Below, in pieces: positions 1 through 64,000 of a DNA stretch of 64,000 bases (position 1 is its first letter; each line of letters begins with the position of its first letter). Below the pieces are notes generated by a model. That model made no database searches. It saw nothing but the letters and a program-made list of their open reading frames with translations, and had not been told where the DNA came from. Both the position numbers and the translations under genes were made by a program. Location: IMG/VR virus record IMGVR_UViG_3300023184_000085; one strand, given 5' to 3'. This stretch comes from an uncultured virus (IMG/VR IMGVR_UViG_3300023184_000085) (Duplodnaviria; Heunggongvirae; Uroviricota; Caudoviricetes).

Positions 1-31
1 ATAATATTTATTTTTCAAAAAGGAGATAATT

Positions 32-781
32 ATGGGAGCAACAAGTCAAGAGGGTACCGGAATAGGATCTGTAAGTAAGCTCAAGCCGCTTATCATCAAT
101 GGCGTAGTAAAAGCAGAAAACCTCGGTGTCGATATTCTACACAACTGGAAATACGACATCAATGCGACTGGCGATATGACAACCGAATCAAATGTATCCG
201 CAGATGGCGATATTTCGTCTGGTGGCGATATATCCGCTGATGGCGACATTTCGTCTAACAGCAACATATCCGCTGATGGTGACATTTTGTCTGGTGGTGC
301 TATATCCGCTGATGGTGACATTTCGTCTGGCAACAATATAACCGCAGATGGTTATATCAGGGGGGGATTAAACGGACAACACTTGAATACAAGTTTCTAT
401 ACTTTCACCGCTGGCGAATTGACCAACAACAGTAATAACTATACTGATTTCGCATCAGTTTCATACACGCCAGTATCCAACAGCAGTTCCTTGTACATCG
501 AGTACAACTCAACTTATGCTGTCGGTGGAGGCTTGGCAGATAATTTCAGATCCAGAATAACGGTCAACGATGTTGAGATAACATGGAGAAACCAATCATG
601 GGCAAATAGTGCTGGCGGTGGCACTAGAAGTGCGGTGCTGTTTCCCATCACCATGGTTTTTTCAAATTCTGTAACGACTGCGTTGACTATTAAAATTCAA
701 GCAAAGAGGGATGGGGCAGATGACACCCTCACATTGAACACCAACAGTGCGGTGTTGAAAGTTTCTGAATACGCAAGATAA
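32..781 (+). CDS. Putative virion-associated (fibre/decoration-like) protein with 12-aa repeats
   Basis: AAGGAG RBS; Ser/Gly/Thr-rich; SADGDISS repeats; N-terminal ~30 aa shared with the next gene. Confidence 0.6.
   Translation: MGATSQEGTGIGSVSKLKPLIINGVVKAENLGVDILHNWKYDINATGDMTTESNVSADGDISSGGDISADGDISSNSNISADGDILSGGAISADGDISSGNNITADGYIRGGLNGQHLNTSFYTFTAGELTNNSNNYTDFASVSYTPVSNSSSLYIEYNSTYAVGGGLADNFRSRITVNDVEITWRNQSWANSAGGGTRSAVLFPITMVFSNSVTTALTIKIQAKRDGADDTLTLNTNSAVLKVSEYAR
197..352 (+). repeat. Intragenic 36-bp tandem repeat (4 units plus a partial; SADGDISSxxxI)
   Basis: tccgc(a/t)gatgg(c/t)ga(c/t)attt.gtct recurs every 36 nt. Confidence 0.9.
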
Positions 782-846
782 CTTAGTCTTTATGTTAAGC
801 TAAGTTTATTGTGGTTGGTTTTTTTTATATACAAAAGGAGATTATT

Positions 847-1428
847 ATGGGAGCTACAACAACAGAAGGAACAGGAAACGGTTCTGCTTCAAACATCAAA
901 CCATTGATACTTAATGGTTCTGTTAAAACAGTAAATATCGAATCAAATGCTGTAACCGCAGCTAAACTCGATAACAACGCAGTATCAAAAGCACCATTGG
1001 TGCTTAATACCGCAGCGATAACTCTTAATTCCGGTTTTTCTGGAATACCTTTGATTTTAGACAAGGTCGATGGTATTGTCGTTACTCTTCCAGCAGCTAC
1101 TGGAACTGGCGACACTTACAAGTTTTATGTTAAAACTACTGTAACTAGCAATAGCTACAAGATTCAAGTGGCAAACGGAACCGACATCATGAGTGGTGTT
1201 GCTTTTGGTTCCGATGACGAAACGCCATTGTCTGGCACACCTACCGCAATCGATATGTGGGTTGCAGGTGCTAGCGATGACACATTTACTATGGATGGCT
1301 CTACCAAAGGTGGTAAAAAAGGCAATTATATCGAAATACTCGATATGGCTGCTGGCATGTTCCATGTAAGAGCAGTTCTTACTCAGACAGCTACTGAAGT
1401 AACACCTTTCAGTAACGCAGTTTCCTAA
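847..1428 (+). CDS. Putative virion structural/decoration protein
   Basis: AAGGAG RBS before ATG 847; MGATTTEGTGNGS N-terminus paralogous to 32..781; VTLPAATGTG motif typical of small phage structural proteins. Confidence 0.6.
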   Translation: MGATTTEGTGNGSASNIKPLILNGSVKTVNIESNAVTAAKLDNNAVSKAPLVLNTAAITLNSGFSGIPLILDKVDGIVVTLPAATGTGDTYKFYVKTTVTSNSYKIQVANGTDIMSGVAFGSDDETPLSGTPTAIDMWVAGASDDTFTMDGSTKGGKKGNYIEILDMAAGMFHVRAVLTQTATEVTPFSNAVS

Positions 1429-1438
1429 GTTTAATTTG

Positions 1439-1470
1439 ATCTGCATCTTGGTTTTTGCCAAGATGCAGAT
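1439..1470. terminator. Hairpin between convergent genes, likely terminator
   Basis: Perfect 13-bp inverted repeat atctgcatcttgg/ccaagatgcagat with a 6-nt loop. Confidence 0.7.
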
Positions 1471-1983
1471 TTACTTATCACCATAATTAATCAACAAATG
1501 CAATCCTCTTGTAATCAATCCGCTTAAATTAGTTATAGTTCCATTGCCTTCTATGGAAATATTATCTGTTTCGTTATTTTCGATCCAAATCAAAGCAAAC
1601 AAAAGATTCTCTCTTTTTTTAAGTTCGCTTATCATTTGATTTATTGTCGTTAGAGACAAATCACTAACACCATACTCCAATGACTTATCATGTTTTGGGA
1701 AACTTTGAGCTATAGCGACATACAAACAAGCATCTATTTTATCTACCAGCAAAGATTTATGTTTATTGAATTTGACGAAGATATGATTTTCGTTTTTGGT
1801 ATAGCTTATATCGCCTTCGTTGAATATATCTCTATCATCAAATAAGCAACAAAAGTTATTTATGAATTCCTGATTTATATGTTTGAATTCAATTGTCATT
1901 GGATCTTTTATTGAAAAATCAACATCTGAAACTCCCGGAACTGATTTTAAATAATTAATTAATTTGACAAATTTCTCTATCAT
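1471..1983 (-). CDS. Hypothetical protein
   Basis: ORF; probable ATG at 1983 overlapping the upstream stop codon. Confidence 0.6.
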   Translation of the reverse strand: MIEKFVKLINYLKSVPGVSDVDFSIKDPMTIEFKHINQEFINNFCCLFDDRDIFNEGDISYTKNENHIFVKFNKHKSLLVDKIDACLYVAIAQSFPKHDKSLEYGVSDLSLTTINQMISELKKRENLLFALIWIENNETDNISIEGNGTITNLSGLITRGLHLLINYGDK

Positions 1984-2504
1984 GTTGCCTCGATTATTTT
2001 TTTCTTTATAAGATTTTCGAACAATTTCATAAGATGCTTGCACATTCCCGGTGACTTGCTTGGATTTGCTTCAAATAAACCTTTAGAATTATAGTTTTCT
2101 TTTTTTCTTCCATAAAGAGACTTGTCTTTAGAGTTGTATTGATGGAATCTCCACATAAAGTCATCACAAGAGCAACGAATTAGGACATCGTTAACTTTTA
2201 TTTTTGGTTTTTCGAAATTATGTTGTTTTCCATATTCGTCAAATATCTTTGTTGATTTTTTAAAATCTTTATAATTTATATCTTTTATCAAAGCTAAAGT
2301 TTTGTATTTTGTGTGTTTTTCTGTATTTTCTGTAATTGATTTGATAAATAGGGTATTCAATCCAATATATGGTATAAATTTTAAATCTCTTACTTCTATA
2401 ACATCAACTACATGTTGTCTAAAACTAGTGTTTGGAAAAGCACTTAATGTGCTTTTGTAGAGCTTCAGAAATGTTGTCTCGTTAAAATTAAAATTTGTAC
2501 TCAT
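1980..2504 (-). CDS. SWIM-type zinc-finger protein
   Basis: CSCxDF...CKH signature. Confidence 0.7.
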   Translation of the reverse strand: MSTNFNFNETTFLKLYKSTLSAFPNTSFRQHVVDVIEVRDLKFIPYIGLNTLFIKSITENTEKHTKYKTLALIKDINYKDFKKSTKIFDEYGKQHNFEKPKIKVNDVLIRCSCDDFMWRFHQYNSKDKSLYGRKKENYNSKGLFEANPSKSPGMCKHLMKLFENLIKKKIIEAT

Positions 2505-2552
2505 AATTTATTTATTGGTTTACTAATTTATTTTGTTAAGTTTAGAGGTTTT

Positions 2553-2852
2553 ATGGTTCAAATTATATCAAAAACTCATAATGACTTTGATCCTCAAAAA
2601 AGGAAAAAATTCGAAGTGAAAATGCGTTTACATAGTGGCATGATTGAAAAAGCTATATTTATTGACAATCAAATGCTTGATTGGACAATTGATATCAGTT
2701 CTTATTTAGAATGCAAGAAGATGGGAACGGAATACAAGCATGCTGCTCAACAAGATATAGAAAAACATTTTATAGATTCTGTTTCAGATTTTTTAAATAG
2801 AAAAGTTACTATTGATGAAATTAAAGCAGCCATCAAGATTGGATGGATCTGA
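2553..2852 (+). CDS. Hypothetical protein
   Basis: GAGG RBS, 99-aa ORF. Confidence 0.65.
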   Translation: MVQIISKTHNDFDPQKRKKFEVKMRLHSGMIEKAIFIDNQMLDWTIDISSYLECKKMGTEYKHAAQQDIEKHFIDSVSDFLNRKVTIDEIKAAIKIGWI

Positions 2853-2907
2853 TAATCGCAAGATATATTTTCTTTTAAGGGGGTGATTTTCACTTTTTAT
2901 CTTGCGA

Positions 2908-4647
2908 TTATCTATTTGTCAAATCAGAAACAAACTCCGAATAATCCATCGTAAAATAAACAGATTCGTTTTTATTCATTGCGTTCACAAACATATCCAC
3001 AATATAATTAATTACATCAGGGTATTGTTGTATGTTAGGATCTTTTTGAAGCCTATTGTTGAGTGAAGTTTTTATACCACCTAAATTCATTCCCGACTTT
3101 CCTTTTTCGATAACTTGTATCATGTTTCCAATTTCATCTAAGATTGTATTTTTAGATCCTTGTGGCGGGAATTTTTTAGACAAAATTGCTGAAAGTTCAG
3201 GATTTACTTCTACGGGAGATCCTGATAAAGCCGCAGCACTTCCAGCAACTGATGGCAAGTACCATTTCCCACCTTGAAATGTATATTCAACTTCACTTGT
3301 TGGGTATTTGCTATTTAATTCTCCTATTATTACACTGTCAGTAACTTCTGCACCTGCTGGATTGCTAGTCGGATCGGGGTTTTTATTAATGTCGGGTGGT
3401 GGCAAATACCATTTATCTTTTAAAAATAAATAATTTGATTTATAGGAATATGATTTGTTGAGAGAAACTATTTGTGGACTTTTAAGTTTGTATTTGGCGG
3501 AACTACCATCTTTTAAAGGTAGGCTAAATTGTAAAATGCTAGTAATTTTATCTTTCATGGCCTTGTCTTGTATCGATGGAAAATCAACTGGTTTTCCTGT
3601 GCTTAAATTTTCAAAAGCAGTTTTGAATTCGCCATAAACCTTAGCCAGTCCTGCCGACTTTACTTTTGGAGCAGTGGGTTCTTTGGGATCTTCTGCTTGT
3701 CCCATTTGATCGCCAGAAATAAGTGGTGAAATAATTTTATTTAATTTTTGTAGTTGCACCACCAATGGTATTTTTTTGTCTGGTATTGCATTTATAAGAA
3801 CTTTTAAATTCTCGACAGCATCTTCAATCGAGTTTCTCTCACCTTGATCGAGGCTAGAATTATAGCCAGCTTTAGCGCCTTTAACCATGCCTTTGAAGCC
3901 ACCAGAGAACAAGCCTCCGATAGCCCCTACTGCACCACTACCAAGAGCGTCTAAAGTTGCCCCAAACGCTTCGTCTAGGTCGCCAACATTTTTTACATTT
4001 TTCAAAAATGTTTTAACATTAATATCATTAGACCTTAAAAGTTTTTCGGTTTTTTTCCATTCATCTAACAATTTACTGTCAATTAAATTATTTGTATTTT
4101 TATTTACAATTTTAGGTTTATATGTTGTATTTGATCCGTATGATTCTTTCAACGATTTTTTATTAGATGGTTTTTCGTAATTATAAGATTCGTTTGCTTT
4201 TTGAACCTTTGGAATCACAGATTGAATCGCATTTATAGTATCCCCTAATAATTTATTAAGATCAGCTTGTTTGCCTAACAGTCCACCTCTTTTTAAACTA
4301 TTCAAATAACTTTGTTGTAATGCTTTTAAAGATTGTAACGATCTTTGCACCATAGCCTGTCTTGCTGGGTCTTTCATTGCATTTTGCAATGCAGACAACG
4401 CTTTTGCCGCAGGTGCGGGAGCAGGAGCAGGTGCGGGAGCAGGAGCAGGAGCAGGTGCTGCTAATTCAAACAAATAACTTTTATTAATATATTTTGCAAT
4501 TTGATTTTCATTTACATTAAAATCTTCGCTATAGATCCATTGGACATAAGATTCTGGATTAATTCCAATATCATATAGTTTGTTAAAACATTCCAAGGCA
4601 AGGTTTTCTGTTCGTTTCCACTGTTGATATTCATTAAAAGGAATCAT
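2908..4647 (-). CDS. Large protein, candidate internal head protein
   Basis: GGAG RBS; MIPFNEY N-terminus; (PA)n tract; Gly-rich segment; duplicated KWYLP motif. Confidence 0.6.
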   Translation of the reverse strand: MIPFNEYQQWKRTENLALECFNKLYDIGINPESYVQWIYSEDFNVNENQIAKYINKSYLFELAAPAPAPAPAPAPAPAPAAKALSALQNAMKDPARQAMVQRSLQSLKALQQSYLNSLKRGGLLGKQADLNKLLGDTINAIQSVIPKVQKANESYNYEKPSNKKSLKESYGSNTTYKPKIVNKNTNNLIDSKLLDEWKKTEKLLRSNDINVKTFLKNVKNVGDLDEAFGATLDALGSGAVGAIGGLFSGGFKGMVKGAKAGYNSSLDQGERNSIEDAVENLKVLINAIPDKKIPLVVQLQKLNKIISPLISGDQMGQAEDPKEPTAPKVKSAGLAKVYGEFKTAFENLSTGKPVDFPSIQDKAMKDKITSILQFSLPLKDGSSAKYKLKSPQIVSLNKSYSYKSNYLFLKDKWYLPPPDINKNPDPTSNPAGAEVTDSVIIGELNSKYPTSEVEYTFQGGKWYLPSVAGSAAALSGSPVEVNPELSAILSKKFPPQGSKNTILDEIGNMIQVIEKGKSGMNLGGIKTSLNNRLQKDPNIQQYPDVINYIVDMFVNAMNKNESVYFTMDYSEFVSDLTNR

Positions 4648-4666
4648 ATTAATCGTTCTCCGTAAA

Positions 4667-5479
4667 TTACTCAGTAATTATATATTCTCTCCACATTAAT
4701 TGTACAAAAGGTAAAGCAGGAATTTTTTTATTTTTATCATAACAAAATCCTATATTTCCATTTGTTTTCTGATCCCACTCTTTAATTTTAAAAATTGGGC
4801 AAGCATATGCATGATGTGTCAGAAGTTGATTTTCCATAGATCTAATTGCAATTGTAACTCCTATGACCTTGTTGTTCTTTTTGTTAAATACTGGGCCACC
4901 AGAGTCGCCAAAAATCGTATAAGAGCTAAAACGATACATTCCCTCAAACACCTTTGGTTCACGAATGAATGTAGAATTCATTTCTCCAGATTCGTATCTA
5001 ATATCGTCTCCCAAACCATAACCTACTTTGAATATTTTCGAAGACACAAAAAGATCGACATCAAAATCAAACATTGCTTCGTAACACTTAAAAGGACTTT
5101 CAAAAATAACAATGGCCAAATCTTGAGTTGAATTTTTAGCAAATATTTGTCCTACAAATTTATCGAATTTATCTAATCTTAATTTTTTATCAAATCGGGG
5201 AACAGATATGTTTAAATCTCCATTTAGTGATTCGACAATATGAGCAGCCGTAACAACTATGTTTCTATATTTGTCTCCTGATTTTTCAGATCGAACTACA
5301 AATCCCGAAGCCACTCCTTCTTTTTTTTCTTCATTTTTTTGTTTATAAGTCAGTTTCACTGTTGGACATAAGCATTTTTCGTAAAAATTTTTAATTTCGA
5401 TTTCTTCGGAAGTAGTTTTTTCATTTGCGAAAGTAATACATATTACGGATAGAAATATTGCAATTGATAGTTTGTACAT
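4667..5479 (-). CDS. Trypsin-like serine protease with signal peptide
   Basis: TAAH, DLA and GDSGGP catalytic motifs; hydrophobic N-terminus. Confidence 0.9.
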   Translation of the reverse strand: MYKLSIAIFLSVICITFANEKTTSEEIEIKNFYEKCLCPTVKLTYKQKNEEKKEGVASGFVVRSEKSGDKYRNIVVTAAHIVESLNGDLNISVPRFDKKLRLDKFDKFVGQIFAKNSTQDLAIVIFESPFKCYEAMFDFDVDLFVSSKIFKVGYGLGDDIRYESGEMNSTFIREPKVFEGMYRFSSYTIFGDSGGPVFNKKNNKVIGVTIAIRSMENQLLTHHAYACPIFKIKEWDQKTNGNIGFCYDKNKKIPALPFVQLMWREYIITE

Positions 5480-5498
5480 TTTTTCCTCGGAGGTTTAT

Positions 5499-5867
5499 AT
5501 GAACTTTAGAAGCATCATTAATAGTATAGTTATCGTTATGACTCTAGTATTGTGTTTTGTGTACGCACAAAAAAAAGGATTTACATTTGCTAGTGGTATG
5601 CCAAAACTGAATTGGGAGTCGTTTCCAAGCGAAAAAGAACCCCAAAAAAATGAAAATTTTAAAAAGGAAGATAAAAATCATCCTAAAAAAGACGAAAAAA
5701 TAGATCAAAAGCCAAAAGAAAAGACCGAACCAAAACAAGATGTAAAACCAAAACAAGATGAAGACAAAAAAGAATTAGAAGATAAAAAACAAGAAGAGCC
5801 ACAAAACACTAGACCAAGATTGTTTCGCAGGGGAATAATTCAAAATTGTGGACCCGGTGGTGTTTGA
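5499..5867 (+). CDS. Membrane-anchored Lys/Glu-rich protein
   Basis: GGAGG RBS; N-terminal hydrophobic helix; charged low-complexity tail. Confidence 0.6.
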   Translation: MNFRSIINSIVIVMTLVLCFVYAQKKGFTFASGMPKLNWESFPSEKEPQKNENFKKEDKNHPKKDEKIDQKPKEKTEPKQDVKPKQDEDKKELEDKKQEEPQNTRPRLFRRGIIQNCGPGGV

Positions 5868-5896
5868 AACATTTAAACAACTATGGTCATAGTTGG

Positions 5897-6499
5897 TTAT
5901 TGAACATTTAGCTCTGGTATTTTCAAAATCAAAGTTTTCATATTACTTTGTACCCATGCTTGGAATAATTTTTCGTTATTCTGAGCATGAGCTTCCGAAG
6001 CTGGATCGTTGTGCATGGTTAATTTTTCTTTTGTTTTGCTTTGAAAATCTTCAACATGAGTTGCTTCGTGAATTATAGTGGATGCTATTTGAATGATTCT
6101 ATTTAAATCATCTTTTATTTCTGTAATAATCCTTCTGACATTAACACGAATAGTATCTGTTTCTTGTATTCGATTTACATCTATATCTGGAAACATTTGT
6201 TTGATATATGCATTTGGAAGGGTTTGTATTTGATTTTTATCTACTTTTCCATAATGAATAATTTTAGTATCAACATCTGGAGGCAGTATTTTTTTGTTTT
6301 CTTTGGACATAAAAATACCATAAACTCCAGAAGCCAAATTACCAACAACAGACACTTTAGACAAAAGTCGTTTACCCTCTGGCCACGACTCTGCTAATTT
6401 CAAAGCAACATCTGATTTGTTGTAAATCAAATCGATCTGAGAGACATCTGGTTCTTTTGTTAATTGTTCAAGCCATAATTTAAAATTTAAATCTACCAT
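5897..6499 (-). CDS. Putative zinc metallopeptidase-domain protein (HExxH)
   Basis: IIHEATH motif plus a downstream Glu (SEAHA); LNFKLWLE N-terminus. Confidence 0.6.
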   Translation of the reverse strand: MVDLNFKLWLEQLTKEPDVSQIDLIYNKSDVALKLAESWPEGKRLLSKVSVVGNLASGVYGIFMSKENKKILPPDVDTKIIHYGKVDKNQIQTLPNAYIKQMFPDIDVNRIQETDTIRVNVRRIITEIKDDLNRIIQIASTIIHEATHVEDFQSKTKEKLTMHNDPASEAHAQNNEKLFQAWVQSNMKTLILKIPELNVQ

Positions 6500-6508
6500 C
6501 AAAAACCT

Positions 6509-6781
6509 CTATTGATAAGGAATTTTTACTTTTACTGTAATGTATTGTTTGCCTTTTACATTATTGACAAACACACACACTGTTTGAGAATATGGGTTAA
6601 AAGAAACTATATTCCAAGGAATGAATTTGTTTATAAGATTATCAAAAAACGCCTTGGTAGAGCTAGGTCTATATTGATTCAAACCTGACTTTTCTTTATA
6701 GTCTTGATCGTCAATAAGTGCTAGAAATGTCTGTTTAGACAATTTTTGAATATTTTGACATGCTCTTTTTTGAAAATACAT
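6509..6781 (-). CDS. Hypothetical protein
   Basis: 90-aa ORF filling the space between genes. Confidence 0.5.
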   Translation of the reverse strand: MYFQKRACQNIQKLSKQTFLALIDDQDYKEKSGLNQYRPSSTKAFFDNLINKFIPWNIVSFNPYSQTVCVFVNNVKGKQYITVKVKIPYQ

Positions 6782-6836
6782 TAAAGTTTCTCTTATATTA
6801 GGACTTTAAGTTTATTTAGGATGCAATAATCGATTT

Positions 6837-7058
6837 ATGCAAGATAAATTAAATGATTGTTATTTCTATTTCGAGAACGAACAACCTTCGGATGACGATC
6901 ACATAAAAATAATGTGTATGGAGTGCCGTACTAAATCCAAAGCAGATATTGGTTGGTTTTGGCAAGGCAGTATAAAAGGATATGCTCCTTATGATTTTAT
7001 TTGTGATACTTGCGGATTTGCTGTACACAAACAAAAAGGTAGTGATGAAAAAATTTAA
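6837..7058 (+). CDS. Small zinc-ribbon protein
   Basis: CMEC...CDTC. Confidence 0.65.
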   Translation: MQDKLNDCYFYFENEQPSDDDHIKIMCMECRTKSKADIGWFWQGSIKGYAPYDFICDTCGFAVHKQKGSDEKI

Positions 7059-7743
7059 GTATATTTTTGACAACAAAATATCTAAAAAAGAAACAGATTG
7101 GTTATTGAGTCAATTTCCAACAGATCATGAAAACATGAATTTTATCGCATATAACGATAAAAATTTGATTTCTATTTTGAATAAAAAAAAATCACACATA
7201 GAAATAATTGTTCATGATGATGAAGAAATTGTTAATTTCTACAAAACAACTAGAGATCAAAACAAAAACCTATCAAGTGGCATGAAGAAGCTGTCTTTGA
7301 AAAAAAACACATTTTCAGAAGTCGACAAAGAAAAAGGTTTAAAACAAGCTGAAAAGTTTATATTTTTACAAAAGATGGAAAAAAATAACAAGCCTATTAA
7401 CAACATAGCCAAAGCCAATATAGAATGGCAAAGCACTATCGAAAGTATAAAGTGTTATTCCGAAAGGATAAACGAAATACACTTTGTTCAAATGAAACAA
7501 AGTGATAAGTTACTAAAAACATTCAACAGTAGTGATTATTTTATTTTTATATGTTTGTACAAAGCCGACAAAAACACAAACGATATTGTAGAGTTAGAAA
7601 AAGCCATCAATAACTCAAAATCAAAAATACTTATCTTAGACACCTTTAATCCTCTTGTTAAAAAAGTATTTTCAAGTTGGAACATCAAGAAAACAAGTAA
7701 AAAGGAATCGGCTAATAATTTTTGTGTTTGGAAAAACTACTAG
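7045..7743 (+). CDS. Hypothetical protein
   Basis: Long ORF; probable start ATG 7045 after AAGG. Confidence 0.6.
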   Translation: MKKFKYIFDNKISKKETDWLLSQFPTDHENMNFIAYNDKNLISILNKKKSHIEIIVHDDEEIVNFYKTTRDQNKNLSSGMKKLSLKKNTFSEVDKEKGLKQAEKFIFLQKMEKNNKPINNIAKANIEWQSTIESIKCYSERINEIHFVQMKQSDKLLKTFNSSDYFIFICLYKADKNTNDIVELEKAINNSKSKILILDTFNPLVKKVFSSWNIKKTSKKESANNFCVWKNY

Positions 7744-7804
7744 CAACCATAAATATGATGATATAATTTGGGCAAAATTAATTTTGTTTTCAAAGGGGTC
7801 AATC

Positions 7805-8029
7805 ATGAATGATAATTGTCAAATACCAAATTGCAAAAAAAAAGCAAAAATATATAGAATCGAATCGAAAATACAACATGGAATCAACTTGAATAAAGTT
7901 GTATTCCATTTTTGCGATAACCACAAAGAAACTGAAATAAAAGACTTCATCGAAGATAAATGCAGCAAAAAATCCTTAAAAAAACAAATGGTAAATCCAT
8001 TCGTTGATGTTGAGAATTTAATTAAGTGA
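7805..8029 (+). CDS. Small Cys/His (zinc-finger-like) protein
   Basis: AAGGGG RBS; CxxxxC...CxxH. Confidence 0.5.
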   Translation: MNDNCQIPNCKKKAKIYRIESKIQHGINLNKVVFHFCDNHKETEIKDFIEDKCSKKSLKKQMVNPFVDVENLIK

Positions 8030-8244
8030 TAAAACTAAACTTCAAAGAATTCTGGACAGACCATGCTACAGACGATCCAAGCCCTTGGTCAAGCCAATCA
8101 AATGCAGATGTTGCTTTTGGTGCGACTGGAGCAAAAAGTAAATATTTAAGGAACAATTCTACTGGAAGAACTTTGTTAAATCCTGAAGAATTATACATAC
8201 ATAAGAATAGAGCTAAAACACAAGGTAGAAAAAGAAAGTTATGA
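8026..8244 (+). CDS. Small protein, candidate internal head protein
   Basis: MIKLNFKEFW N-terminus; overlaps both neighbours. Confidence 0.55.
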   Translation: MIKLNFKEFWTDHATDDPSPWSSQSNADVAFGATGAKSKYLRNNSTGRTLLNPEELYIHKNRAKTQGRKRKL

Positions 8245-8840
8245 GTTCGTTTTTAACTATATGGGAAAACATTCAGAAGTCACGAAGTGAAAAAAAGGGC
8301 ATAAAGTCTATTATTCACATTGGATACAACATATCTGAAGAATTCTGGAGTAACTTTATAAGCATACTTCAGCATTGTGATTCTATGTCTAAATTGCTTG
8401 ATGTTCCAGAACACAAAATAGTAACTTGGAAAGACAAAATAGAAACAGCTATATCCCAAGAAAAAGAATCTAATTCTTTGGTTACAGGAAAAAACAGTAA
8501 AATAGTTAAAGAAGAAAACGAATCGTCTTCGATGGATGAGAAGATGAGAAAAATCATGGAAACTCCATCTCAAGATCATGGATTGATAACATTTTTCGAA
8601 AACAAACTTCAACAAATAATAGATCAAAATCAAAATAAATTAGGTTCGTATGGATCACAAAAAATAAACAGTTTGAGAGACATACCAGAAGAAAGAAGAA
8701 ATGTGATAATTAAAAGCATCATGCAAGCAAGCATGAACATATTTTTTAGTGGCATGGATAGTGTCGATTCTATGCCCGAAAAATCAGAAGAAAAAGTTAC
8801 AAAACAAATACCAAGAACTCTACCTAAAGATATATTTTAA
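8241..8840 (+). CDS. Hypothetical protein
   Basis: ATGA-coupled ORF, 199 aa. Confidence 0.6.
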   Translation: MSSFLTIWENIQKSRSEKKGIKSIIHIGYNISEEFWSNFISILQHCDSMSKLLDVPEHKIVTWKDKIETAISQEKESNSLVTGKNSKIVKEENESSSMDEKMRKIMETPSQDHGLITFFENKLQQIIDQNQNKLGSYGSQKINSLRDIPEERRNVIIKSIMQASMNIFFSGMDSVDSMPEKSEEKVTKQIPRTLPKDIF

Positions 8841-8855
8841 TTCAAAAGAGGAATC

Positions 8856-9236
8856 ATGAGCGTTACATTTATAGAATGGCTTCAAACTAAAAACGAACAA
8901 GCAGGTAGCGATCCTAACGCTCCAGTGGTGCCTTTAGGTCACATTCCGGGTTCTAATCCGACAGCACCAACAGGAAACACAGCACCAGCAAGTAACACTC
9001 CGGCTGAACCAGATCCAGATGTAGAATTTAAAAAGACTTTGGAACCAGCAATGACAAGATTGATGGGTAAATTAAAACAAGCACATCTATCAGACCAACA
9101 AAAAAAATCATTTCTAACAAACATCATCACTGCCTTGGGACCGATTTTCGATTTAAGCGGAACACAAGTTGTTAACTCGGTAAAAAAAGGTATACAGCCA
9201 CAACAGACGGCACCGCAACCGCCACAACAACAATAA
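8856..9236 (+). CDS. Pro/Gln-rich protein, candidate internal head protein
   Basis: GAGGA RBS; MSVTFIEWLQ N-terminus; low complexity. Confidence 0.6.
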   Translation: MSVTFIEWLQTKNEQAGSDPNAPVVPLGHIPGSNPTAPTGNTAPASNTPAEPDPDVEFKKTLEPAMTRLMGKLKQAHLSDQQKKSFLTNIITALGPIFDLSGTQVVNSVKKGIQPQQTAPQPPQQQ

Positions 9237-9237
9237 C

Positions 9238-10326
9238 ATGCAAGAGCCAATTAGAAAAAAATTATCTCGTGAAGAAATACAAAAGAGGATAAACAATTCT
9301 TTATCCAACAAAGTTTCTTCTAGACTTACGTCTAGAAACGAATCAACAAAAAAACAAAAAGAAATTTTATCTGCAAGAAAGCCTGAATGCAAAAAAATAA
9401 AACAAAAGAATATAAGAAAAACCGATAAAAACTACGACCTAATAAAGAACATAGAGTTTATTGTAAATAAAAAGCGACCAATATACTTAGGCTTTGGTGG
9501 CATGGGAGATTTCGTTTTAACTCTAGCTGCATACGATACCAGAAAAACAGATAGTCACATTGTTTTTTTTGCTAACGATTCGTCTTTAGAGTTCATCAAA
9601 AATATCAACAAAATGTTTGGTGCAAGTCTTTCTATTTTTTCAAATATATATGGCTCGCAATTGTCGAGAGACGTTTACAAAGTAATTAGTTCTTCTGGTT
9701 GTTTGATGCCAAGCAATCACCTCCCAAATAATGAAAACATTTGTTATAGTGACTGGCAAAATGTAGAAAAATATAAAAAAACCATGATATTCAACACTGA
9801 TTGGAATTTAAAATACGGTAAAAATAAATCCTTGCCAGATTCAAATGTAATAGGATTAACACCAAGTGGTAGCTGGAAATCACAAAATTACAGAAGGTTT
9901 CTTGCAAAAGAAGAATTTAATACAATATATTTAAAAATATTAGAATCAAAAAAAACGCCTTTTATATTCAGCAACATATCTGATTACAAATATTATTGCA
10001 TAGCCAATAAAAATTTGACTAAAGGATTTTACCTTACCGACAAAGAAATATTTAATTTTGAAAAGAAAACAAAAACCGCAATAGATGCAAAATTTTTTAT
10101 TACTGCGGTTCACAATTGTGAAAAAATAATATCAACAGACACTTGGATAAAAACATATGCTTGTCTAATAAACTTGCCAACTACAGTTATAGCCAACAGG
10201 GATTACAATGGAAAAGATGTAAAATACGGAGGACAATCAAATTCTGATTATATTTTTCTAAACACAGATTTTTGGCCTACGCTTAAGGTTGTAGGATACA
10301 AAGATCTAATAGAATCCATCATTTAA
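9238..10326 (+). CDS. Putative GT-B glycosyltransferase (GT9/heptosyltransferase-like)
   Basis: GGMGDFVL motif, IGLTPSGS and IISTDT segments resemble GT9. Confidence 0.55.
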   Translation: MQEPIRKKLSREEIQKRINNSLSNKVSSRLTSRNESTKKQKEILSARKPECKKIKQKNIRKTDKNYDLIKNIEFIVNKKRPIYLGFGGMGDFVLTLAAYDTRKTDSHIVFFANDSSLEFIKNINKMFGASLSIFSNIYGSQLSRDVYKVISSSGCLMPSNHLPNNENICYSDWQNVEKYKKTMIFNTDWNLKYGKNKSLPDSNVIGLTPSGSWKSQNYRRFLAKEEFNTIYLKILESKKTPFIFSNISDYKYYCIANKNLTKGFYLTDKEIFNFEKKTKTAIDAKFFITAVHNCEKIISTDTWIKTYACLINLPTTVIANRDYNGKDVKYGGQSNSDYIFLNTDFWPTLKVVGYKDLIESII

Positions 10327-10371
10327 ATAATTATTGTTACAAAAAACAACTATGCAACAGTAAATATTAAC

Positions 10372-10755
10372 ATGGAATATAATTACCAAGAAATCGTAGA
10401 TCAACTTAAAAATCTATGGACTGAAAAAACCAAAGACTTTAAACCAACATGGTTTAAAATAAGCATAGACTATGTCGTGTTGTCGAGTGAATTTCTTCTT
10501 GGAATCACCGATATATTGGTGAATCACTTCCAATCATTTGATTTGCCGGGATTATCTAAAAAAGAAAAATGCATAGAAATATTATCTGAATTATTTAATT
10601 TTGTATCTAAAAACACAATCCCTACAGTGTACAAGCCGTTTTGTCCGATACTTAAAACTATAATTGTGAACTGCATACTTTCTACGGTTATAAATTTTAT
10701 AGTTAAAAAATACCAAAAAGGTTCATGGTCTACAAATGAGGAAATCAAAAAATAA
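10372..10755 (+). CDS. Hypothetical protein
   Basis: 127-aa ORF overlapping the protease start. Confidence 0.6.
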   Translation: MEYNYQEIVDQLKNLWTEKTKDFKPTWFKISIDYVVLSSEFLLGITDILVNHFQSFDLPGLSKKEKCIEILSELFNFVSKNTIPTVYKPFCPILKTIIVNCILSTVINFIVKKYQKGSWSTNEEIKK

Positions 10756-11695
10756 ATACTTGTGTAAACTTTTACCATACAAAAAAGAACAATTTTTGTC
10801 GATACAAGAAGCAAAGCAAGTTTGCGACTGGGGATTGGAATTATTAAACATTCCCAAAGCATGGAAATACACCGATGGCGAAGGTGTCACAGTGGCGGTA
10901 TTGGATACTGGCTGCGACCTAACACATTTAGACTTAAAAGATAACTTACTCGAAGGCAAGAATTTCGTAGATCCAAAAAAAGACCCTATAGATGACTCTG
11001 GACACGGTTCACATGTAACAGGAATCATATGCGCCTCAAACAACGATATAGGCATCGTAGGAGTGGCTCCAAAGGCCAAAGTTCGTCCTGTCAAGGTATT
11101 AGACGGCAAAGGTAATGGAAGTCTATTAAATGTAGCCAAGGGCATACGATGGGCAATTGAACAAAAAGTAGATTTTATAACTATGTCACTAGGATCTCCA
11201 GACCCAGTTCAAGAGGTTAGAAAGGCGATACAGCTAGCTGAAAAAAATGGAATTATAACATTTTGTGCTGCTGGCAACGCTGGTTCTACTCATGAGATTT
11301 TTTATCCAGCCAACTATCCAGAAACTATAGGAATAGGATCGATTGATTCAAATTTCAACAGAGCAAAATTTAGTTGCACCGGAGAAGACTTAGATTTCTT
11401 AGCTCCGGGAGTGAAAATATACAGTACTGTTCCTAAGAATTCTTACGCAGTACTTTCTGGCACATCCATGTCCAATCCATTTGTTGTCGGCATAGCTTGT
11501 TTAATTTTATCTTACAAAAGAAAGAAAAATTTAAATATAAAATTAGATTGCTCTGAGGACTATAGAAATTTATTTAAAAAACATGTAGTTTCCGTAAAAG
11601 ACATTAAAATTAAAGGTAAAAAATTCTTTGAAGGATTTGGAATTATCGATGCAAAAGAAATGGATAAATGGTCGGATCAAGTAAAGTTAATTTAA
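10736..11695 (+). CDS. Subtilisin-like S8 serine peptidase
   Basis: VAVLDTG, HGSHVTG, AAGN and GTSMS motifs. Confidence 0.95.
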   Translation: MRKSKNKYLCKLLPYKKEQFLSIQEAKQVCDWGLELLNIPKAWKYTDGEGVTVAVLDTGCDLTHLDLKDNLLEGKNFVDPKKDPIDDSGHGSHVTGIICASNNDIGIVGVAPKAKVRPVKVLDGKGNGSLLNVAKGIRWAIEQKVDFITMSLGSPDPVQEVRKAIQLAEKNGIITFCAAGNAGSTHEIFYPANYPETIGIGSIDSNFNRAKFSCTGEDLDFLAPGVKIYSTVPKNSYAVLSGTSMSNPFVVGIACLILSYKRKKNLNIKLDCSEDYRNLFKKHVVSVKDIKIKGKKFFEGFGIIDAKEMDKWSDQVKLI

Positions 11696-12166
11696 ATTTT
11701 CTTTTATAGAAAAATCTTTTATTTGTTTTTCAATAAGAACAGCTTCTTCTTCTGTGAGTTCTTTATTAAAATCATTTGTATATTTTTTTGCATAATCAAG
11801 ATATGCGTTTGAGAAATTCCTTCTTTCTTCGTGTAGTTTATCAATGCAAACTTTTAAGCCATCAAAGTTTTCATTTGTTTTTTCTTTTTCTTTCCATACT
11901 TTTTCCAGATTCGACAAAGTTCTAGAAGTATTTTCGCCAACAATTAAAACATATGTATGTTTTTCGAAATCGCTAAAATCAACAAATTTCTTTATTGTAT
12001 TTGTGTTTTTATTTTTAAATTTAACATTGTTCCATGTTTCAATCAAAAAAATACTTTTTAAATTAGCAGCATTTGTAATTTCTTTTTTATATTGAATTTC
12101 TGGTGTAGATTCTTGAGAAAAAACCAATACGGAAAAAACAAACAAAGAAAGTAAATTGTTTGTCAT
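11687..12166 (-). CDS. Hypothetical exported protein
   Basis: GGAGG RBS; signal-peptide-like N-terminus. Confidence 0.55.
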   Translation of the reverse strand: MTNNLLSLFVFSVLVFSQESTPEIQYKKEITNAANLKSIFLIETWNNVKFKNKNTNTIKKFVDFSDFEKHTYVLIVGENTSRTLSNLEKVWKEKEKTNENFDGLKVCIDKLHEERRNFSNAYLDYAKKYTNDFNKELTEEEAVLIEKQIKDFSIKENLN

Positions 12167-13011
12167 ATGATCCCTCCACTAACACGAATTACTCCGCCAT
12201 CCGCTTCTATTGGATCAACTCCTGCTGGACAAACTCTTTTTATCCACACAGCGAAAAAATCCAAAGGTCGAAAATCCCCAACTTCAGCTGGAGAAAAACC
12301 AGTGTAATTTACGAATGTAATACCAGCAGGATTGACTAGATTGTTTTCGATTTCATCTGCGATTCTATTTATAGGACTGCCAGCAACCGTCCTTGTAATC
12401 GCTATAGATCCAGACAAACCATAAACCGACACATTAGTCACTGACATTAAATCGTGATATCTATAACCAGCAGAACCAACGAATTCAATTTGAAACGCAA
12501 CCTCTTTAGATGATGCATCATTAGAAACCGAAACAGTGACATCTTCTAAATTCACAACAGAACGCAAAGAATTCTGAATTTCATTTGCCATTGTAGTAAA
12601 ATTAGAATCATAATTAATTGCAAGATTAGCAACTACGATCATGTCTCCGCCAACTAAATACTGATAATTTATATTAAAAGTACCACTTGTAATGGTGTCG
12701 TAGTTAGTTATTTTCAAATCTTGTCTTTCATTCAAAAATTCAAGTCCTATCGAAAGCAAAGATCCACCAGATACTTGACTAGTCAAAAAAACCTTTGTTT
12801 CAAACAAAGTAGAAACCGTATTGTAATTATTAACATAAATACATCTATAATCTGTATAACCAATAGTGACATCTGTTTGTTTTATATCAGAAAAAACACT
12901 GGTTCCAACCACTGGAAAAAAAGATCTTTCTCCGCCTAATGAGGACAATGGGTTGGCGTTTGTTTCGCCACCAGATAATGTGTATATTATATCTTCATTT
13001 GTAATTGACAT
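12163..13011 (-). CDS. Putative virion structural protein
   Basis: LSGGxxNxNPxxSLGG, YRCIY and AVWIKR motifs seen in phage structural proteins; beta-rich composition. Confidence 0.55.
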   Translation of the reverse strand: MSITNEDIIYTLSGGETNANPLSSLGGERSFFPVVGTSVFSDIKQTDVTIGYTDYRCIYVNNYNTVSTLFETKVFLTSQVSGGSLLSIGLEFLNERQDLKITNYDTITSGTFNINYQYLVGGDMIVVANLAINYDSNFTTMANEIQNSLRSVVNLEDVTVSVSNDASSKEVAFQIEFVGSAGYRYHDLMSVTNVSVYGLSGSIAITRTVAGSPINRIADEIENNLVNPAGITFVNYTGFSPAEVGDFRPLDFFAVWIKRVCPAGVDPIEADGGVIRVSGGII

Positions 13012-13035
13012 AAATTTTACTCTTGCTAGTTAGCA

Positions 13036-13821
13036 TTAGACTAAATACCCAGTAATCATTCCAAAATATGTAGGAACTTCATAAGATAAAAAATAAGATT
13101 TTAATTTACTATTCATTTCTAAAATCCCACACAAAACTAATAATTGAGCTTTGACATCAGTTCTAGCCTTGTGAATAAATTTATCATCTATATTCCTAAA
13201 TGATTTCAAGTCATTGTTTTCAAACATTTCAACCAATAAATCATCGAATTCTTTAGAACACTCGCTGTACGGAAACATAGGATTATTTTTTGAATGTGTG
13301 TGTGAGAAATCACATGAAAGTATAATTCCTATTTTTTTATTTTGAAGATTTATAAAATTATAAAAGTTCTTTCCAAAATCAATAATCTTCGACCTTTCTA
13401 TTTGGCTATCTATTGTTATTACGCCAACACTTTCTTTATCTTGAAGAAACCATAAAGGCACTAATGACCCCCAACTAGAATCGAATCGCAAATCATCGAT
13501 AGAAGAAACACCATCGTCAAACGAGCAATACGAAGCAAGATCTCTTGATACTTTGTCGTTAGAATACTGTTTCGATACGAAGACATCTTCTTTTCTGAAA
13601 GAAGAAACTATTAATGGAGATGTTACAATTGATATTTTTGAAGACAATATTCTGCTATGAGGATCTAAAACAAACAAATGATCTAATCTTTTATCTTTAA
13701 TTAAATGTCTTATTACATTTAATCCTTGAATGGTTTTTAAAGTGTTATTTTCTAATCCGTATCTTAATTCTTTAATTAAAATTGTGCCGTGAGGAACTAT
13801 TGTTATTAATTCTAAAGACAT
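13036..13821 (-). CDS. LigB/Memo-like (class III extradiol dioxygenase fold) protein
   Basis: VPHG, DPH, WGSLVPL, SCDFSH and YEVPTYFG motifs. Confidence 0.75.
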   Translation of the reverse strand: MSLELITIVPHGTILIKELRYGLENNTLKTIQGLNVIRHLIKDKRLDHLFVLDPHSRILSSKISIVTSPLIVSSFRKEDVFVSKQYSNDKVSRDLASYCSFDDGVSSIDDLRFDSSWGSLVPLWFLQDKESVGVITIDSQIERSKIIDFGKNFYNFINLQNKKIGIILSCDFSHTHSKNNPMFPYSECSKEFDDLLVEMFENNDLKSFRNIDDKFIHKARTDVKAQLLVLCGILEMNSKLKSYFLSYEVPTYFGMITGYLV

Positions 13822-13872
13822 TATTGTTAAATCATACTTGCCAAACACCAAACAATCAAATTATAATTTGTT

Positions 13873-14670
13873 ATGACTAAAAAGTATCAAAAAATTGATT
13901 GGACTAAAGATAAATCCAATAAGATATTGCAACTTTACAACAAGGGTATTGAATATTGCTTATTATCTGATAAATACGAACAATGCCACCAAATGGTTTG
14001 GTGTAAAGATTATCTACACGATGTCATGTACGCAACAATAAACAACAAACCAATTAAAATATTTAATTTTCAATATAATCCAAAAAAACAAAAAATACCA
14101 TCTATAAAAAAAATAATATTATGTATTGCAGATAATAAAAACAAAAATTTAATCAACGAAATAGAAAATTGTATAGATCTTTTAAATAAATTCGAACATA
14201 AAATTAAAATGAAAAAAAGTAAATTTTATTTATGCAAAAACCCATCAGATAATTACAAAAACGGAAGTATATTTATAATAGAGGGTGATAAAAGATGGCT
14301 GGCATCGCCACCTATGATTAGCTTGTATGCCATGTTGATCAGAATAGGTTTTTGTCACAAAAAATCAAACTCTATCGAAACAACCTTTACCAAAATAATG
14401 ACCAAAAAAATTAAAACATATCAACCTAGAGACATTTATAATTTCAAATCATCGATAAATGGCATGAAACTAATATTGGACAACGATGATAGAAACATAT
14501 TCTTTAAAAATCTAAAATATAATTACCCAATGGAAATAGACATATTGAGAATTCACAATTATCTTGGTATATCTAATTTCAGTGCTAAATTTGGCATGGA
14601 TATAATTGACGACTGGTACAAAAACATCAAGAAGCATAAAAACAAGAAGAGATTGCAATGTTCACAATAG
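13873..14670 (+). CDS. Hypothetical protein overlapping the amidoligase gene
   Basis: 265 aa; CKDYLHD and WLASPPMISLY; overlaps the ligase start. Confidence 0.6.
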   Translation: MTKKYQKIDWTKDKSNKILQLYNKGIEYCLLSDKYEQCHQMVWCKDYLHDVMYATINNKPIKIFNFQYNPKKQKIPSIKKIILCIADNKNKNLINEIENCIDLLNKFEHKIKMKKSKFYLCKNPSDNYKNGSIFIIEGDKRWLASPPMISLYAMLIRIGFCHKKSNSIETTFTKIMTKKIKTYQPRDIYNFKSSINGMKLILDNDDRNIFFKNLKYNYPMEIDILRIHNYLGISNFSAKFGMDIIDDWYKNIKKHKNKKRLQCSQ

Positions 14671-15569
14671 GAACTGATCCAGAATTTATTTTATGCAAAG
14701 GCAAAAAACCAATTTCCGCAATTGGTAAGTTTCCTCATGAAACAAAACCTTTAAAAAAGAATAACAACAAATTCTTCTACGACAATGTAATGGTCGAAAT
14801 TCAAATAAAACAAGCAAAATCAAAAAAAGATTTTATAGAAAACATAAAAACTGCCATCTACGACCTTGTCGTACTTTCCAAGCCTTATAGTATATCAAAT
14901 TTTAGCTCAATTACATTTCCAGACTCAGAGCTAACCAATTCAGAATCAAGAGTAATTGGCTGCAATGTTGATTATTGTGCCTATGAATTAAAAGCTATCT
15001 CTCAACCTAAAAACATCATAAAACACACAGGATTTAGAACTGCTGGCGGACACATACACTTAGGTTCAAAGTTCTTACACGAAAACCCATATGATTTCAT
15101 CCATGCAGTTAAAATGTTAGATTTATTTCTGTGCATACCAAGTTTACTAATCGACCAAACAAATGGAACTAAAAAACGCAGAATAATATATGGAAAGGCA
15201 GGTAGTCATCGTGCTACAGATTACGGCTTAGAATACAGGCCACTTAGTAACTTTTGGTTGTTCTCTCCATCTTTATGTTCGTGGGTTTACGACATATGTG
15301 AATTTGTGATAAATTTCATACAATCTAAAAAACATTTATTGTTTTGGAAAATAGACGAAGAAAAACTATCAAGTAATAATCCAAAAAAAGCATATAAATG
15401 TATTGGATATGATGTTAAAAAATTAAGACAAACAATCAACAATTCAAATTTAGAAGACGCACATCATTTTTTGAGAATAATAAAAGAACACTTGCCTTCA
15501 TCGCTTTATAATGAAATATTTAAATTTAAAAAATCCAAATTCAATATTGTAAAGAATTGGGAACTATAG
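14658..15569 (+). CDS. phiEco32-like COOH-NH2 ligase type 2 (amidoligase)
   Basis: IGTDPEF, DNVMVE, GCNVD, RTAGGHIHLG, RRIIYGKAG and GLEYRPLSNFW motifs. Confidence 0.9.
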   Translation: MFTIGTDPEFILCKGKKPISAIGKFPHETKPLKKNNNKFFYDNVMVEIQIKQAKSKKDFIENIKTAIYDLVVLSKPYSISNFSSITFPDSELTNSESRVIGCNVDYCAYELKAISQPKNIIKHTGFRTAGGHIHLGSKFLHENPYDFIHAVKMLDLFLCIPSLLIDQTNGTKKRRIIYGKAGSHRATDYGLEYRPLSNFWLFSPSLCSWVYDICEFVINFIQSKKHLLFWKIDEEKLSSNNPKKAYKCIGYDVKKLRQTINNSNLEDAHHFLRIIKEHLPSSLYNEIFKFKKSKFNIVKNWEL

Positions 15570-16250
15570 CAACATTTTTTTCACTTGGACTGTGATGCTT
15601 TCGTCTCTGCACTTGTGACACAACCAAGACTTATTTTTATTGCTAAATATTATAACTTCACAAGAAAGTCTTTTTTTATTTATAAAAACCAAATCATTAC
15701 ATTTATTACATTTTGTTTTACAGTTTCCTCTATGGATAATCTTCTTTTTTGATAAAACTTTATTTTTATTATGTAAAGACGCTTTGTAATCAGAATATAT
15801 TTTATTTAAACCTTCGGACATATATGTGAGCAGAAAATCATTGTCTGAACAAAAATTATACTGATAACCACTTTGATGAATTGATGGAGGAACAACAGAA
15901 TGTAATCCGTATCCTCTGAACTCTATTCCATGTATTTTTAAAAATCTTAATTTGGAATCATCGTTTATAAACAAGTGATGTGTGGATCTGTAACTTTGAA
16001 ACTTAATGTGCTTTTGGCTACCAATTAATTCATTTAACAATTTATTAGAAGAATGACAATCAGCTTCGACATCGATGATGTTGCCCAACAATATGCCAAT
16101 ATTGTAATCGCCTGTTTCAAAATATTTACGCCATCTTTCTGCTGTCCAATTTTTGTTCCATTTTAATTCAACTGGTTTTTTAGTTTGTGGACTCAAGGCG
16201 ATTGGTTTGAATCCAGCAGAAACATATGCGTCAAAATACTTCAAAAACAT
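15564..16250 (-). CDS. Bifunctional primase-polymerase (Prim-Pol) N-terminal domain with C-terminal zinc finger
   Basis: KKP, NIGILLG, DVEAD, HHLF and VVPPSIH motifs; CxxC...CxxC. Confidence 0.75.
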   Translation of the reverse strand: MFLKYFDAYVSAGFKPIALSPQTKKPVELKWNKNWTAERWRKYFETGDYNIGILLGNIIDVEADCHSSNKLLNELIGSQKHIKFQSYRSTHHLFINDDSKLRFLKIHGIEFRGYGLHSVVPPSIHQSGYQYNFCSDNDFLLTYMSEGLNKIYSDYKASLHNKNKVLSKKKIIHRGNCKTKCNKCNDLVFINKKRLSCEVIIFSNKNKSWLCHKCRDESITVQVKKMLL

Positions 16251-16261
16251 TACTGTTATCC

Positions 16262-16300
16262 AAAAAATAAAACAAGACAGTAGTTACTGCCTTGTTTTAT
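16262..16300 (-). terminator. Intrinsic terminator
   Basis: Minus strand ataaaacaaggcagt-aact-actgtcttgttttat followed by a T-run, downstream of 16331..18793. Confidence 0.7.
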
Positions 16301-16330
16301 CAAATTCAATCAAATCGATCAATGCGTAGT

Positions 16331-18793
16331 TTACTGAAACCAACCAATTCTTCCTTGAGGTGCAAATCCTACTTGACCAGCACTTGGCTTAATTACTTCT
16401 GGAAGATTTGTTAATCCATCAGAATGTTTTTCGTTACTGTCGTGTCCCAACATAGAATGAATGCTATTCCACCAATTGACTTCTTCTGTGGTTTGGTTGA
16501 AAAGTTTATCAATTTTATTAGTAAGACTAGTCTTAGTCTTATTAGTCATAGGCTTAGTATTAGTGTTAGTATTAGTCATAATAGGATTTTCATGAGTAAT
16601 TGAAACACCATCTTTAGGTCTTGTATTGAAAGGCAAACCTGTTGCAGAATTTGGAAGACCCATTTCTTTATTGACTTTTTGGCAAGAAGGGCAGATATAC
16701 CTTGCGGGTTGACCATCAGGTCTTACAGTAAGCATATCGATCTTATAATGTTTTTCGTTACAATTATAACATTTTTTTATCGTACGTTCAAGAGCAGCGA
16801 TTTTGTCTCTGTACTTATTTGCCGTCGTGTCAGTTGATTGATTTTTGCCTTTGTTTGGTCCGAAGTTCTGTACTCTTCCTGATGATGCTCCACCGCTTCT
16901 ACTATACAACCTTATAGTTTCGGCAGGTGGATTATGCCATTCATCATGATCATATGTGTCTTGATTTGTTTCTTTCATGTGATCATTGTATAGTTCGAGT
17001 AGATATGTTAATTTGTCTTCAATCTCATATGTGTTTTTCAATTTTTCAAGCTCAATATAATTGAATGATCTGCCTCTTGCTTCTTCAAGATCTTCTCTTC
17101 TAATGTTATAAATTGTTCTGAGTCTTCTTTTATCGTTGACTTTTTCTGGTTCATCGACATCTGGGCTGAATATTTTTGCTATTTCTGCGTCATGCCGAGC
17201 CTTGTGAGCATCATTTGTTTTGTCGAATGGCACTATCGGTTTCCCGCCTATAGCCCATTTGTAACTTTGATATAATTTGTCATGGTCTGTCATTCGCCCG
17301 CTCTTGTCATCTGAATTACCCGCCCCAATAACGAAACCAGATTGATGTAAATTTTTGTTTGCATGCCCCCCCCACGGGCTAAAGCTGTTCCAATGGTCTA
17401 AATGACTACTAAGATATTTGTGAAGATTATTAATTTTAATCAAATTTTTCTCACCTCTCAAGTATGCATTTAAATCCTCTTTTGTGTCAAAATTAAAGCC
17501 CGGTTGACCAAAATATGAATCCAATGGATTCAAAGGAAATACGTATCTTACTTTTTTTAATTTATCGTAATCTTTTCTTATTTTATTTTTTAAAGAATTA
17601 AGTTTTCTTTTTGTATCAGCTGCTTCCCTCGCTTTTTTTAATTCGTCTGATGTTAGTACTCTTTTAGGTTTATTAGCTCTAGCTACTGCTCTAGCTTTTT
17701 TAGCTTCTTGATTTTTTTCATCATTTTGCGAATTAAAATAGGCAAGTATTTCTTTAAGAGTAAAGATGCTTAAACCTATTAATTCTTTTGTTAATTCTTT
17801 TTTGTTTTGAAAAATTAATTTAAAATCGTTATCTTCAGGAATTTTCCAATTTTTATTTTTTAATTTATCGTAAACTTTTTTTATTTTCTTTTTAAGAACT
17901 GATTTCTGTTCTGGATGTACTTCATCATCTTCATCATCTTCATCTATGTTGTCCTGATCTTCTGCTTCAAAAAAAAAACTATCATCACACTTAACGGTTT
18001 TTAGCCATTCCTTGTGTTCTTTTAATTTTTCATCAAATTCTTTATCATCCATGTCTTCATCATCCATGTCTTCATCATCCATGTCTTCGTCATCCATGTC
18101 TTCGTCATCCATGTCGTCATCGTCATCCATGTCATCATCGTCATCCATGTCATCATCGTCATCCATGTCATCATCGTCATCCATGTCATCATCGTCATCC
18201 ATGTCATCATCGTCATCCATATCATCATCGTCATCCATATCATCATCGTCATCCATATCATCATCGTCATCCATATCATCATCGTCATCCATATCATCAT
18301 CGTCATCCATATCATCATCGTCATCGAAGTCTTCATCTTCATCGTCATCATCACCATGCATATAACCATGCATGTAACTTTCAGCAGTAGGTTGTTGATT
18401 AGTCGTATCAGCAGCTGGAGCATTAGCGTCAGCACCAGCATCTTCGCCTTCACCTTCTGGAGCTTCACCTTCTGGGGTTTCACTTTCGGAACTACCATCC
18501 ATCATAGCTGCGATTTTCTCAGCTTTTTCTTTATTTGATAATTCGTCATCCTTTAAAATCGAAAGGACTTTTTCTACATTATCACCAGAAGTTTCTTCGC
18601 TTCCAGACTCAGGTGCTACATCAGACTGTCCGTCTGTGGTTTGACCACTTGTATCAGCACTAGTTTCATCGCCCATTTCTTGTGTCGTATGAGAATTGCT
18701 CATTATGCCCATAGATTGTGGTTGTGAGATACCAAGATTAAAACTTGGCATCATGTTCTCATTGAATGTTTTCCAATTTTTATATGATAACAT
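16331..18793 (-). CDS. Large acidic, Asp-repeat protein; candidate internal head protein
   Basis: 820 aa; (DDDDDM)12(DDEDM)4 tract; MLSYKNWKTFNE start; late CxxC...CxxC. Confidence 0.7.
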   Translation of the reverse strand: MLSYKNWKTFNENMMPSFNLGISQPQSMGIMSNSHTTQEMGDETSADTSGQTTDGQSDVAPESGSEETSGDNVEKVLSILKDDELSNKEKAEKIAAMMDGSSESETPEGEAPEGEGEDAGADANAPAADTTNQQPTAESYMHGYMHGDDDDEDEDFDDDDDMDDDDDMDDDDDMDDDDDMDDDDDMDDDDDMDDDDDMDDDDDMDDDDDMDDDDDMDDDDDMDDDDDMDDEDMDDEDMDDEDMDDEDMDDKEFDEKLKEHKEWLKTVKCDDSFFFEAEDQDNIDEDDEDDEVHPEQKSVLKKKIKKVYDKLKNKNWKIPEDNDFKLIFQNKKELTKELIGLSIFTLKEILAYFNSQNDEKNQEAKKARAVARANKPKRVLTSDELKKAREAADTKRKLNSLKNKIRKDYDKLKKVRYVFPLNPLDSYFGQPGFNFDTKEDLNAYLRGEKNLIKINNLHKYLSSHLDHWNSFSPWGGHANKNLHQSGFVIGAGNSDDKSGRMTDHDKLYQSYKWAIGGKPIVPFDKTNDAHKARHDAEIAKIFSPDVDEPEKVNDKRRLRTIYNIRREDLEEARGRSFNYIELEKLKNTYEIEDKLTYLLELYNDHMKETNQDTYDHDEWHNPPAETIRLYSRSGGASSGRVQNFGPNKGKNQSTDTTANKYRDKIAALERTIKKCYNCNEKHYKIDMLTVRPDGQPARYICPSCQKVNKEMGLPNSATGLPFNTRPKDGVSITHENPIMTNTNTNTKPMTNKTKTSLTNKIDKLFNQTTEEVNWWNSIHSMLGHDSNEKHSDGLTNLPEVIKPSAGQVGFAPQGRIGWFQ
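18045..18323 (-). repeat. Coding tandem repeat: 12 x 18 bp plus 4 x 15 bp
   Basis: Direct reading of catcatcgtcatccat(a/g)t and tcatccatgtcttc(a/g) units. Confidence 0.95.
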
Positions 18794-18958
18794 GTTATTT
18801 CTGCCTTATACAAATTGTTGACTTATTGTTTTGTGTTATTCGTTGTTTTTTACAAAAAAATAATGAATAATAAATTACACACAAGAAATTTTTTTTAAAA
18901 ATTACCAATAAAATTTCTCATTTGTATATATCCATTTACTTCAAATATTAATCTAATT

Positions 18959-19768
18959 ATGAAATATTTACCCATAATAACCTTTGCTTTGACTGTTGTT
19001 ATTTTTGTTTGCTTGTTTGACAATAAATCAAAAAACCAAGAAGATGTCGATGAAGCGAAACAAGTACACAACGAAGATAACGACAATATTATAAAAAAAA
19101 TCAATAAAAACAGATGTTTAATTAAAAACATTAAAGCAGATCTGTATTATACTCAGAATATAAGTTTAAGAATTAACATAAGCACTTCTGGGTTGTTAGC
19201 TTATGAAAAAGACAATGATTTCAGACTAATTTTAAATTCTAATTTTAACAAAGAATTCGACATGGGAAGTAATTCCGATGGATTTTGGTATTGGAGCAAA
19301 AGATCAATAGATAAATCTTTATTTTTTTCAACCTATGAAAATATCAATAAGACAAGGCTGAAAGATCCATTGAATCCATTGGTTGTAAAGAAGAACCTAT
19401 GTGTAGACGAATTTCCAGAAGGATCTTTACTTTATCAAAGCGAAAATTTTTATATCATAAAAAGCAAATTAACATCAATCAATACAAACGAGAACATGAT
19501 TTACGAATGTAAATTGAACAAGAATGATCTAAGCACAATGTCTACATCTCTTATGGATCAAAACGATAAATTGATTTTCAAGTCAAAAACTCTTTCGAAT
19601 TATGATGTTGACGGACACAAATTGCCAAAAACAATTTCAATATTTTGGCCAGACGAAAAAATGAACATTACTTGGAATTTAAAGAACATTCAAATAAATA
19701 CGAAATTGAATAAGGCATTATGGAAAATGCCAAATCATAAAAACAAGATAGACATCGGCAAAGATTAG
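18959..19768 (+). CDS. Membrane-anchored exported protein, possibly LolA-like fold
   Basis: N-terminal TM helix; FRL...DMGSNxxxFWYW...LPKTISIFWP...LWKMP pattern. Confidence 0.5.
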   Translation: MKYLPIITFALTVVIFVCLFDNKSKNQEDVDEAKQVHNEDNDNIIKKINKNRCLIKNIKADLYYTQNISLRINISTSGLLAYEKDNDFRLILNSNFNKEFDMGSNSDGFWYWSKRSIDKSLFFSTYENINKTRLKDPLNPLVVKKNLCVDEFPEGSLLYQSENFYIIKSKLTSINTNENMIYECKLNKNDLSTMSTSLMDQNDKLIFKSKTLSNYDVDGHKLPKTISIFWPDEKMNITWNLKNIQINTKLNKALWKMPNHKNKIDIGKD

Positions 19769-19996
19769 TTATTTACCTAAAGCTCTGCGTATGGCATCTC
19801 TTCTTATTTTCTGTGTTTTTCTTTTTTCTGCATCTTCGCCGCTAGCACTTCTAGGCTGTGCAGGAGGCATAAAATTTTGAGTTTTAGCAGTCAAAGAATT
19901 AACTTTTTGAGTAGTTTGCAACATTCCAAGCATTTTGCCGGGAGCTATTGTTGGTCTTCTAGAACCACCACCATTGCCTTTACATCCGCATCCCAT
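19769..19996 (-). CDS. Small basic protein with MGCGC N-terminus
   Basis: GAGG RBS; 75 aa. Confidence 0.6.
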   Translation of the reverse strand: MGCGCKGNGGGSRRPTIAPGKMLGMLQTTQKVNSLTAKTQNFMPPAQPRSASGEDAEKRKTQKIRRDAIRRALGK

Positions 19997-20003
19997 AATA
20001 ACC

Positions 20004-20225
20004 TCACAAAAATTTAAAAGTTTTATTATTTATTGTTTTAGGTTTGTTTTCTACAATTATATTTTCTTCTTTTTTGTTTTCTACAATTATATTTTCTTCT
20101 TTTTGGATCAAATTGTTATCTTCTGTTTTTGCCGAAGCTCCGCCACAACCACAAGATCTGCCACCAGATTTGATGTGTTTGTTGCTTTCGTCTATAATTA
20201 ATTTAATCCGTCTAGTATTTGACAT
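20004..20225 (-). CDS. Small protein with CGCGG motif and a 10-aa duplication
   Basis: AAGG RBS; KEENIIVENK occurs twice. Confidence 0.5.
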   Translation of the reverse strand: MSNTRRIKLIIDESNKHIKSGGRSCGCGGASAKTEDNNLIQKEENIIVENKKEENIIVENKPKTINNKTFKFL

Positions 20226-20247
20226 ACCTTATTTATTGCAGGCAAAC

Positions 20248-21780
20248 ATGTTTACAGAAGAAGAAACCTTAAAATTAATCGAAAATTCAAAAAAACTAGC
20301 ATTTGATAAACTTAAAAACAATGAATATAAATTTGTAAAAACCATATGTAATCAATTATTAAAAGTGTCTCTGGATGATACGGATGCATATCAATTCCTA
20401 GGCATATGTGAATTTAGAGAGGGTAATTTTGAAGAAGCAAAGGCTCACTTTAGTAAAATATTAAAAATCAAGAAAGACGAGAAAGATGTTGAAAACATAA
20501 ACAATATTGCTCTTTGTTACGGAAATCTTGGTGATCACAAGACGGCCATCAAATATCTCGAAAAATGCAGAAAAAATGTGCAAAACAATGAGCATCTTGA
20601 TTCTAATCTTTTAATGCAATATAGATTTGCTGGTAAAACCAAAAAAGCAATTAAATTACTAAATGACAAAATAGAAAAAGACCCAAACAATGTAAAAGAC
20701 TTGGCTTTTTTAGGTGGGTGTTACGCAGAGGCGATTAATTATAAAAAAGCATGCAAATATCTCAACAGAGCATTGGAAATAGATCCAGATTTCGATTTCG
20801 CAAAAATTGATTTAGCCAGTATATATCAATTTTTAAACCAAAGCGAAAAGGCTTGGCCTTTATACGAAGCTAGATTTAAAGTTTACGATCAATGCAAGTA
20901 CTGGAAAGGTCTTTTTGATGAAAAAAAAGAATGGAATGGAACAGATGATTTGTCTGGAAAAAGAATTATCTTACATTCTGAACAGGGATCTGGCGACATC
21001 ATACATTTTGTAAGATATGTCAAGATGATACGATCAATGGGAGCAATAGTTGTGCTTCACTGTTGGGACTCTATGAAAGATCTATTGTCTCACTTAGCAG
21101 ATGAATTGTATTTAACCGAACCTGTTATGAGATTGCCATTGATTCACGGCAACCTAACATTACCAGAATATGATTATTTTGCAGCCATAATGTCTTTACC
21201 GTATCTTTTAAAAACTAAAGAGATACCAAATCCACCATACATTTTCGCAAACAAAAAACTTGATTTTTCATCGTATAGTGAGTTTTTTAAAATTGGAATT
21301 TGTTGGGCTGGTACGCCAGCACATCCAAATGACTTCCACAGATCTGTAAAATTAGAGTTATTTCGTGATATATCTAATTTGCCATCTGTAAAGTTGTTTT
21401 CGTTGACAAAAGACACTAGGCCAAGAAAGCACAAGTTTCAAAAAAAAGAAGTCGATCTTGCGGAAAACGCACAAGACATGTCGATTGTCGATATGGCAGA
21501 ATTTATGAATTCATATGATGATACTGCGTCTATAATTTCGGAAATGGACTTAATCATTGCTGTTGACACTTCTGTTTTGCATATCGCAGGAGCATTAAAT
21601 CATCAAACTTTAGCTATAATACCTCAAAATCCAGACTGGAGATGGGGAAACGAAGGAGATAAAAGTAAATGGTATCCAAGCATAAAAATGTTCAGAAAAA
21701 AAAATAAAAATTCATGGGAAAAAACTTTTAACGATATAAAAGAAGAAGTAATAAAGAGAATGGGCGAAAAATTAAATTAA
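20248..21780 (+). CDS. TPR-repeat glycosyltransferase (GT-B, GT9-like C-terminus)
   Basis: N-terminal TPR-like repeats; EQGSGD, IGICWAG, VDTSVLHIAGAL and DWRW motifs. Confidence 0.85.
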   Translation: MFTEEETLKLIENSKKLAFDKLKNNEYKFVKTICNQLLKVSLDDTDAYQFLGICEFREGNFEEAKAHFSKILKIKKDEKDVENINNIALCYGNLGDHKTAIKYLEKCRKNVQNNEHLDSNLLMQYRFAGKTKKAIKLLNDKIEKDPNNVKDLAFLGGCYAEAINYKKACKYLNRALEIDPDFDFAKIDLASIYQFLNQSEKAWPLYEARFKVYDQCKYWKGLFDEKKEWNGTDDLSGKRIILHSEQGSGDIIHFVRYVKMIRSMGAIVVLHCWDSMKDLLSHLADELYLTEPVMRLPLIHGNLTLPEYDYFAAIMSLPYLLKTKEIPNPPYIFANKKLDFSSYSEFFKIGICWAGTPAHPNDFHRSVKLELFRDISNLPSVKLFSLTKDTRPRKHKFQKKEVDLAENAQDMSIVDMAEFMNSYDDTASIISEMDLIIAVDTSVLHIAGALNHQTLAIIPQNPDWRWGNEGDKSKWYPSIKMFRKKNKNSWEKTFNDIKEEVIKRMGEKLN

Positions 21781-22335
21781 TTTCTTTCCTTTAAACATCT
21801 TGTAATTTTTAATTTTAGTTTTTTCGAAACTTTCTATTTCTTCCAATAATTCTTTTTTTGTATATTTCAAAACAAGAAACAGATTACTGTTTAAAACTTT
21901 GAAAACATCAAATAAATCAGATATAGCATTTTTTATTTTCAATAATTTTTTGTCATACAAAACTTCGTGATCGATATCAATCGCCCAAAAATCACATTCT
22001 GAGTTGTATGTTAAAAAAGGGAATGAATTGCCAACGGTGTATAAATTTTTTAAAATACTTTTCATGTCTTTTTTATTATTGACCATTATGAGTTCGAATA
22101 TCTTGCAGAATGAAAACAAAAAAATTTGATTCTCTTTGAGATGACATTTGTTACGCAAACAAAAAGTACATAGAAAATAATCTTGATAAGTTTGTTTGTA
22201 GATTTCTATGTTTTTAGTTAAAAAACAAAACCTACACCCACAGAAACCACAAATTGAAAACAATTTTTCACTTAGATGTTCGGATGCTTCTTTGTTTTTC
22301 TTCAGAGACAAGATATTTTTCATCATTTTTTTCAT
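21772..22335 (-). CDS. Hypothetical protein with zinc finger
   Basis: CGFC...CTFC. Confidence 0.55.
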   Translation of the reverse strand: MKKMMKNILSLKKNKEASEHLSEKLFSICGFCGCRFCFLTKNIEIYKQTYQDYFLCTFCLRNKCHLKENQIFLFSFCKIFELIMVNNKKDMKSILKNLYTVGNSFPFLTYNSECDFWAIDIDHEVLYDKKLLKIKNAISDLFDVFKVLNSNLFLVLKYTKKELLEEIESFEKTKIKNYKMFKGKKLI

Positions 22336-22470
22336 ATACGCATATTGTTTTTCTATATAATTAAGTTATTATAAACATTTTATTTGAATTTATTACGATC
22401 AAAGATAAAAAATTAATTCACAAAGAACAAAAGATGTCTTTGACAACAGTTGCGAATCCATGGTGAAATT

Positions 22471-23553
22471 ATGATACATGTTACAAGACCATATCTCCCA
22501 GATATTGATAAATTCTACGAGAAAATAAAACACATATGGGAGTCAAATCATTTGACCAACAATGGTCCGCTTAATAAAGTTTTAGAAAAAAAATTAGCAA
22601 ATTATTTAGAAATTGAAGACTTGTGTTTGATAAACAATTGTACTAATGGATTGTTAATGTGTCTTAATCAATTTGAACCAGATGATGAAATCATAACAAC
22701 ACCATTTTCTTTTATAGCCACAACATCGTCAATTGTTTGGTCGAAATTAAAACCTGTTTTTTGCGATATAGACAAAGATTTTCTTTTCATGGATGTCGAT
22801 CTTGTAAAACGACTTATAACTTCAAAAACCAAAGCTATTTTGACAACTCATGTTTTCGGAAACACTGGAAACATTGATGAGTTAGAAGCTATCTGCAAAG
22901 AGAAAAACATAAGACTTATTTTCGACGCTGCTCATGCTTTTGGAGTTAAATACAAAGGCAAGTCAATATTAAAATATGGAGACATGTCAGTTTTAAGTTT
23001 TCATGCAACAAAATTTTATCACACTATCGAAGGCGGAGCTATTTATTGCAATGACAAAATGCTTATGAAAAAAATGAAAGCTGTAAAGAATTTTGGGTAC
23101 GAAGAATACGAGATAAAAGAATTGGGAATTAATTCTAAGATGTCTGAATTTAATTCTGCCATGGGATTGTGTAATCTAGAAGAAATAGATTCGATTCTTT
23201 TAAACAGAAAAAAATCTTGTGAGATGTACGATGAATATCTTGCTTGTTTATTCTATAAATGCCATTTATCTAAACCTATTATAAATCCGAATATTGAATG
23301 GAATTATTCTTATTATCCAATATTATTCAACAATGAATCCGAACTACTTGCAATAATGGAAGCTATGAAGAGTATCGATGTTTTCCCTAGAAGATATTTT
23401 TATCCTTCTCTTAACAACATAGGATATGCAAATGGCGAAATTATGGAAATATCAGAAGATGTATCGAAAAGAATAATTTGCCTTCCACTTTATCATAATT
23501 TAAGCGAAAAAAACACAAAGATGATCAGCGATATATTGCTTAGATTCTTTTGA
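22471..23553 (+). CDS. DegT/DnrJ/EryC1/StrS-family PLP-dependent sugar aminotransferase (VioA-like)
   Basis: TTPFSFIAT, DAAHAFG and SFHATK...EGG motifs. Confidence 0.95.
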   Translation: MIHVTRPYLPDIDKFYEKIKHIWESNHLTNNGPLNKVLEKKLANYLEIEDLCLINNCTNGLLMCLNQFEPDDEIITTPFSFIATTSSIVWSKLKPVFCDIDKDFLFMDVDLVKRLITSKTKAILTTHVFGNTGNIDELEAICKEKNIRLIFDAAHAFGVKYKGKSILKYGDMSVLSFHATKFYHTIEGGAIYCNDKMLMKKMKAVKNFGYEEYEIKELGINSKMSEFNSAMGLCNLEEIDSILLNRKKSCEMYDEYLACLFYKCHLSKPIINPNIEWNYSYYPILFNNESELLAIMEAMKSIDVFPRRYFYPSLNNIGYANGEIMEISEDVSKRIICLPLYHNLSEKNTKMISDILLRFF

Positions 23554-23715
23554 CGATTGCCTTCCTGTAATTACTAAATACGAATTTGAAAATATATTAA
23601 ATATTAATATTTTTGGCAAAAAAATAAGGTTTAGCAATAAATAGATAAAAGCAACAAATTGTTGTGCTTTACACTATATAAATTAAGTACCAACTGTATT
23701 TAAAGGAATGTCACT

Positions 23716-23940
23716 ATGAAATCATTCATCGATTACTGTTCTAAAACAAAAAAAGAATTGCCAATTTATTCCGTTGAAGAAAGCGGAGCGTCTCGTAGAG
23801 GCGGAATTTCCCATTGGGCATATCCTGATGGTTATATGAGATCACAATATCCAGCAGCTTATTTTATGCCAATAGCAGCTGATGCTTTATTCAAAATGGG
23901 ATCTAAAGTTGACGATAAAAAAGTAGATCGCAGAGGTTAA
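23716..23940 (+). CDS. Small protein, candidate internal head protein
   Basis: AAGGA RBS; MKSFIDY start; followed by a strong terminator. Confidence 0.6.
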   Translation: MKSFIDYCSKTKKELPIYSVEESGASRRGGISHWAYPDGYMRSQYPAAYFMPIAADALFKMGSKVDDKKVDRRG

Positions 23941-23951
23941 TCTCGCCCAAC

Positions 23952-23990
23952 AAAAAAACCATATTCGTGAAGTCACGAATATGGTTTTTT
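23952..23990. terminator. Bidirectional intrinsic terminator
   Basis: Perfect inverted repeat aaaaaaccatattcgtga/tcacgaatatggtttttt between convergent genes. Confidence 0.85.
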
Positions 23991-23995
23991 GCTAA

Positions 23996-24334
23996 TTATG
24001 GATCTATTGCTTTTCTTATTCTCATATTATGGTCTCTTTGGACCAAAGAAACATCATCAATGATGCTTCTTAACATTTCTGGAACTCGTTCCCAATAAGC
24101 CCATTGATCATCATTGTTTGGATTTTTAAACACCATGTTTCTTTTAACATACTTGTTTATAATTTCTTCGACTCTCTTTTGTGTCAACACAGATTCTTTC
24201 GCCAAAGCAGCTGTACTTCTCCATTGCCACTTTGAATTTCTCGCCAAAGCTATGAAGAATGCTTGCTCTTGATCCCCTTCGTCTGTACCTTGAGGATAAA
24301 CATCTGTCCATTTTTTTAATTTAATTTTCGCCAT
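23996..24334 (-). CDS. Putative winged-helix protein
   Basis: GGAGG RBS; WRSTAALAKESVLTQKRVEEII HTH-like segment. Confidence 0.55.
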   Translation of the reverse strand: MAKIKLKKWTDVYPQGTDEGDQEQAFFIALARNSKWQWRSTAALAKESVLTQKRVEEIINKYVKRNMVFKNPNNDDQWAYWERVPEMLRSIIDDVSLVQRDHNMRIRKAIDP

Positions 24335-24398
24335 ATTGACCTCCAAATTAAATTTAGTAACTATTATATTTATAGTTATCTAAATTAAAGGAAAAATT

Positions 24399-24851
24399 AT
24401 GAGATCCCCAAGAAAGAAAGTTTCGAGAAGAGAACAAAAACAATTAAACATTGAAAAAAGAGCCAACAATTTGTCTGGAACTGGTGTATATATATTTCAA
24501 AACATAACAAGTGGTGAATTTATGTTACCAAAGCGATCCTTAGATGGAAAAGCTAGTGTAAGGTCGAAAGATCAATTTCAAGGAGATAGTTACTTCTTTA
24601 AATTTATTGGACCTCCAACCAATTTGTTAAAACTTATTAAACGATTAGAAGAAACAAAGGAAAAGGTGGATACTATGACTGAAAAATTAATTCTCGATCA
24701 GCCCGATCAAATCACAAATCAAGGCAAGATCGAACATGTAGTGGCAGATAATCAAAAAGCATTAATTAAAGAAAATGATGCTAGTAAAAACGAAGAAAAT
24801 GTTCTAATTACAGAAAATCCAATCGATGGATTGGAGATTATATTGGGGTAA
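24399..24851 (+). CDS. Hypothetical protein
   Basis: AAGGA RBS, 150 aa. Confidence 0.6.
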   Translation: MRSPRKKVSRREQKQLNIEKRANNLSGTGVYIFQNITSGEFMLPKRSLDGKASVRSKDQFQGDSYFFKFIGPPTNLLKLIKRLEETKEKVDTMTEKLILDQPDQITNQGKIEHVVADNQKALIKENDASKNEENVLITENPIDGLEIILG

Positions 24852-25872
24852 ATTGAGTTTATTTGTATACAAAGAAAACGAACAAATACTTCAAAAAACT
24901 ATAATTGATGTTAAAGAAAAATTAAACATAGACTTTGTTGAAACATTTTTTGGTTACAACAAAGTCTATAAATTTAAAGATTTTTCATTAAGTTATTTGT
25001 CTTCCACTTCGTATTCGCAACACTTAGATGGAATTTGCGATATAAATTTTAATAGTAAAGAATTATATGTAATTTGTCCTGTAGTTTTAAGATACGGACT
25101 TTATGTTGAAGAAAATGACGAAAAAGAATACGAAGAGATAGTAAAATTATTTTTAAAAAATTTAAAGTTTTTTAATCAACAAAAAAACAAACATATATTT
25201 TTTTTGCCGGGAGACAACAAGGATGTTTACGAATGCATGCAAGACTCAATTGTTTTTACAGTTTCTCCTAGTTTAAAAACAAATGGACTTCCACTTTACT
25301 ACACTTCTCCCACAATATGCAATGAAATAACAGACATAACAACATGCCCGATAGATGTTTCATTCCAAGGATCATTAAACACTCATTCAATAAGACCAAA
25401 ATCTGTAAACACACTTTATAAAATAAAAAATTATTCCACCTTAATAGAATGTAATTTTGAATTCATAGAATTCTTAGAAAACAAAGAGTACCTTAGATCG
25501 ACTTACAAAAAATCCATAGAAAGATGCAAATTCGTTCTTTGTCCAAGAGGTCGTGGAAGCAACAGCATAAGATTTTATGAGGCTTTGAATTTTGGTAAAA
25601 TACCCATTCTTATTTCAGATGATGTGAAGCTACCATTAGAATCAAAAATAAATTATTCTGAATTTTCTATAAAAATACCAGAAAAAGATGTTTCAAAAAT
25701 TGAAAATTATATTGATGAATTTTTAAGAACCCACGACATAAAAACGGCTTCGGAAAAAGCAAGAGAGACATCTATAAAATGGTTTTCTGCTAATTCGATT
25801 TCGGATTTTGTTAATGAGTCTATAAAAGAAAAAATCACAAAAAATGTCGTAAAAGAACAATTGCTTGTTTGA
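24826..25872 (+). CDS. Exostosin-like (GT47) glycosyltransferase
   Basis: FQGS, KFVLCPRGRGSNSIRFYEAL, GKIPILISD and LPLE motifs. Confidence 0.85.
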   Translation: MDWRLYWGKLSLFVYKENEQILQKTIIDVKEKLNIDFVETFFGYNKVYKFKDFSLSYLSSTSYSQHLDGICDINFNSKELYVICPVVLRYGLYVEENDEKEYEEIVKLFLKNLKFFNQQKNKHIFFLPGDNKDVYECMQDSIVFTVSPSLKTNGLPLYYTSPTICNEITDITTCPIDVSFQGSLNTHSIRPKSVNTLYKIKNYSTLIECNFEFIEFLENKEYLRSTYKKSIERCKFVLCPRGRGSNSIRFYEALNFGKIPILISDDVKLPLESKINYSEFSIKIPEKDVSKIENYIDEFLRTHDIKTASEKARETSIKWFSANSISDFVNESIKEKITKNVVKEQLLV

Positions 25873-25873
25873 A

Positions 25874-26419
25874 CTAATTCTTAGGACCTCTTTTGAGAGG
25901 CACAGGCTTTAGTTTTTCTTGATGTTTATCTGGCTTGCCTTTTAATCCATGCATTACATTATGTAGTTGTTTTGCCACTTCAACTGCTGAATCTCCATCG
26001 CACTTTTCTGTACTTTGAATCGAAACTGATTTTCGCATCTTGTTGTAATGACCTTTGGAAATGACAAAACATTTACTGGTATCATTCCATGTCACTGCTC
26101 CTACCCAAGTACCATCATCCCAATTTCTAGAAGTAACTAACAATCTTAAGGGTTTATGCTCGAAAACATGTTTGGTATGATATCCGTGCTTTTTTAGTGC
26201 AGCACTTATGTATCCCAAAGCTATCTTGGCAAAACCATTAAGAACATCATCTTTTTTAGTTCTGTAATTTACTTCTACACTATAACGAGATATTTCAGAA
26301 ACTTCATTGATGTTTTCACGAGACGAATTAAATGAATTTAAAACAAACTCAACGATTTCATCTTGAGTAGCCTTATCAAAAGAACAAGTTTCATAAAACC
26401 AATTTTTAAAATTATTCAT
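25874..26419 (-). CDS. Hypothetical protein, candidate internal head protein
   Basis: MNNFKNWFYE start directly after the neck gene. Confidence 0.6.
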   Translation of the reverse strand: MNNFKNWFYETCSFDKATQDEIVEFVLNSFNSSRENINEVSEISRYSVEVNYRTKKDDVLNGFAKIALGYISAALKKHGYHTKHVFEHKPLRLLVTSRNWDDGTWVGAVTWNDTSKCFVISKGHYNKMRKSVSIQSTEKCDGDSAVEVAKQLHNVMHGLKGKPDKHQEKLKPVPLKRGPKN

Positions 26420-26423
26420 ATTT

Positions 26424-27293
26424 TTAACCAAAAGTAGGACCAAGTACATCACCGAATCTAGTAATTAATCTTTCTTCCCAGTCTTTTTTATCTTGGATGC
26501 CTTCTTGCAAAATAGCTTGTCCATCTAATTGAACGCCACCATTAGGACCGGGAGGATTACCAATTTTACTTCTAATTCTTCCTATAATTATTTTTGCAAA
26601 CGCCAAAGCACCTTCTTGCATTGCTTGGGTTACTTCTCTAAAGTCTGGTTTCTTCTGAAGATATTTAACCGCAACACCATAAGTTCTGTAAGGAACAGGA
26701 TAAAGTTTTATTGTGTTATATCCAGCTAACCACTCCCATCCACCTTGTTGACCAGACACTCTATTATACATATCTTCGTATTGTTTGTAGAGGACCCACT
26801 CACTCATTTTTCCCCATACTGGCTGTTGTGGATTTATACCACCAGCTATGCTTCCGTAAGCTCCAGCACCCATGTATTCCAAAGGTATTACACCACCAAG
26901 ATCTGAAGCGGAAAAAGCATAATTTGCAGTTTCTTTGTAAGATATGCTTCTTACATATCCTACATCGTTTGGTAAATCATAAACTGATTTACCCGGTACG
27001 CTATAAAATGTATAATATTGAAAATACTCAGCAGGAGCGTAATCTTCAAAAACTTGAAGACTTAAATCAACAGAAGCATCAAGTTGTTGTTGATCTAACT
27101 CTAATGTTATAACTGGCGCACCTAGCATAAGTAAAACATAGTCTCTGATTTGTTCTTTTACCTTGTCTCTATTTTTTCTAGAGCCAATCTTGTAGATAGG
27201 ATCATTGACCCCACCACCAGTTGAACATCCCGAACAAAGGTTGTTAAAGTTGTCTTGAGAAGGTCTGGTTGTGTACATCATATTATTTTGCAT
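26424..27293 (-). CDS. Neck/head-tail adaptor protein (T4 gp13-like)
   Basis: LGAPVITLELDQQQL and GRIRSK...PGPNGGVQLDG motifs. Confidence 0.85.
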   Translation of the reverse strand: MQNNMMYTTRPSQDNFNNLCSGCSTGGGVNDPIYKIGSRKNRDKVKEQIRDYVLLMLGAPVITLELDQQQLDASVDLSLQVFEDYAPAEYFQYYTFYSVPGKSVYDLPNDVGYVRSISYKETANYAFSASDLGGVIPLEYMGAGAYGSIAGGINPQQPVWGKMSEWVLYKQYEDMYNRVSGQQGGWEWLAGYNTIKLYPVPYRTYGVAVKYLQKKPDFREVTQAMQEGALAFAKIIIGRIRSKIGNPPGPNGGVQLDGQAILQEGIQDKKDWEERLITRFGDVLGPTFG

Positions 27294-27342
27294 AGGTAAT
27301 ATATATATTACTGTTACACATAAAACATTAAGGTATTAAAAA

Positions 27343-30300
27343 ATGTCAATAATAAGTTATAAAGAATATAAGATCGCAAACGACAAAGATTACTTCGTGA
27401 AAAACAATATGTTACTAGAAATGGCACAAGTTGATGACGTATCGACTTTGCCAGTTTATTTTGATGACGACGATATAGAATTCTTATCTAGTTTCCCAAC
27501 ACCTCTTTGGAGCATGGCCTTATATCAGAGATATAACACATTCTTAAGAAACGCACTATTCGAAAGATGCGAACAAAGGATAAATGTCGAACATGCAATA
27601 TATGATGAATATGTAAGAATCATAAAAGATTTTGGTAAAAAAACATATTCAAACACAACAAAAAAAGAAATAGAAATAAATTTCGAATCAATTAAAAATT
27701 TAGAAGAAACTAAAAATTTAAACATTAGCGACGAAGAAATAAACAAAACAGATAAGCAAACAATATTAGATTGGATCGATAATACAGTTTTAGTAAAAAA
27801 ACAAAACGAAGAGAATCTAGAATCAATAAAGACAGAAGATAACAAACAATTTTTTGAATTGAGTAAAACACATTACATCACTTCTTCGATTAAAGTAAAA
27901 GTAGAAAAAAATAAAATCTGTGAAAAATGTCAAGGCAAAAAAGAAATAGAATCAGAAGAAGGATTTGAAAGATGTAATGTTTGTTACGGTACAGGCAAAA
28001 TTTCTGTGAACCCAATAGAGTTTAAATGGGATGGCAAAAAATTTGTCACTATACAACAACAAAATACAATTAAAAACATATCTTTAAATGAAAAAATAAT
28101 TGAAATAACATATGATGAAAATTACAAAAATTCAATTGAAGGAACAACCATTGTAATCAATTATGATTACAATACATTCGATGAAGAAGCAATTAAAGAT
28201 TTCGCACAACTAGAAACATACAATATAATCAAAAAACACATGCCATTCCCAGTAAAAAGCAATAATTTTGATCCCGACAAAGAAGATGATTATGATTTTA
28301 GTTCTATCAAGGGTTCTAGTGTACGCTTAGCTGGCAAAATACGAGCTAAATCTTTTATCGTACGATTAATCGCAAAATTAGAACAAGACAATAACGAGCC
28401 TCATTTCAAAGGATCAGGATTGGAAGGCTCCGAAGGACAATACGGATACGATCTAAGTGGTGGGTTTGATCCAAATAAAAGATGCTCTAAAGAATCAGCA
28501 ATCACGGGATTTTTAATTCCCCAAAAACACACAATATCAACAAGCATAAAAGAATTTTTAAGTGATAACCACCATGAATACTATGGAAAAACACATGAAT
28601 TTAAAAAATACAAAGATTGCTTGGGGAAATTTCAATTTAAACAAGGAAAAATAATTTGGTTAAAATCTCCCGATATTGTAATTTTGATGAAATACCACAA
28701 AAAACATCTATACAATGACAATTCAAATATTGGACCAAGCAAGTATAAAAATATTAATATAATATTTAAATTTATCAAAAACGAAACCAGTGAAAATATC
28801 AAAAACATGAAAGAAGAATTAATAAAAGAATACGGAAAAGAAGCATACGAAGATTCTATAAAAAAATTAAAAGATCTACATGATATAAAAGTTAATGTAG
28901 AGTATACCGAAACTGAACGGAAACAAAAATTTGAAACCATCAAAGACGATAACATTAAATCAAAATTTAAATTCGCTGAAGAAAAACAAGAAGTGTCGTA
29001 TGGTCCAATAATGGGCATTAAAAAAGGTGATTTGGGGGATACAGATCACCTTGAAGGTATAAAATCGTTAATACAATCAAGAGTTTATAATGCTCTCAGG
29101 ATTAGTATAAATAGTGGAAATGATGAAACTTTTAGTTTTAAGTATTTTACAAACGGAGTGGAATCAAAATACAATCTTCCAATTCATCCCATGGACGATT
29201 GGGAAGATGTAAACAAAAAATCTACAAATGGACAAAAAAACATATACATAAAAAAACTGAATGATACCATAACTGATGCCAGTAACAAAGAAGCAATTCA
29301 AAATTATCTCAAAGAATACGACAATGATTATATAATAGCCATCAAAACATTCTCAAGCAAAGGAAGAAATATTTTTGGTATAATTGCAAGTAAAATTGCA
29401 AATACAATAATGAAAGAACTTATTAAAGATAAGAAAATTTCCATTCCTCATCAAAAAAACAAGTATCTCGATCATCCAGCTAAATCACAAGTTACTCATC
29501 ATAAACTTGGTGGCGGTAAAAATTTTAAGGCTGGAAATATCGTTCTGCCAAGCCAAATAAAAAGTATAAAATATATCAATGAAAAGGGAGAAGTAGAGGA
29601 GAGGGAACTACATGTAGCTTTGGTTCTTCCTAGTCACCCACACAGACCTTTTAAATCTGGAGATGATTACGAATACGAGAAGGACGATGAATTTAGGGAT
29701 AATACAATTCATTCCGATAAGGAAGAAAGACGAACCGGACACTACGGAGATAGAGCAAAAGTTACCAGTGAAGAAAACGAGATGGGAGGAAGCCAACTGT
29801 CGGGAGCAAGAACTCCGGGCTTAAAATTAAATTCAAACGATAAACCACAAAAAACCTATCCTAGAGGTACACCACAATACATACAAGCATATAAATCGAT
29901 CAATGAAAGAAGCGACATGGTTTATAAGCCTATAACAGACATGGGAATATCTAATATTAAAGAAGTGAAAGAAGCTATCGAAAAATACAAAAAAGAAAAT
30001 AATTATAATATAGATGAAGAGCGTGAGCGTCCAATTTATATTGAAGCCATATGTGAAGTTTTCAAAAGTATTCATGGTTCTAGAGAAAAAATTGCAATTT
30101 GTTTCGAAAAATTTCTTAATTATTTAGAAGAGCAAGTAAGAAATAATTTAAGAAATAAAATGGTTACTTACAAAGAAGAAATTTTAGACCCTAATGATAA
30201 AGAAAAAGAAAAAGAAATAAAGAAAGCAAGAAACACATTCAAGAAATGGCTTAAAGGTAAGTTAAAGTCTAAAGTTGCAGAACATAATGTTTGCGAAAAC

Positions 30301-30966
30301 GATGATACTGGATCAAGAAGATTGTCTCCGATTAAGGAAAAGGTAGGTAAATTTTTTAATAATAAAGGTGGAGATGAAGGAAATACCGAAAGAGAACTCG
30401 AAGATCCTCTGTTGAATGACAAAACAGCTACAACTGATATATACAAAGACATATGGAATACAGAAGTCAAGGGAGGTAAAATTCCACAAACAAAGAGAAA
30501 AATAACAGATGTAAGAGAAGCTCTTCGAAATGATAAAACACCATTAGATGCGGATGGTGAATTTGCAAAAATGGCCATTTTGCACATCGCAGATAATTTT
30601 AAAAATATATACAGTATTGGTATTGAGAGAGACGAATTAATAAACAAAGCAATGTCATTAGGAAATGACTATTTAAAAAGCAACGAATTGTTTAATGGTC
30701 GCTCAAATATATTTTATAAAAATGTAGATTCAAAAATAAAAAAATATTTATCTAACACAGAACTTCTTGATGAACTTATTGATGAACTTAAGAATGATAT
30801 AGATCCAGATGAACTAAAGAAAAAGAATAATATAGCTCCAGAGCCAATAACAACGACTCCAAAGCCAATAACAACGACTCCAGAGCCAACAACGACAATA
30901 ACTACAACAACTACGCCACCTCCAAGGAAAAGTATAAGAGATTACGCCAAAAAGAACAAAAACTAA
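27343..30966 (+). CDS. Very large hypothetical protein with DnaJ-type CxxCxG repeats and Pro/Thr tail
   Basis: 1207 aa; CEKCQG...CNVCYGTG; 21-bp repeats near the 3' end. Confidence 0.7.
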   Translation: MSIISYKEYKIANDKDYFVKNNMLLEMAQVDDVSTLPVYFDDDDIEFLSSFPTPLWSMALYQRYNTFLRNALFERCEQRINVEHAIYDEYVRIIKDFGKKTYSNTTKKEIEINFESIKNLEETKNLNISDEEINKTDKQTILDWIDNTVLVKKQNEENLESIKTEDNKQFFELSKTHYITSSIKVKVEKNKICEKCQGKKEIESEEGFERCNVCYGTGKISVNPIEFKWDGKKFVTIQQQNTIKNISLNEKIIEITYDENYKNSIEGTTIVINYDYNTFDEEAIKDFAQLETYNIIKKHMPFPVKSNNFDPDKEDDYDFSSIKGSSVRLAGKIRAKSFIVRLIAKLEQDNNEPHFKGSGLEGSEGQYGYDLSGGFDPNKRCSKESAITGFLIPQKHTISTSIKEFLSDNHHEYYGKTHEFKKYKDCLGKFQFKQGKIIWLKSPDIVILMKYHKKHLYNDNSNIGPSKYKNINIIFKFIKNETSENIKNMKEELIKEYGKEAYEDSIKKLKDLHDIKVNVEYTETERKQKFETIKDDNIKSKFKFAEEKQEVSYGPIMGIKKGDLGDTDHLEGIKSLIQSRVYNALRISINSGNDETFSFKYFTNGVESKYNLPIHPMDDWEDVNKKSTNGQKNIYIKKLNDTITDASNKEAIQNYLKEYDNDYIIAIKTFSSKGRNIFGIIASKIANTIMKELIKDKKISIPHQKNKYLDHPAKSQVTHHKLGGGKNFKAGNIVLPSQIKSIKYINEKGEVEERELHVALVLPSHPHRPFKSGDDYEYEKDDEFRDNTIHSDKEERRTGHYGDRAKVTSEENEMGGSQLSGARTPGLKLNSNDKPQKTYPRGTPQYIQAYKSINERSDMVYKPITDMGISNIKEVKEAIEKYKKENNYNIDEERERPIYIEAICEVFKSIHGSREKIAICFEKFLNYLEEQVRNNLRNKMVTYKEEILDPNDKEKEKEIKKARNTFKKWLKGKLKSKVAEHNVCENDDTGSRRLSPIKEKVGKFFNNKGGDEGNTERELEDPLLNDKTATTDIYKDIWNTEVKGGKIPQTKRKITDVREALRNDKTPLDADGEFAKMAILHIADNFKNIYSIGIERDELINKAMSLGNDYLKSNELFNGRSNIFYKNVDSKIKKYLSNTELLDELIDELKNDIDPDELKKKNNIAPEPITTTPKPITTTPEPTTTITTTTTPPPRKSIRDYAKKNKN

Positions 30967-30980
30967 ATTAAGGTAAAAAA

Positions 30981-31259
30981 ATGAATAGTATATCGAGTTT
31001 GTTTACAGATCCAAAAATTCAACAAATAAAAAAATTGGTTTTTGAGATTTCAAAAACCAAATATGTTGAAAATGAAGAAATAATAGAAAGATTGTGTTCC
31101 CTTATATTAACAAAACACGATGGAGAGAAATTTATAAAACTAATAATGGACATTTACGAATCTGGCTATAAAAAATCGGTTAACGATCATAAAGAAATAC
31201 TTGAGAAACTTGGATATTCTGTTAAGATAACAGGCACTCAATCAGAAAATGCTGGTTGA
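30981..31259 (+). CDS. Hypothetical protein
   Basis: AAGG RBS, 92 aa. Confidence 0.6.
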   Translation: MNSISSLFTDPKIQQIKKLVFEISKTKYVENEEIIERLCSLILTKHDGEKFIKLIMDIYESGYKKSVNDHKEILEKLGYSVKITGTQSENAG

Positions 31260-31807
31260 TAGGAAGAAATAACACATTTAATAAGAAAGCCTCCAGACTT
31301 TTCTTCTAACTGCGATACGCTCCACCATCTTTTCATTTTGTTTTTAGGATACAATATTGAACCAAAGTCAATATTTTTAACTGTCGTCCAACATTCGAAA
31401 TTAACATCTGTTTCTTCTGTTATCACTATTTCTAATACAAAAGGCGTATCGTATGAAATAGTTTTACGAACTTCATCGTATAACGAATCCACTTTACTTT
31501 CTACTTTCGTAGGCAAACAATAACACAAGGTTGTTGGAATAGTTATTTTTTTATCTTGTTTTGGAGGTGGAACTTCTTCTTTTTTTACAGCTTCTTCTTG
31601 TTTGGGCGGATTTCTTTCCAATTCTTCGATAAAAGGATCTTTTTTTACAACTGTTTCTTGCGATACATTGTTATCTTCGGAACCAAAACTATAAGGATTC
31701 CATTCCATATTATGAAGAACATATCCATTCCAAGTTTTTTGTTCTTTCATAACTGGTATTGGACCGTTTAATTTAAAAATTGAACCATCTGAATTTTTAA
31801 TAGCCAT
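31238..31807 (-). CDS. Possible divergent paralog of the gp14-like head-closure protein
   Basis: IKNSDG, DSLYDE and GSILYP...WWSV parallel motifs in 32642..33184. Confidence 0.45.
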   Translation of the reverse strand: MAIKNSDGSIFKLNGPIPVMKEQKTWNGYVLHNMEWNPYSFGSEDNNVSQETVVKKDPFIEELERNPPKQEEAVKKEEVPPPKQDKKITIPTTLCYCLPTKVESKVDSLYDEVRKTISYDTPFVLEIVITEETDVNFECWTTVKNIDFGSILYPKNKMKRWWSVSQLEEKSGGFLIKCVISSYQPAFSD

Positions 31808-31925
31808 GCAATATAATATCAACATATATCTAAAAAATATTGTTAAGTAAAAAATACCAAAGGCAATACTATATAAGATTGTATCGGAAATTATGATTTT
31901 TAATATGCCAATTAATTTGGTGAAA

Positions 31926-32076
31926 TACCGTGGGGTACACGGAAATTAAAGCTGGTTGAGAGGATAAGTTTCATGTCGAGAAATCAACAAGTCACCATCT
32001 AATAGACCAGAATCAAACAAAAAATCTGCTTATAGATTTTTATAAGTTTGTATACCAAAATTACTTTTTGGAGATT
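31926..32076 (+). ncRNA. Orphan TnpB/IS607-type omega-RNA-like element (scaffold ~31926-32056 plus putative guide)
   Basis: Stems CCGTG/CACGG, CTGGT/ACCAG, AAAC..AAAAATCT/AGATTTTT..GTTT; loop GGTA complementary to TACC at 32053-32056; preceded by a decayed tnpB-like C-terminus. Confidence 0.6.
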
Positions 32077-32083
32077 GATTTAC

Positions 32084-32539
32084 ATGGCACTTATAGTTCC
32101 AAACGATAGCGAAATTCTCCTGTTGCAATATATAGTTAACTCTACCAATACTGATGGAACTGCACCTACGGCTACAGTTGCAACATATTCTAGTGGCAAC
32201 AGAGTGTTACATCTTTTCACAAACAATTTAACTCCAGCAGAAACGACGACTATTGGTGCGGTAACAGAGGCGACAGCATCTGGATACGCATCGATTACTC
32301 TTCTTGGCACAGCATGGAGCATTGGTACTGATGGGGGTGGAGTAACTACTGCAAGTTATTCTGAAGTTACATTTACATTTACAACCGCAGTAACTTGTTA
32401 TGGATATTACATTACCACTAGTGCTTCGTATTCTGGCGGTGTAAAACTACTATGGCTTGAACGATTTACAGGCGCACCTTTCCAATTGCCTTCTGGTGGT
32501 GGTCAAATCGCTATAACACCAAAAGTTTCACTAGAATAA
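32084..32539 (+). CDS. Virion structural (tail-associated) protein
   Basis: GGAG RBS; LHLFTNN, GYASITL and YGYY pattern of small phage tail proteins; Thr-rich; own terminator. Confidence 0.6.
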   Translation: MALIVPNDSEILLLQYIVNSTNTDGTAPTATVATYSSGNRVLHLFTNNLTPAETTTIGAVTEATASGYASITLLGTAWSIGTDGGGVTTASYSEVTFTFTTAVTCYGYYITTSASYSGGVKLLWLERFTGAPFQLPSGGGQIAITPKVSLE

Positions 32540-32564
32540 CAAACAAAACATGGTTTTATAAATT

Positions 32565-32600
32565 AAAAAGGGTCGATTTAATAATCGACCCTTTTTTTTT
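32565..32600 (+). terminator. Intrinsic terminator
   Basis: aaaaagggtcgatt/aatcgaccctttt stem followed by a T-run. Confidence 0.85.
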
Positions 32601-32641
32601 AATTTTAAGCAATATATAGATTGTCACAAACTGGGGTGGAA

Positions 32642-33184
32642 ATGATTTACAATTGCGATGGAACACCATATAAACCAAGTGGTACATACCAACAATACAA
32701 TCCAAACAATCCAGAACACGATTTGTTTAATTCGTGGGATCAAGAATCATTGCGTAGAGGTGGATCGCCAATATTTTATTACGAAGTCTTCATCCAACCA
32801 CAAACAGTTGATCCCATTTATTTTGAAGATCGTGGTAAACTTTTCAGCCCAATTTCAGTCGAGCTTTGGGGCAACTACGAACCAGTACCTTCTCAAAATT
32901 ATATGAGTGCGTTTGGTATAGACGCACCAGACGAAATGAGATTTGAAGTAAATTATAGAGCCACATTAAAATCAATTGGTCATCCACCAAAAATAGGTTC
33001 AAGAATTTTTACTCCACATCTAAGAGAAAATTGGGTGGTGATTCAACGGAATTTAGGGGAATTTAAATTGTGGGGTGCTTTGCGATTGGAATTAATTTGT
33101 CAAAGATTCCAAGAGTCGCTTACCACTGGAGAAGGAAAAGTTACAGAAGAACAACCAAAAGTACAAAAAATTAAAATCATATAA
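32642..33184 (+). CDS. Head-closure/neck protein (T4 gp14-like)
   Basis: DPIYFED, FGIDAPDEMRF and PPKIGSRI pattern; position before terminator and sheath genes. Confidence 0.75.
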   Translation: MIYNCDGTPYKPSGTYQQYNPNNPEHDLFNSWDQESLRRGGSPIFYYEVFIQPQTVDPIYFEDRGKLFSPISVELWGNYEPVPSQNYMSAFGIDAPDEMRFEVNYRATLKSIGHPPKIGSRIFTPHLRENWVVIQRNLGEFKLWGALRLELICQRFQESLTTGEGKVTEEQPKVQKIKII

Positions 33185-33194
33185 GGAGTCAAAA

Positions 33195-33536
33195 ATGAAC
33201 TTTTATAAATTAAACAATCTTATTCTTGAAGAAATCGAAGTCAACAAGGATCAATCTGGGGTAGATGCTCCAGCCAACGACAATGCAGTCAGTGCCTTTA
33301 AACCTGTACTTCAAGCATTAATCGACAAGGTTCAAAATGAAAAAGTAAAAAAAATGATTCAAGAATTTATTGATAAACTTTCTGGAACCACAACCGAGCC
33401 TTCTAAAGAAAAAGCTCCAGAAAAAGCATCGCCATCTGGCGAAGTTCCTGCTCAACCTTCTGCTCCACCACCATCTGGTAGTGCAGAAATGCCACCAGAA
33501 CCACCATCAACGCCACCAACACCACCCCAAATGTAA
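33195..33536 (+). CDS. Pro-rich protein, candidate internal head protein
   Basis: AAGGAG RBS; Pro/Ser-rich C-terminus. Confidence 0.6.
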   Translation: MNFYKLNNLILEEIEVNKDQSGVDAPANDNAVSAFKPVLQALIDKVQNEKVKKMIQEFIDKLSGTTTEPSKEKAPEKASPSGEVPAQPSAPPPSGSAEMPPEPPSTPPTPPQM

Positions 33537-33696
33537 TATTTCCTACTTGGACTTATGAGCATAAAAGGAATTTTTATTTTCTTAATATATCTCGGTTCGT
33601 ATTGATATAAAAACTTTTTTTGGTTGGTTTTTTTGGTTGTTATAAATTTCATAATGTAAAATATAATAGTAAATATTTTATTAAAAAGGATAAGCA

Positions 33697-34665
33697 ATGG
33701 AATCAGAAAAGAATGTTTGTAATGATAAAAGTTTCTTGCCAAACAACCCAATATTAGATAAGCCTCCGGGAAATTGTGATGGGCCAGAATTAAATTTAAA
33801 AAACCCAAATACCGAAGACTTGGCTTGGTTAGACGATAAATCATTTAAAAAAACAGGTCTCGGAGCGGGAGCAAACTGCGACCCAATGCAAACAGGCCAA
33901 ATCGTACAAGATTCAAATAATCCCGATACCCAAACAGTTTATAGATACAGCAAGGCTAAACGTGGTTGTGATGAAGCCATGATCGATCTATTCAGAAATG
34001 TAATAGTAATCGATGAAAACGCAAAATCATTTCCAGTACCGATAATTTGGGGTACTCAAGAAAAAGCAGTAGCAGCAATACTTCAAGAAAATCTTGTAAA
34101 AGACGAAACCCTTGTAGTCAATCGCATCAGGCTACCTTTCATGGCAATTATAGATAATGGTTACGCCTTTAATGCCAACAGATACACATACCACAAAGCA
34201 ATTGATTACATGCGTGATCCGGCTCTTGGAAATAAGCCCGGATTTACTACAAGCGAAAAATATGAAAGAGACACAATATTTGGCGTAGCAAGAGGTATTC
34301 CAATAGATATAAATTACACATTAACTATTTGGACATTATATTTGGAAGATATGAATCAGATATTCGAACAAATTATTACAAAATTTAGTCAAACTGCATA
34401 TATAAGAGTAACTGGCGTACCTTGGGAGGTAATTGTAAAGTTAGATTCGATATCAAATAATCTTGACGCAGAACCGGGCGACCAAGCAATCAGGATTATA
34501 AAATACGAATTTGGATTTACTACTGAAACTTTCATACCTCAACCGATAGTTAGAAAGAAAGCGATATTAAAGACTAAGATCGACATTGTTGATGGATTAA
34601 ACGAAAATGATATATCGAAGGTTATGCTTAAAATAGAGGAAGCTGTTAAGGAACTTAAATGTTAG
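33697..34665 (+). CDS. Tail terminator/sheath stabiliser (T4 gp15-like)
   Basis: VPIIWGTQEK, RLPFM, PIDINYTL and DMNQIFEQI motifs. Confidence 0.8.
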   Translation: MESEKNVCNDKSFLPNNPILDKPPGNCDGPELNLKNPNTEDLAWLDDKSFKKTGLGAGANCDPMQTGQIVQDSNNPDTQTVYRYSKAKRGCDEAMIDLFRNVIVIDENAKSFPVPIIWGTQEKAVAAILQENLVKDETLVVNRIRLPFMAIIDNGYAFNANRYTYHKAIDYMRDPALGNKPGFTTSEKYERDTIFGVARGIPIDINYTLTIWTLYLEDMNQIFEQIITKFSQTAYIRVTGVPWEVIVKLDSISNNLDAEPGDQAIRIIKYEFGFTTETFIPQPIVRKKAILKTKIDIVDGLNENDISKVMLKIEEAVKELKC

Positions 34666-34886
34666 AAATTAAAAACAAGAATAAATTTCCAGTACAGTTG
34701 ATAATAAAGTCAAGAAAGGCACCTCGTTCTTTCACCACTCTAAATGTTCCATCTATAGGTAGTGGAAAAAATATTTATTATTTAGAAGATGAAAGAACAA
34801 CTGAATACATAGATAGAGCAGTAGATCAAGGATTAATATCCGTAAAATACCTACCAAACAAAATTTTGCTAAAGGGAGATAAATAA
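34659..34886 (+). CDS. Small protein preceding the tail sheath gene
   Basis: AAGGA RBS, 75 aa, coupled to neighbours. Confidence 0.6.
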   Translation: MLEIKNKNKFPVQLIIKSRKAPRSFTTLNVPSIGSGKNIYYLEDERTTEYIDRAVDQGLISVKYLPNKILLKGDK

Positions 34887-34887
34887 T

Positions 34888-37281
34888 ATGGCTATTTTAA
34901 AAGGTTTTCCACCTTCGAACACAATCAGTCCCAGTGTAAGAATAACTGAGAAAGATTTGTCCTTCATCGCACCAGAACAAACTTTACATGTTGGTGCATT
35001 GGTAGGATTTGCAAGCAAAGGCCCAATTAACTTGCCTACGCTCGTAAGCACTAACGCTCAACTTCATAGAATTTTCGGACAACCTCATCCAGATGTTAGC
35101 GATCCATATTTGACATATGCTGCTGATCAATATCTTTTAGTAGCAAATCAAGTGTATATCGTTCGTGTTGCAGAAGTAGACCCAGTAAATGATGAAGAAG
35201 CTACAGAAGCAAAAGTTAAAATTCCATCCGCAGGTGGAGTTGTAGAAGTAATAGGCTCTGTTGGGTTTATGAACGACGAATCAGAAACAGCCACAGTTAT
35301 GACCGATAAGTTTTTCGCATATAGATTAAATGGTCAGCTTATGCCAAAGACTTTGGTTCTCACTGTTGACGATCTTGAGCTTGGACAAGAATATACAGTT
35401 CAAGAAGTCGTAACAGCCCTTAATGATCAACTTAGTTCCGATGATGGAATTGAATTCTTCAAGCACGATGATGGCGATGATGATTTCCTTGGAGTAAGGA
35501 CTATTTGGGCTTATGGTCCAAATGCTACATTAGAATTTGTTTCCATTCAAGATTCAATTTATGGTGGTGACAGCCAATTTGGTTTAGGAACCGATATGTC
35601 TCATGCTTATGTAACTGGAGACAATACCTTTTTCCCTCTTGATGATGCATATTCAGTAAACGGAGAATATGATCTAGGTGGGTTATCTGAATTGAATATC
35701 AACATCGTTGTAGACGGAACCGATAATGTTCTTATCGATAATGTTGTACAAGTAGTAGACTTAGACGCAGCATTAGGAACTTTAGCTGACGACACCGCAA
35801 TTGCAGATATCGTTGACGCAATAAATGACTATCGTGACGACAATCTTCCCGGTGGATGGGAAGCAGCAATAGACACTAACACATACAGTCTAAAAATCAA
35901 TACTCTTGCTTATGGTAAAGACTCCCGTATTCGCATTAAACCAGACAGTACAGCACTAGATGTTTTTGGATTTTCCACATCTACCAAAAAAGGAGAAAGT
36001 CCTTCTAGAGCATCTGACGATGTCGACGTAGCAGTTGCAGGTGTAATATCTGGAACTAGCAACACTGGTGATGAAACTACTTTTGTAGTACAAGCTGATT
36101 CTGTTGGTATTGATGGCAACATGACTCAAGTTAGAGTGACCAATGATGTAAACGCAAATGTATTCACAGTCGAAGTGTTTAACGATGCTGTTCAAGTAGA
36201 AGCATGGGGCAATCTTACCAAAGATCCAACTAGCCGTTTCTATGTTGAAAGTTATCTTTCCTTAGTATCTGATTACATTCGTGTTTCTGACGATACCGAT
36301 GTAAACGCAGGTCCTGCAAACGGAACCTATACACTAGTTGGTGGCTCTGATGGCATCCCAGCAGATCCAGATGATCAAGATTCACTTTTAGTTGGTAGCA
36401 AAATCGGTTCTACTGGTCTTTATACCATGTCCGACACCGAACAAATCGATATCGATTTAATTGCAATTCCCGGCCACGCAAGCACTACTTGTGTTACCGC
36501 TTTGATCGACTTCTGTCAAAATGTCAGAACCGATTGCCTTGCTATTATCGATCCTCCTTTTGGTCTTACCATCAAGGAAATCATTGCTTGGCAGAACGGA
36601 AGTCACCCTCTCAATACCACAAAGTTAGATACTGACTTTGCTGCATTGTACTGGCCTTGGGTAAAAACTCGTGACAACTACAATCAAGTAGATGTTTGGG
36701 TTCCTCCAAGTGGTTCTGTAATGGCAACAATTGCACGAAGCGATAGTATTGCTCGTCCTTGGTTTGCTCCAGCTGGTATTACTCGTGGTATCGTTCCCGG
36801 TATTTCAGATGTTTACGATAGGCCGAACTTGGAAGAAAGAGATCTACTCTACGGCAATAGAAATTGTGTAAATCCCATTGTTAGCTTCCCAGATGTTGGC
36901 GGGTTCGTAGTTTTTGGTCAAAAGACCTTACAACGAAGACCTACAGCGTTAGACAGAGTAAACGTTCGAAGAATGATGTTCTATGTAGAAAAAAGAATCC
37001 GTGTCGCTTCTAGAACTTTGCTATTCGAACCAAATGATGCTACCTTTAGAAGCAAATTTATACTTTTGGCAAAAGGAATCTTAGAAGAAGTACAAGTTGG
37101 AAGAGGCATTACTGCTTATATCATTAAAGCCGACACTGAATTGAACACACCAGATGTAATTGATAGAAATGAATTTAGGGCCAGAATTGGTATTCAGCCC
37201 ACAAGAGCAGTCGAATTCATGTTTATTGAATTCTCTATTCACAGAACCGGTAGTTTCTCTGAAAACGCAGATACATTCTAA
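34888..37281 (+). CDS. Tail sheath protein (T4 gp18-like)
   Basis: SPSVRITEKD, YWPWV, VPPSG, WFAPAG.RG, FGQKTL and DRVNVRR motifs. Confidence 0.97.
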   Translation: MAILKGFPPSNTISPSVRITEKDLSFIAPEQTLHVGALVGFASKGPINLPTLVSTNAQLHRIFGQPHPDVSDPYLTYAADQYLLVANQVYIVRVAEVDPVNDEEATEAKVKIPSAGGVVEVIGSVGFMNDESETATVMTDKFFAYRLNGQLMPKTLVLTVDDLELGQEYTVQEVVTALNDQLSSDDGIEFFKHDDGDDDFLGVRTIWAYGPNATLEFVSIQDSIYGGDSQFGLGTDMSHAYVTGDNTFFPLDDAYSVNGEYDLGGLSELNINIVVDGTDNVLIDNVVQVVDLDAALGTLADDTAIADIVDAINDYRDDNLPGGWEAAIDTNTYSLKINTLAYGKDSRIRIKPDSTALDVFGFSTSTKKGESPSRASDDVDVAVAGVISGTSNTGDETTFVVQADSVGIDGNMTQVRVTNDVNANVFTVEVFNDAVQVEAWGNLTKDPTSRFYVESYLSLVSDYIRVSDDTDVNAGPANGTYTLVGGSDGIPADPDDQDSLLVGSKIGSTGLYTMSDTEQIDIDLIAIPGHASTTCVTALIDFCQNVRTDCLAIIDPPFGLTIKEIIAWQNGSHPLNTTKLDTDFAALYWPWVKTRDNYNQVDVWVPPSGSVMATIARSDSIARPWFAPAGITRGIVPGISDVYDRPNLEERDLLYGNRNCVNPIVSFPDVGGFVVFGQKTLQRRPTALDRVNVRRMMFYVEKRIRVASRTLLFEPNDATFRSKFILLAKGILEEVQVGRGITAYIIKADTELNTPDVIDRNEFRARIGIQPTRAVEFMFIEFSIHRTGSFSENADTF

Positions 37282-37306
37282 ATAAATTTTAAAAAGAGAG
37301 GTAACA

Positions 37307-37900
37307 ATGACACAGGAAATGGGATTGGGATTACTTGGTAATGATAACATCGTATTCAAAAGAAAATATAGATGGACGATGCAATTTTTTACTCCTTGTA
37401 ACTCGGTAATTGGAGAACATTTAGTAAAAGTATCTTCAAGACCAAATATTTCAATTGAAGAAACTGAAATTAATTATCTTCACGGAAAGATGTGGATTCC
37501 CGGCAAAGCGACTTGGGAAACCATAAGCGTAACATTTTATGATATAGCAATTCAAAATGGTACTGCTGGTTCAAATGGAATATACACTTGGTTGGCTACA
37601 GTTTACGACTTTACCGACAACGTAGGTCTCAAGCAGTCTTCCCGCAGGGGAACAGAAGATAACTCATCCAACGGTTATGCTGGAAAAGTAGCCCTTACAA
37701 TGTTCGATGGCTGTGGGGCAGAATTAGAAAAATGGACTTTAGGACATTGCTGGCCTCAAGCCATTAACTTTGGAGAACTTGATTATTCAAGTTCTGAAGA
37801 AGCGACCATCGAAGTAACCTTGCGTTACGCCACAGCACAATACGAAGTAATGTGTGGTCAAATGACTCCGCCTTGTTGTGCAGGTTGCTACGACAGTTAA
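37307..37900 (+). CDS. Tail tube protein (T4 gp19-like)
   Basis: FKRKYRW, PGKATWETISVTFYD and WPQAINFGELDYS motifs; follows the sheath gene. Confidence 0.92.
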   Translation: MTQEMGLGLLGNDNIVFKRKYRWTMQFFTPCNSVIGEHLVKVSSRPNISIEETEINYLHGKMWIPGKATWETISVTFYDIAIQNGTAGSNGIYTWLATVYDFTDNVGLKQSSRRGTEDNSSNGYAGKVALTMFDGCGAELEKWTLGHCWPQAINFGELDYSSSEEATIEVTLRYATAQYEVMCGQMTPPCCAGCYDS

Positions 37901-37915
37901 TATTTAACAAACACC

Positions 37916-37948
37916 AAAAAAAAGGTCTTGTTTACAAGACCTTTTTTT
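37916..37948 (+). terminator. Intrinsic terminator after the first tube gene
   Basis: aaaaggtcttgt-tt-acaagaccttttttt. Confidence 0.85.
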
Positions 37949-37964
37949 ACATAAAGAGATAAAC

Positions 37965-38501
37965 ATGCCTGAAAAATTAGATATGGGGCTAGGACAATTA
38001 AATCTACCAACCACATGTTTTAAAAGAAAATATAGATGGTTTGTAAAATTCGACGAAATTAATTACACCTTCATTTTACCGCCAAACAAAACAGCAAGAC
38101 CAACACTTACTTTCAAAGATATGGAGGCACAACATCTCAACGAAACTATTTACTTTCCGGGCAAACCAGATTGGAAGCCAATAACTTTGACTTTATATGA
38201 TATTCAAAAAGGAACAGACAATGCTGTTTGGAAAAAAATATTAGAATTATACGACCCAAAACAAGGTACTTACAATACATCTGTTGGTATTATCACTCAA
38301 GACTACGAAGATGGTTATAAATTCAAAGAAATGAAAGTTGGCATGTTGGATGGTTGTGGAAACACAATAGAAGTTTGGGTTTTTGAAAACCCTTACTTTC
38401 AAGAAGTAAACTGGGGAGAGTTAGACATGACAGTATCTGATGTAGTTTATGTCGATATAACTATTAGATATGATCGTGCCTATGTGCAAAACGAAGATTA
38501 A
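37965..38501 (+). CDS. Second tail tube-like protein (gp19-fold paralog)
   Basis: FKRKYRW, PGKPDWKPITLTLYD and WGELD motifs shared with 37307..37900. Confidence 0.88.
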   Translation: MPEKLDMGLGQLNLPTTCFKRKYRWFVKFDEINYTFILPPNKTARPTLTFKDMEAQHLNETIYFPGKPDWKPITLTLYDIQKGTDNAVWKKILELYDPKQGTYNTSVGIITQDYEDGYKFKEMKVGMLDGCGNTIEVWVFENPYFQEVNWGELDMTVSDVVYVDITIRYDRAYVQNED

Positions 38502-38731
38502 TATATATTCTTAAGTATGTCTCTACATCTCAAAAGCATTTCTTCTAATTCTTTAGGCTTGCAATTTAATATTCTGCAAGCTCCGCTTTTATTGAGTCTT
38601 CCTTTTTTAGTATAAACTTTATTTTCATTAGAAAGAAGTAATTCAACAAATTTACCAAGACCGTGTTCTTCGAGTTTTTTTAGTGTTTCTTGTCGTTCTA
38701 ATTGATCTAAACCATCGTTTCCATAAAACAT
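38498..38731 (-). CDS. Small HTH-like protein
   Basis: LNKSGACRILNCKPKELEE segment. Confidence 0.55.
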   Translation of the reverse strand: MFYGNDGLDQLERQETLKKLEEHGLGKFVELLLSNENKVYTKKGRLNKSGACRILNCKPKELEEMLLRCRDILKNIY

Positions 38732-38789
38732 AATTTTTCACCTATAAGTTATATTTAATTATATTGTGAATATAATTAAATATCAAGTT

Positions 38790-39314
38790 TTAAGAATTAT
38801 TATGTTTTTTAAAATTTTTATTTATATAAGGTAGATTTTGTTCAAATTTAAGCTGAACGAAATCAGAGTATCTTCTTTTTAAATCATTGTAGTTTCTTGC
38901 AGACCTATACAATTGCTTAAAATGATTTAGAATACAAGTGGTCATGTAATTGAACGCTTTTCCCTTAGAAGGATCGAATCTATCTACTTTTTCAAAACAT
39001 ATCATGACTCCTTCTTGCACAGCATCATCTTGATCTATTAAATTAAATTTGGCATATTTAACTATATTTTCTGATAAAGTATAAAAAGCAAATGCTATTT
39101 TTTCTTGTGTTTCTTGAAATTTATTATTTGAGATTTTGTATTTTTCTTGAATTTCAAGCCAAACTTCTGGTAATTTGTAATTTTTATTTTCATTTAAAGT
39201 ACAAGTTATTTCGTTCGATATAAAATATAATTGATTTTTTTCTTTTTTTATATTTTGAAAAACGGAAATTAAAATCTCAAATGTTTTATTGTTTAAATAT
39301 TCCTGAACCATCAA
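38790..39314 (-). CDS. Sigma-factor-like protein (region 2 only; gp55-like late sigma candidate)
   Basis: DDAVQEG...DRFDPSKGKAFNYMTTCILN is sigma region 2-like; no region 4. Confidence 0.75.
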   Translation of the reverse strand: MMVQEYLNNKTFEILISVFQNIKKEKNQLYFISNEITCTLNENKNYKLPEVWLEIQEKYKISNNKFQETQEKIAFAFYTLSENIVKYAKFNLIDQDDAVQEGVMICFEKVDRFDPSKGKAFNYMTTCILNHFKQLYRSARNYNDLKRRYSDFVQLKFEQNLPYINKNFKKHNNS

Positions 39315-40180
39315 ACCTCTTGATTGTTAAAGTTTTTTTGCCATTTTTTTTTCCAATCTTCAATTCTTTCAAGGGCTTGCTTTCTTGCATCTAAATACCA
39401 TTGATGTGATATATTATAGTATTCATGAGAATAAAGTTTTCCAGATGTATAACTTCTAAAGTGATCTATGTTTTCATCTAATGTCCGCATGAAGTTTTCT
39501 TCTTTACCTATTATCTCTGGTTTTATGCTATTATTCCTCAATATATAATTGCCTAACAACTCTGTATCTGGCCAATTCGGTCTTGTTGGGTGTGGTCTGT
39601 AATCTTCTATATTAAATGTATTTGCCAATCTTCTCAGACTCCAGCCAAAACCAATCTTGTCCATTGTCTTCATGTGATACATCGAACATGTGTGACTGAC
39701 CATTCCCTCCCAATCTTTATGCATTCGTTTTGTTATTTCGTAACCAACTACTGGAGATTTGTTCGAACAAGAATCAAGCATATCTTCCAATAGATTAATT
39801 CTTCTTAGAAAGCAATCTGAATGAGTGGCGAACAAATAATCTGATCTACACAAGGAAAATCCAAGATCCATAGCCATGGCAGGTAGATCACTTGGGTGCA
39901 AAACACCATTTAATCGTATGCTGTGAACTTCTATGTCTTCGCTTCGTAATTTTTCTATTTCTTTATAATTAGCTTCTGTGCTTCCAGTATCGACGATAAT
40001 AATAAATGGCTGAATAGTTTGCAATTGCAGCAATTCAACGCAAACCTTAAGCTCTTCTACGGTGTCTATTACTGGTACAACCGCAGTTATTTGATATGAC
40101 CATGGTCGGTTGGTGCAATCGCCCTCCCAAGGTATTAAATTGTTTAAATCGTCACGAATTGGAGCTATTGATGGTATCAT
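39311..40180 (-). CDS. GT-A/GT2 family glycosyltransferase
   Basis: AVVPV, IIVDTGS and HSD motifs. Confidence 0.8.
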   Translation of the reverse strand: MIPSIAPIRDDLNNLIPWEGDCTNRPWSYQITAVVPVIDTVEELKVCVELLQLQTIQPFIIIVDTGSTEANYKEIEKLRSEDIEVHSIRLNGVLHPSDLPAMAMDLGFSLCRSDYLFATHSDCFLRRINLLEDMLDSCSNKSPVVGYEITKRMHKDWEGMVSHTCSMYHMKTMDKIGFGWSLRRLANTFNIEDYRPHPTRPNWPDTELLGNYILRNNSIKPEIIGKEENFMRTLDENIDHFRSYTSGKLYSHEYYNISHQWYLDARKQALERIEDWKKKWQKNFNNQEV

Positions 40181-40228
40181 AAATTTATTGGCCTTTACTA
40201 AGTTAATATAGAAAGTAAAAGTAAAACT

Positions 40229-40411
40229 ATGGACATTTTAAGTATTTTGACAGAAATTATAAATAACCCAAATGCAAAAAGAAACTATGTTAGATTATCT
40301 GATTACTATGCAAAAAATAATTTAATTCACGAAAACGAAGTCGTTGAAACAATAATAAAAGAATTCTTTGATGAAAATGAACAAAAAAATAACGACGATA
40401 ATAACCATTAA
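40229..40411 (+). CDS. Hypothetical protein
   Basis: 60-aa ORF upstream of the GT/TPR gene. Confidence 0.5.
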   Translation: MDILSILTEIINNPNAKRNYVRLSDYYAKNNLIHENEVVETIIKEFFDENEQKNNDDNNH

Positions 40412-41330
40412 AGAAAAATATAATTTCGAACGATGTTTTCTGTCTACCAAAAAATTAAACTGTGATTACCTCGTTTTAGATAGTTTTAATCTCGAAGATG
40501 TCAAACTGTTTTGTAAAGCACATGAAATTAAATATATAAATTTTTATAAAAAAACAAAAAATTACGATGAAATGAAAAACAAAGCTATAGAAGAATCTAA
40601 TTCCGAATGGTTGTTCTTCATTGATAGCAACGAAGCCATTATAAGTGGAATCGATAAACTTTCTGTTATTGAAAACGAAAAAGCATTTTCTGTTTGCGTA
40701 ATGAACCAATACACAATAACCAAAGAATTAAGATTGTTTAAAAAAAGTTTAAACTACAAGTTTACAAACAGTTATTACGAATCAATCATCGCAAACAGCA
40801 AGCTACTAGATGTTTACATACACAGCGCAGATGTGCTTGATCAACAAAAGGCTTTGATCTATTTCTTAGAACAAGAAGCTATGTTCCCGTCAAAAAACAG
40901 TATTCGATATTATCTTGCATGTTGCTTTTTAGCTTGTAATAGATTAACGGAATTCAGCAATAAAGCTGAGGAATTTCTATTTCATTCTAAGAAAAATGAT
41001 ATGGCTCAAATTATGATAAATTATTATTTGTCTATGGTGAGATGCGTTAAAAAGTCAAATCTTGAAAGTGCCATAAAATATATATCTATTTGCATTTTAT
41101 ACAAACCTGATATGTCTGAATTTTGGTGCTGCCTTGCTGATATTTTCTATCAATTAAACGACATAAAAAAAGCTAAATGTTTTTATAAAATAGCAATTAT
41201 TGCTGGTTCTAAAAGAAAAAAAACAGACTTATGGCCACTTGAAATTAAAAAATACAAAGAATATCCAAATAAAATGATCGAAAATTGTGATGAAATAGAA
41301 AAACAAAAAAAATCATATATAAAAATTTAA
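40371..41330 (+). CDS. Degenerate GT2-like domain plus TPR protein
   Basis: NKAIEE..SEWLFFIDSNE, LRLF; C-terminal TPR-like helices. Confidence 0.65.
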   Translation: MKMNKKITTIITIKEKYNFERCFLSTKKLNCDYLVLDSFNLEDVKLFCKAHEIKYINFYKKTKNYDEMKNKAIEESNSEWLFFIDSNEAIISGIDKLSVIENEKAFSVCVMNQYTITKELRLFKKSLNYKFTNSYYESIIANSKLLDVYIHSADVLDQQKALIYFLEQEAMFPSKNSIRYYLACCFLACNRLTEFSNKAEEFLFHSKKNDMAQIMINYYLSMVRCVKKSNLESAIKYISICILYKPDMSEFWCCLADIFYQLNDIKKAKCFYKIAIIAGSKRKKTDLWPLEIKKYKEYPNKMIENCDEIEKQKKSYIKI

Positions 41331-41695
41331 ATTTCTTGAACGACAACCGTGACCTCGTCTTCGTATCTCGCCATAGCTATATTTACTTTGGCGTGTTTTA
41401 TTTTCCTCAAATTATTTTCTAACTCGTTTATATGACAATTAATCACAGTCCAAGAACCTTCTTCTTTTTTAATTTCTTCTATTATTTCTTTATTTACTTC
41501 TTTGTTGGGAAAATAATCAGATAGTATGTGTCCACACTCTGAAACTATCTTACGATAAAGAGGAGCGTTGCAGCCACAATTGGGATTTGAAAGAAATTTT
41601 GTAACTTCTGACTGAAAATAATCTGGTAATTTTTGTCTAAATCTAGAATCTTTTAGAGCCTGTTTAATTTCCGACAGGGTTATTTTCTTGTTCAT
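41327..41695 (-). CDS. Hypothetical protein
   Basis: 122 aa; NPNCGCN motif. Confidence 0.6.
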   Translation of the reverse strand: MNKKITLSEIKQALKDSRFRQKLPDYFQSEVTKFLSNPNCGCNAPLYRKIVSECGHILSDYFPNKEVNKEIIEEIKKEEGSWTVINCHINELENNLRKIKHAKVNIAMARYEDEVTVVVQEI

Positions 41696-41912
41696 TTTGA
41701 CCTTCGTTTATAAACTTTGGAATGATCACATAGCCACAAGAAGGGCATTTAAATTGCTTTCTTCGTGTTTTATTGTTTACTTTTTTGGTCAGAGTGTCGT
41801 ATAAGATCGGCACAGAAGAAACATTGTGTTCTTTGTAATCTGCAATGGATTTAGTTATATTCTTGTAATGACACTTAGAACAATAAAATATTATTTCTTT
41901 ATTTGTTTCCAT
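41664..41912 (-). CDS. Zinc-ribbon protein
   Basis: CSKC...CPSCG. Confidence 0.65.
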   Translation of the reverse strand: METNKEIIFYCSKCHYKNITKSIADYKEHNVSSVPILYDTLTKKVNNKTRRKQFKCPSCGYVIIPKFINEGQNEQENNPVGN

Positions 41913-41915
41913 TGT

Positions 41916-42260
41916 TTACACATCTTCCTTGTTTATTTCTTCAGCAGATTGAGGTAAATTAATTATCGTAAGAGACTCTATGTAATTTATAAACATAGCA
42001 GCCAAATTAGAAACAAATCCACCAGCACAACCACACGCAAATATTTTAAATGGTTCGTTTGTGAGCCAAACCCATCCCATAAAGAACCCACACCATGTTC
42101 CACTGCACATGTAACATTCAACTATCGTTCCCAAATGTGGAATTTTTAATTTTTCTGCGTATTTTTTAATATAAAATCTTAATTTCTCGAATATCGACCC
42201 ATCAACAATAGTGTGCGACATGCCTATTGTTGATATAACGAAAAGAATAAAATCTACCAT
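41916..42260 (-). CDS. Small membrane protein with CxxC (DUF1360-like)
   Basis: IFEKLR, CYMCSGTW; hydrophobic helices. Confidence 0.6.
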   Translation of the reverse strand: MVDFILFVISTIGMSHTIVDGSIFEKLRFYIKKYAEKLKIPHLGTIVECYMCSGTWCGFFMGWVWLTNEPFKIFACGCAGGFVSNLAAMFINYIESLTIINLPQSAEEINKEDV

Positions 42261-42264
42261 GTTC

Positions 42265-42636
42265 CTATCTCCAAAAAGTTATACCGATGTTTTTGTCATT
42301 CCTGTAAATAGAAAAACTTTTGAAATTATTGTATTTTGAAAATTCAAATTCTTTCAATTCTTCTAGATTTATATCATAGTGTTTTACGAGTCCAACATCA
42401 AAATTTTCAACTACAATTTGGTCCATTAATATTTTTTCCATATCTAAAATTAATTGACCTGATTCCATTCTATTTAAAGTTTCGATGTAAAATCTAAACT
42501 TTTCACTTTTATTATTAGTATATACTAGATTTTGCCACTCATTGTAAAAGTTTTCGTGATTAATTCTAAGATAATTTTGTATGTTCTTATTGAAGAAAAT
42601 TATTTTTTCCAAATTTAAAATATTTAAAATTACCAT
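42265..42636 (-). CDS. Hypothetical protein
   Basis: 123-aa ORF at the head of a minus-strand run. Confidence 0.55.
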   Translation of the reverse strand: MVILNILNLEKIIFFNKNIQNYLRINHENFYNEWQNLVYTNNKSEKFRFYIETLNRMESGQLILDMEKILMDQIVVENFDVGLVKHYDINLEELKEFEFSKYNNFKSFSIYRNDKNIGITFWR

Positions 42637-42691
42637 ACTACATTATTTTCACTAGTGATTAGGTGTAATATTATATTTTAGGAGCATTCAA

Positions 42692-43702
42692 ATGTCAGAT
42701 TCAAATGAAATTTTCAAACCACAAAGACCAGAATCAAATCAAATGGGATCGTTTTCGGAAAATAATAATCCAGATGTTCCTAAACCAAAAATAGAAGGAG
42801 ATATACCAGAAGCATTTTTAAAGGCAATTAATCAACAAAAAAATACAAATCAACAAAAAAATACAAATCAACAAGCAACGCCTGCTAATGCTCAAGTTTC
42901 TGGTTCTGACCATCTAAAAGAACTTATAACTAATCTCAAAATAAACGGAAGAGTATACGAAGAAATTCAATTGCCATCTCGTGGTAAGTTCTATGATGGA
43001 GAATTGTCCAGTGGAACTATTCATATAAGGCCAATGACTGGCGAAGAAGAACAAATTTTAGCAACTCCTAGATTTGTTAAAAAAGGACAAGCCATCAATA
43101 TGATCTTCGAAAGATGTATTCAAGAAAAAATCAAACCACAAGATCTTCTTTCTGTAGACAGAACATACTTGCTTATTTATTTGAGAGGTATTTCTTATTC
43201 TCCAGAATATGAAGTAGAAATAAAATGTCCCGAATGTACTAAGAAATTCACCACTTCAATCGACCTAAATTCTTTACATTTAGATTCATGTCCAGATGAT
43301 TTTGGTCCTATTTTGGCCGACACGCTTCCGAATACCAAATTGACATTTACCTATAGACTCGGAACAGGAAGCGATGAACAAGAAATTCAAGATTATCGTG
43401 ATCGAAGAATCAAGATGTTCGGTGATGGAGCGGCTGATGATACTCTGACTTATAGAACCGCACAGTTGTTGGTCGACATCGATGGTATAACAAACAAAAA
43501 CGAACTTCAAATTTTATTAAAGAACCTTCCGATCAATGATGTGTCCTACATCAGATCGTGCGTAAACGAACCTCCATTCGGAGTAGACACTAATGTTGAA
43601 ATCATTTGTGCGAGTTGTTTACAAGACTTTAATGTGGAACTACCATTAGAGTCAAGTTTTTTCTTCCCTCGTCGCAAAAAGGCGACGAATACGCAAGTTT
43701 AG
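42692..43702 (+). CDS. Baseplate hub assembly / tail assembly chaperone (T4 gp26-like)
   Basis: LPSRG, IRPMTGEEE, DRTYLLIYLRGISY, CPEC...CASC and FFFP motifs. Confidence 0.85.
   Translation: MSDSNEIFKPQRPESNQMGSFSENNNPDVPKPKIEGDIPEAFLKAINQQKNTNQQKNTNQQATPANAQVSGSDHLKELITNLKINGRVYEEIQLPSRGKFYDGELSSGTIHIRPMTGEEEQILATPRFVKKGQAINMIFERCIQEKIKPQDLLSVDRTYLLIYLRGISYSPEYEVEIKCPECTKKFTTSIDLNSLHLDSCPDDFGPILADTLPNTKLTFTYRLGTGSDEQEIQDYRDRRIKMFGDGAADDTLTYRTAQLLVDIDGITNKNELQILLKNLPINDVSYIRSCVNEPPFGVDTNVEIICASCLQDFNVELPLESSFFFPRRKKATNTQV
43657..43688 (+). promoter_or_regulatory. Programmed -1 ribosomal frameshift signal
   Basis: In-frame slippery heptamer T TTT TTC (43657-43663), 5-nt spacer, perfect stem TCGTCGC/GCGACGA (43669-43688). 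Confidence 0.75.
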
Positions 43703-43887
43703 ACCTATGGAAAGGAATAGCTGAAGAAATATTTTTCTTCCAATACAATCTTCACATGGATTATAGGAATTGCATGGCACTTCCTATAAACTTACGAAAA
43801 TGGATGATAAGTAGATTCATAAAACAAAAAGAAGATGAAAACGCAGAAATAGAAAAAGAACGAAGAAAAGCAAAGAGTAGAAAATAA
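43663..43887 (+). CDS. -1 frame extension of the gp26-like protein (gp51/GT-like)
   Basis: Open -1 frame LPSSQKGDEYASLDLWKGIAEEIFFFQY...MALPINLRKWMISRFIKQKE...* ending at a TAATG overlap with the next gene. Confidence 0.75.
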   Translation, partial: LPSSQKGDEYASLDLWKGIAEEIFFFQYNLHMDYRNCMALPINLRKWMISRFIKQKEDENAEIEKERRKAKSRK

Positions 43888-44630
43888 TGGCAATAGTTGA
43901 AAGGTTTCAAAATCCTGTTTGTGGAAGTTTAGTAAATCTTAGACTTTTCACATATAACTCAAACATTAAAACAAATGTTTCTAATGTAACATCTATTGAT
44001 ATATATTTTTTAGATCCTTACAATGTTTCCGAAGCGAATCCAAAAGGACAAAGGTTATTAAAAACCATACAAGCATCGGAAATTGAAAATGTCGATTCTG
44101 GTGAATATTTAGCTCAAATTCAAGTCGATCCACCAGAATTTGGCATTGGACAATATTACGATGTGTGGAACATAACATTTACAGATGTTGATGATTGTGG
44201 CTCTGGATCGATAACTAATTATTTTACTATATATCCAGATTTGTGGTTTGCATCTCCAGTTCCTCCTACATATGATTTTTCTTTTCAATTTAGGCCAAAT
44301 AGAATTGTAAAAGGATCGAAAAGATATATTACGGTACAAGTCACTCCCAACACGCCAAAAGGCAGTGATTTACAGGCTTTTTATGAAAACCTTGCGATTA
44401 TATCAGATTTAAAAATATCAATAGCTGCTGCCTGTGGCGAGTGTTTACCTGCCGAAGAAGATTTGAGACTAATTGTAGACAAAGAAGTCATAGTTTTTCG
44501 TGAAAGACATTATGCCTTTTACCAAATAGACACAGCCGAACTAAACAAAGGCATATATGATGTTTGGTTCGAATTAACATTTTCCGATAGTATTTTTGTA
44601 TCTGAAAAAAATCAGTTACAAATTGTTTGA
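43887..44630 (+). CDS. Putative virion structural protein (beta-rich)
   Basis: TAATG-coupled; two GxY(Y)DVW repeats. Confidence 0.55.
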   Translation: MAIVERFQNPVCGSLVNLRLFTYNSNIKTNVSNVTSIDIYFLDPYNVSEANPKGQRLLKTIQASEIENVDSGEYLAQIQVDPPEFGIGQYYDVWNITFTDVDDCGSGSITNYFTIYPDLWFASPVPPTYDFSFQFRPNRIVKGSKRYITVQVTPNTPKGSDLQAFYENLAIISDLKISIAAACGECLPAEEDLRLIVDKEVIVFRERHYAFYQIDTAELNKGIYDVWFELTFSDSIFVSEKNQLQIV

Positions 44631-44647
44631 TGGTTTATCTCCCTTTG

Positions 44648-44689
44648 GAAGAAGAGGCGTGACTTGTAGTCATGCCTCTTCTTCTTTTT
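44648..44689 (+). terminator. Intrinsic terminator between convergent genes
   Basis: gaagaagaggcgtgact-tgt-agtcatgcctcttcttc followed by a T-run. Confidence 0.8.
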
Positions 44690-45954
44690 CATTCATAGTC
44701 ATTTAATTTAAATATATTACAATTTTTATCAATACAGCTTTCAGAAGAATACTCAGTCAAAAACCAATGCCACTTTTTAGGGTATTTTGGTTTTATAACA
44801 TCACAGGCGTATCCATCTGTTATTACAAAAACAGCATTTGGATATTTTGTAATTTGTTTTGTTTCAATCATGTTATAGATGTAATTTTCAAGAATGACAA
44901 AAGAAGTTCCGCCACCACCATAGAATGAATTATTGTTTTTTAAATCAAATTCCTCTACTGCTGTATCAAAACTAAAAATTCTAACTTGAAATTTATTTTT
45001 ATCTAACGACATCGCAGAATCAAAAAATCTATCTTTGTAAGAAACACAAGAACCACTTGTGTCTATGAAAAACAAAACATCTATTTTTTTATTTTCAAAT
45101 TCAAATTCTATAACTTCTTGATTGCTTGGTAGGAACATGCCTTCTGATAAACTAGTCATTCTTCTGTTGATTCTAGCCCACTGTTCTACATCTTTTATAG
45201 AATCATAGTTTTTATCTAAAAGTTCCCATTTTTTTATAACCGTCTCCCATTTCTTTTTAATTTTTTTCTTTTTAAGCGATATATTGAACCAAGAACCAAG
45301 AGAGCTACCGGCCTCGTTGGATTCTTTTAATAATTCTTTTATGCACTTGGATTCTTCTTCTGACATTTCTTGTAAGAATTTTTCATATATTTGTTTGTGT
45401 AGACCATCTTCTTGTGTCGAATTTAAATAATCATGGTTATCAACCAGTTTCGGTTCTGTAGTTCCATCTCCCGGCATTCCATCTCCGTATTTTTTTTCAA
45501 AATTATTATAATAATATTCATAAGATTCATCGGAGTTTATTTTTGATTTTTTATTTTTAAATATCGTATCTATCCAACAATATTGCTGGTGATTTAATAT
45601 TTTCTCTCTAATAAATCCAAACCTATCAACTAATAAATGGTTGACCACAATATCCATGGCTACATTTGCAGCGTTTTTGTTTTTTGAGTCTTTGCTTCTG
45701 TATCCATGATTTAAAATAACATGCATCGCTTCGTGACAAATAACAAATAGTTTATTGTTTGCATCTAAAGATTTCCAAAAATCATAATTAAAAACAAACT
45801 CTAAAAAATCTCCATTTTTATTGAATTTGATAGCAGCAGTAGAAATGTCTTGAGTAAACACAGGCTTTCCCATGTGCCATAATTTACTAAATATTGCATG
45901 GTAGCACTCAAGCTGCAATGCGATGTCCATCCATTCTTCGTTGGTAATTTTCAA
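44689..45954 (-). CDS. VWA-domain protein with N-terminal HExxH (DUF2201-like)
   Basis: HEAMH; DTSGS MIDAS; GGGTSF; ITDG. Confidence 0.88.
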   Translation of the reverse strand: MKITNEEWMDIALQLECYHAIFSKLWHMGKPVFTQDISTAAIKFNKNGDFLEFVFNYDFWKSLDANNKLFVICHEAMHVILNHGYRSKDSKNKNAANVAMDIVVNHLLVDRFGFIREKILNHQQYCWIDTIFKNKKSKINSDESYEYYYNNFEKKYGDGMPGDGTTEPKLVDNHDYLNSTQEDGLHKQIYEKFLQEMSEEESKCIKELLKESNEAGSSLGSWFNISLKKKKIKKKWETVIKKWELLDKNYDSIKDVEQWARINRRMTSLSEGMFLPSNQEVIEFEFENKKIDVLFFIDTSGSCVSYKDRFFDSAMSLDKNKFQVRIFSFDTAVEEFDLKNNNSFYGGGGTSFVILENYIYNMIETKQITKYPNAVFVITDGYACDVIKPKYPKKWHWFLTEYSSESCIDKNCNIFKLNDYE

Positions 45955-45960
45955 GCTATT

Positions 45961-47424
45961 CTACCAATCTAATTTTATTTTGTTGGTCGATCCTACGATT
46001 TTGCATTTTTCTAAAACATTTTTAATCACAAAGAAGTTGTTCTTTGAAATGTCTTGGTACGCATTGCTATCTTTTTCTGATATGTTTTTAAGACAATTAT
46101 TTACTATTCCCGGTATTGTATTAGCGTTGTTTTTATTGAAATCACTTGTCAGCACCAACAAACAAAAAGCGTTCATAGTCGCCAAACAAGACTTGGCATC
46201 ATTGACATTGATATACTCTGGTATTGTTTTAGCGAACTCTAAAAAATCAGACCAAATATCTTCAGGTAATCTAGATGGTTTTAAAGATTCATCGAACTTT
46301 AAAATATCAATATAAAAAGAAGAGTTACTTTTCAAAGCATAAGTAACAACCGTGTTTCTACCTTCTTTTCTAAAATTAACCAAAGCATCATTTAGATTCG
46401 TATTTTCAGTTAGGTATTTTCTGATCTTTTTCACCAATGCTTGATTCTGATTTGCTTTTATAATATCGTTACACAAATCCATAAAGACCTCCTCTTCTTT
46501 TATGTTTTTGAGTACAAAGTTTATAACACTATCATTTTCTAATATAACAGAAGCGATTTTCTCCCTAGATAACAACGGCATAAAAAACTTCATCATAGTA
46601 TCGCTTTCGATGATATATTTTATGGCCGATGCGTAATTGTTTTCGTTGCTTATAAAAGATTTAGCTTCAACTTTATTTTTGGTTTTCATCAGTTCTTCTA
46701 TAATCGCAATCAAAGGACCATGCGTCAATGCTCCTATTAACTTCGATACATTCGAAGTGACTGGCAAAACATCTCGCAAATCACCTTTAAAATTAAATGT
46801 ATCAAGTGCGTAGTCTAATCTTCTTGGGCTTATTTTTTCTTTTTCTTCTTCGTTAAGTTCGTTCCACCATTCTATTGCAGACTTTGCGAATTTATCACCA
46901 TATTTACTAGAAAAATAATCTAGGTCTGGTTTGTAAGGCAATCTATAGTGTACTTGAAATCTATCTAGATGTGATGGATCGAGCCTTTCTACATCATAAA
47001 CTTCTTCTTCGAATGGATTTATTGCAGCCCAAACAACTTTTAAATTTGGAAATTTTTCTCCGTTTATGGATTTAAATTGAATCAATTCCATTACCGCATT
47101 TCTAACTTTTTTATGACTTCTATTTAATTCATCAAAAAAAAGAGCCTCTACTTCACCAGTAGCAAACGCTTTTGGTCTTACTAATTTTAAATAACTAATA
47201 TCTTTGCCTTTGTATGATTCTGTGGTTTCTTTAGGAACTCCTATAAAGTCACACCAAGGGTCCATAGTAGAAGCAGAAAAATACAGCCAATTTAATTTGG
47301 CATCATCAAATGCTTGTTTGACTAACGATGTTTTACCAATACCGTGTTTACCGATAAATAATACATTTTGTTTGTTGTTAATCCAAGATGCCATCTTGGT
47401 TCGTAAAACATCGCTTTGCGACAT
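45961..47424 (-). CDS. MoxR-like AAA+ ATPase
   Basis: GKHGIGKT Walker A, FFDELNR Walker B, AAINP and LDRF motifs; paired with the VWA gene. Confidence 0.88.
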   Translation of the reverse strand: MSQSDVLRTKMASWINNKQNVLFIGKHGIGKTSLVKQAFDDAKLNWLYFSASTMDPWCDFIGVPKETTESYKGKDISYLKLVRPKAFATGEVEALFFDELNRSHKKVRNAVMELIQFKSINGEKFPNLKVVWAAINPFEEEVYDVERLDPSHLDRFQVHYRLPYKPDLDYFSSKYGDKFAKSAIEWWNELNEEEKEKISPRRLDYALDTFNFKGDLRDVLPVTSNVSKLIGALTHGPLIAIIEELMKTKNKVEAKSFISNENNYASAIKYIIESDTMMKFFMPLLSREKIASVILENDSVINFVLKNIKEEEVFMDLCNDIIKANQNQALVKKIRKYLTENTNLNDALVNFRKEGRNTVVTYALKSNSSFYIDILKFDESLKPSRLPEDIWSDFLEFAKTIPEYINVNDAKSCLATMNAFCLLVLTSDFNKNNANTIPGIVNNCLKNISEKDSNAYQDISKNNFFVIKNVLEKCKIVGSTNKIKLDW

Positions 47425-47497
47425 GGAACTATTCCTTGTGTGACAATGAAAATCTAATTTTATTTTAGCGATATTTTACAAAGTGTAAATTGAACTT

Positions 47498-48043
47498 TTA
47501 GTTAATAAAGAAAAAACCATCTTCTAATTTCAGCAATTCTTCGAGATTCAAAATAATATAATTTTTATAAATCATATAATAATTAAATTTTTTATGTGGT
47601 AAGTCAGATTCTTTTATAAATGCCAGATATGGTTTCCTATTTTTCTTCCATATAAGCAAAGGCTTCCTGCCACACCTTTCTGAGTCCAATTCGGCTTGCT
47701 TAATGAATTCGTCTATCTGGGAATTGCCTTCGTTGAAAAAGCCATGAACATCTATGTCATCATAGCCACCCTTGCTCTCGATGCAAAAAGAAAAGTTTTG
47801 TGGGCAAACCAAATCGCCAGAGAAAACATCTTGTGCGTGTTTCGGTAGATGAGATGTTTGACTCCACCTGTTGCCAGATCCTATAGATCTAGAAAATCCA
47901 GTTCCAAATCTATCATTTAAAACTTTGACTACATTTCTTTCCGTTCTGTTGCCTTTTCTTTTTCCATCGACTTTTTTCTTTTTGTTTTTCATGTCACTCA
48001 AAACATCGTCGACAAAAAAATCTTCATTATTTGTATTGCTCAT
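47498..48043 (-). CDS. Holliday junction resolvase (Hjc-like PD-(D/E)xK)
   Basis: KGNRTER, SGD and IESK motifs. Confidence 0.8.
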   Translation of the reverse strand: MSNTNNEDFFVDDVLSDMKNKKKKVDGKRKGNRTERNVVKVLNDRFGTGFSRSIGSGNRWSQTSHLPKHAQDVFSGDLVCPQNFSFCIESKGGYDDIDVHGFFNEGNSQIDEFIKQAELDSERCGRKPLLIWKKNRKPYLAFIKESDLPHKKFNYYMIYKNYIILNLEELLKLEDGFFFIN

Positions 48044-48058
48044 AAAATAATAGAGTAA

Positions 48059-49153
48059 TCATGTATTTAAAATTGCCTCTATGATTTGCAAACCATTTAA
48101 ATGCACCTTTAATGCTTCAGATATTTCTTTTATTTCAAAATTAGATACATCTTCGTTAGACTCAATTATTCCAACAATATTTTTGCTAGTATTTTCTATT
48201 TCTTTACATGTTTCTGATAATTCTTTTATATAAAAATGATTGTCTTCCGTTGTAGGATCGTTTTCTTTTGTTGTTTTTTCCAATACAAGTCTATTATTTG
48301 AATCATAAATCTTATCGACAAGATCGCCATTGTATGACCAAGGTTCGTATTGAGATGTTCTTGTCACATTGAATTTGTCTATTGTTAAACCTTTAAGCTC
48401 GGAAAGTTCAATGTGATAAATTTGATCCGCCTCTATTTGAGTAAAAATTTGTTTTCCTAAAAACTTCTTTTTTTCAAAAGACATCATTTCTAAAGAATCG
48501 ATCCACAAATCAGGATCTGAAAAGAAAAACATTTGCCCCAAAGATTCCCTTAAATCTACTATCCACAAAGGTCTATGTTTGTTCCTAAATAGCCATAAAT
48601 TACTATTATCATTGGCTATTTCTGCTATAGCCACTGCCATGTGGCCATGGTTTATAAATGAAAATATATCATGCAACGCATTTATTCTAGCATCTTGATA
48701 TGGAACAGAATCATCGGTTTCACACTCAAATATGCGAAGCAAAACTTCGCTATCACATTCGGTTTCAAGTTTGTATTTGGCCTTTAAAGATTCGTATTCG
48801 TGTGGCTCTATTCTTCCATTATGAATCAATGCTATTGCGTTATTTTTGCTTACAAAAGGATGATTGTTTATATTGTCTGATGGATCTCCACATCCTTTTG
48901 AAGCACCCCTTGAATGGGTCACAAGTATATCAAAATCAACACTCGACAAGTCGTTCCATGGTTTGTCTTTTATAAAAATTCCAGATCTTACTGGTTCCTT
49001 GTGCGTGAATACCTTTTTTTCGGAATAATTAAATCCCCAAAATCCAGATGCATCGATTCCTCTAGACTCGTTTTGTTCAAAAATTTTAGATAATAAATCA
49101 AATGATAAATTGTTATCTTTTGATTTGCCTATGTACCCAGCTATTCCGCACAT
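48059..49153 (-). CDS. Class II (Ntn) glutamine amidotransferase
   Basis: N-terminal CGIAG; RGxDASG, HSR, NNHPF, HNG and DSE motifs. Confidence 0.9.
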   Translation of the reverse strand: MCGIAGYIGKSKDNNLSFDLLSKIFEQNESRGIDASGFWGFNYSEKKVFTHKEPVRSGIFIKDKPWNDLSSVDFDILVTHSRGASKGCGDPSDNINNHPFVSKNNAIALIHNGRIEPHEYESLKAKYKLETECDSEVLLRIFECETDDSVPYQDARINALHDIFSFINHGHMAVAIAEIANDNSNLWLFRNKHRPLWIVDLRESLGQMFFFSDPDLWIDSLEMMSFEKKKFLGKQIFTQIEADQIYHIELSELKGLTIDKFNVTRTSQYEPWSYNGDLVDKIYDSNNRLVLEKTTKENDPTTEDNHFYIKELSETCKEIENTSKNIVGIIESNEDVSNFEIKEISEALKVHLNGLQIIEAILNT

Positions 49154-49698
49154 TAAAACGCACTCAAAGGACCAGAACTGCCACCCAAAGGCTCTGCATA
49201 CAATTGATCTGCTTGAGTGTTTGGTTCTGTAGGATTAACTGCTGCTGTTACATCTTTAGGCTGTTCTGGAGGCTTATCCTTAGCACTTTTCATAGTAGAA
49301 CCCAAAGAATCAGAATCCTTTGGTTCGGATGAATCGGCACTTGCTAGTTTATTTATTGGCAAACCAATACTTTTAATCACTTCTTCGAGATTAGCAACTA
49401 TTTTTGGAAAGTAATCCTTATAACTAAAATCCTTGTCGTTACTTAAAATTTTATCCAATGCAAAACAAATTTTTTGCAATCTAGATATCTCTGTGGAGTT
49501 TTCTTTTAAATTACCCGAATTGATAATTCCTTTTATCTTGTTGAATGCCTGTATGCAAACACTATTTAAACTCTTTTTGGGTATTTTTTCCAAATCATTT
49601 AATACATTTAAATATTCTTGTAAAGATGTAAGTACTGCACCTAGATCGGAAGCTATAACACCCATACTTTCAGTAATTAAAAATTCTTTAAATCTCAT
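49153..49698 (-). CDS. Candidate internal head protein
   Basis: MRFKEFLITE N-terminus; disordered C-terminus. Confidence 0.6.
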   Translation of the reverse strand: MRFKEFLITESMGVIASDLGAVLTSLQEYLNVLNDLEKIPKKSLNSVCIQAFNKIKGIINSGNLKENSTEISRLQKICFALDKILSNDKDFSYKDYFPKIVANLEEVIKSIGLPINKLASADSSEPKDSDSLGSTMKSAKDKPPEQPKDVTAAVNPTEPNTQADQLYAEPLGGSSGPLSAF

Positions 49699-51350
49699 AT
49701 CTTATTTACTTCCACTGTGTCTTTTTCTGATTTAATATTTTTATATTTTAAAGAAGCAACAATCAAACCATTGAACAACGGAGCAGCTTGCGTTAGTCTA
49801 CTTTTAAATTCTGGATGAGCTTGTGTTCCAATAAAATATGGATGAACATCTTGCGACAATTCCATGATTTCAATTAGATTAGATTCTGGATTTCTTCCAG
49901 TAACATTGAAATTGTGCTTGCTAAATTCTTCGACATAAACATTATTGACTTCGTAACGATGTCGATGTCTTTCTTTGATGATTTTAGATTCATACAAAGA
50001 ATACGCAATAGAATCTTTATCTAATTCGCAGTCATACGAACCAAGTCTCATAGTTGCTGCTTTTTTATCCATTTTTTCTTGACCAGCAACAAAATGAACC
50101 ACAGGATTTTTAGTGTTTTTATTGAATTCCAAAGAATTAGCATCTTCGTGACATAAAATGTTTCTTGCAATTTCTATAACGGCACATTGCAATCCCAAAC
50201 AAATTCCCAAAAAAGGTATTTTCTTTTCTCTTGCGTATTGAATAGATTTTATCTTTCCTTCTATTCCTCTTACATCGAATCCACCGGGAACTATAATCCC
50301 ATGTAATTCATCAAAATATTTATGAATACCTCTTTGATCTTTATATTTCTCAAGTTCTTCTGCGTTAATCCACTTGATATTTATCTTAGCATCATTGGCT
50401 ATGCCAGCGTGAATCAGAGCTTCTTTGAGTGACATATACGCTTCATCGCAGTTGTCATATTTACCAAAAATACCAACATTAATTGTTTGCATGTTGTTGT
50501 TGTTTACATATTTCTCGACTAATTCTTTGTATTTTTGAATTCTGCATCCTGTTCTTTGCAAATTCAATAAATCAACAAAAAGATCATCGACATGTCTATC
50601 ATAAAAAGCAATAGGCACTTGATAAATCGATGACACATCTGGAGCATCAAACACAGAACCTCTTGGTACACTTGTAATATCAGATATTTTTTTAATTATG
50701 TTTTCTGGAAGTTCTTTGTCGCATCTACAAAATACAACATCTGGCTGTAATCCGTATTTTCTTAAATCACGAACTGAATTTTGCAGTGGTTTGGTCTTAA
50801 ACTCTTTTATTGTCTGAACCCAAAGAACAGGTGCGACTAATACCATCAAAACATTTTTGCTATTTCTAAGTCTAAATTTACTTATAGCTTCGAAAAAAGG
50901 ATCACTTTCATTGTCTCCGACAGTACCTCCTACTTCCGCTATAACAATGTCGTGGTTTTCACCAAGTTTAAGCAATCTTTTTTCTATTTTATTTGTAACA
51001 TGAGGCACAACTTGAATTGTTTCTCCGAGATAATCGCCTCTTTTTTGCTCTGCTATAAGTTCTTCGTATAAGTTGCCACTCGTGCATATGTTTAATTTAC
51101 TTACATTAATTCCAGCTATTCTTTCGTAATGACCAAGATCTAGGTCTGTTTCGGTTCCATCATCACATAAAAAACACTCACCATGTTCTCTTGGAGCCAA
51201 AACTCCAGCATCTGTGTTCAAATAAGGATCAAACTTAATAAGCGTGACATTATGGCCTCTTGATCTTAGAAGCAATCCTATACTGGCTGCACTCACTCCC
51301 TTGCCAGTTCCAGATATAACTCCACCAGCCACAAATATATATTTCGCCAT
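49695..51350 (-). CDS. pyrG: CTP synthase
   Basis: GGVISGTGKG, ETDLDLGHYER, GGTVGD, KTKP, GICLG, RHRHRYE and HPEF motifs. Confidence 0.98.
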   Translation of the reverse strand: MAKYIFVAGGVISGTGKGVSAASIGLLLRSRGHNVTLIKFDPYLNTDAGVLAPREHGECFLCDDGTETDLDLGHYERIAGINVSKLNICTSGNLYEELIAEQKRGDYLGETIQVVPHVTNKIEKRLLKLGENHDIVIAEVGGTVGDNESDPFFEAISKFRLRNSKNVLMVLVAPVLWVQTIKEFKTKPLQNSVRDLRKYGLQPDVVFCRCDKELPENIIKKISDITSVPRGSVFDAPDVSSIYQVPIAFYDRHVDDLFVDLLNLQRTGCRIQKYKELVEKYVNNNNMQTINVGIFGKYDNCDEAYMSLKEALIHAGIANDAKINIKWINAEELEKYKDQRGIHKYFDELHGIIVPGGFDVRGIEGKIKSIQYAREKKIPFLGICLGLQCAVIEIARNILCHEDANSLEFNKNTKNPVVHFVAGQEKMDKKAATMRLGSYDCELDKDSIAYSLYESKIIKERHRHRYEVNNVYVEEFSKHNFNVTGRNPESNLIEIMELSQDVHPYFIGTQAHPEFKSRLTQAAPLFNGLIVASLKYKNIKSEKDTVEVNKI

Positions 51351-51362
51351 TTTAGCTCCAAA

Positions 51363-51665
51363 TCACAAAGAGTTTAAATAATCATTATCTTTATAATAAT
51401 CTCTTGTGATTTTTTTTATTCTTAAGGAAGAAGATTCGTAAATGTACAACTTTCTTTTGTTTGGCTTTAAATCAAATACATTTTTCAATGTATCTTCTAA
51501 ACCACAAAGAAAAATCCATAACCAATACGGGCTATTTTTTAATTGTTTGGAACAAAAATTAAAATATTTGTCCCAACTTAACGAAAGTTTCTTCTTAAAT
51601 ATAATTGAGTATCGATCAATCATCTTTAAACTTTCTTGAACATAATATTCTTTTTCAAATTCCAT
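51363..51665 (-). CDS. Hypothetical protein
   Basis: 100-aa ORF. Confidence 0.5.
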   Translation of the reverse strand: MEFEKEYYVQESLKMIDRYSIIFKKKLSLSWDKYFNFCSKQLKNSPYWLWIFLCGLEDTLKNVFDLKPNKRKLYIYESSSLRIKKITRDYYKDNDYLNSL

Positions 51666-51679
51666 TTTTACCGTTAAAC

Positions 51680-51955
51680 CTATAGTTTTGACATTTTTTC
51701 GTAAATTCTAACCGAATTGATCATTTCTTCTAAGTCCAAATCCTTTATTTTTTCGAATTCGGAGCAATGTTCTTTTATGTTGAAGGTTTTGCCATCGAAA
51801 TCAATCCACTTGTATTTATCGCAATAATAAATAGCAGCTTCAAATCTCATGGAAAAAAACCATTTTTCATATCTTGTTTTTGATAGTATCCTGTTGAATT
51901 CTTTGATTTTCCATTTATTAAATTTTTCTTGTTCGTCTTGTGTTTTTTTAGACAC
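51680..51955 (-). CDS. Hypothetical protein
   Basis: GAGG RBS, GTG start. Confidence 0.55.
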   Translation of the reverse strand: MSKKTQDEQEKFNKWKIKEFNRILSKTRYEKWFFSMRFEAAIYYCDKYKWIDFDGKTFNIKEHCSEFEKIKDLDLEEMINSVRIYEKMSKL

Positions 51956-51985
51956 AACAATTACCTCGATTAACTAGAAACGACT

Positions 51986-52098
51986 TTAGAAAATACTACA
52001 AGCCCCACCAGCACAAGCAATATTTTCCATAAGTTTGGTGTTATCCACATTACTATAATCTACATCCTTGTAAACTATACTCAAAATTTATTGTTGTT
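51986..52098 (-). repeat. Degenerate direct-repeat copy of the RNR 3' end (partner 52678-52812)
   Basis: Manual alignment: near-identical blocks with 12-nt and 10-nt deletions; encodes ...YKDVDYSNVDNTKLMENIACAGGACSIF*. Confidence 0.9.
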
Positions 52099-52108
52099 AA
52101 CGAATTAA

Positions 52109-52627
52109 TCAACTGGTAACGGTGATGCGATATTCTTCTTTGTGAAAAGATTTATAAAATTGCACACTAATCGATTTAAAAACAGACCAAATATCACATG
52201 AAAATTCGATTGAATCATTTGGTTTATAGCCATATGGTACATCACTATTCCAACAGAGACTAATCGAACCTTCGTGTGGTGATACTACCAACAAGAATTC
52301 TCTGTCGTTTTCTCTCATCTCATCGATAAAGTCAAAAACCCTACGATCCTCTTCATCATCCCATAGTATCAATATTTCTCTGTAAATAGAAAATTTTCCT
52401 GTAAGCGCATAAGTACTAAAAAATGGAATTAATTTTCGATGTAAATCATAATTATCAAGAATTTTCAAGTCTGAAAAAATTTCTATTTTTTTGTGATCTG
52501 GATTATCTAAAAAAGTCTTCGAATTAGTAACTTCAATAAAACCTCTATTATCTATTAGTTCGAGTTCTTTTTTCAATTCATTAAGATCGAGTGGTTCGTA
52601 ATCGAGTGATTCGTAGTCGATAACCAT
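52109..52627 (-). CDS. Hypothetical protein between the RNR-end repeats
   Basis: GCAGG upstream of ATG 52627; acidic ORF. Confidence 0.6.
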   Translation of the reverse strand: MVIDYESLDYEPLDLNELKKELELIDNRGFIEVTNSKTFLDNPDHKKIEIFSDLKILDNYDLHRKLIPFFSTYALTGKFSIYREILILWDDEEDRRVFDFIDEMRENDREFLLVVSPHEGSISLCWNSDVPYGYKPNDSIEFSCDIWSVFKSISVQFYKSFHKEEYRITVTS

Positions 52628-52677
52628 GATAGCACCTGCCTTTAAATAAAATAAAACAACAAAACATAAAAACGCCA

Positions 52678-54921
52678 TTAGAAAGTACTACAAGTTCCAC
52701 CAGCACAAGCAACATTTTCCATAAGTTTGGTGTTATCTTCTTCTTCGTGCATATTACTATAATCCACATCCTTGTAAACTCTAGTCAAATCTTCCCATAA
52801 TTTATTGTTGTTTATGTCTTTTAAAAGATAAGTAAGTTCTTTGATGTTGTTCTGCAAATGTCTTTCTGCAAATTGTTTGGCTCTACGAACCCAATCTTTT
52901 TGCAAATTACAGTGTACCCATTCAGACTGCAATTTCTGCATTATTTCATCGTTTAATTTTTCTGGCACTTTTGGCTCTTGAACCTCGAAAACGCCCAAAG
53001 CAGCATCACAAGCTCGCCATAGGTTGTTGTTGAATGCATGGAGTGCATCGACAATCAATCCAGAAGCATAAATGCAACCTTTCCCATATTTGTCGACTAT
53101 TTCTTGAACTGTAAGAACTTTAGTAAACGGAGCTTGTGGGTAATCCAAATCTCCCGTAGAACCAAGCAAAGATATACCAGCGAAACTTTCACGATTTTCA
53201 TAAATAAACTCTTCTACATCTTCCCATTCAGTTTCCTTGACATTAATCGTATTACTTACATTGTGAGACATCCAAGGATGCACACATTTATCAGGTCTTT
53301 TACCAGCTTCGACCCAATTTTCTTGAACTAATTTAACGGTTTCTAGAAGTTGAACAGCAGAAATATTGTCTTTTGTTATTACATGTTCTGGCATTTCAAT
53401 TAAAAAACTAATTACTTCGTCAGTACCATTTGCATTCCATACTGAATTTTCAATAGCACTAGGATTGTAAACTTTAAAATGCTGAATTGGATTTTCAGTA
53501 GCGTTACTTTGAACTCTACGAATATATCTTCGTGCATGTGCAGGATGAACGCCACTAGATGTTCCAAGCAAACAACTTGCTGTTCCTTCTGGCTTTACAC
53601 AAGTTGCTCTTGCTGCAACATTAATTCCAATTTTATTTGCAATATCTTCATTAGTCTGAAGAACTATACCTGCCATTTCACGAAGATTATTTTTATCTAA
53701 AGTTACACTTGGATAGTCCATGATTCCAGTTATGCTAACACCAAGAAGTGCTTCTTTTTTTATAATAAATTCACTAACCTTTCCAAGATAATCAAAATCA
53801 GTATAACCAGCTTGCAAAGTTCCAATTATAGAAGCAACTTTTGCAGCCAAAGCAAAATTTTCTTTAGTTTGTAATTTTGATCCATTTATAGTGCAAAGAT
53901 TACAAGCCTGCCATCCAGAATTGCCTTGCTCATCATAACCGTACAAATTAATTTCGACGCAGGGATTAAACAAAGATTCGGTACTATGACTCCAAATAAT
54001 TCCCGGCTCACCGAATTGCCTAGTAGATTCAAATAAACGATGATAGTCTTCTCTTCCTGTAATGTTTTTTAACAATAATGCACTATTATTAGATCTTGCT
54101 CTTTGTGGATTTTCATAATACCAATCTCCAATTTTAGCATTAAGCATCAATTCATCATCGACACTAAACATAGCAAGACACGCACTACGACGAACTCCCC
54201 CTGATAAAACAGCATCAGAAGCATGCATTATTATGTCGTATGCATCAATTGTTCTTAATTTTTTACTACCAGAATCAACAGACTTATTAAAAACTTCACG
54301 AATTTTTTCTAATGCTTTTTCAAGTGGTTCATGTCCGGGTGCTTTGCCTACTCCATAAGATAAAGATGAACCTTTTGGTCTAATAGCAGAATAATCAAAA
54401 GTTACTTTTTTGCCATGGAAATCAGAAAATTCATCATGCGGACTATAGCTTGCAGTCAATACTCCAAGAGCATCTGCCCATCCTTCTATGCTGTCATCAA
54501 TTTTATAAATTTTTTCTTCTGATAAATCAGTTGATTTAGAAATGTGAAAATCTGGTAATTTATCAACATGGTGTCGTTGAACAGAGAATCCGGTTCCACA
54601 ACCATTAAGCAGAAGCCAAGTACATTCCTGAAAAAATCTAGGTCTATCACAGTAAGAACTAATGCAATTATAAATTTTTGCATTACGCTTTAAAATTGGA
54701 TCTCCACCAAACTGTAACGCTCTTTGACTGCCAAGTGCTATTTTATTATGAACATGTTCAAATGCCCAATTAATATCATCTGCTACCATTGGATATTTTG
54801 TAAGATGCATGTTCTTGACACGCTCAATCGCTTCGTGCCAAGTTTCTCTTCTTTTTTTAGTTTTATCATATCGTGCATAACGACTTGCAAAAGTATAATC
54901 CGACAATGCTTTAGTTGACAT
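52678..54921 (-). CDS. nrdJ: Ribonucleotide reductase large subunit, probably class II (NrdJ-type)
   Basis: YNC, GGVRRSA, NPCVEI, TCVKPEGT and C-terminal CAGGTC; no ATP cone; no beta subunit in the window (class less certain than family). Confidence 0.85.
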   Translation of the reverse strand: MSTKALSDYTFASRYARYDKTKKRRETWHEAIERVKNMHLTKYPMVADDINWAFEHVHNKIALGSQRALQFGGDPILKRNAKIYNCISSYCDRPRFFQECTWLLLNGCGTGFSVQRHHVDKLPDFHISKSTDLSEEKIYKIDDSIEGWADALGVLTASYSPHDEFSDFHGKKVTFDYSAIRPKGSSLSYGVGKAPGHEPLEKALEKIREVFNKSVDSGSKKLRTIDAYDIIMHASDAVLSGGVRRSACLAMFSVDDELMLNAKIGDWYYENPQRARSNNSALLLKNITGREDYHRLFESTRQFGEPGIIWSHSTESLFNPCVEINLYGYDEQGNSGWQACNLCTINGSKLQTKENFALAAKVASIIGTLQAGYTDFDYLGKVSEFIIKKEALLGVSITGIMDYPSVTLDKNNLREMAGIVLQTNEDIANKIGINVAARATCVKPEGTASCLLGTSSGVHPAHARRYIRRVQSNATENPIQHFKVYNPSAIENSVWNANGTDEVISFLIEMPEHVITKDNISAVQLLETVKLVQENWVEAGKRPDKCVHPWMSHNVSNTINVKETEWEDVEEFIYENRESFAGISLLGSTGDLDYPQAPFTKVLTVQEIVDKYGKGCIYASGLIVDALHAFNNNLWRACDAALGVFEVQEPKVPEKLNDEIMQKLQSEWVHCNLQKDWVRRAKQFAERHLQNNIKELTYLLKDINNNKLWEDLTRVYKDVDYSNMHEEEDNTKLMENVACAGGTCSTF

Positions 54922-54988
54922 TTAAACTCCAGTTAAAAATTCTAGGGAAAGTATTTAAGATTAAAGTTTTTATTTTTATCAAAAAAAA

Positions 54989-57019
54989 TTAATCTTTTTT
55001 AATTTTAGTAAAACCATTTTGATGAATTAATTGAATAACATCAGAACCTTCTAGCATTTTAATCAAATCTTGATCGTGACTAGTTATAAACACCTGTTTT
55101 TCCTCACTTAAAGCGTGGATTATATTATGAATCCCTTGTACTCCTAAAGGATCTATGTTTGTTGTAACTTCATCTAAGAACATCAAAGAAGGAGAACAGC
55201 CAGCAGTAACACTCATAACATCAGCAAATGCTTGTGAAACAGCTAAATTCAATCTTCTTCTTTGACCAGCAGACATTGCGTAATAAATATAAGGAGTTCC
55301 ATCTGGAGGGTTTCTTTCTATAATTTCATTGAATTCACTATCGAATTTAAGATCAATTACATTATCGTTTAAATATTGAAGCCAAAAAGCTATACGATTA
55401 TTTAATTGAGGAATTATTTCATCCACAATTATTTTCCTTATACCTTTGTCGCCAAAACCTTGAGACCAAAATTGGTAATATGGAATTTCTTCTTCTATTG
55501 ATTTTATTTCTTTTATTTTAGCATCGTTCTTAACCAAGCAATCATCTATTTCTTCTTTGCCGATTTTTATCATTTCTGTATAAGGATCATTATTCGCAAC
55601 ATCTAATATTTTTTGATTTATAGATTCTTTGATTTGTTTTATTTTTGTTTGAAGTTCGATTGTTTTAGATTCGGCTTGTGGTTCTTTTATTTTACTTTTT
55701 TCTAACAATTCCTTAGTGTCGTTTTCTATCTTTGTTTTTAGTTCGTTTAATTTTGTTTTAAATTCTAATTCTATTGATATAACTTTATTAAAGTTTTCAG
55801 TTTTTTCTTGTTGTTGTTGTTCCAAAGGAACTAATTCGTTTAGTTTTTCTTTTATTTGCAATTTTAATTTTTCAATTACATTTGTTTCTTCTTTGATTAC
55901 GAAGTCGATATTATTCGGGTCTATTTCTCCATGACAATAATTACAAACTTTATGATCTTTTTTAGAAGCTAACGAGTCTATATGTGATTGTATGTCGGTT
56001 ATTTTATTTTTAAGATCTCTGCAAACAAGTTTTATTTCTGCAATTAAAGGCCTTATAGCTTCAATCTCGTTTGTAATTTTTATTTTTTTATCATCTATGA
56101 ATTCTTTTTTATCAGCTAATTTTTTAAATGATATTTTGTTTTCTTCGATTAAATCATTAAGTTCTTTAATTCTATTTTGTGCTATATTGTAAATATCAAT
56201 TAATTCTGAGTAATCGGAATTTTCTAATTCTTTTTCGCATAGTACAAGATCATTTTTAAGTTTTTGTATTTCTGATTTTATAGAATTTTGCCACGAAGTA
56301 CTTTTGAATTTTAATTGTTCTTGTTTTGCTTCTAATGATTTCTTGTGAGAATCCATTAGTTCGTATTCTTTAGTCGATGAAGCGATATTAGATTTTTTAT
56401 TTTTGTATCCTTCGTTTGCTTTTTCTTGCCATTTTCTATAAACACCTAATGACAATAAGTTTTCAATAATTTGTCTTTTTACTGGTGTTTCGCTTTCGAG
56501 AAAACTATTGCTTTGATCATCTGAGAAAACACATATACTTAAAAATGTTTCGTAGTTTAATCCTAATTTGTCTTCGATTAAAACTTGAGTTTCATCCATA
56601 GAACCAGTAGTTATTTCTGTGGTGTCATCCCATTTATGTTCTTCGCTTTCCCAAAGTCGCAAAGTGTTTTTGCTTCTTGTTCTGACTATTTTGAAGTCAT
56701 CCCAAATGATTACGACCTTGCAATTCTTACCTACTAAATTATGAATTACCCCATCTTTTTTAAGTGCCGTGTGTTTTTTTACGGTCTTGCCGAATAATCC
56801 GTAGACAATTATTTCTTGTATGCTTGACTTCCCACTGCCATTACTGGATATTTTATTTTCTTCCGATAACGAAGCGTCTTCGTTGTTCGATTTAGCGTCT
56901 TTGTTTAACCCTTGAATGAAAATTACATTTGAATGATCTTCGAAATTAATCTCTATTCCTTCTGGACCAAAACAAAGGAAATTATAGGCGGATATGTGTT
57001 TGAATTTTAAATTTTTCAT
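54989..57019 (-). CDS. SbcC/Rad50-like ATPase (T4 gp46-like)
   Basis: NGSGKS Walker A, coiled coil with CNYC hook, SAGQ signature, LDE and TSH motifs. Confidence 0.93.
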   Translation of the reverse strand: MKNLKFKHISAYNFLCFGPEGIEINFEDHSNVIFIQGLNKDAKSNNEDASLSEENKISSNGSGKSSIQEIIVYGLFGKTVKKHTALKKDGVIHNLVGKNCKVVIIWDDFKIVRTRSKNTLRLWESEEHKWDDTTEITTGSMDETQVLIEDKLGLNYETFLSICVFSDDQSNSFLESETPVKRQIIENLLSLGVYRKWQEKANEGYKNKKSNIASSTKEYELMDSHKKSLEAKQEQLKFKSTSWQNSIKSEIQKLKNDLVLCEKELENSDYSELIDIYNIAQNRIKELNDLIEENKISFKKLADKKEFIDDKKIKITNEIEAIRPLIAEIKLVCRDLKNKITDIQSHIDSLASKKDHKVCNYCHGEIDPNNIDFVIKEETNVIEKLKLQIKEKLNELVPLEQQQQEKTENFNKVISIELEFKTKLNELKTKIENDTKELLEKSKIKEPQAESKTIELQTKIKQIKESINQKILDVANNDPYTEMIKIGKEEIDDCLVKNDAKIKEIKSIEEEIPYYQFWSQGFGDKGIRKIIVDEIIPQLNNRIAFWLQYLNDNVIDLKFDSEFNEIIERNPPDGTPYIYYAMSAGQRRRLNLAVSQAFADVMSVTAGCSPSLMFLDEVTTNIDPLGVQGIHNIIHALSEEKQVFITSHDQDLIKMLEGSDVIQLIHQNGFTKIKKD

Positions 57020-57086
57020 TGATACAAATAACTATAAATTATTTGTTTTAGCAAGACTGATTCTTTAGAATTTTAATTATATTTTA

Positions 57087-58142
57087 TTAGTTCGACTCAG
57101 AGCAAATAATGTTTCCAATTTCTAAAAGTTTACCATCATCAAGACCTTCGTGCGGAACGACCTTGATGTACTCTTTCAACATGTCGGAACCTTTTGATAA
57201 AATCGATTTTGCGTTATCGATCTTGTGTTCCGATAAATTCTCTTTTACTTGCTTTATTTCTAAAGAACCTAATTTGTTTTCAGAAATTATTTCTTTTTTT
57301 AAATTTAAAACATCCAAAGAAGAAATATCATTAACCGAAACTCTGACGAAATTATTTTCAAGATCATGTTTATCGATATCTTCTGATTTAATGATTAAGT
57401 GTTTCGGACTGAAATCGTTCAATATGTATTCGCATTCTTTTTTGTCTTGATCGAAAATAATTAAATGTTTTTCTTGGAATGCTTCTCCAAACGAAAGTTG
57501 CAACGGAGAACCAATGTATTCAACATTCACATCTAATTTTTGACTGGCGTGATAATGACCTAAAAACACATGCTTGTATCCTTTAAATATTTCCGATTTA
57601 ACAACGACCATATCCCCATCATGTTCTATGACAACATCAGAAATAACATTGGTGTGTAATTTAGCTCCGTCTATGGCCAAGTGACCAATGGCGTACTCTT
57701 TTTTCCCATCTAGTTCGTTTAATTTTTTTATTGAAACGATTGGGTCGTGTGTGAAGGGGATGAAATCCCAATTGTGATCATCTATTTTAATTCTTTCGAC
57801 TTCAGATATCACACGAATATTCGAAATATCCGAAAATGGAATCACACTGCTTATATTAGTTTTTTCATTGAACCACAAATCGTGATTACCGAGCAACAAA
57901 TATAAATTAAACTTTTTAGTGTTTAACCATTTTCTTATAATTTCATATGTTTTTTGATAGGCGAAAATTTCTATTTTTTGTCTGTCGTGAAATAAATCGC
58001 CACCAAAAATAATATTTTTAATGTTGTTTTTTTCTGCCGTCTGAAAGACCCAATCTAAAACATTAAGACAATCATTTAATCTCTCTGTTTTTCTTTTATG
58101 GGTCGCAATATGAATGTCTGAAAAAAGAAGAACTTTGTTCAT
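57087..58142 (-). CDS. SbcD/Mre11-like nuclease (T4 gp47-like)
   Basis: SDIH, GDLFH, GNHD, GHYH and YIGSP motifs. Confidence 0.93.
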   Translation of the reverse strand: MNKVLLFSDIHIATHKRKTERLNDCLNVLDWVFQTAEKNNIKNIIFGGDLFHDRQKIEIFAYQKTYEIIRKWLNTKKFNLYLLLGNHDLWFNEKTNISSVIPFSDISNIRVISEVERIKIDDHNWDFIPFTHDPIVSIKKLNELDGKKEYAIGHLAIDGAKLHTNVISDVVIEHDGDMVVVKSEIFKGYKHVFLGHYHASQKLDVNVEYIGSPLQLSFGEAFQEKHLIIFDQDKKECEYILNDFSPKHLIIKSEDIDKHDLENNFVRVSVNDISSLDVLNLKKEIISENKLGSLEIKQVKENLSEHKIDNAKSILSKGSDMLKEYIKVVPHEGLDDGKLLEIGNIICSESN

Positions 58143-58223
58143 GAAATTTTATCTTTAATTGGTGCTAAAAATTTAAATCATATGCATTTGTTAAATTAAC
58201 ATGATTAAAAATATATTTCAATA

Positions 58224-58550
58224 TTACTTTTGAGATTTTTTGTCACCATATTTTTTTTCTATAAGTTCCCAAACATCTTTTGCTAATATTTTTGCTGCAA
58301 CAGGTTTTTTAACAGGTCCAGTTGGCGCACCGCCACCACCCATAGCTGGTGGCATGCCTCCACCGCCTCCGCCCATAGCTGGTGGTGGCGCACCTCCGCC
58401 CATAGCTGGTGGTGGCGCACCTCCGCCGGGAGGCGGGGCTGCTTCTGGTGGCATACCGCCACCGGGAGGTGCTGCTCCTGCTGCTGGAGGAGGAGTAGCT
58501 TCCGTAAAAATACTACTTCGTACTTTAATAAATTCTAAAAATGTTTGCAT
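58224..58550 (-). CDS. Pro/Gly-rich protein, candidate internal head protein
   Basis: MQTFLEFI start; PPPAMGGG repeats; TATAAATA 4 nt upstream of the ATG. Confidence 0.65.
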   Translation of the reverse strand: MQTFLEFIKVRSSIFTEATPPPAAGAAPPGGGMPPEAAPPPGGGAPPPAMGGGAPPPAMGGGGGGMPPAMGGGGAPTGPVKKPVAAKILAKDVWELIEKKYGDKKSQK

Positions 58551-58606
58551 AATCTATTTATATGAGATATTTATTTTTTTTTTAGTAATAATGACTATAT
58601 AATAAA

Positions 58607-58742
58607 CCTATAGGATGAATATTGTTTCTCCTCGAAAATGTGTGTTGGTACTTACCCAATCAAAACCACACATAATTTTTATGAGGAATATAAGGTGTAG
58701 CCTTGGTAGCTAAAAAATTATTAAGCTACCAAGGCTCTTTTT
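58607..58742 (+). ncRNA. Candidate small structured RNA with intrinsic terminator
   Basis: Nested stems TCCTC/GAGGA, ATGTGTG/CACACAT, TTGG/CCAA, then a 13-bp hairpin agccttggtagct/agctaccaaggct and a T-run. Confidence 0.4.
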
Positions 58743-58778
58743 ATTTAAAAATTTGATAACTAAACATTAAATACAAAT

Positions 58779-59249
58779 ATGATTAAATTTTCAGAATATA
58801 TAAATTTGAAAGAACAAGAAGGCGTAGACTCTACATTCGTCAACAATGTGGACTCAAACACTGTAAAATCGCCTATTCCACAACGATCAATCACTCAGCA
58901 ACAATCAATCGATCAGCAACGATTAATACAGACTGGCGAAAAATGGAGCATGAGTAAAGAAGAAGTCATGAAACTTTGGCAAAGAATTCCTCTCGGAACG
59001 CCAATCGCAATGAAACCAGTAGATAGTGACCACAAAGGATCAACCTTTAGCGAAGACGCTATTCGTATCACTGGCAGCAAAGAATTTATAGAATCTGTAA
59101 TTTCTAGGCTAAAAGAATTTTTAAAATACGAAAGCGAAACCACAAAATTAAATATTTCTTATAGAGAAACCTCTTCTCCAAGTCTCGAAGAAGAAGGTAT
59201 GGGTAAAAAATCTTATGTATTTTACATACAAAGCAAAACACGAGGATAA
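58779..59249 (+). CDS. Hypothetical protein, candidate internal head protein
   Basis: MIKFSEYINLKE start. Confidence 0.65.
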   Translation: MIKFSEYINLKEQEGVDSTFVNNVDSNTVKSPIPQRSITQQQSIDQQRLIQTGEKWSMSKEEVMKLWQRIPLGTPIAMKPVDSDHKGSTFSEDAIRITGSKEFIESVISRLKEFLKYESETTKLNISYRETSSPSLEEEGMGKKSYVFYIQSKTRG

Positions 59250-59516
59250 ATGGCAGATAATAAAAAAGATAATAAAAAAGATAATAAAAAAGATAATAAA
59301 AAAGTAGATTCTGGAATAAAAAGTGCAATTGTTGACATAGCAAACAATTTATCCAAGGTATTCAAAAAATACACAAGACACACAAGAGAAAAAGCATGGA
59401 AGGTCTTGCTAGACACAGAAGCGGAAAAAGAAATGAAAAAACTATTGCAAGATCCAAGCAGACCACTTAACATGTTCTCTAAGTTAAATTTCAAGGAATG
59501 GTTATCACAAGGCTAA
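59250..59516 (+). CDS. Small basic protein with DNKK repeats
   Basis: GAGGA RBS; 12-bp tandem repeat gataataaaaaa. Confidence 0.55.
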   Translation: MADNKKDNKKDNKKDNKKVDSGIKSAIVDIANNLSKVFKKYTRHTREKAWKVLLDTEAEKEMKKLLQDPSRPLNMFSKLNFKEWLSQG

Positions 59517-59532
59517 CGCTAGGAAGCGAAAA

Positions 59533-60609
59533 ATGCTTTCATCAGAACAACAAAGTGCAATAGATCATCTTTTTCACAATCATCAAAAACAACAAGTGCA
59601 AACTCTTGGTGGATATGCCGGAACTGGCAAGACCACCATTATCAGCAATCTTGTCGATAAATACGAAGAAGCTGGAATAAGACCAATCGTTCTTGCGTAT
59701 ACAGGAAAAGCAGTAAATGTTTTAAAAAACAAAGAAGTACCATGTCAAACAATTCATAGCCTACTTTATACTCCGATGATTGATATAGAAGGTAATGTTG
59801 AAGGATGGATGCCAGTATGCAGCTATAATATAACAAAAAATTGCGACATTATAATCGTAGATGAATCCTCTATGGTCGATTCTGTGATCTATAACGACTT
59901 AAAAAACACAGGACTGCCTTTGATATTTGTTGGAGATCATGGTCAATTAGAACCAATTAGCAATACTAATGATTTTAATTTAATGCGTGATCCAGATTTA
60001 AAATTAGAAGAAATACATAGAAATTCTGGAGAAATAGCTCACTTTGCTGAACATCTAAGAAAAGGTAAATCGCCAGCATCTTTCCCTAGTAGCAGTCGAG
60101 TTCAAATCGTAACTTGTTCAGCCGTTAAACCAAAGCATTACGCAGATTACGATCAAGTAATATGTCTTTATAATAAAACTAGAACAAAAATAAATATCAC
60201 AGTAAGAGAATATAAGAAAATTCATTTTTCATATATTGCGATTGGTGAAAAAATAATATGCCTAAAAAACAATCATCTTGAAGGACTATTCAATGGAATG
60301 CAAGGAATAGTAACAAAAGTTCATAAAAATGAAAAACTATCTTTTACATCTAACAATGTAAATTACAAAAATGTACCATACGATCCTGATCAGTTTGGAA
60401 AAGAAAAAAATGATTTCAGAAAAGAAAGAAGCACTAAAAATCCTTTCGATTACGCATACGCAATAACATGTCACAAAGCCCAAGGAGATGAATGGGATGA
60501 TATAATTGTATATGAAGAAGTAAATAATTTTTGCGATACATCCCGCTGGCGATATACAGCTGCTAGTCGTGCCAGAAATAGCATCATTTGGATTCCAACT
60601 TTATTTTAA
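59533..60609 (+). CDS. Dda/RecD-like SF1B helicase
   Basis: GYAGTGKT, TIHSLLY, DESSM, GDHGQL, TCHKAQG and YTAASRA motifs. Confidence 0.93.
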   Translation: MLSSEQQSAIDHLFHNHQKQQVQTLGGYAGTGKTTIISNLVDKYEEAGIRPIVLAYTGKAVNVLKNKEVPCQTIHSLLYTPMIDIEGNVEGWMPVCSYNITKNCDIIIVDESSMVDSVIYNDLKNTGLPLIFVGDHGQLEPISNTNDFNLMRDPDLKLEEIHRNSGEIAHFAEHLRKGKSPASFPSSSRVQIVTCSAVKPKHYADYDQVICLYNKTRTKINITVREYKKIHFSYIAIGEKIICLKNNHLEGLFNGMQGIVTKVHKNEKLSFTSNNVNYKNVPYDPDQFGKEKNDFRKERSTKNPFDYAYAITCHKAQGDEWDDIIVYEEVNNFCDTSRWRYTAASRARNSIIWIPTLF

Positions 60610-60630
60610 TTTTGATCAATATATAATTAT

Positions 60631-61470
60631 ATGTTAAGTATATTTGTAATATATTCTGTAGACAGAATAGAACAGTTTGAAATATTCTATGAATGTTTAC
60701 AAGAAATGCCGGGATACGAAGATTGTCAAAAAATATTAATTGTAGACGGCAAAGAAACTAATGTTTATCCAGAAGATTTTGAAATATTTTTCTGCGAAAG
60801 ACCAAACAAACATTTTAATTGGGCAGCAGCTTGGAATCTTGGGGTCGAAAAATCAGCATACGAAAAAATATGGTATCTAGATTCTGACAGAATATTGCCA
60901 ATACATTATTTGCAAACATTACAACGAAAAATAAAAGATAATACTTTTATTTATTCTTCTCAAATAGTCGCTATGAAACAACATTGTTCTATAGATTTCA
61001 TAAAAGAATGCCGACAAAATCCATATCTTCATTGGGATTCATATGCAGAAGATTATAGACTTCCATGTCCTCCGAACATGGAATTTCTAAGCATGGGTAA
61101 AAATCCAATGAGTGGAAACACTGGTTTCACCAAAACAAGTTATTATAAATCAGGAGGATTGAGTCTTGCGTTTGAAGGACCAGCCTTGGCTGATACAGAT
61201 TATTATTATAAAACTTATTTAAAAAGATTCGATTTTGAAACTATACCATGTTTAGAATTACACTTGAAACATAATTATTCGATTTCAGGCAAAGAACGTG
61301 ATATTATGTATATGTACAATGCGATTAAAATATGCAAAAAATACAATTTAAAGCCAAGCGTAAAACTACAAGAAAGAATTAAAAACAACAACATAGACAT
61401 TAGTTTTGCTAAATACGATATTGATAAATTTTTAGAACTGTGTCAAAACAACAAAATAAAATCATTTTAA
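60631..61470 (+). CDS. GT-A glycosyltransferase (GT2/GT7-like)
   Basis: ILIVDG, FNWAAAWNLG, DSD, GGL..FEG...D and HLKH motifs. Confidence 0.75.
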   Translation: MLSIFVIYSVDRIEQFEIFYECLQEMPGYEDCQKILIVDGKETNVYPEDFEIFFCERPNKHFNWAAAWNLGVEKSAYEKIWYLDSDRILPIHYLQTLQRKIKDNTFIYSSQIVAMKQHCSIDFIKECRQNPYLHWDSYAEDYRLPCPPNMEFLSMGKNPMSGNTGFTKTSYYKSGGLSLAFEGPALADTDYYYKTYLKRFDFETIPCLELHLKHNYSISGKERDIMYMYNAIKICKKYNLKPSVKLQERIKNNNIDISFAKYDIDKFLELCQNNKIKSF

Positions 61471-62915
61471 ACAATCAAAGCCTCATCCAAAGTCACTTCT
61501 TTAATAATATGACCTTGATCTTTTAAAATTTTAATGCGTTTTTTGCTATGTTCTAATAAATAAGGATTTATATCAAATATGAAATCAAAATACTTTAAGT
61601 CTTCTTTATCTGAAGACACTCTCAATCCACGACCCATACGCTGTATGATTTGATGATCGGCTTGTCCACCAGCCGCATTAATCAATTGATGTAAAAAAAC
61701 ATTAATTCCGGTATTAAATATTTGTTGAGTCGCAATAGCTATTAAATTTTCCTTACTATGTTGCAATTCTTTTATTACAAATTTCCTCGTTGCCGAATCG
61801 TCTTTTCCTTGAACCCATAAAGAGTTTGGAATTATTTTATGTAATGTATCTCCGTGTGCGATTCTATCCACCAAAATCAAAGTTCTTCCTTTTTGTCTTA
61901 TTGCTATTTCTTTAACCATATCATGAAACTCGTTGTTTTCCGCTATGCCTCTGGTTACAGCATCGATATAAATATCGTGTGGCAAATCAGGCGATTTGAC
62001 TGGTATAAAATAACCTTTTGATGCAGATAATATACCTCTGTTTTGTAATTCTTTAGTGGTTAGAATTCCAGACTCTACAGAATTTGTTTTAAGTACTGGA
62101 CCAAAAAATCCTTTCACACCATACTTTTGTACCTTGTCTTTTTCTCCAAATTTGAATGGAGTGGCACTCAATGCAACTCTTATATCAGTTCCTTTTAACT
62201 TCTTGTAAACAGATTTAGGACCCGATGACATCATGTCGTGTATTTCATCGACTATAAGAACCTTTATTTTCGGCAAAAGATTTTCAATTTTTGAAATCGA
62301 TTGAACACTTGCAACAGTTATTATGTTGGGATTTACTTCTTTTCCCCATAGACAGCCAACATTGGGTATGTCCCAGCTTTTAATTTCTTCGTAGTTTTGT
62401 GATGCCAATCCAACTCTGTTTTGCAAAACCAATATAGGAGTATTAGGTGGCAATGATTTTATTATACTCACCATAATAAAACTTTTACCAGCAGATGTAG
62501 GAGCGTAAATAACTCCTCTCTTGTGTTTTATAATTTGATTCACAAAATCAACTTGATAGTCATGCAATTCGAGACTTGGATTTTTAAATTTAAGATAATC
62601 TTTGTCTATGCTTTCAACCGCAAATTTAGTTTTAGCTCTTTTATCGTTGTATGATATTTTAAGATTATGATGTTTTATCACCAAGATTACTTCTGGCAAT
62701 AATCCAGTCAAAAATTTACCGCTAGTCTTATTGAAAAAATCAATGTATCCATCCCATAACTTTTGTTTGTATCTTCTATTGTGGAAATAATTTCTATCTC
62801 TAAATCTAAGACTTTGCCATAAAATATTTAGAATGTCTTGATTGGTGGTGGTACAAATAGAAACATCGTTGTTTATGGTCAAAACAACATCGTGATCTTC
62901 CAGACTATTCGACAT
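61467..62915 (-). CDS. UvsW-like SF2 helicase
   Basis: DYQ, PTSAGKS, DEIH, SATP and QRMGRGLR motifs. Confidence 0.92.
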   Translation of the reverse strand: MSNSLEDHDVVLTINNDVSICTTTNQDILNILWQSLRFRDRNYFHNRRYKQKLWDGYIDFFNKTSGKFLTGLLPEVILVIKHHNLKISYNDKRAKTKFAVESIDKDYLKFKNPSLELHDYQVDFVNQIIKHKRGVIYAPTSAGKSFIMVSIIKSLPPNTPILVLQNRVGLASQNYEEIKSWDIPNVGCLWGKEVNPNIITVASVQSISKIENLLPKIKVLIVDEIHDMMSSGPKSVYKKLKGTDIRVALSATPFKFGEKDKVQKYGVKGFFGPVLKTNSVESGILTTKELQNRGILSASKGYFIPVKSPDLPHDIYIDAVTRGIAENNEFHDMVKEIAIRQKGRTLILVDRIAHGDTLHKIIPNSLWVQGKDDSATRKFVIKELQHSKENLIAIATQQIFNTGINVFLHQLINAAGGQADHQIIQRMGRGLRVSSDKEDLKYFDFIFDINPYLLEHSKKRIKILKDQGHIIKEVTLDEALIV

Positions 62916-62930
62916 TTTGGTTTCTCTAAT

Positions 62931-63524
62931 TTAAAAATGTATTTTGTATTTACGCCTAATCAGCTTTATTACTTGTATAGCATCATCCACAGCATTATGC
63001 GTTACCTTTTCCTTGATGGAAGCTCTATCCAGACATGTTTCCATGTTGGGCAAATGATTGTCTTTTAAATGATCAAAATATAGTATAGCAGGATCTATCA
63101 CCCTAGATCGAAACGAAATGTTAGACCAATCATTTTTTTGTATTTTTTCTTGCAAGAACATTAAATCAAATGTTGCGAAGTTTTTACCAGCAACATTTAA
63201 GTATATTTTCTCATTATCATCGTTGTAACCGTTTACGAAAAGAAAATTACTCAATCTTGTGAACAATTCTTCTGGATAACAGATGTAAGGCGAATTATTT
63301 TCGACTTTGTTCGAAATGTCTAATAATATATTTCTACTATGTATCTTAATCGCTTTAGGATCGACACAATAAGGTTCTTTTTTATTTAAATGATAATGAA
63401 AAACTGGTAAGTCTTTTATTGGCAAAGGATTCTTCAAATCATCAAGAACTGCTGCAAATTCTAAAATATCATGATTCTTAGGATCTAATCCGCTTGTTTC
63501 AATATCTATAGATGCGTATTTCAT
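62931..63524 (-). CDS. DEDDh 3'-5' exonuclease
   Basis: DIETSG, NFATFD and HNAVDD motifs. Confidence 0.9.
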   Translation of the reverse strand: MKYASIDIETSGLDPKNHDILEFAAVLDDLKNPLPIKDLPVFHYHLNKKEPYCVDPKAIKIHSRNILLDISNKVENNSPYICYPEELFTRLSNFLFVNGYNDDNEKIYLNVAGKNFATFDLMFLQEKIQKNDWSNISFRSRVIDPAILYFDHLKDNHLPNMETCLDRASIKEKVTHNAVDDAIQVIKLIRRKYKIHF

Positions 63525-63572
63525 CGTGACTTCCTTATCTTGTTGGGCTGTAATAACGAACAAAAATTACGA

Positions 63573-63722
63573 TCAAATGTCGTCACATGATTTTTCTTCA
63601 TTGTTATCGCCTTGTTCTATTTTCTTTTTTCTTTCAGATAACAATTGACAAAGCTCTTGATATAAAGAAGGATCTTCCATTTGTATACTGGCCAAAATCC
63701 AATCTGATATGTTAGGACTCAT
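63573..63722 (-). CDS. Small hypothetical protein (49 aa, absent from the ORF track)
   Basis: GGAG RBS; MSPNISDWILASIQMEDPSLYQELC... Confidence 0.5.
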   Translation of the reverse strand: MSPNISDWILASIQMEDPSLYQELCQLLSERKKKIEQGDNNEEKSCDDI

Positions 63723-63786
63723 GTTGACTCCAATTATTAAAAGATCAGAGTACCTTAGAATTCAAAAAAGTAAATGCGAGAATTAA

Positions 63787-64000
63787 ATGAATTTCCCTTC
63801 ATTCGATGAAACTTCTATCTTGATAAAAACTCCTTTTTTTAAGATAGAACCAAAAATAATAGAAAACAACATTCCAAAAAAAATACATCAATTGTGGATA
63901 GGAAGCAAAAAACCACCTTTAGATTGGATGCACACATGGAAAATAAAAAATCCTGATTACGAATACATTCTTTGGGATGAAGAAAAAATCGAAAAAGAAA
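63787..64000 (+). CDS. GT32-type glycosyltransferase, truncated by the window end
   Basis: Manual translation IPKKIHQLWIG...WKIKNPDYEYILWDE. Confidence 0.8.
   Translation, partial: MNFPSFDETSILIKTPFFKIEPKIIENNIPKKIHQLWIGSKKPPLDWMHTWKIKNPDYEYILWDEEKIEKE

Follow-up and report, generated by a model that had tools for sequence, protein, structure and literature searches.

The intergenic region upstream of a probable virion gene in a wild, freshwater T4-like phage very probably holds a homologue of the omega-RNA of TnpB nucleases that stands without a tnpB gene. The element was studied in a 64-kb stretch of the phage's DNA (64,000 nt; hereafter, the window), where it lies in the divergent gap 31808-32083 between the minus-strand gene up189 and the plus-strand gene dn151, whose ATG is at 32084. 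On balance, we favor an origin from an IS200/IS605 element, as either a decayed remnant or a protein-less derivative, with a present role as the late-gene leader of dn151 and probably none in guiding a nuclease. Cas12 guides descend from TnpB guide RNAs, and few studies, to our knowledge, have asked what becomes of these RNAs when the nuclease gene disappears, least of all in phages. In this wild phage, only the RNA half appears to persist, as an expressed virion-gene leader with its fold and pseudoknot intact.

Homology to genuine omega-RNAs

We built profile hidden Markov models (HMMs) and a covariance model (CM) solely from RNAs flanking real tnpB genes, with the window sequence excluded, and scanned both strands of the 64 kb with them. 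The HMM derived from six tnpB-flanking RNAs matched the window once, at 31924-31965 on the plus strand (E 4.8e-6), and a 14-sequence HMM matched the element at E 3.5e-5. The CM (R1), which comprises 20 real omega-RNAs and 19 pairs with compensatory changes in 18 of them, also gave a single match, at 31920-32043 (+), covering the full model with 18.7 bits and E 9.1e-5, the E-values of this model being rough by its own description. The score is low for the family, as only 3 of 58 genuine held-out matches score lower. Among 63 held-out tnpB loci, the CM matched 57, every one on the tnpB strand, and in 36 related-phage loci (173 kb) it recovered the insertion sequence (IS) of relative L006 and six orthologous copies of the element, with no stray matches. 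Conversely, the element used as a single nhmmer query against 204 kb of tnpB loci produced four matches, all of them at a tnpB 3' end and on the tnpB strand. The tnpB loci with the most similar omega-RNAs are L086, L075, L106 and L073. An earlier, sequence-only reading of the window had proposed a TnpB-type omega-RNA; this identity is borne out by HMM and CM matches that are unique in the window and by clean controls.

That reading had also pointed to a covariance-model search, for which CM R1 supplies a match and the Rfam models do not. Rfam returned nothing relevant for the whole window at gathering thresholds or for 31600-32300 at E <= 10. It also gave 0 matches on L006 and on 20/20 genuine tnpB loci; its negative result on the window is therefore uninformative and, since Rfam 15 missed all of these genuine loci, candidate omega-RNAs must not be discarded for want of an Rfam hit. 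When an HMM was iterated from 3'-anchored seeds, it drifted to another subtype and did not match the window. The CM itself covers loci of more than one kind, because L144, a strong family match, adjoins a MerR-HTH ORF and L006 has a Y1 transposase.

Scaffold architecture and pseudoknot

The helices of the element are those of the family (Table 1). The minimum free energy (MFE) structure of the window sequence pairs 31928-42, 31952-56/32006-10, 31962-65/31997-32000 and 32014-50, all of which coincide with the family consensus, and H1 is the helix with the strongest covariation in the family. The nested central domain (31952..32010) also contains the conserved single-stranded pieces UUGAGAGG, AUAAGU and CAGAAUC. 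The terminal hairpin, which in DNA letters reads AAAC..AAAAATCT / AGATTTTT..GTTT (32015-49), is the counterpart of the family hairpin with a CUUUAG loop. We place the 3' end of the scaffold at ~32058, because the CM alignment of L022 extends to ...GTATGCCAA. The stems, loop and TACC listed in the sequence-only reading were all found in place when the sequence was read directly, and the stem order it described is that of the covarying family helices H1, P2, P3 and terminal hairpin, in both the consensus and the CM.

Table 1. Coordinates of the features in and around the intergenic element, including metatranscriptome contigs from four runs (X1-X4).
Feature	Position	Strand	Description
up189	31238..31807	-	189 aa, from the ORF list; without Pfam or PHROG family
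Left intergenic part	31808..31919		Unrelated to tnpB; no TnpB signal in any frame
Direct repeat, copy 1	31872..31901	+	Imperfect, ~30 nt; TATAAGATTGTAT..AAATTA..TTTTT
Omega-RNA scaffold homologue	31920..32058	+	~135-139 nt; HMM and CM matches
Hairpin H1	31928..31942	+	CCGUG 31928-32, loop GGGUA 31933-37, CACGG 31938-42; followed by GGAAATTAAAGC
P2	31952-56 with 32006-10	+	CUGG(U)/(A)CCAG; MFE pairs, family consensus, CM alignment
P3	31962-65 with 31997-32000	+	GGAU/AUCU; MFE pairs, family consensus, CM alignment
Terminal hairpin	32014..32050	+	Outer stem CAAAC/GUUUG, inner AAAAAUCUG/UAGAUUUUU, loop region CUUAUAG
Pseudoknot 3' strand	32053..32056	+	UACC; UGCC in L004/L022
Guide-equivalent flank	32059..32083	+	Equals the dn151 5' UTR; Shine-Dalgarno GGAG 32070-73
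dn151	32084..32539	+	151 aa; phrog_10467
Putative terminator	32570..32600	+	GC-rich hairpin GGGTCGATT..AATCGACCC, then T run; likely terminator of the dn151 transcript
X1 contig	31930-32453		Single contig joining scaffold to dn151 coding sequence
X2 contigs	31898-32048 and two more pieces		Metatranscriptome
X3 contigs	31931-32086 and more		Metatranscriptome
X4 contigs	31965-32181 and more		Metatranscriptome

Positions 2-5 of the H1 loop, GGUA (31934-37), pair at all four positions with the UACC strand, which has UA on its 5' side and AA on its 3' side, a context like that in the family (..UA GUUC AC, ..A GUGUC AA). The combination of loop and 3' strand in the window is absent from the other family members and is compensated on both sides relative to them. 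Across the family, 19 of 28 members form all four pairs in this register, and the mean pairing is equalled in 1 of 2000 permutations; these 28 were kept from 64 non-window rows, rows whose 3' end failed a regular expression being dropped. The loop-TACC pseudoknot put forward in the sequence-only reading is therefore in the family register and covaries across the family, according to the loop table and the permutations. The terminal hairpin and the pseudoknot were read sequence by sequence, because the MAFFT alignment is not structural and RNAalifold found 0 pairs on the 3' module. Pseudoknots between the 3' end and the scaffold are described for prokaryotic omega-RNAs in a review (PMC13565253).

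Folding energy by itself is not beyond chance; the homology to genuine omega-RNAs is. For 31885-32086, the z-score is -1.69 (13 of 200 shuffles fold equally well) and the minus strand reaches -1.51; for 31886-32125, it is -2.03 (5 of 200 shuffles equal). With 35% GC, the element is more AT-rich than the genuine matches (37-68%). The family-invariant GGA of UGGAG is UGA in the window, and UGAAG is lost too. In comparison with the TnpB omega-RNAs of IS200/IS605 (and IS607) elements (see also PMC8612924 and PMC10097598), the element shares H1, the nested helices, the conserved single-stranded pieces, a CUUUAG-like terminal loop, a pseudoknot of 4 bp that links the H1 loop to the pre-guide strand, and a guide that equals the DNA flanking the right end. 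It differs in being AT-rich, in having some family-invariant bases changed, in standing without an overlapping or preceding tnpB, and in being fused to, and co-transcribed with, the 5' UTR of a probable virion gene.

The weak folding z-scores could suggest a non-transposon origin, in which an ordinary structured late leader or a duplicated promoter resembles an omega-RNA by chance. The missing Rfam match, the miss of the 3'-anchored iterated HMM and the two late-promoter-like boxes in the direct repeat point the same way. However, Rfam is blind to the family, two independent window-free models match the element alone with clean controls, the reciprocal nhmmer matches fall exactly at tnpB 3' ends in four of four cases, and the element has its modules in the family order and its pseudoknot in the family register. 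We thus regard a chance likeness as very improbable and already largely refuted.

Absence of tnpB from the window and history of the locus

The statement that no tnpB lies nearby holds throughout the window: none of its 67 ORFs contains a TnpB domain (Pfam, PHROGs), and a six-frame TnpB HMM search of the 64 kb gave a best E of 0.18, compared with 2.9e-151 for the control, revealing not even a fragment. The sequence-only reading had also noted a likeness to the end of TnpB ('DxNAxxNL') just upstream of the scaffold. This likeness found no support, as the frame scores -3.2 bits against a profile of 77 TnpB C-termini, which yields negative scores in every frame of 31791-31965. The quoted peptide needs a frameshift, the in-frame reading being MIFNMPINLVKYRGVHGN* (31895-31948), and in L004 and L022 the frame has lost its ATG and carries a 1-nt deletion. 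Pfam and NCBIfam searches of five frames found no TnpB-type match bar a stray TIGR01765 (E 0.071), which was rejected because both its domain and its location are wrong. Short ORFs were also set aside: ATG and frame of an 18-aa ORF are lost in L004/L022, a 20-aa minus-strand ORF gains a stop in L004/L022 by our reading, and a 9-aa ORF at 31974-32003, with AGGA upstream, shows one synonymous change, too few to count.

The synteny of up189 and dn151 is kept in most relatives (tblastn), and the gap between them forms a natural stage series of one invasion site, because relatives carry a complete IS200/IS605 element or other genes there. Element-free relatives have an intergenic region of 42-121 nt at the same place, and L006 has a complete element of 1904 nt with Y1 TnpA and TnpB in the same intergenic region; the various insertions found in this gap among relatives comprise IS, a Cys-rich gene and an HTH gene. 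In the lineage of the window, the element is present in 6 of 6 contigs at 93-100% identity. The series opens three fates to comparison, namely recycling as an mRNA leader, service in trans and plain decay, and the CM built here can be used for scanning phage genomes for further orphans.

The IS607 type named in the sequence-only reading finds no support here. A serine-recombinase TnpA partner would mark IS607; the window contains no transposase, and the nearest complete element, that of L006, has a Y1 transposase (PF01797, E 9.9e-26) of the IS200/IS605 type. Elsewhere in the phage group, frames with a TnpB domain occur in G006-G008. G008 has a 60.6-bit omega-RNA match next to a TnpB remnant of 50 aa, and G006 and G007 have an omega-RNA match without tnpB. 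Three small viral records of the lineage lack a TnpB domain, and the nearest record, the 16.7-kb fragment G001, contains neither the locus nor tnpB.

An alternative that we hold to be unlikely is that the element is still active without a protein of its own, in the manner of PATEs, its RNA being used in trans by a TnpB from the phage, a co-infecting relative or the host. Element-free genomes would be cut at the site (TAM plus AATTACTTTTTGGAG...), and the element and its neighbours would therefore be copied in, as in transposon homing or in marker exclusion among T4-type phages. PATEs often encode omega-RNAs that need such service (Meers et al. 2023, PMC10055086). As in PATEs (PMC10055086), there is an omega-RNA without a transposon protein gene, within ~200 nt of extra DNA here, a hairpin-like palindrome towards the left (31864-81) and a right-end hairpin. 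All omega-RNA-specific features are kept, among them the pseudoknot, whose main importance would lie in TnpB binding; the change of UACC to UGCC in relatives still pairs, and no scaffold pair is broken in them. TnpB elements also circulate in the phage group, as the complete IS of L006 and the frames of G006-G008 attest, and relatives have an insertion hot spot in this region.

What weighs against activity is the absence of tnpB from the 64 kb and the single copy. Active element families are usually multi-copy, whereas the CM finds one match in 64 kb and exact element patterns recover the same four IMG/VR contigs only, at the orthologous locus, and 0 of 185,579 species genomes, with no near-identical copy elsewhere in either collection. 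No match was returned by blastn among 50,697 phage records, and the relatives' loci, searched with the intergenic region by blastn and tblastx, yielded orthologous copies only. The altered family-invariant bases and the low CM score also argue against this alternative, as does the left side. Only the palindrome and a direct repeat of ~30 nt are found there, and neither a left end nor a TAM is definable in a comparison without an empty-site allele. PATEs, by contrast, are recognised by being repeated and having defined left and right ends.

The element as a probable leader of dn151

The product of dn151 is a probable virion protein of the neck, collar or fibre type. Its neighbours are tail sheath stabiliser, sheath and tube genes, and its predicted structure (pLDDT 84) gave weak matches to phage connector and fibre proteins in the PDB (best E 8.6e-3) and five matches at E <= 0.001 in BFVD, with 'minor tail' and 'tail-collar fiber' among the weaker rows. 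The placement of the element as the leader of a virion gene, as suggested in the sequence-only reading, gains support from RNA: contigs from four metatranscriptome runs connect it to dn151. They cover 31898..32511, with strand and ends not readable from contigs, and are drawn from 4 of the 14 RNA runs that contain part of the stretch, the other 10 holding shares of 0.08-0.21. The remainder, 31238-31897 and most of the DNA beyond 32511, is uncovered by contigs, which says nothing about silence. The starts of X1 and X3 at 31930 and 31931, seen without a DNA run for comparison, could hint at an RNA end, though faintly at best.

We propose that the insertion of an IS200/IS605-type TnpB transposon separated the late promoter region of dn151 from its ribosome-binding site (RBS), and that the protein genes of the transposon have since been lost or that it arrived as a protein-less derivative. 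Transcription of dn151 would start upstream of 31898, at one of the TATA-rich late-type boxes. The scaffold would then be an obligatory 5' leader of the dn151 mRNA, because transcription would have to cross it, and its compact fold may have been retained because unfolding would disturb the leader beside the RBS. The would-be 'guide' would be merely the flanking 5' UTR. The arming of a nuclease has most likely been lost, since the copy is single, isolated, low-scoring and deviant at some family-invariant bases.

A model of a duplicated late-promoter region with a structured leader, in which the RBS is sequestered as in T4 'e/soc', is not favored as the main explanation, given the family homology. 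The ensemble accessibility of the RBS shows no clear difference between long and short transcripts, and within-phage covariation falls short of significance. The MFE structure of 31886-32125 pairs 31906-18 with the Shine-Dalgarno sequence and the AUG, and the outer helix that would sequester the RBS has one compensated and three broken pairs.

The scaffold is better conserved than synonymous positions: 10 of its 135 nt differ, compared with 62 of 420 four-fold sites (p 0.027), a divergence of about half the four-fold-site rate. The guide-equivalent flank has 0 differences in 25 nt between lineages. Other intergenic stretches are conserved equally or more (3/102, 16/160); the constraint is modest and need not be RNA-specific. 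In four sequences, no scaffold helix pair is broken, and the changes in the terminal hairpin of relatives preserve pairs (G.U to A-U, A-U to G.U). Such wobble-mediated changes are compatible with the plus strand only. Because only two diverged lineages exist, covariation within the phage does not attain significance (95 of 500 shuffles do as well).

The same figures bear on whether the element is an inert scar, that is, a functionless leftover of a recently decayed IS that seems conserved because the lineages are close and intergenic DNA is slow. The equal or better conservation of other intergenic stretches, the p value of only 0.027 and the covariation short of significance fit such a scar, and comparable decay is seen elsewhere, in the omega-RNA with a 50-aa TnpB remnant of G008 and the tnpB-less matches of G006 and G007. 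Against it, every change at paired scaffold positions preserves pairing, the element is retained in all six lineage contigs at high identity, and its position between the promoter region and the RBS, where it is co-transcribed, is hardly neutral for expression. We consider plain inertness improbable.

It is quite doubtful that the omega-RNA is kept deliberately, with TnpB or a nuclease-dead TldR-like protein supplied in trans. If so, the protein that loads the RNA would be encoded in another part of the phage genome, in a co-infecting relative such as the L006 lineage, or in the host, and the guide would be the ribosome-binding region of a virion gene. Cutting the 'empty' alleles of competitors would then amount to RNA-guided marker exclusion or homing among T4-like phages; alternatively, a complex on the dn151 5' region would constitute an RNA-guided late-gene switch. 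As far as is known, TldR guide RNAs are encoded beside tldR; the window differs in having no TnpB-like gene and in a guide that adjoins its own match instead of a distant target. The likeness lies in an omega-RNA-like scaffold with a guide matching a promoter or 5' UTR (see also 10.1101/2023.11.30.569447 and 10.64898/2026.09.22.753285), and the flank contains the dn151 RBS. In line with the sequence-only reading, which saw no convincing target in the window, the guide has no second match there at <= 3 mismatches. In IMG/VR, the guide 18-mer is also found in a single other virus, within an ORF (two contigs, L157/L158); this match was rejected as a target, a few matches being expected by chance (a rough estimate with an assumed collection size).

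The free-standing homing endonuclease genes of T4-type phages offer a further comparison, as they too are selfish elements between conserved genes, with varied insertions in the gap; intronless homing is covered in a section of the review cited above (PMC13565253). The difference is that no nuclease gene is present here and the RNA half of an RNA-guided system alone remains.

The left intergenic part (31808-31919) contains TATA-rich late-promoter-like boxes, such as CTATATAAG at 31869-77, and the palindrome CAAT..ATTG at 31864-81; the up189 promoter must likewise be placed there. A consensus scan of the window for promoters and terminators remained at chance level, and a scan for tRNA and tmRNA found none in the window. 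The ~30-nt direct repeat that brackets the core counts against the favored reading, since IS200/IS605 insertions are not known to produce one. Its local alignment score is 29, compared with 17.7 +/- 3.2 for shuffles (3 of 1000 reach 29), and copy 1 resembles the scaffold 3' end plus its flank (repeat families D2/D3).

A TnpB omega-RNA family member between two phage genes

The window (GC about 31%) derives from a T4-like myophage and encodes a tail sheath, two tube proteins, a gp15-like sheath stabiliser, a baseplate protein and a late-type sigma factor, as well as replication and nucleotide-metabolism genes. The element analysed here lies between two divergent genes, up189 and dn151 (see table). 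The product of dn151 was assigned to phrog_10467 and to no named family. Its predicted structure (pLDDT 84) weakly resembles phage connector, fibre and minor-tail proteins, and because these matches are weak we label it a probable virion protein.

Coordinates of the element, its neighbours and insertions in related phages
Feature	Position	Strand	Details
Divergent intergenic region	31808-32083		276 nt; between up189 (-) and dn151 (+)
up189	31238-31807	-	189 aa; left side of gap
dn151	ATG 32084; GGAG 32070-73	+	151 aa; right side of gap
H1	31928-42	+	minimum-energy pairs and family consensus
P2	31952-56 with 32006-10	+	minimum-energy pairs and family consensus
P3	31962-65 with 31997-32000	+	minimum-energy pairs and family consensus
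Terminal hairpin	32014-50	+	minimum-energy pairs and family helices
Imperfect direct repeat, ~30 nt	31872-31901 and 32041-32069		brackets core; resembles late promoter plus leader
Complete IS200/IS605 element	L006:545-2448; same in L058:809-2712		1904-nt insertion relative to L024
Other insertions in up189/dn151 gap	L023:1643-2500; L043:2050-2500; L011/L012 upstream of 3001		

Rfam returned no match on the window. This negative is powerless, because Rfam was also blind to a related-phage locus with a complete element (L006:1-3100, no RNA family at E <= 1) and, at the gathering score, to 20 genuine tnpB loci (L058-L096) searched with 600-nt 3' flanks (0 matches). Release 15 contains no model able to see this omega-RNA family. 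We collected tnpB loci, 80 of them in species genomes and 4 in viral contigs. Their 3' ends share one order. Hairpin H1 comes first, then a short linker whose last bases are GC, the pieces UGGAG and UAAGAC, and a central stem; GAAGC or GAAUC follows, and after it a terminal hairpin whose loop resembles CUUUAG. UA or A, four to five bases and CA(A/C) complete the order before the flank. The module order of the window element is identical. Searching 204 kb of tnpB loci with the element (nhmmer) gave four matches (E 0.018-0.4), all on the tnpB strand and directly at the 3' end of the gene. Conversely, a profile HMM built from six real RNAs matched the window solely at 31924-31965 (+) (E 4.8e-6), and a 14-sequence profile matched it with E 3.5e-5; a profile iterated from seeds anchored at the 3' end moved off to another subtype and gave no window match.

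The sequence-only reading had proposed a TnpB-type omega-RNA, and a covariance model bore this out. The model, R1, was built without the window from an alignment of 20 real omega-RNAs, in whose RNAalifold consensus 18 of the 19 pairs show compensatory changes. It matched the window once, at 31920-32043 (+), over its full length (18.7 bits, E 9.1e-5). It also recovered 57 of 63 held-out tnpB loci, always on the tnpB strand (58 matches, 12.4-70 bits, three of them scoring below the window). Across 36 related-phage loci (173,321 bases) it found only the L006 element and six orthologous copies of the window element (15-18.7 bits). Two family-invariant spots deviate in the window (UGGAG is UUGAG, and UGAAG is lost), and the folding energy of the region is barely better than that of shuffles; the minimum-energy pairs coincide with the family helices. 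We consider a chance resemblance to omega-RNAs highly improbable: by descent, the element is a true TnpB omega-RNA that has been stripped of its protein genes.

Pseudoknot and absence of TnpB

The stems, loop and TACC strand listed from the sequence alone are all present where that reading had placed them. R1 is imprecise about the 3' end in the window; its alignment of the orthologous copy L022 extends to ...GUAUGCCAA, in agreement with a scaffold 3' end at 32058. According to a 2026 review, the 3' end of prokaryotic omega-RNAs closes a pseudoknot with the scaffold (PMC13565253). In this family, H1 loop positions 2-5 pair with the four bases preceding the last two scaffold bases (for example, GGAAC/GUUC, GGACA/UGUC and GGGCG/CGUC). 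Of 64 non-window rows, 28 had 3' ends that fitted the regular expression and were scored; pairing was complete (4/4) in 19 of these, and the observed mean was reached by only 1 of 2000 permutations. The window pairs GGGUA with UACC, 4/4, so the pseudoknot is preserved as claimed. This loop/strand combination is absent from all other members, none of whose 12 distinct loops pairs fully with UACC. In L004 and L022 the 3' strand is UGCC, and pairing is kept by wobble.

No TnpB domain was detected among the 67 ORFs of the window, and a six-frame search with a profile of 77 TnpB proteins reached at best E 0.18 among 1734 peptides, compared with 2.9e-151 for the L006 control. The absence of a nearby tnpB thus holds throughout the 64 kb. 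The proposed C-terminal TnpB remnant found no support. A profile of 77 TnpB C-termini scored negatively in every frame of 31791-31965 (-3.2 bits for the NMPINL frame), and L004 and L022 have lost the ATG of that frame and carry a 1-nt deletion. The quoted peptide requires a frame shift, as had been acknowledged, the in-frame reading being MIFNMPINLVKYRGVHGN*. The profile negatives thus leave the scaffold an orphan.

Two further loci came to light. In a more distant T4-like relative, R1 matched L145:1501-1677 (-) (G006:79681-79857; the same in G007, L146) with 17.8 bits and a textbook 3' end, ..GAUGAAGCGAGAAGCCCC..GGGGUAGUUCAC. It has no TnpB-sized ORF upstream; next to it are genes for a PDDEXK endonuclease and a tail-tube-like protein, and the contig carries TnpB-domain frames of 89 and 128 aa at other places. 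This phage group may thus have another orphan omega-RNA here. A strong match (60.6 bits) at L144:1501-1608 (-) (G008:104526-104633) lies directly downstream of a 50-aa TnpB zinc-ribbon remnant (G008:104654-104776) and close to a MerR-HTH ORF. It has the look of an IS midway through decay, with the RNA surviving longer than the gene.

An insertion hot spot in related phages

In most relatives up189 and dn151 remain syntenic; those in which they are direct neighbours have a gap of 42-121 nt, so the window lineage carries about 200 nt of extra DNA. The element has no occurrences beyond the orthologous locus, which six contigs carry (identities 100, 99.6, 94.2 and 93.1%). In another lineage (L006-L009, L058), the same gap holds a complete IS200/IS605 element, with a 384-aa TnpB (three TnpB Pfam domains, E 6.8e-27 to 1.6e-18), a Y1 transposase TnpA (E 9.9e-26) and an omega-RNA scoring 44.6 bits with R1. 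Its insertion target is a Cys-rich gene, itself between the up189 and dn151 homologues. This omega-RNA differs from that of the window in being GC-rich and belonging to another subtype, so the IS represents a separate invasion of the same gap. Further relatives carry inserted genes there, including those for a 260-aa Cys-rich protein (weak CapR-domain match) and a 116-aa double-HTH protein, which makes the gap a hot spot for insertions.

Our initial interpretation was a promoter duplication carrying a structured leader, because of the Rfam and TnpB negatives, the weak folding, the extra DNA and the direct repeat; this was set aside once the family homology and the complete IS were seen. Copy 1 of the repeat lies upstream of the scaffold and mimics its "stem, UA, four bases, AA" ending, and copy 2 covers the scaffold 3' end and flank. 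The repeat may represent an older tandem copy's right end, a left/right-end similarity or a promoter duplication.

Present role, expression and constraint

Flanked by the promoter region of the late virion gene dn151 on one side and its ribosome-binding site on the other, the element would be transcribed as the leader of that gene. The putative guide would then be the flanking 5' UTR of dn151, the normal case for any IS200/IS605 right end. Protein-less IS200/IS605 derivatives (PATEs) likewise combine an omega-RNA with the lack of a transposon protein gene. As described by Meers et al. 2023 (PMC10055086), they often bear omega-RNAs needing TnpB in trans, so this kind of object is already known; new here is its setting in a phage late-gene leader. 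Continued use as a trans guide seems unlikely to us, and we rank it behind a leader role. An exact match of about 18-19 nt to the guide-equivalent stretch occurs in an unrelated virus (L157:401-418 and L158:401-418, two contigs of one lineage), inside an ORF (..FGKLLFGDWDDQEW..); by a rough estimate, matches of this kind to an AT-rich 18-mer are expected by chance, given the size of the collection.

Metatranscriptome contigs from four runs of four studies cover 31898-32511, with strand and ends not readable and DNA carry-over possible. One of them (31930-32453) joins the scaffold to the dn151 coding sequence. No contig from these runs covers up189, though it was part of the query that found them. 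Contigs from two different studies (runs X1 and X3) start one base apart, at 31930/31931 inside the H1 5' arm, which might mark a processed scaffold 5' end or might be an assembly accident.

Between the window and L022, 10 of 135 scaffold positions differ, against 62 of 420 four-fold degenerate sites in seven neighbouring genes (p 0.027); the 5' UTR differs at 0 of 25 (p 0.035 against the same sites). Other intergenic stretches are similarly slow (3/102 and 16/160). No scaffold pair is broken in four distinct sequences: wherever a paired site changed, G.U became A-U or A-U became G.U, and the RNA-contig variant G31962A is likewise pair-keeping. These changes fit a plus-strand RNA; with just two diverged lineages, they are statistically non-significant. 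We somewhat favour the view that the element is a leader, either tolerated or exapted, that is partly constrained, and give a neutral scar only a minor chance.

A 9-codon ORF, MSRNQQVTI (31974-32003), lies inside the central stem with AGGA 8 nt upstream; relatives differ in it by a single synonymous substitution (GTC to GTG), which is too little to judge. The up189 gene has no Shine-Dalgarno sequence, and a TATA-rich box, ATATTATATTG, directly adjoins its ATG (31793-31830, minus strand), as in relatives; its mRNA may be leaderless or nearly so. The gene after dn151 probably starts at ATG 32642 rather than the listed TTG 32621: this ATG is preceded (32609-32641) by a GGGGTGG ribosome-binding site and by CAATATATAGATTGT, similar to the box at 31869-31883. 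The motif AATATATA occurs 19 times in the window (8.2 +/- 3.5 expected), and the CAATATATAGATTGT-like box may represent a type of late promoter that recurs in this phage.
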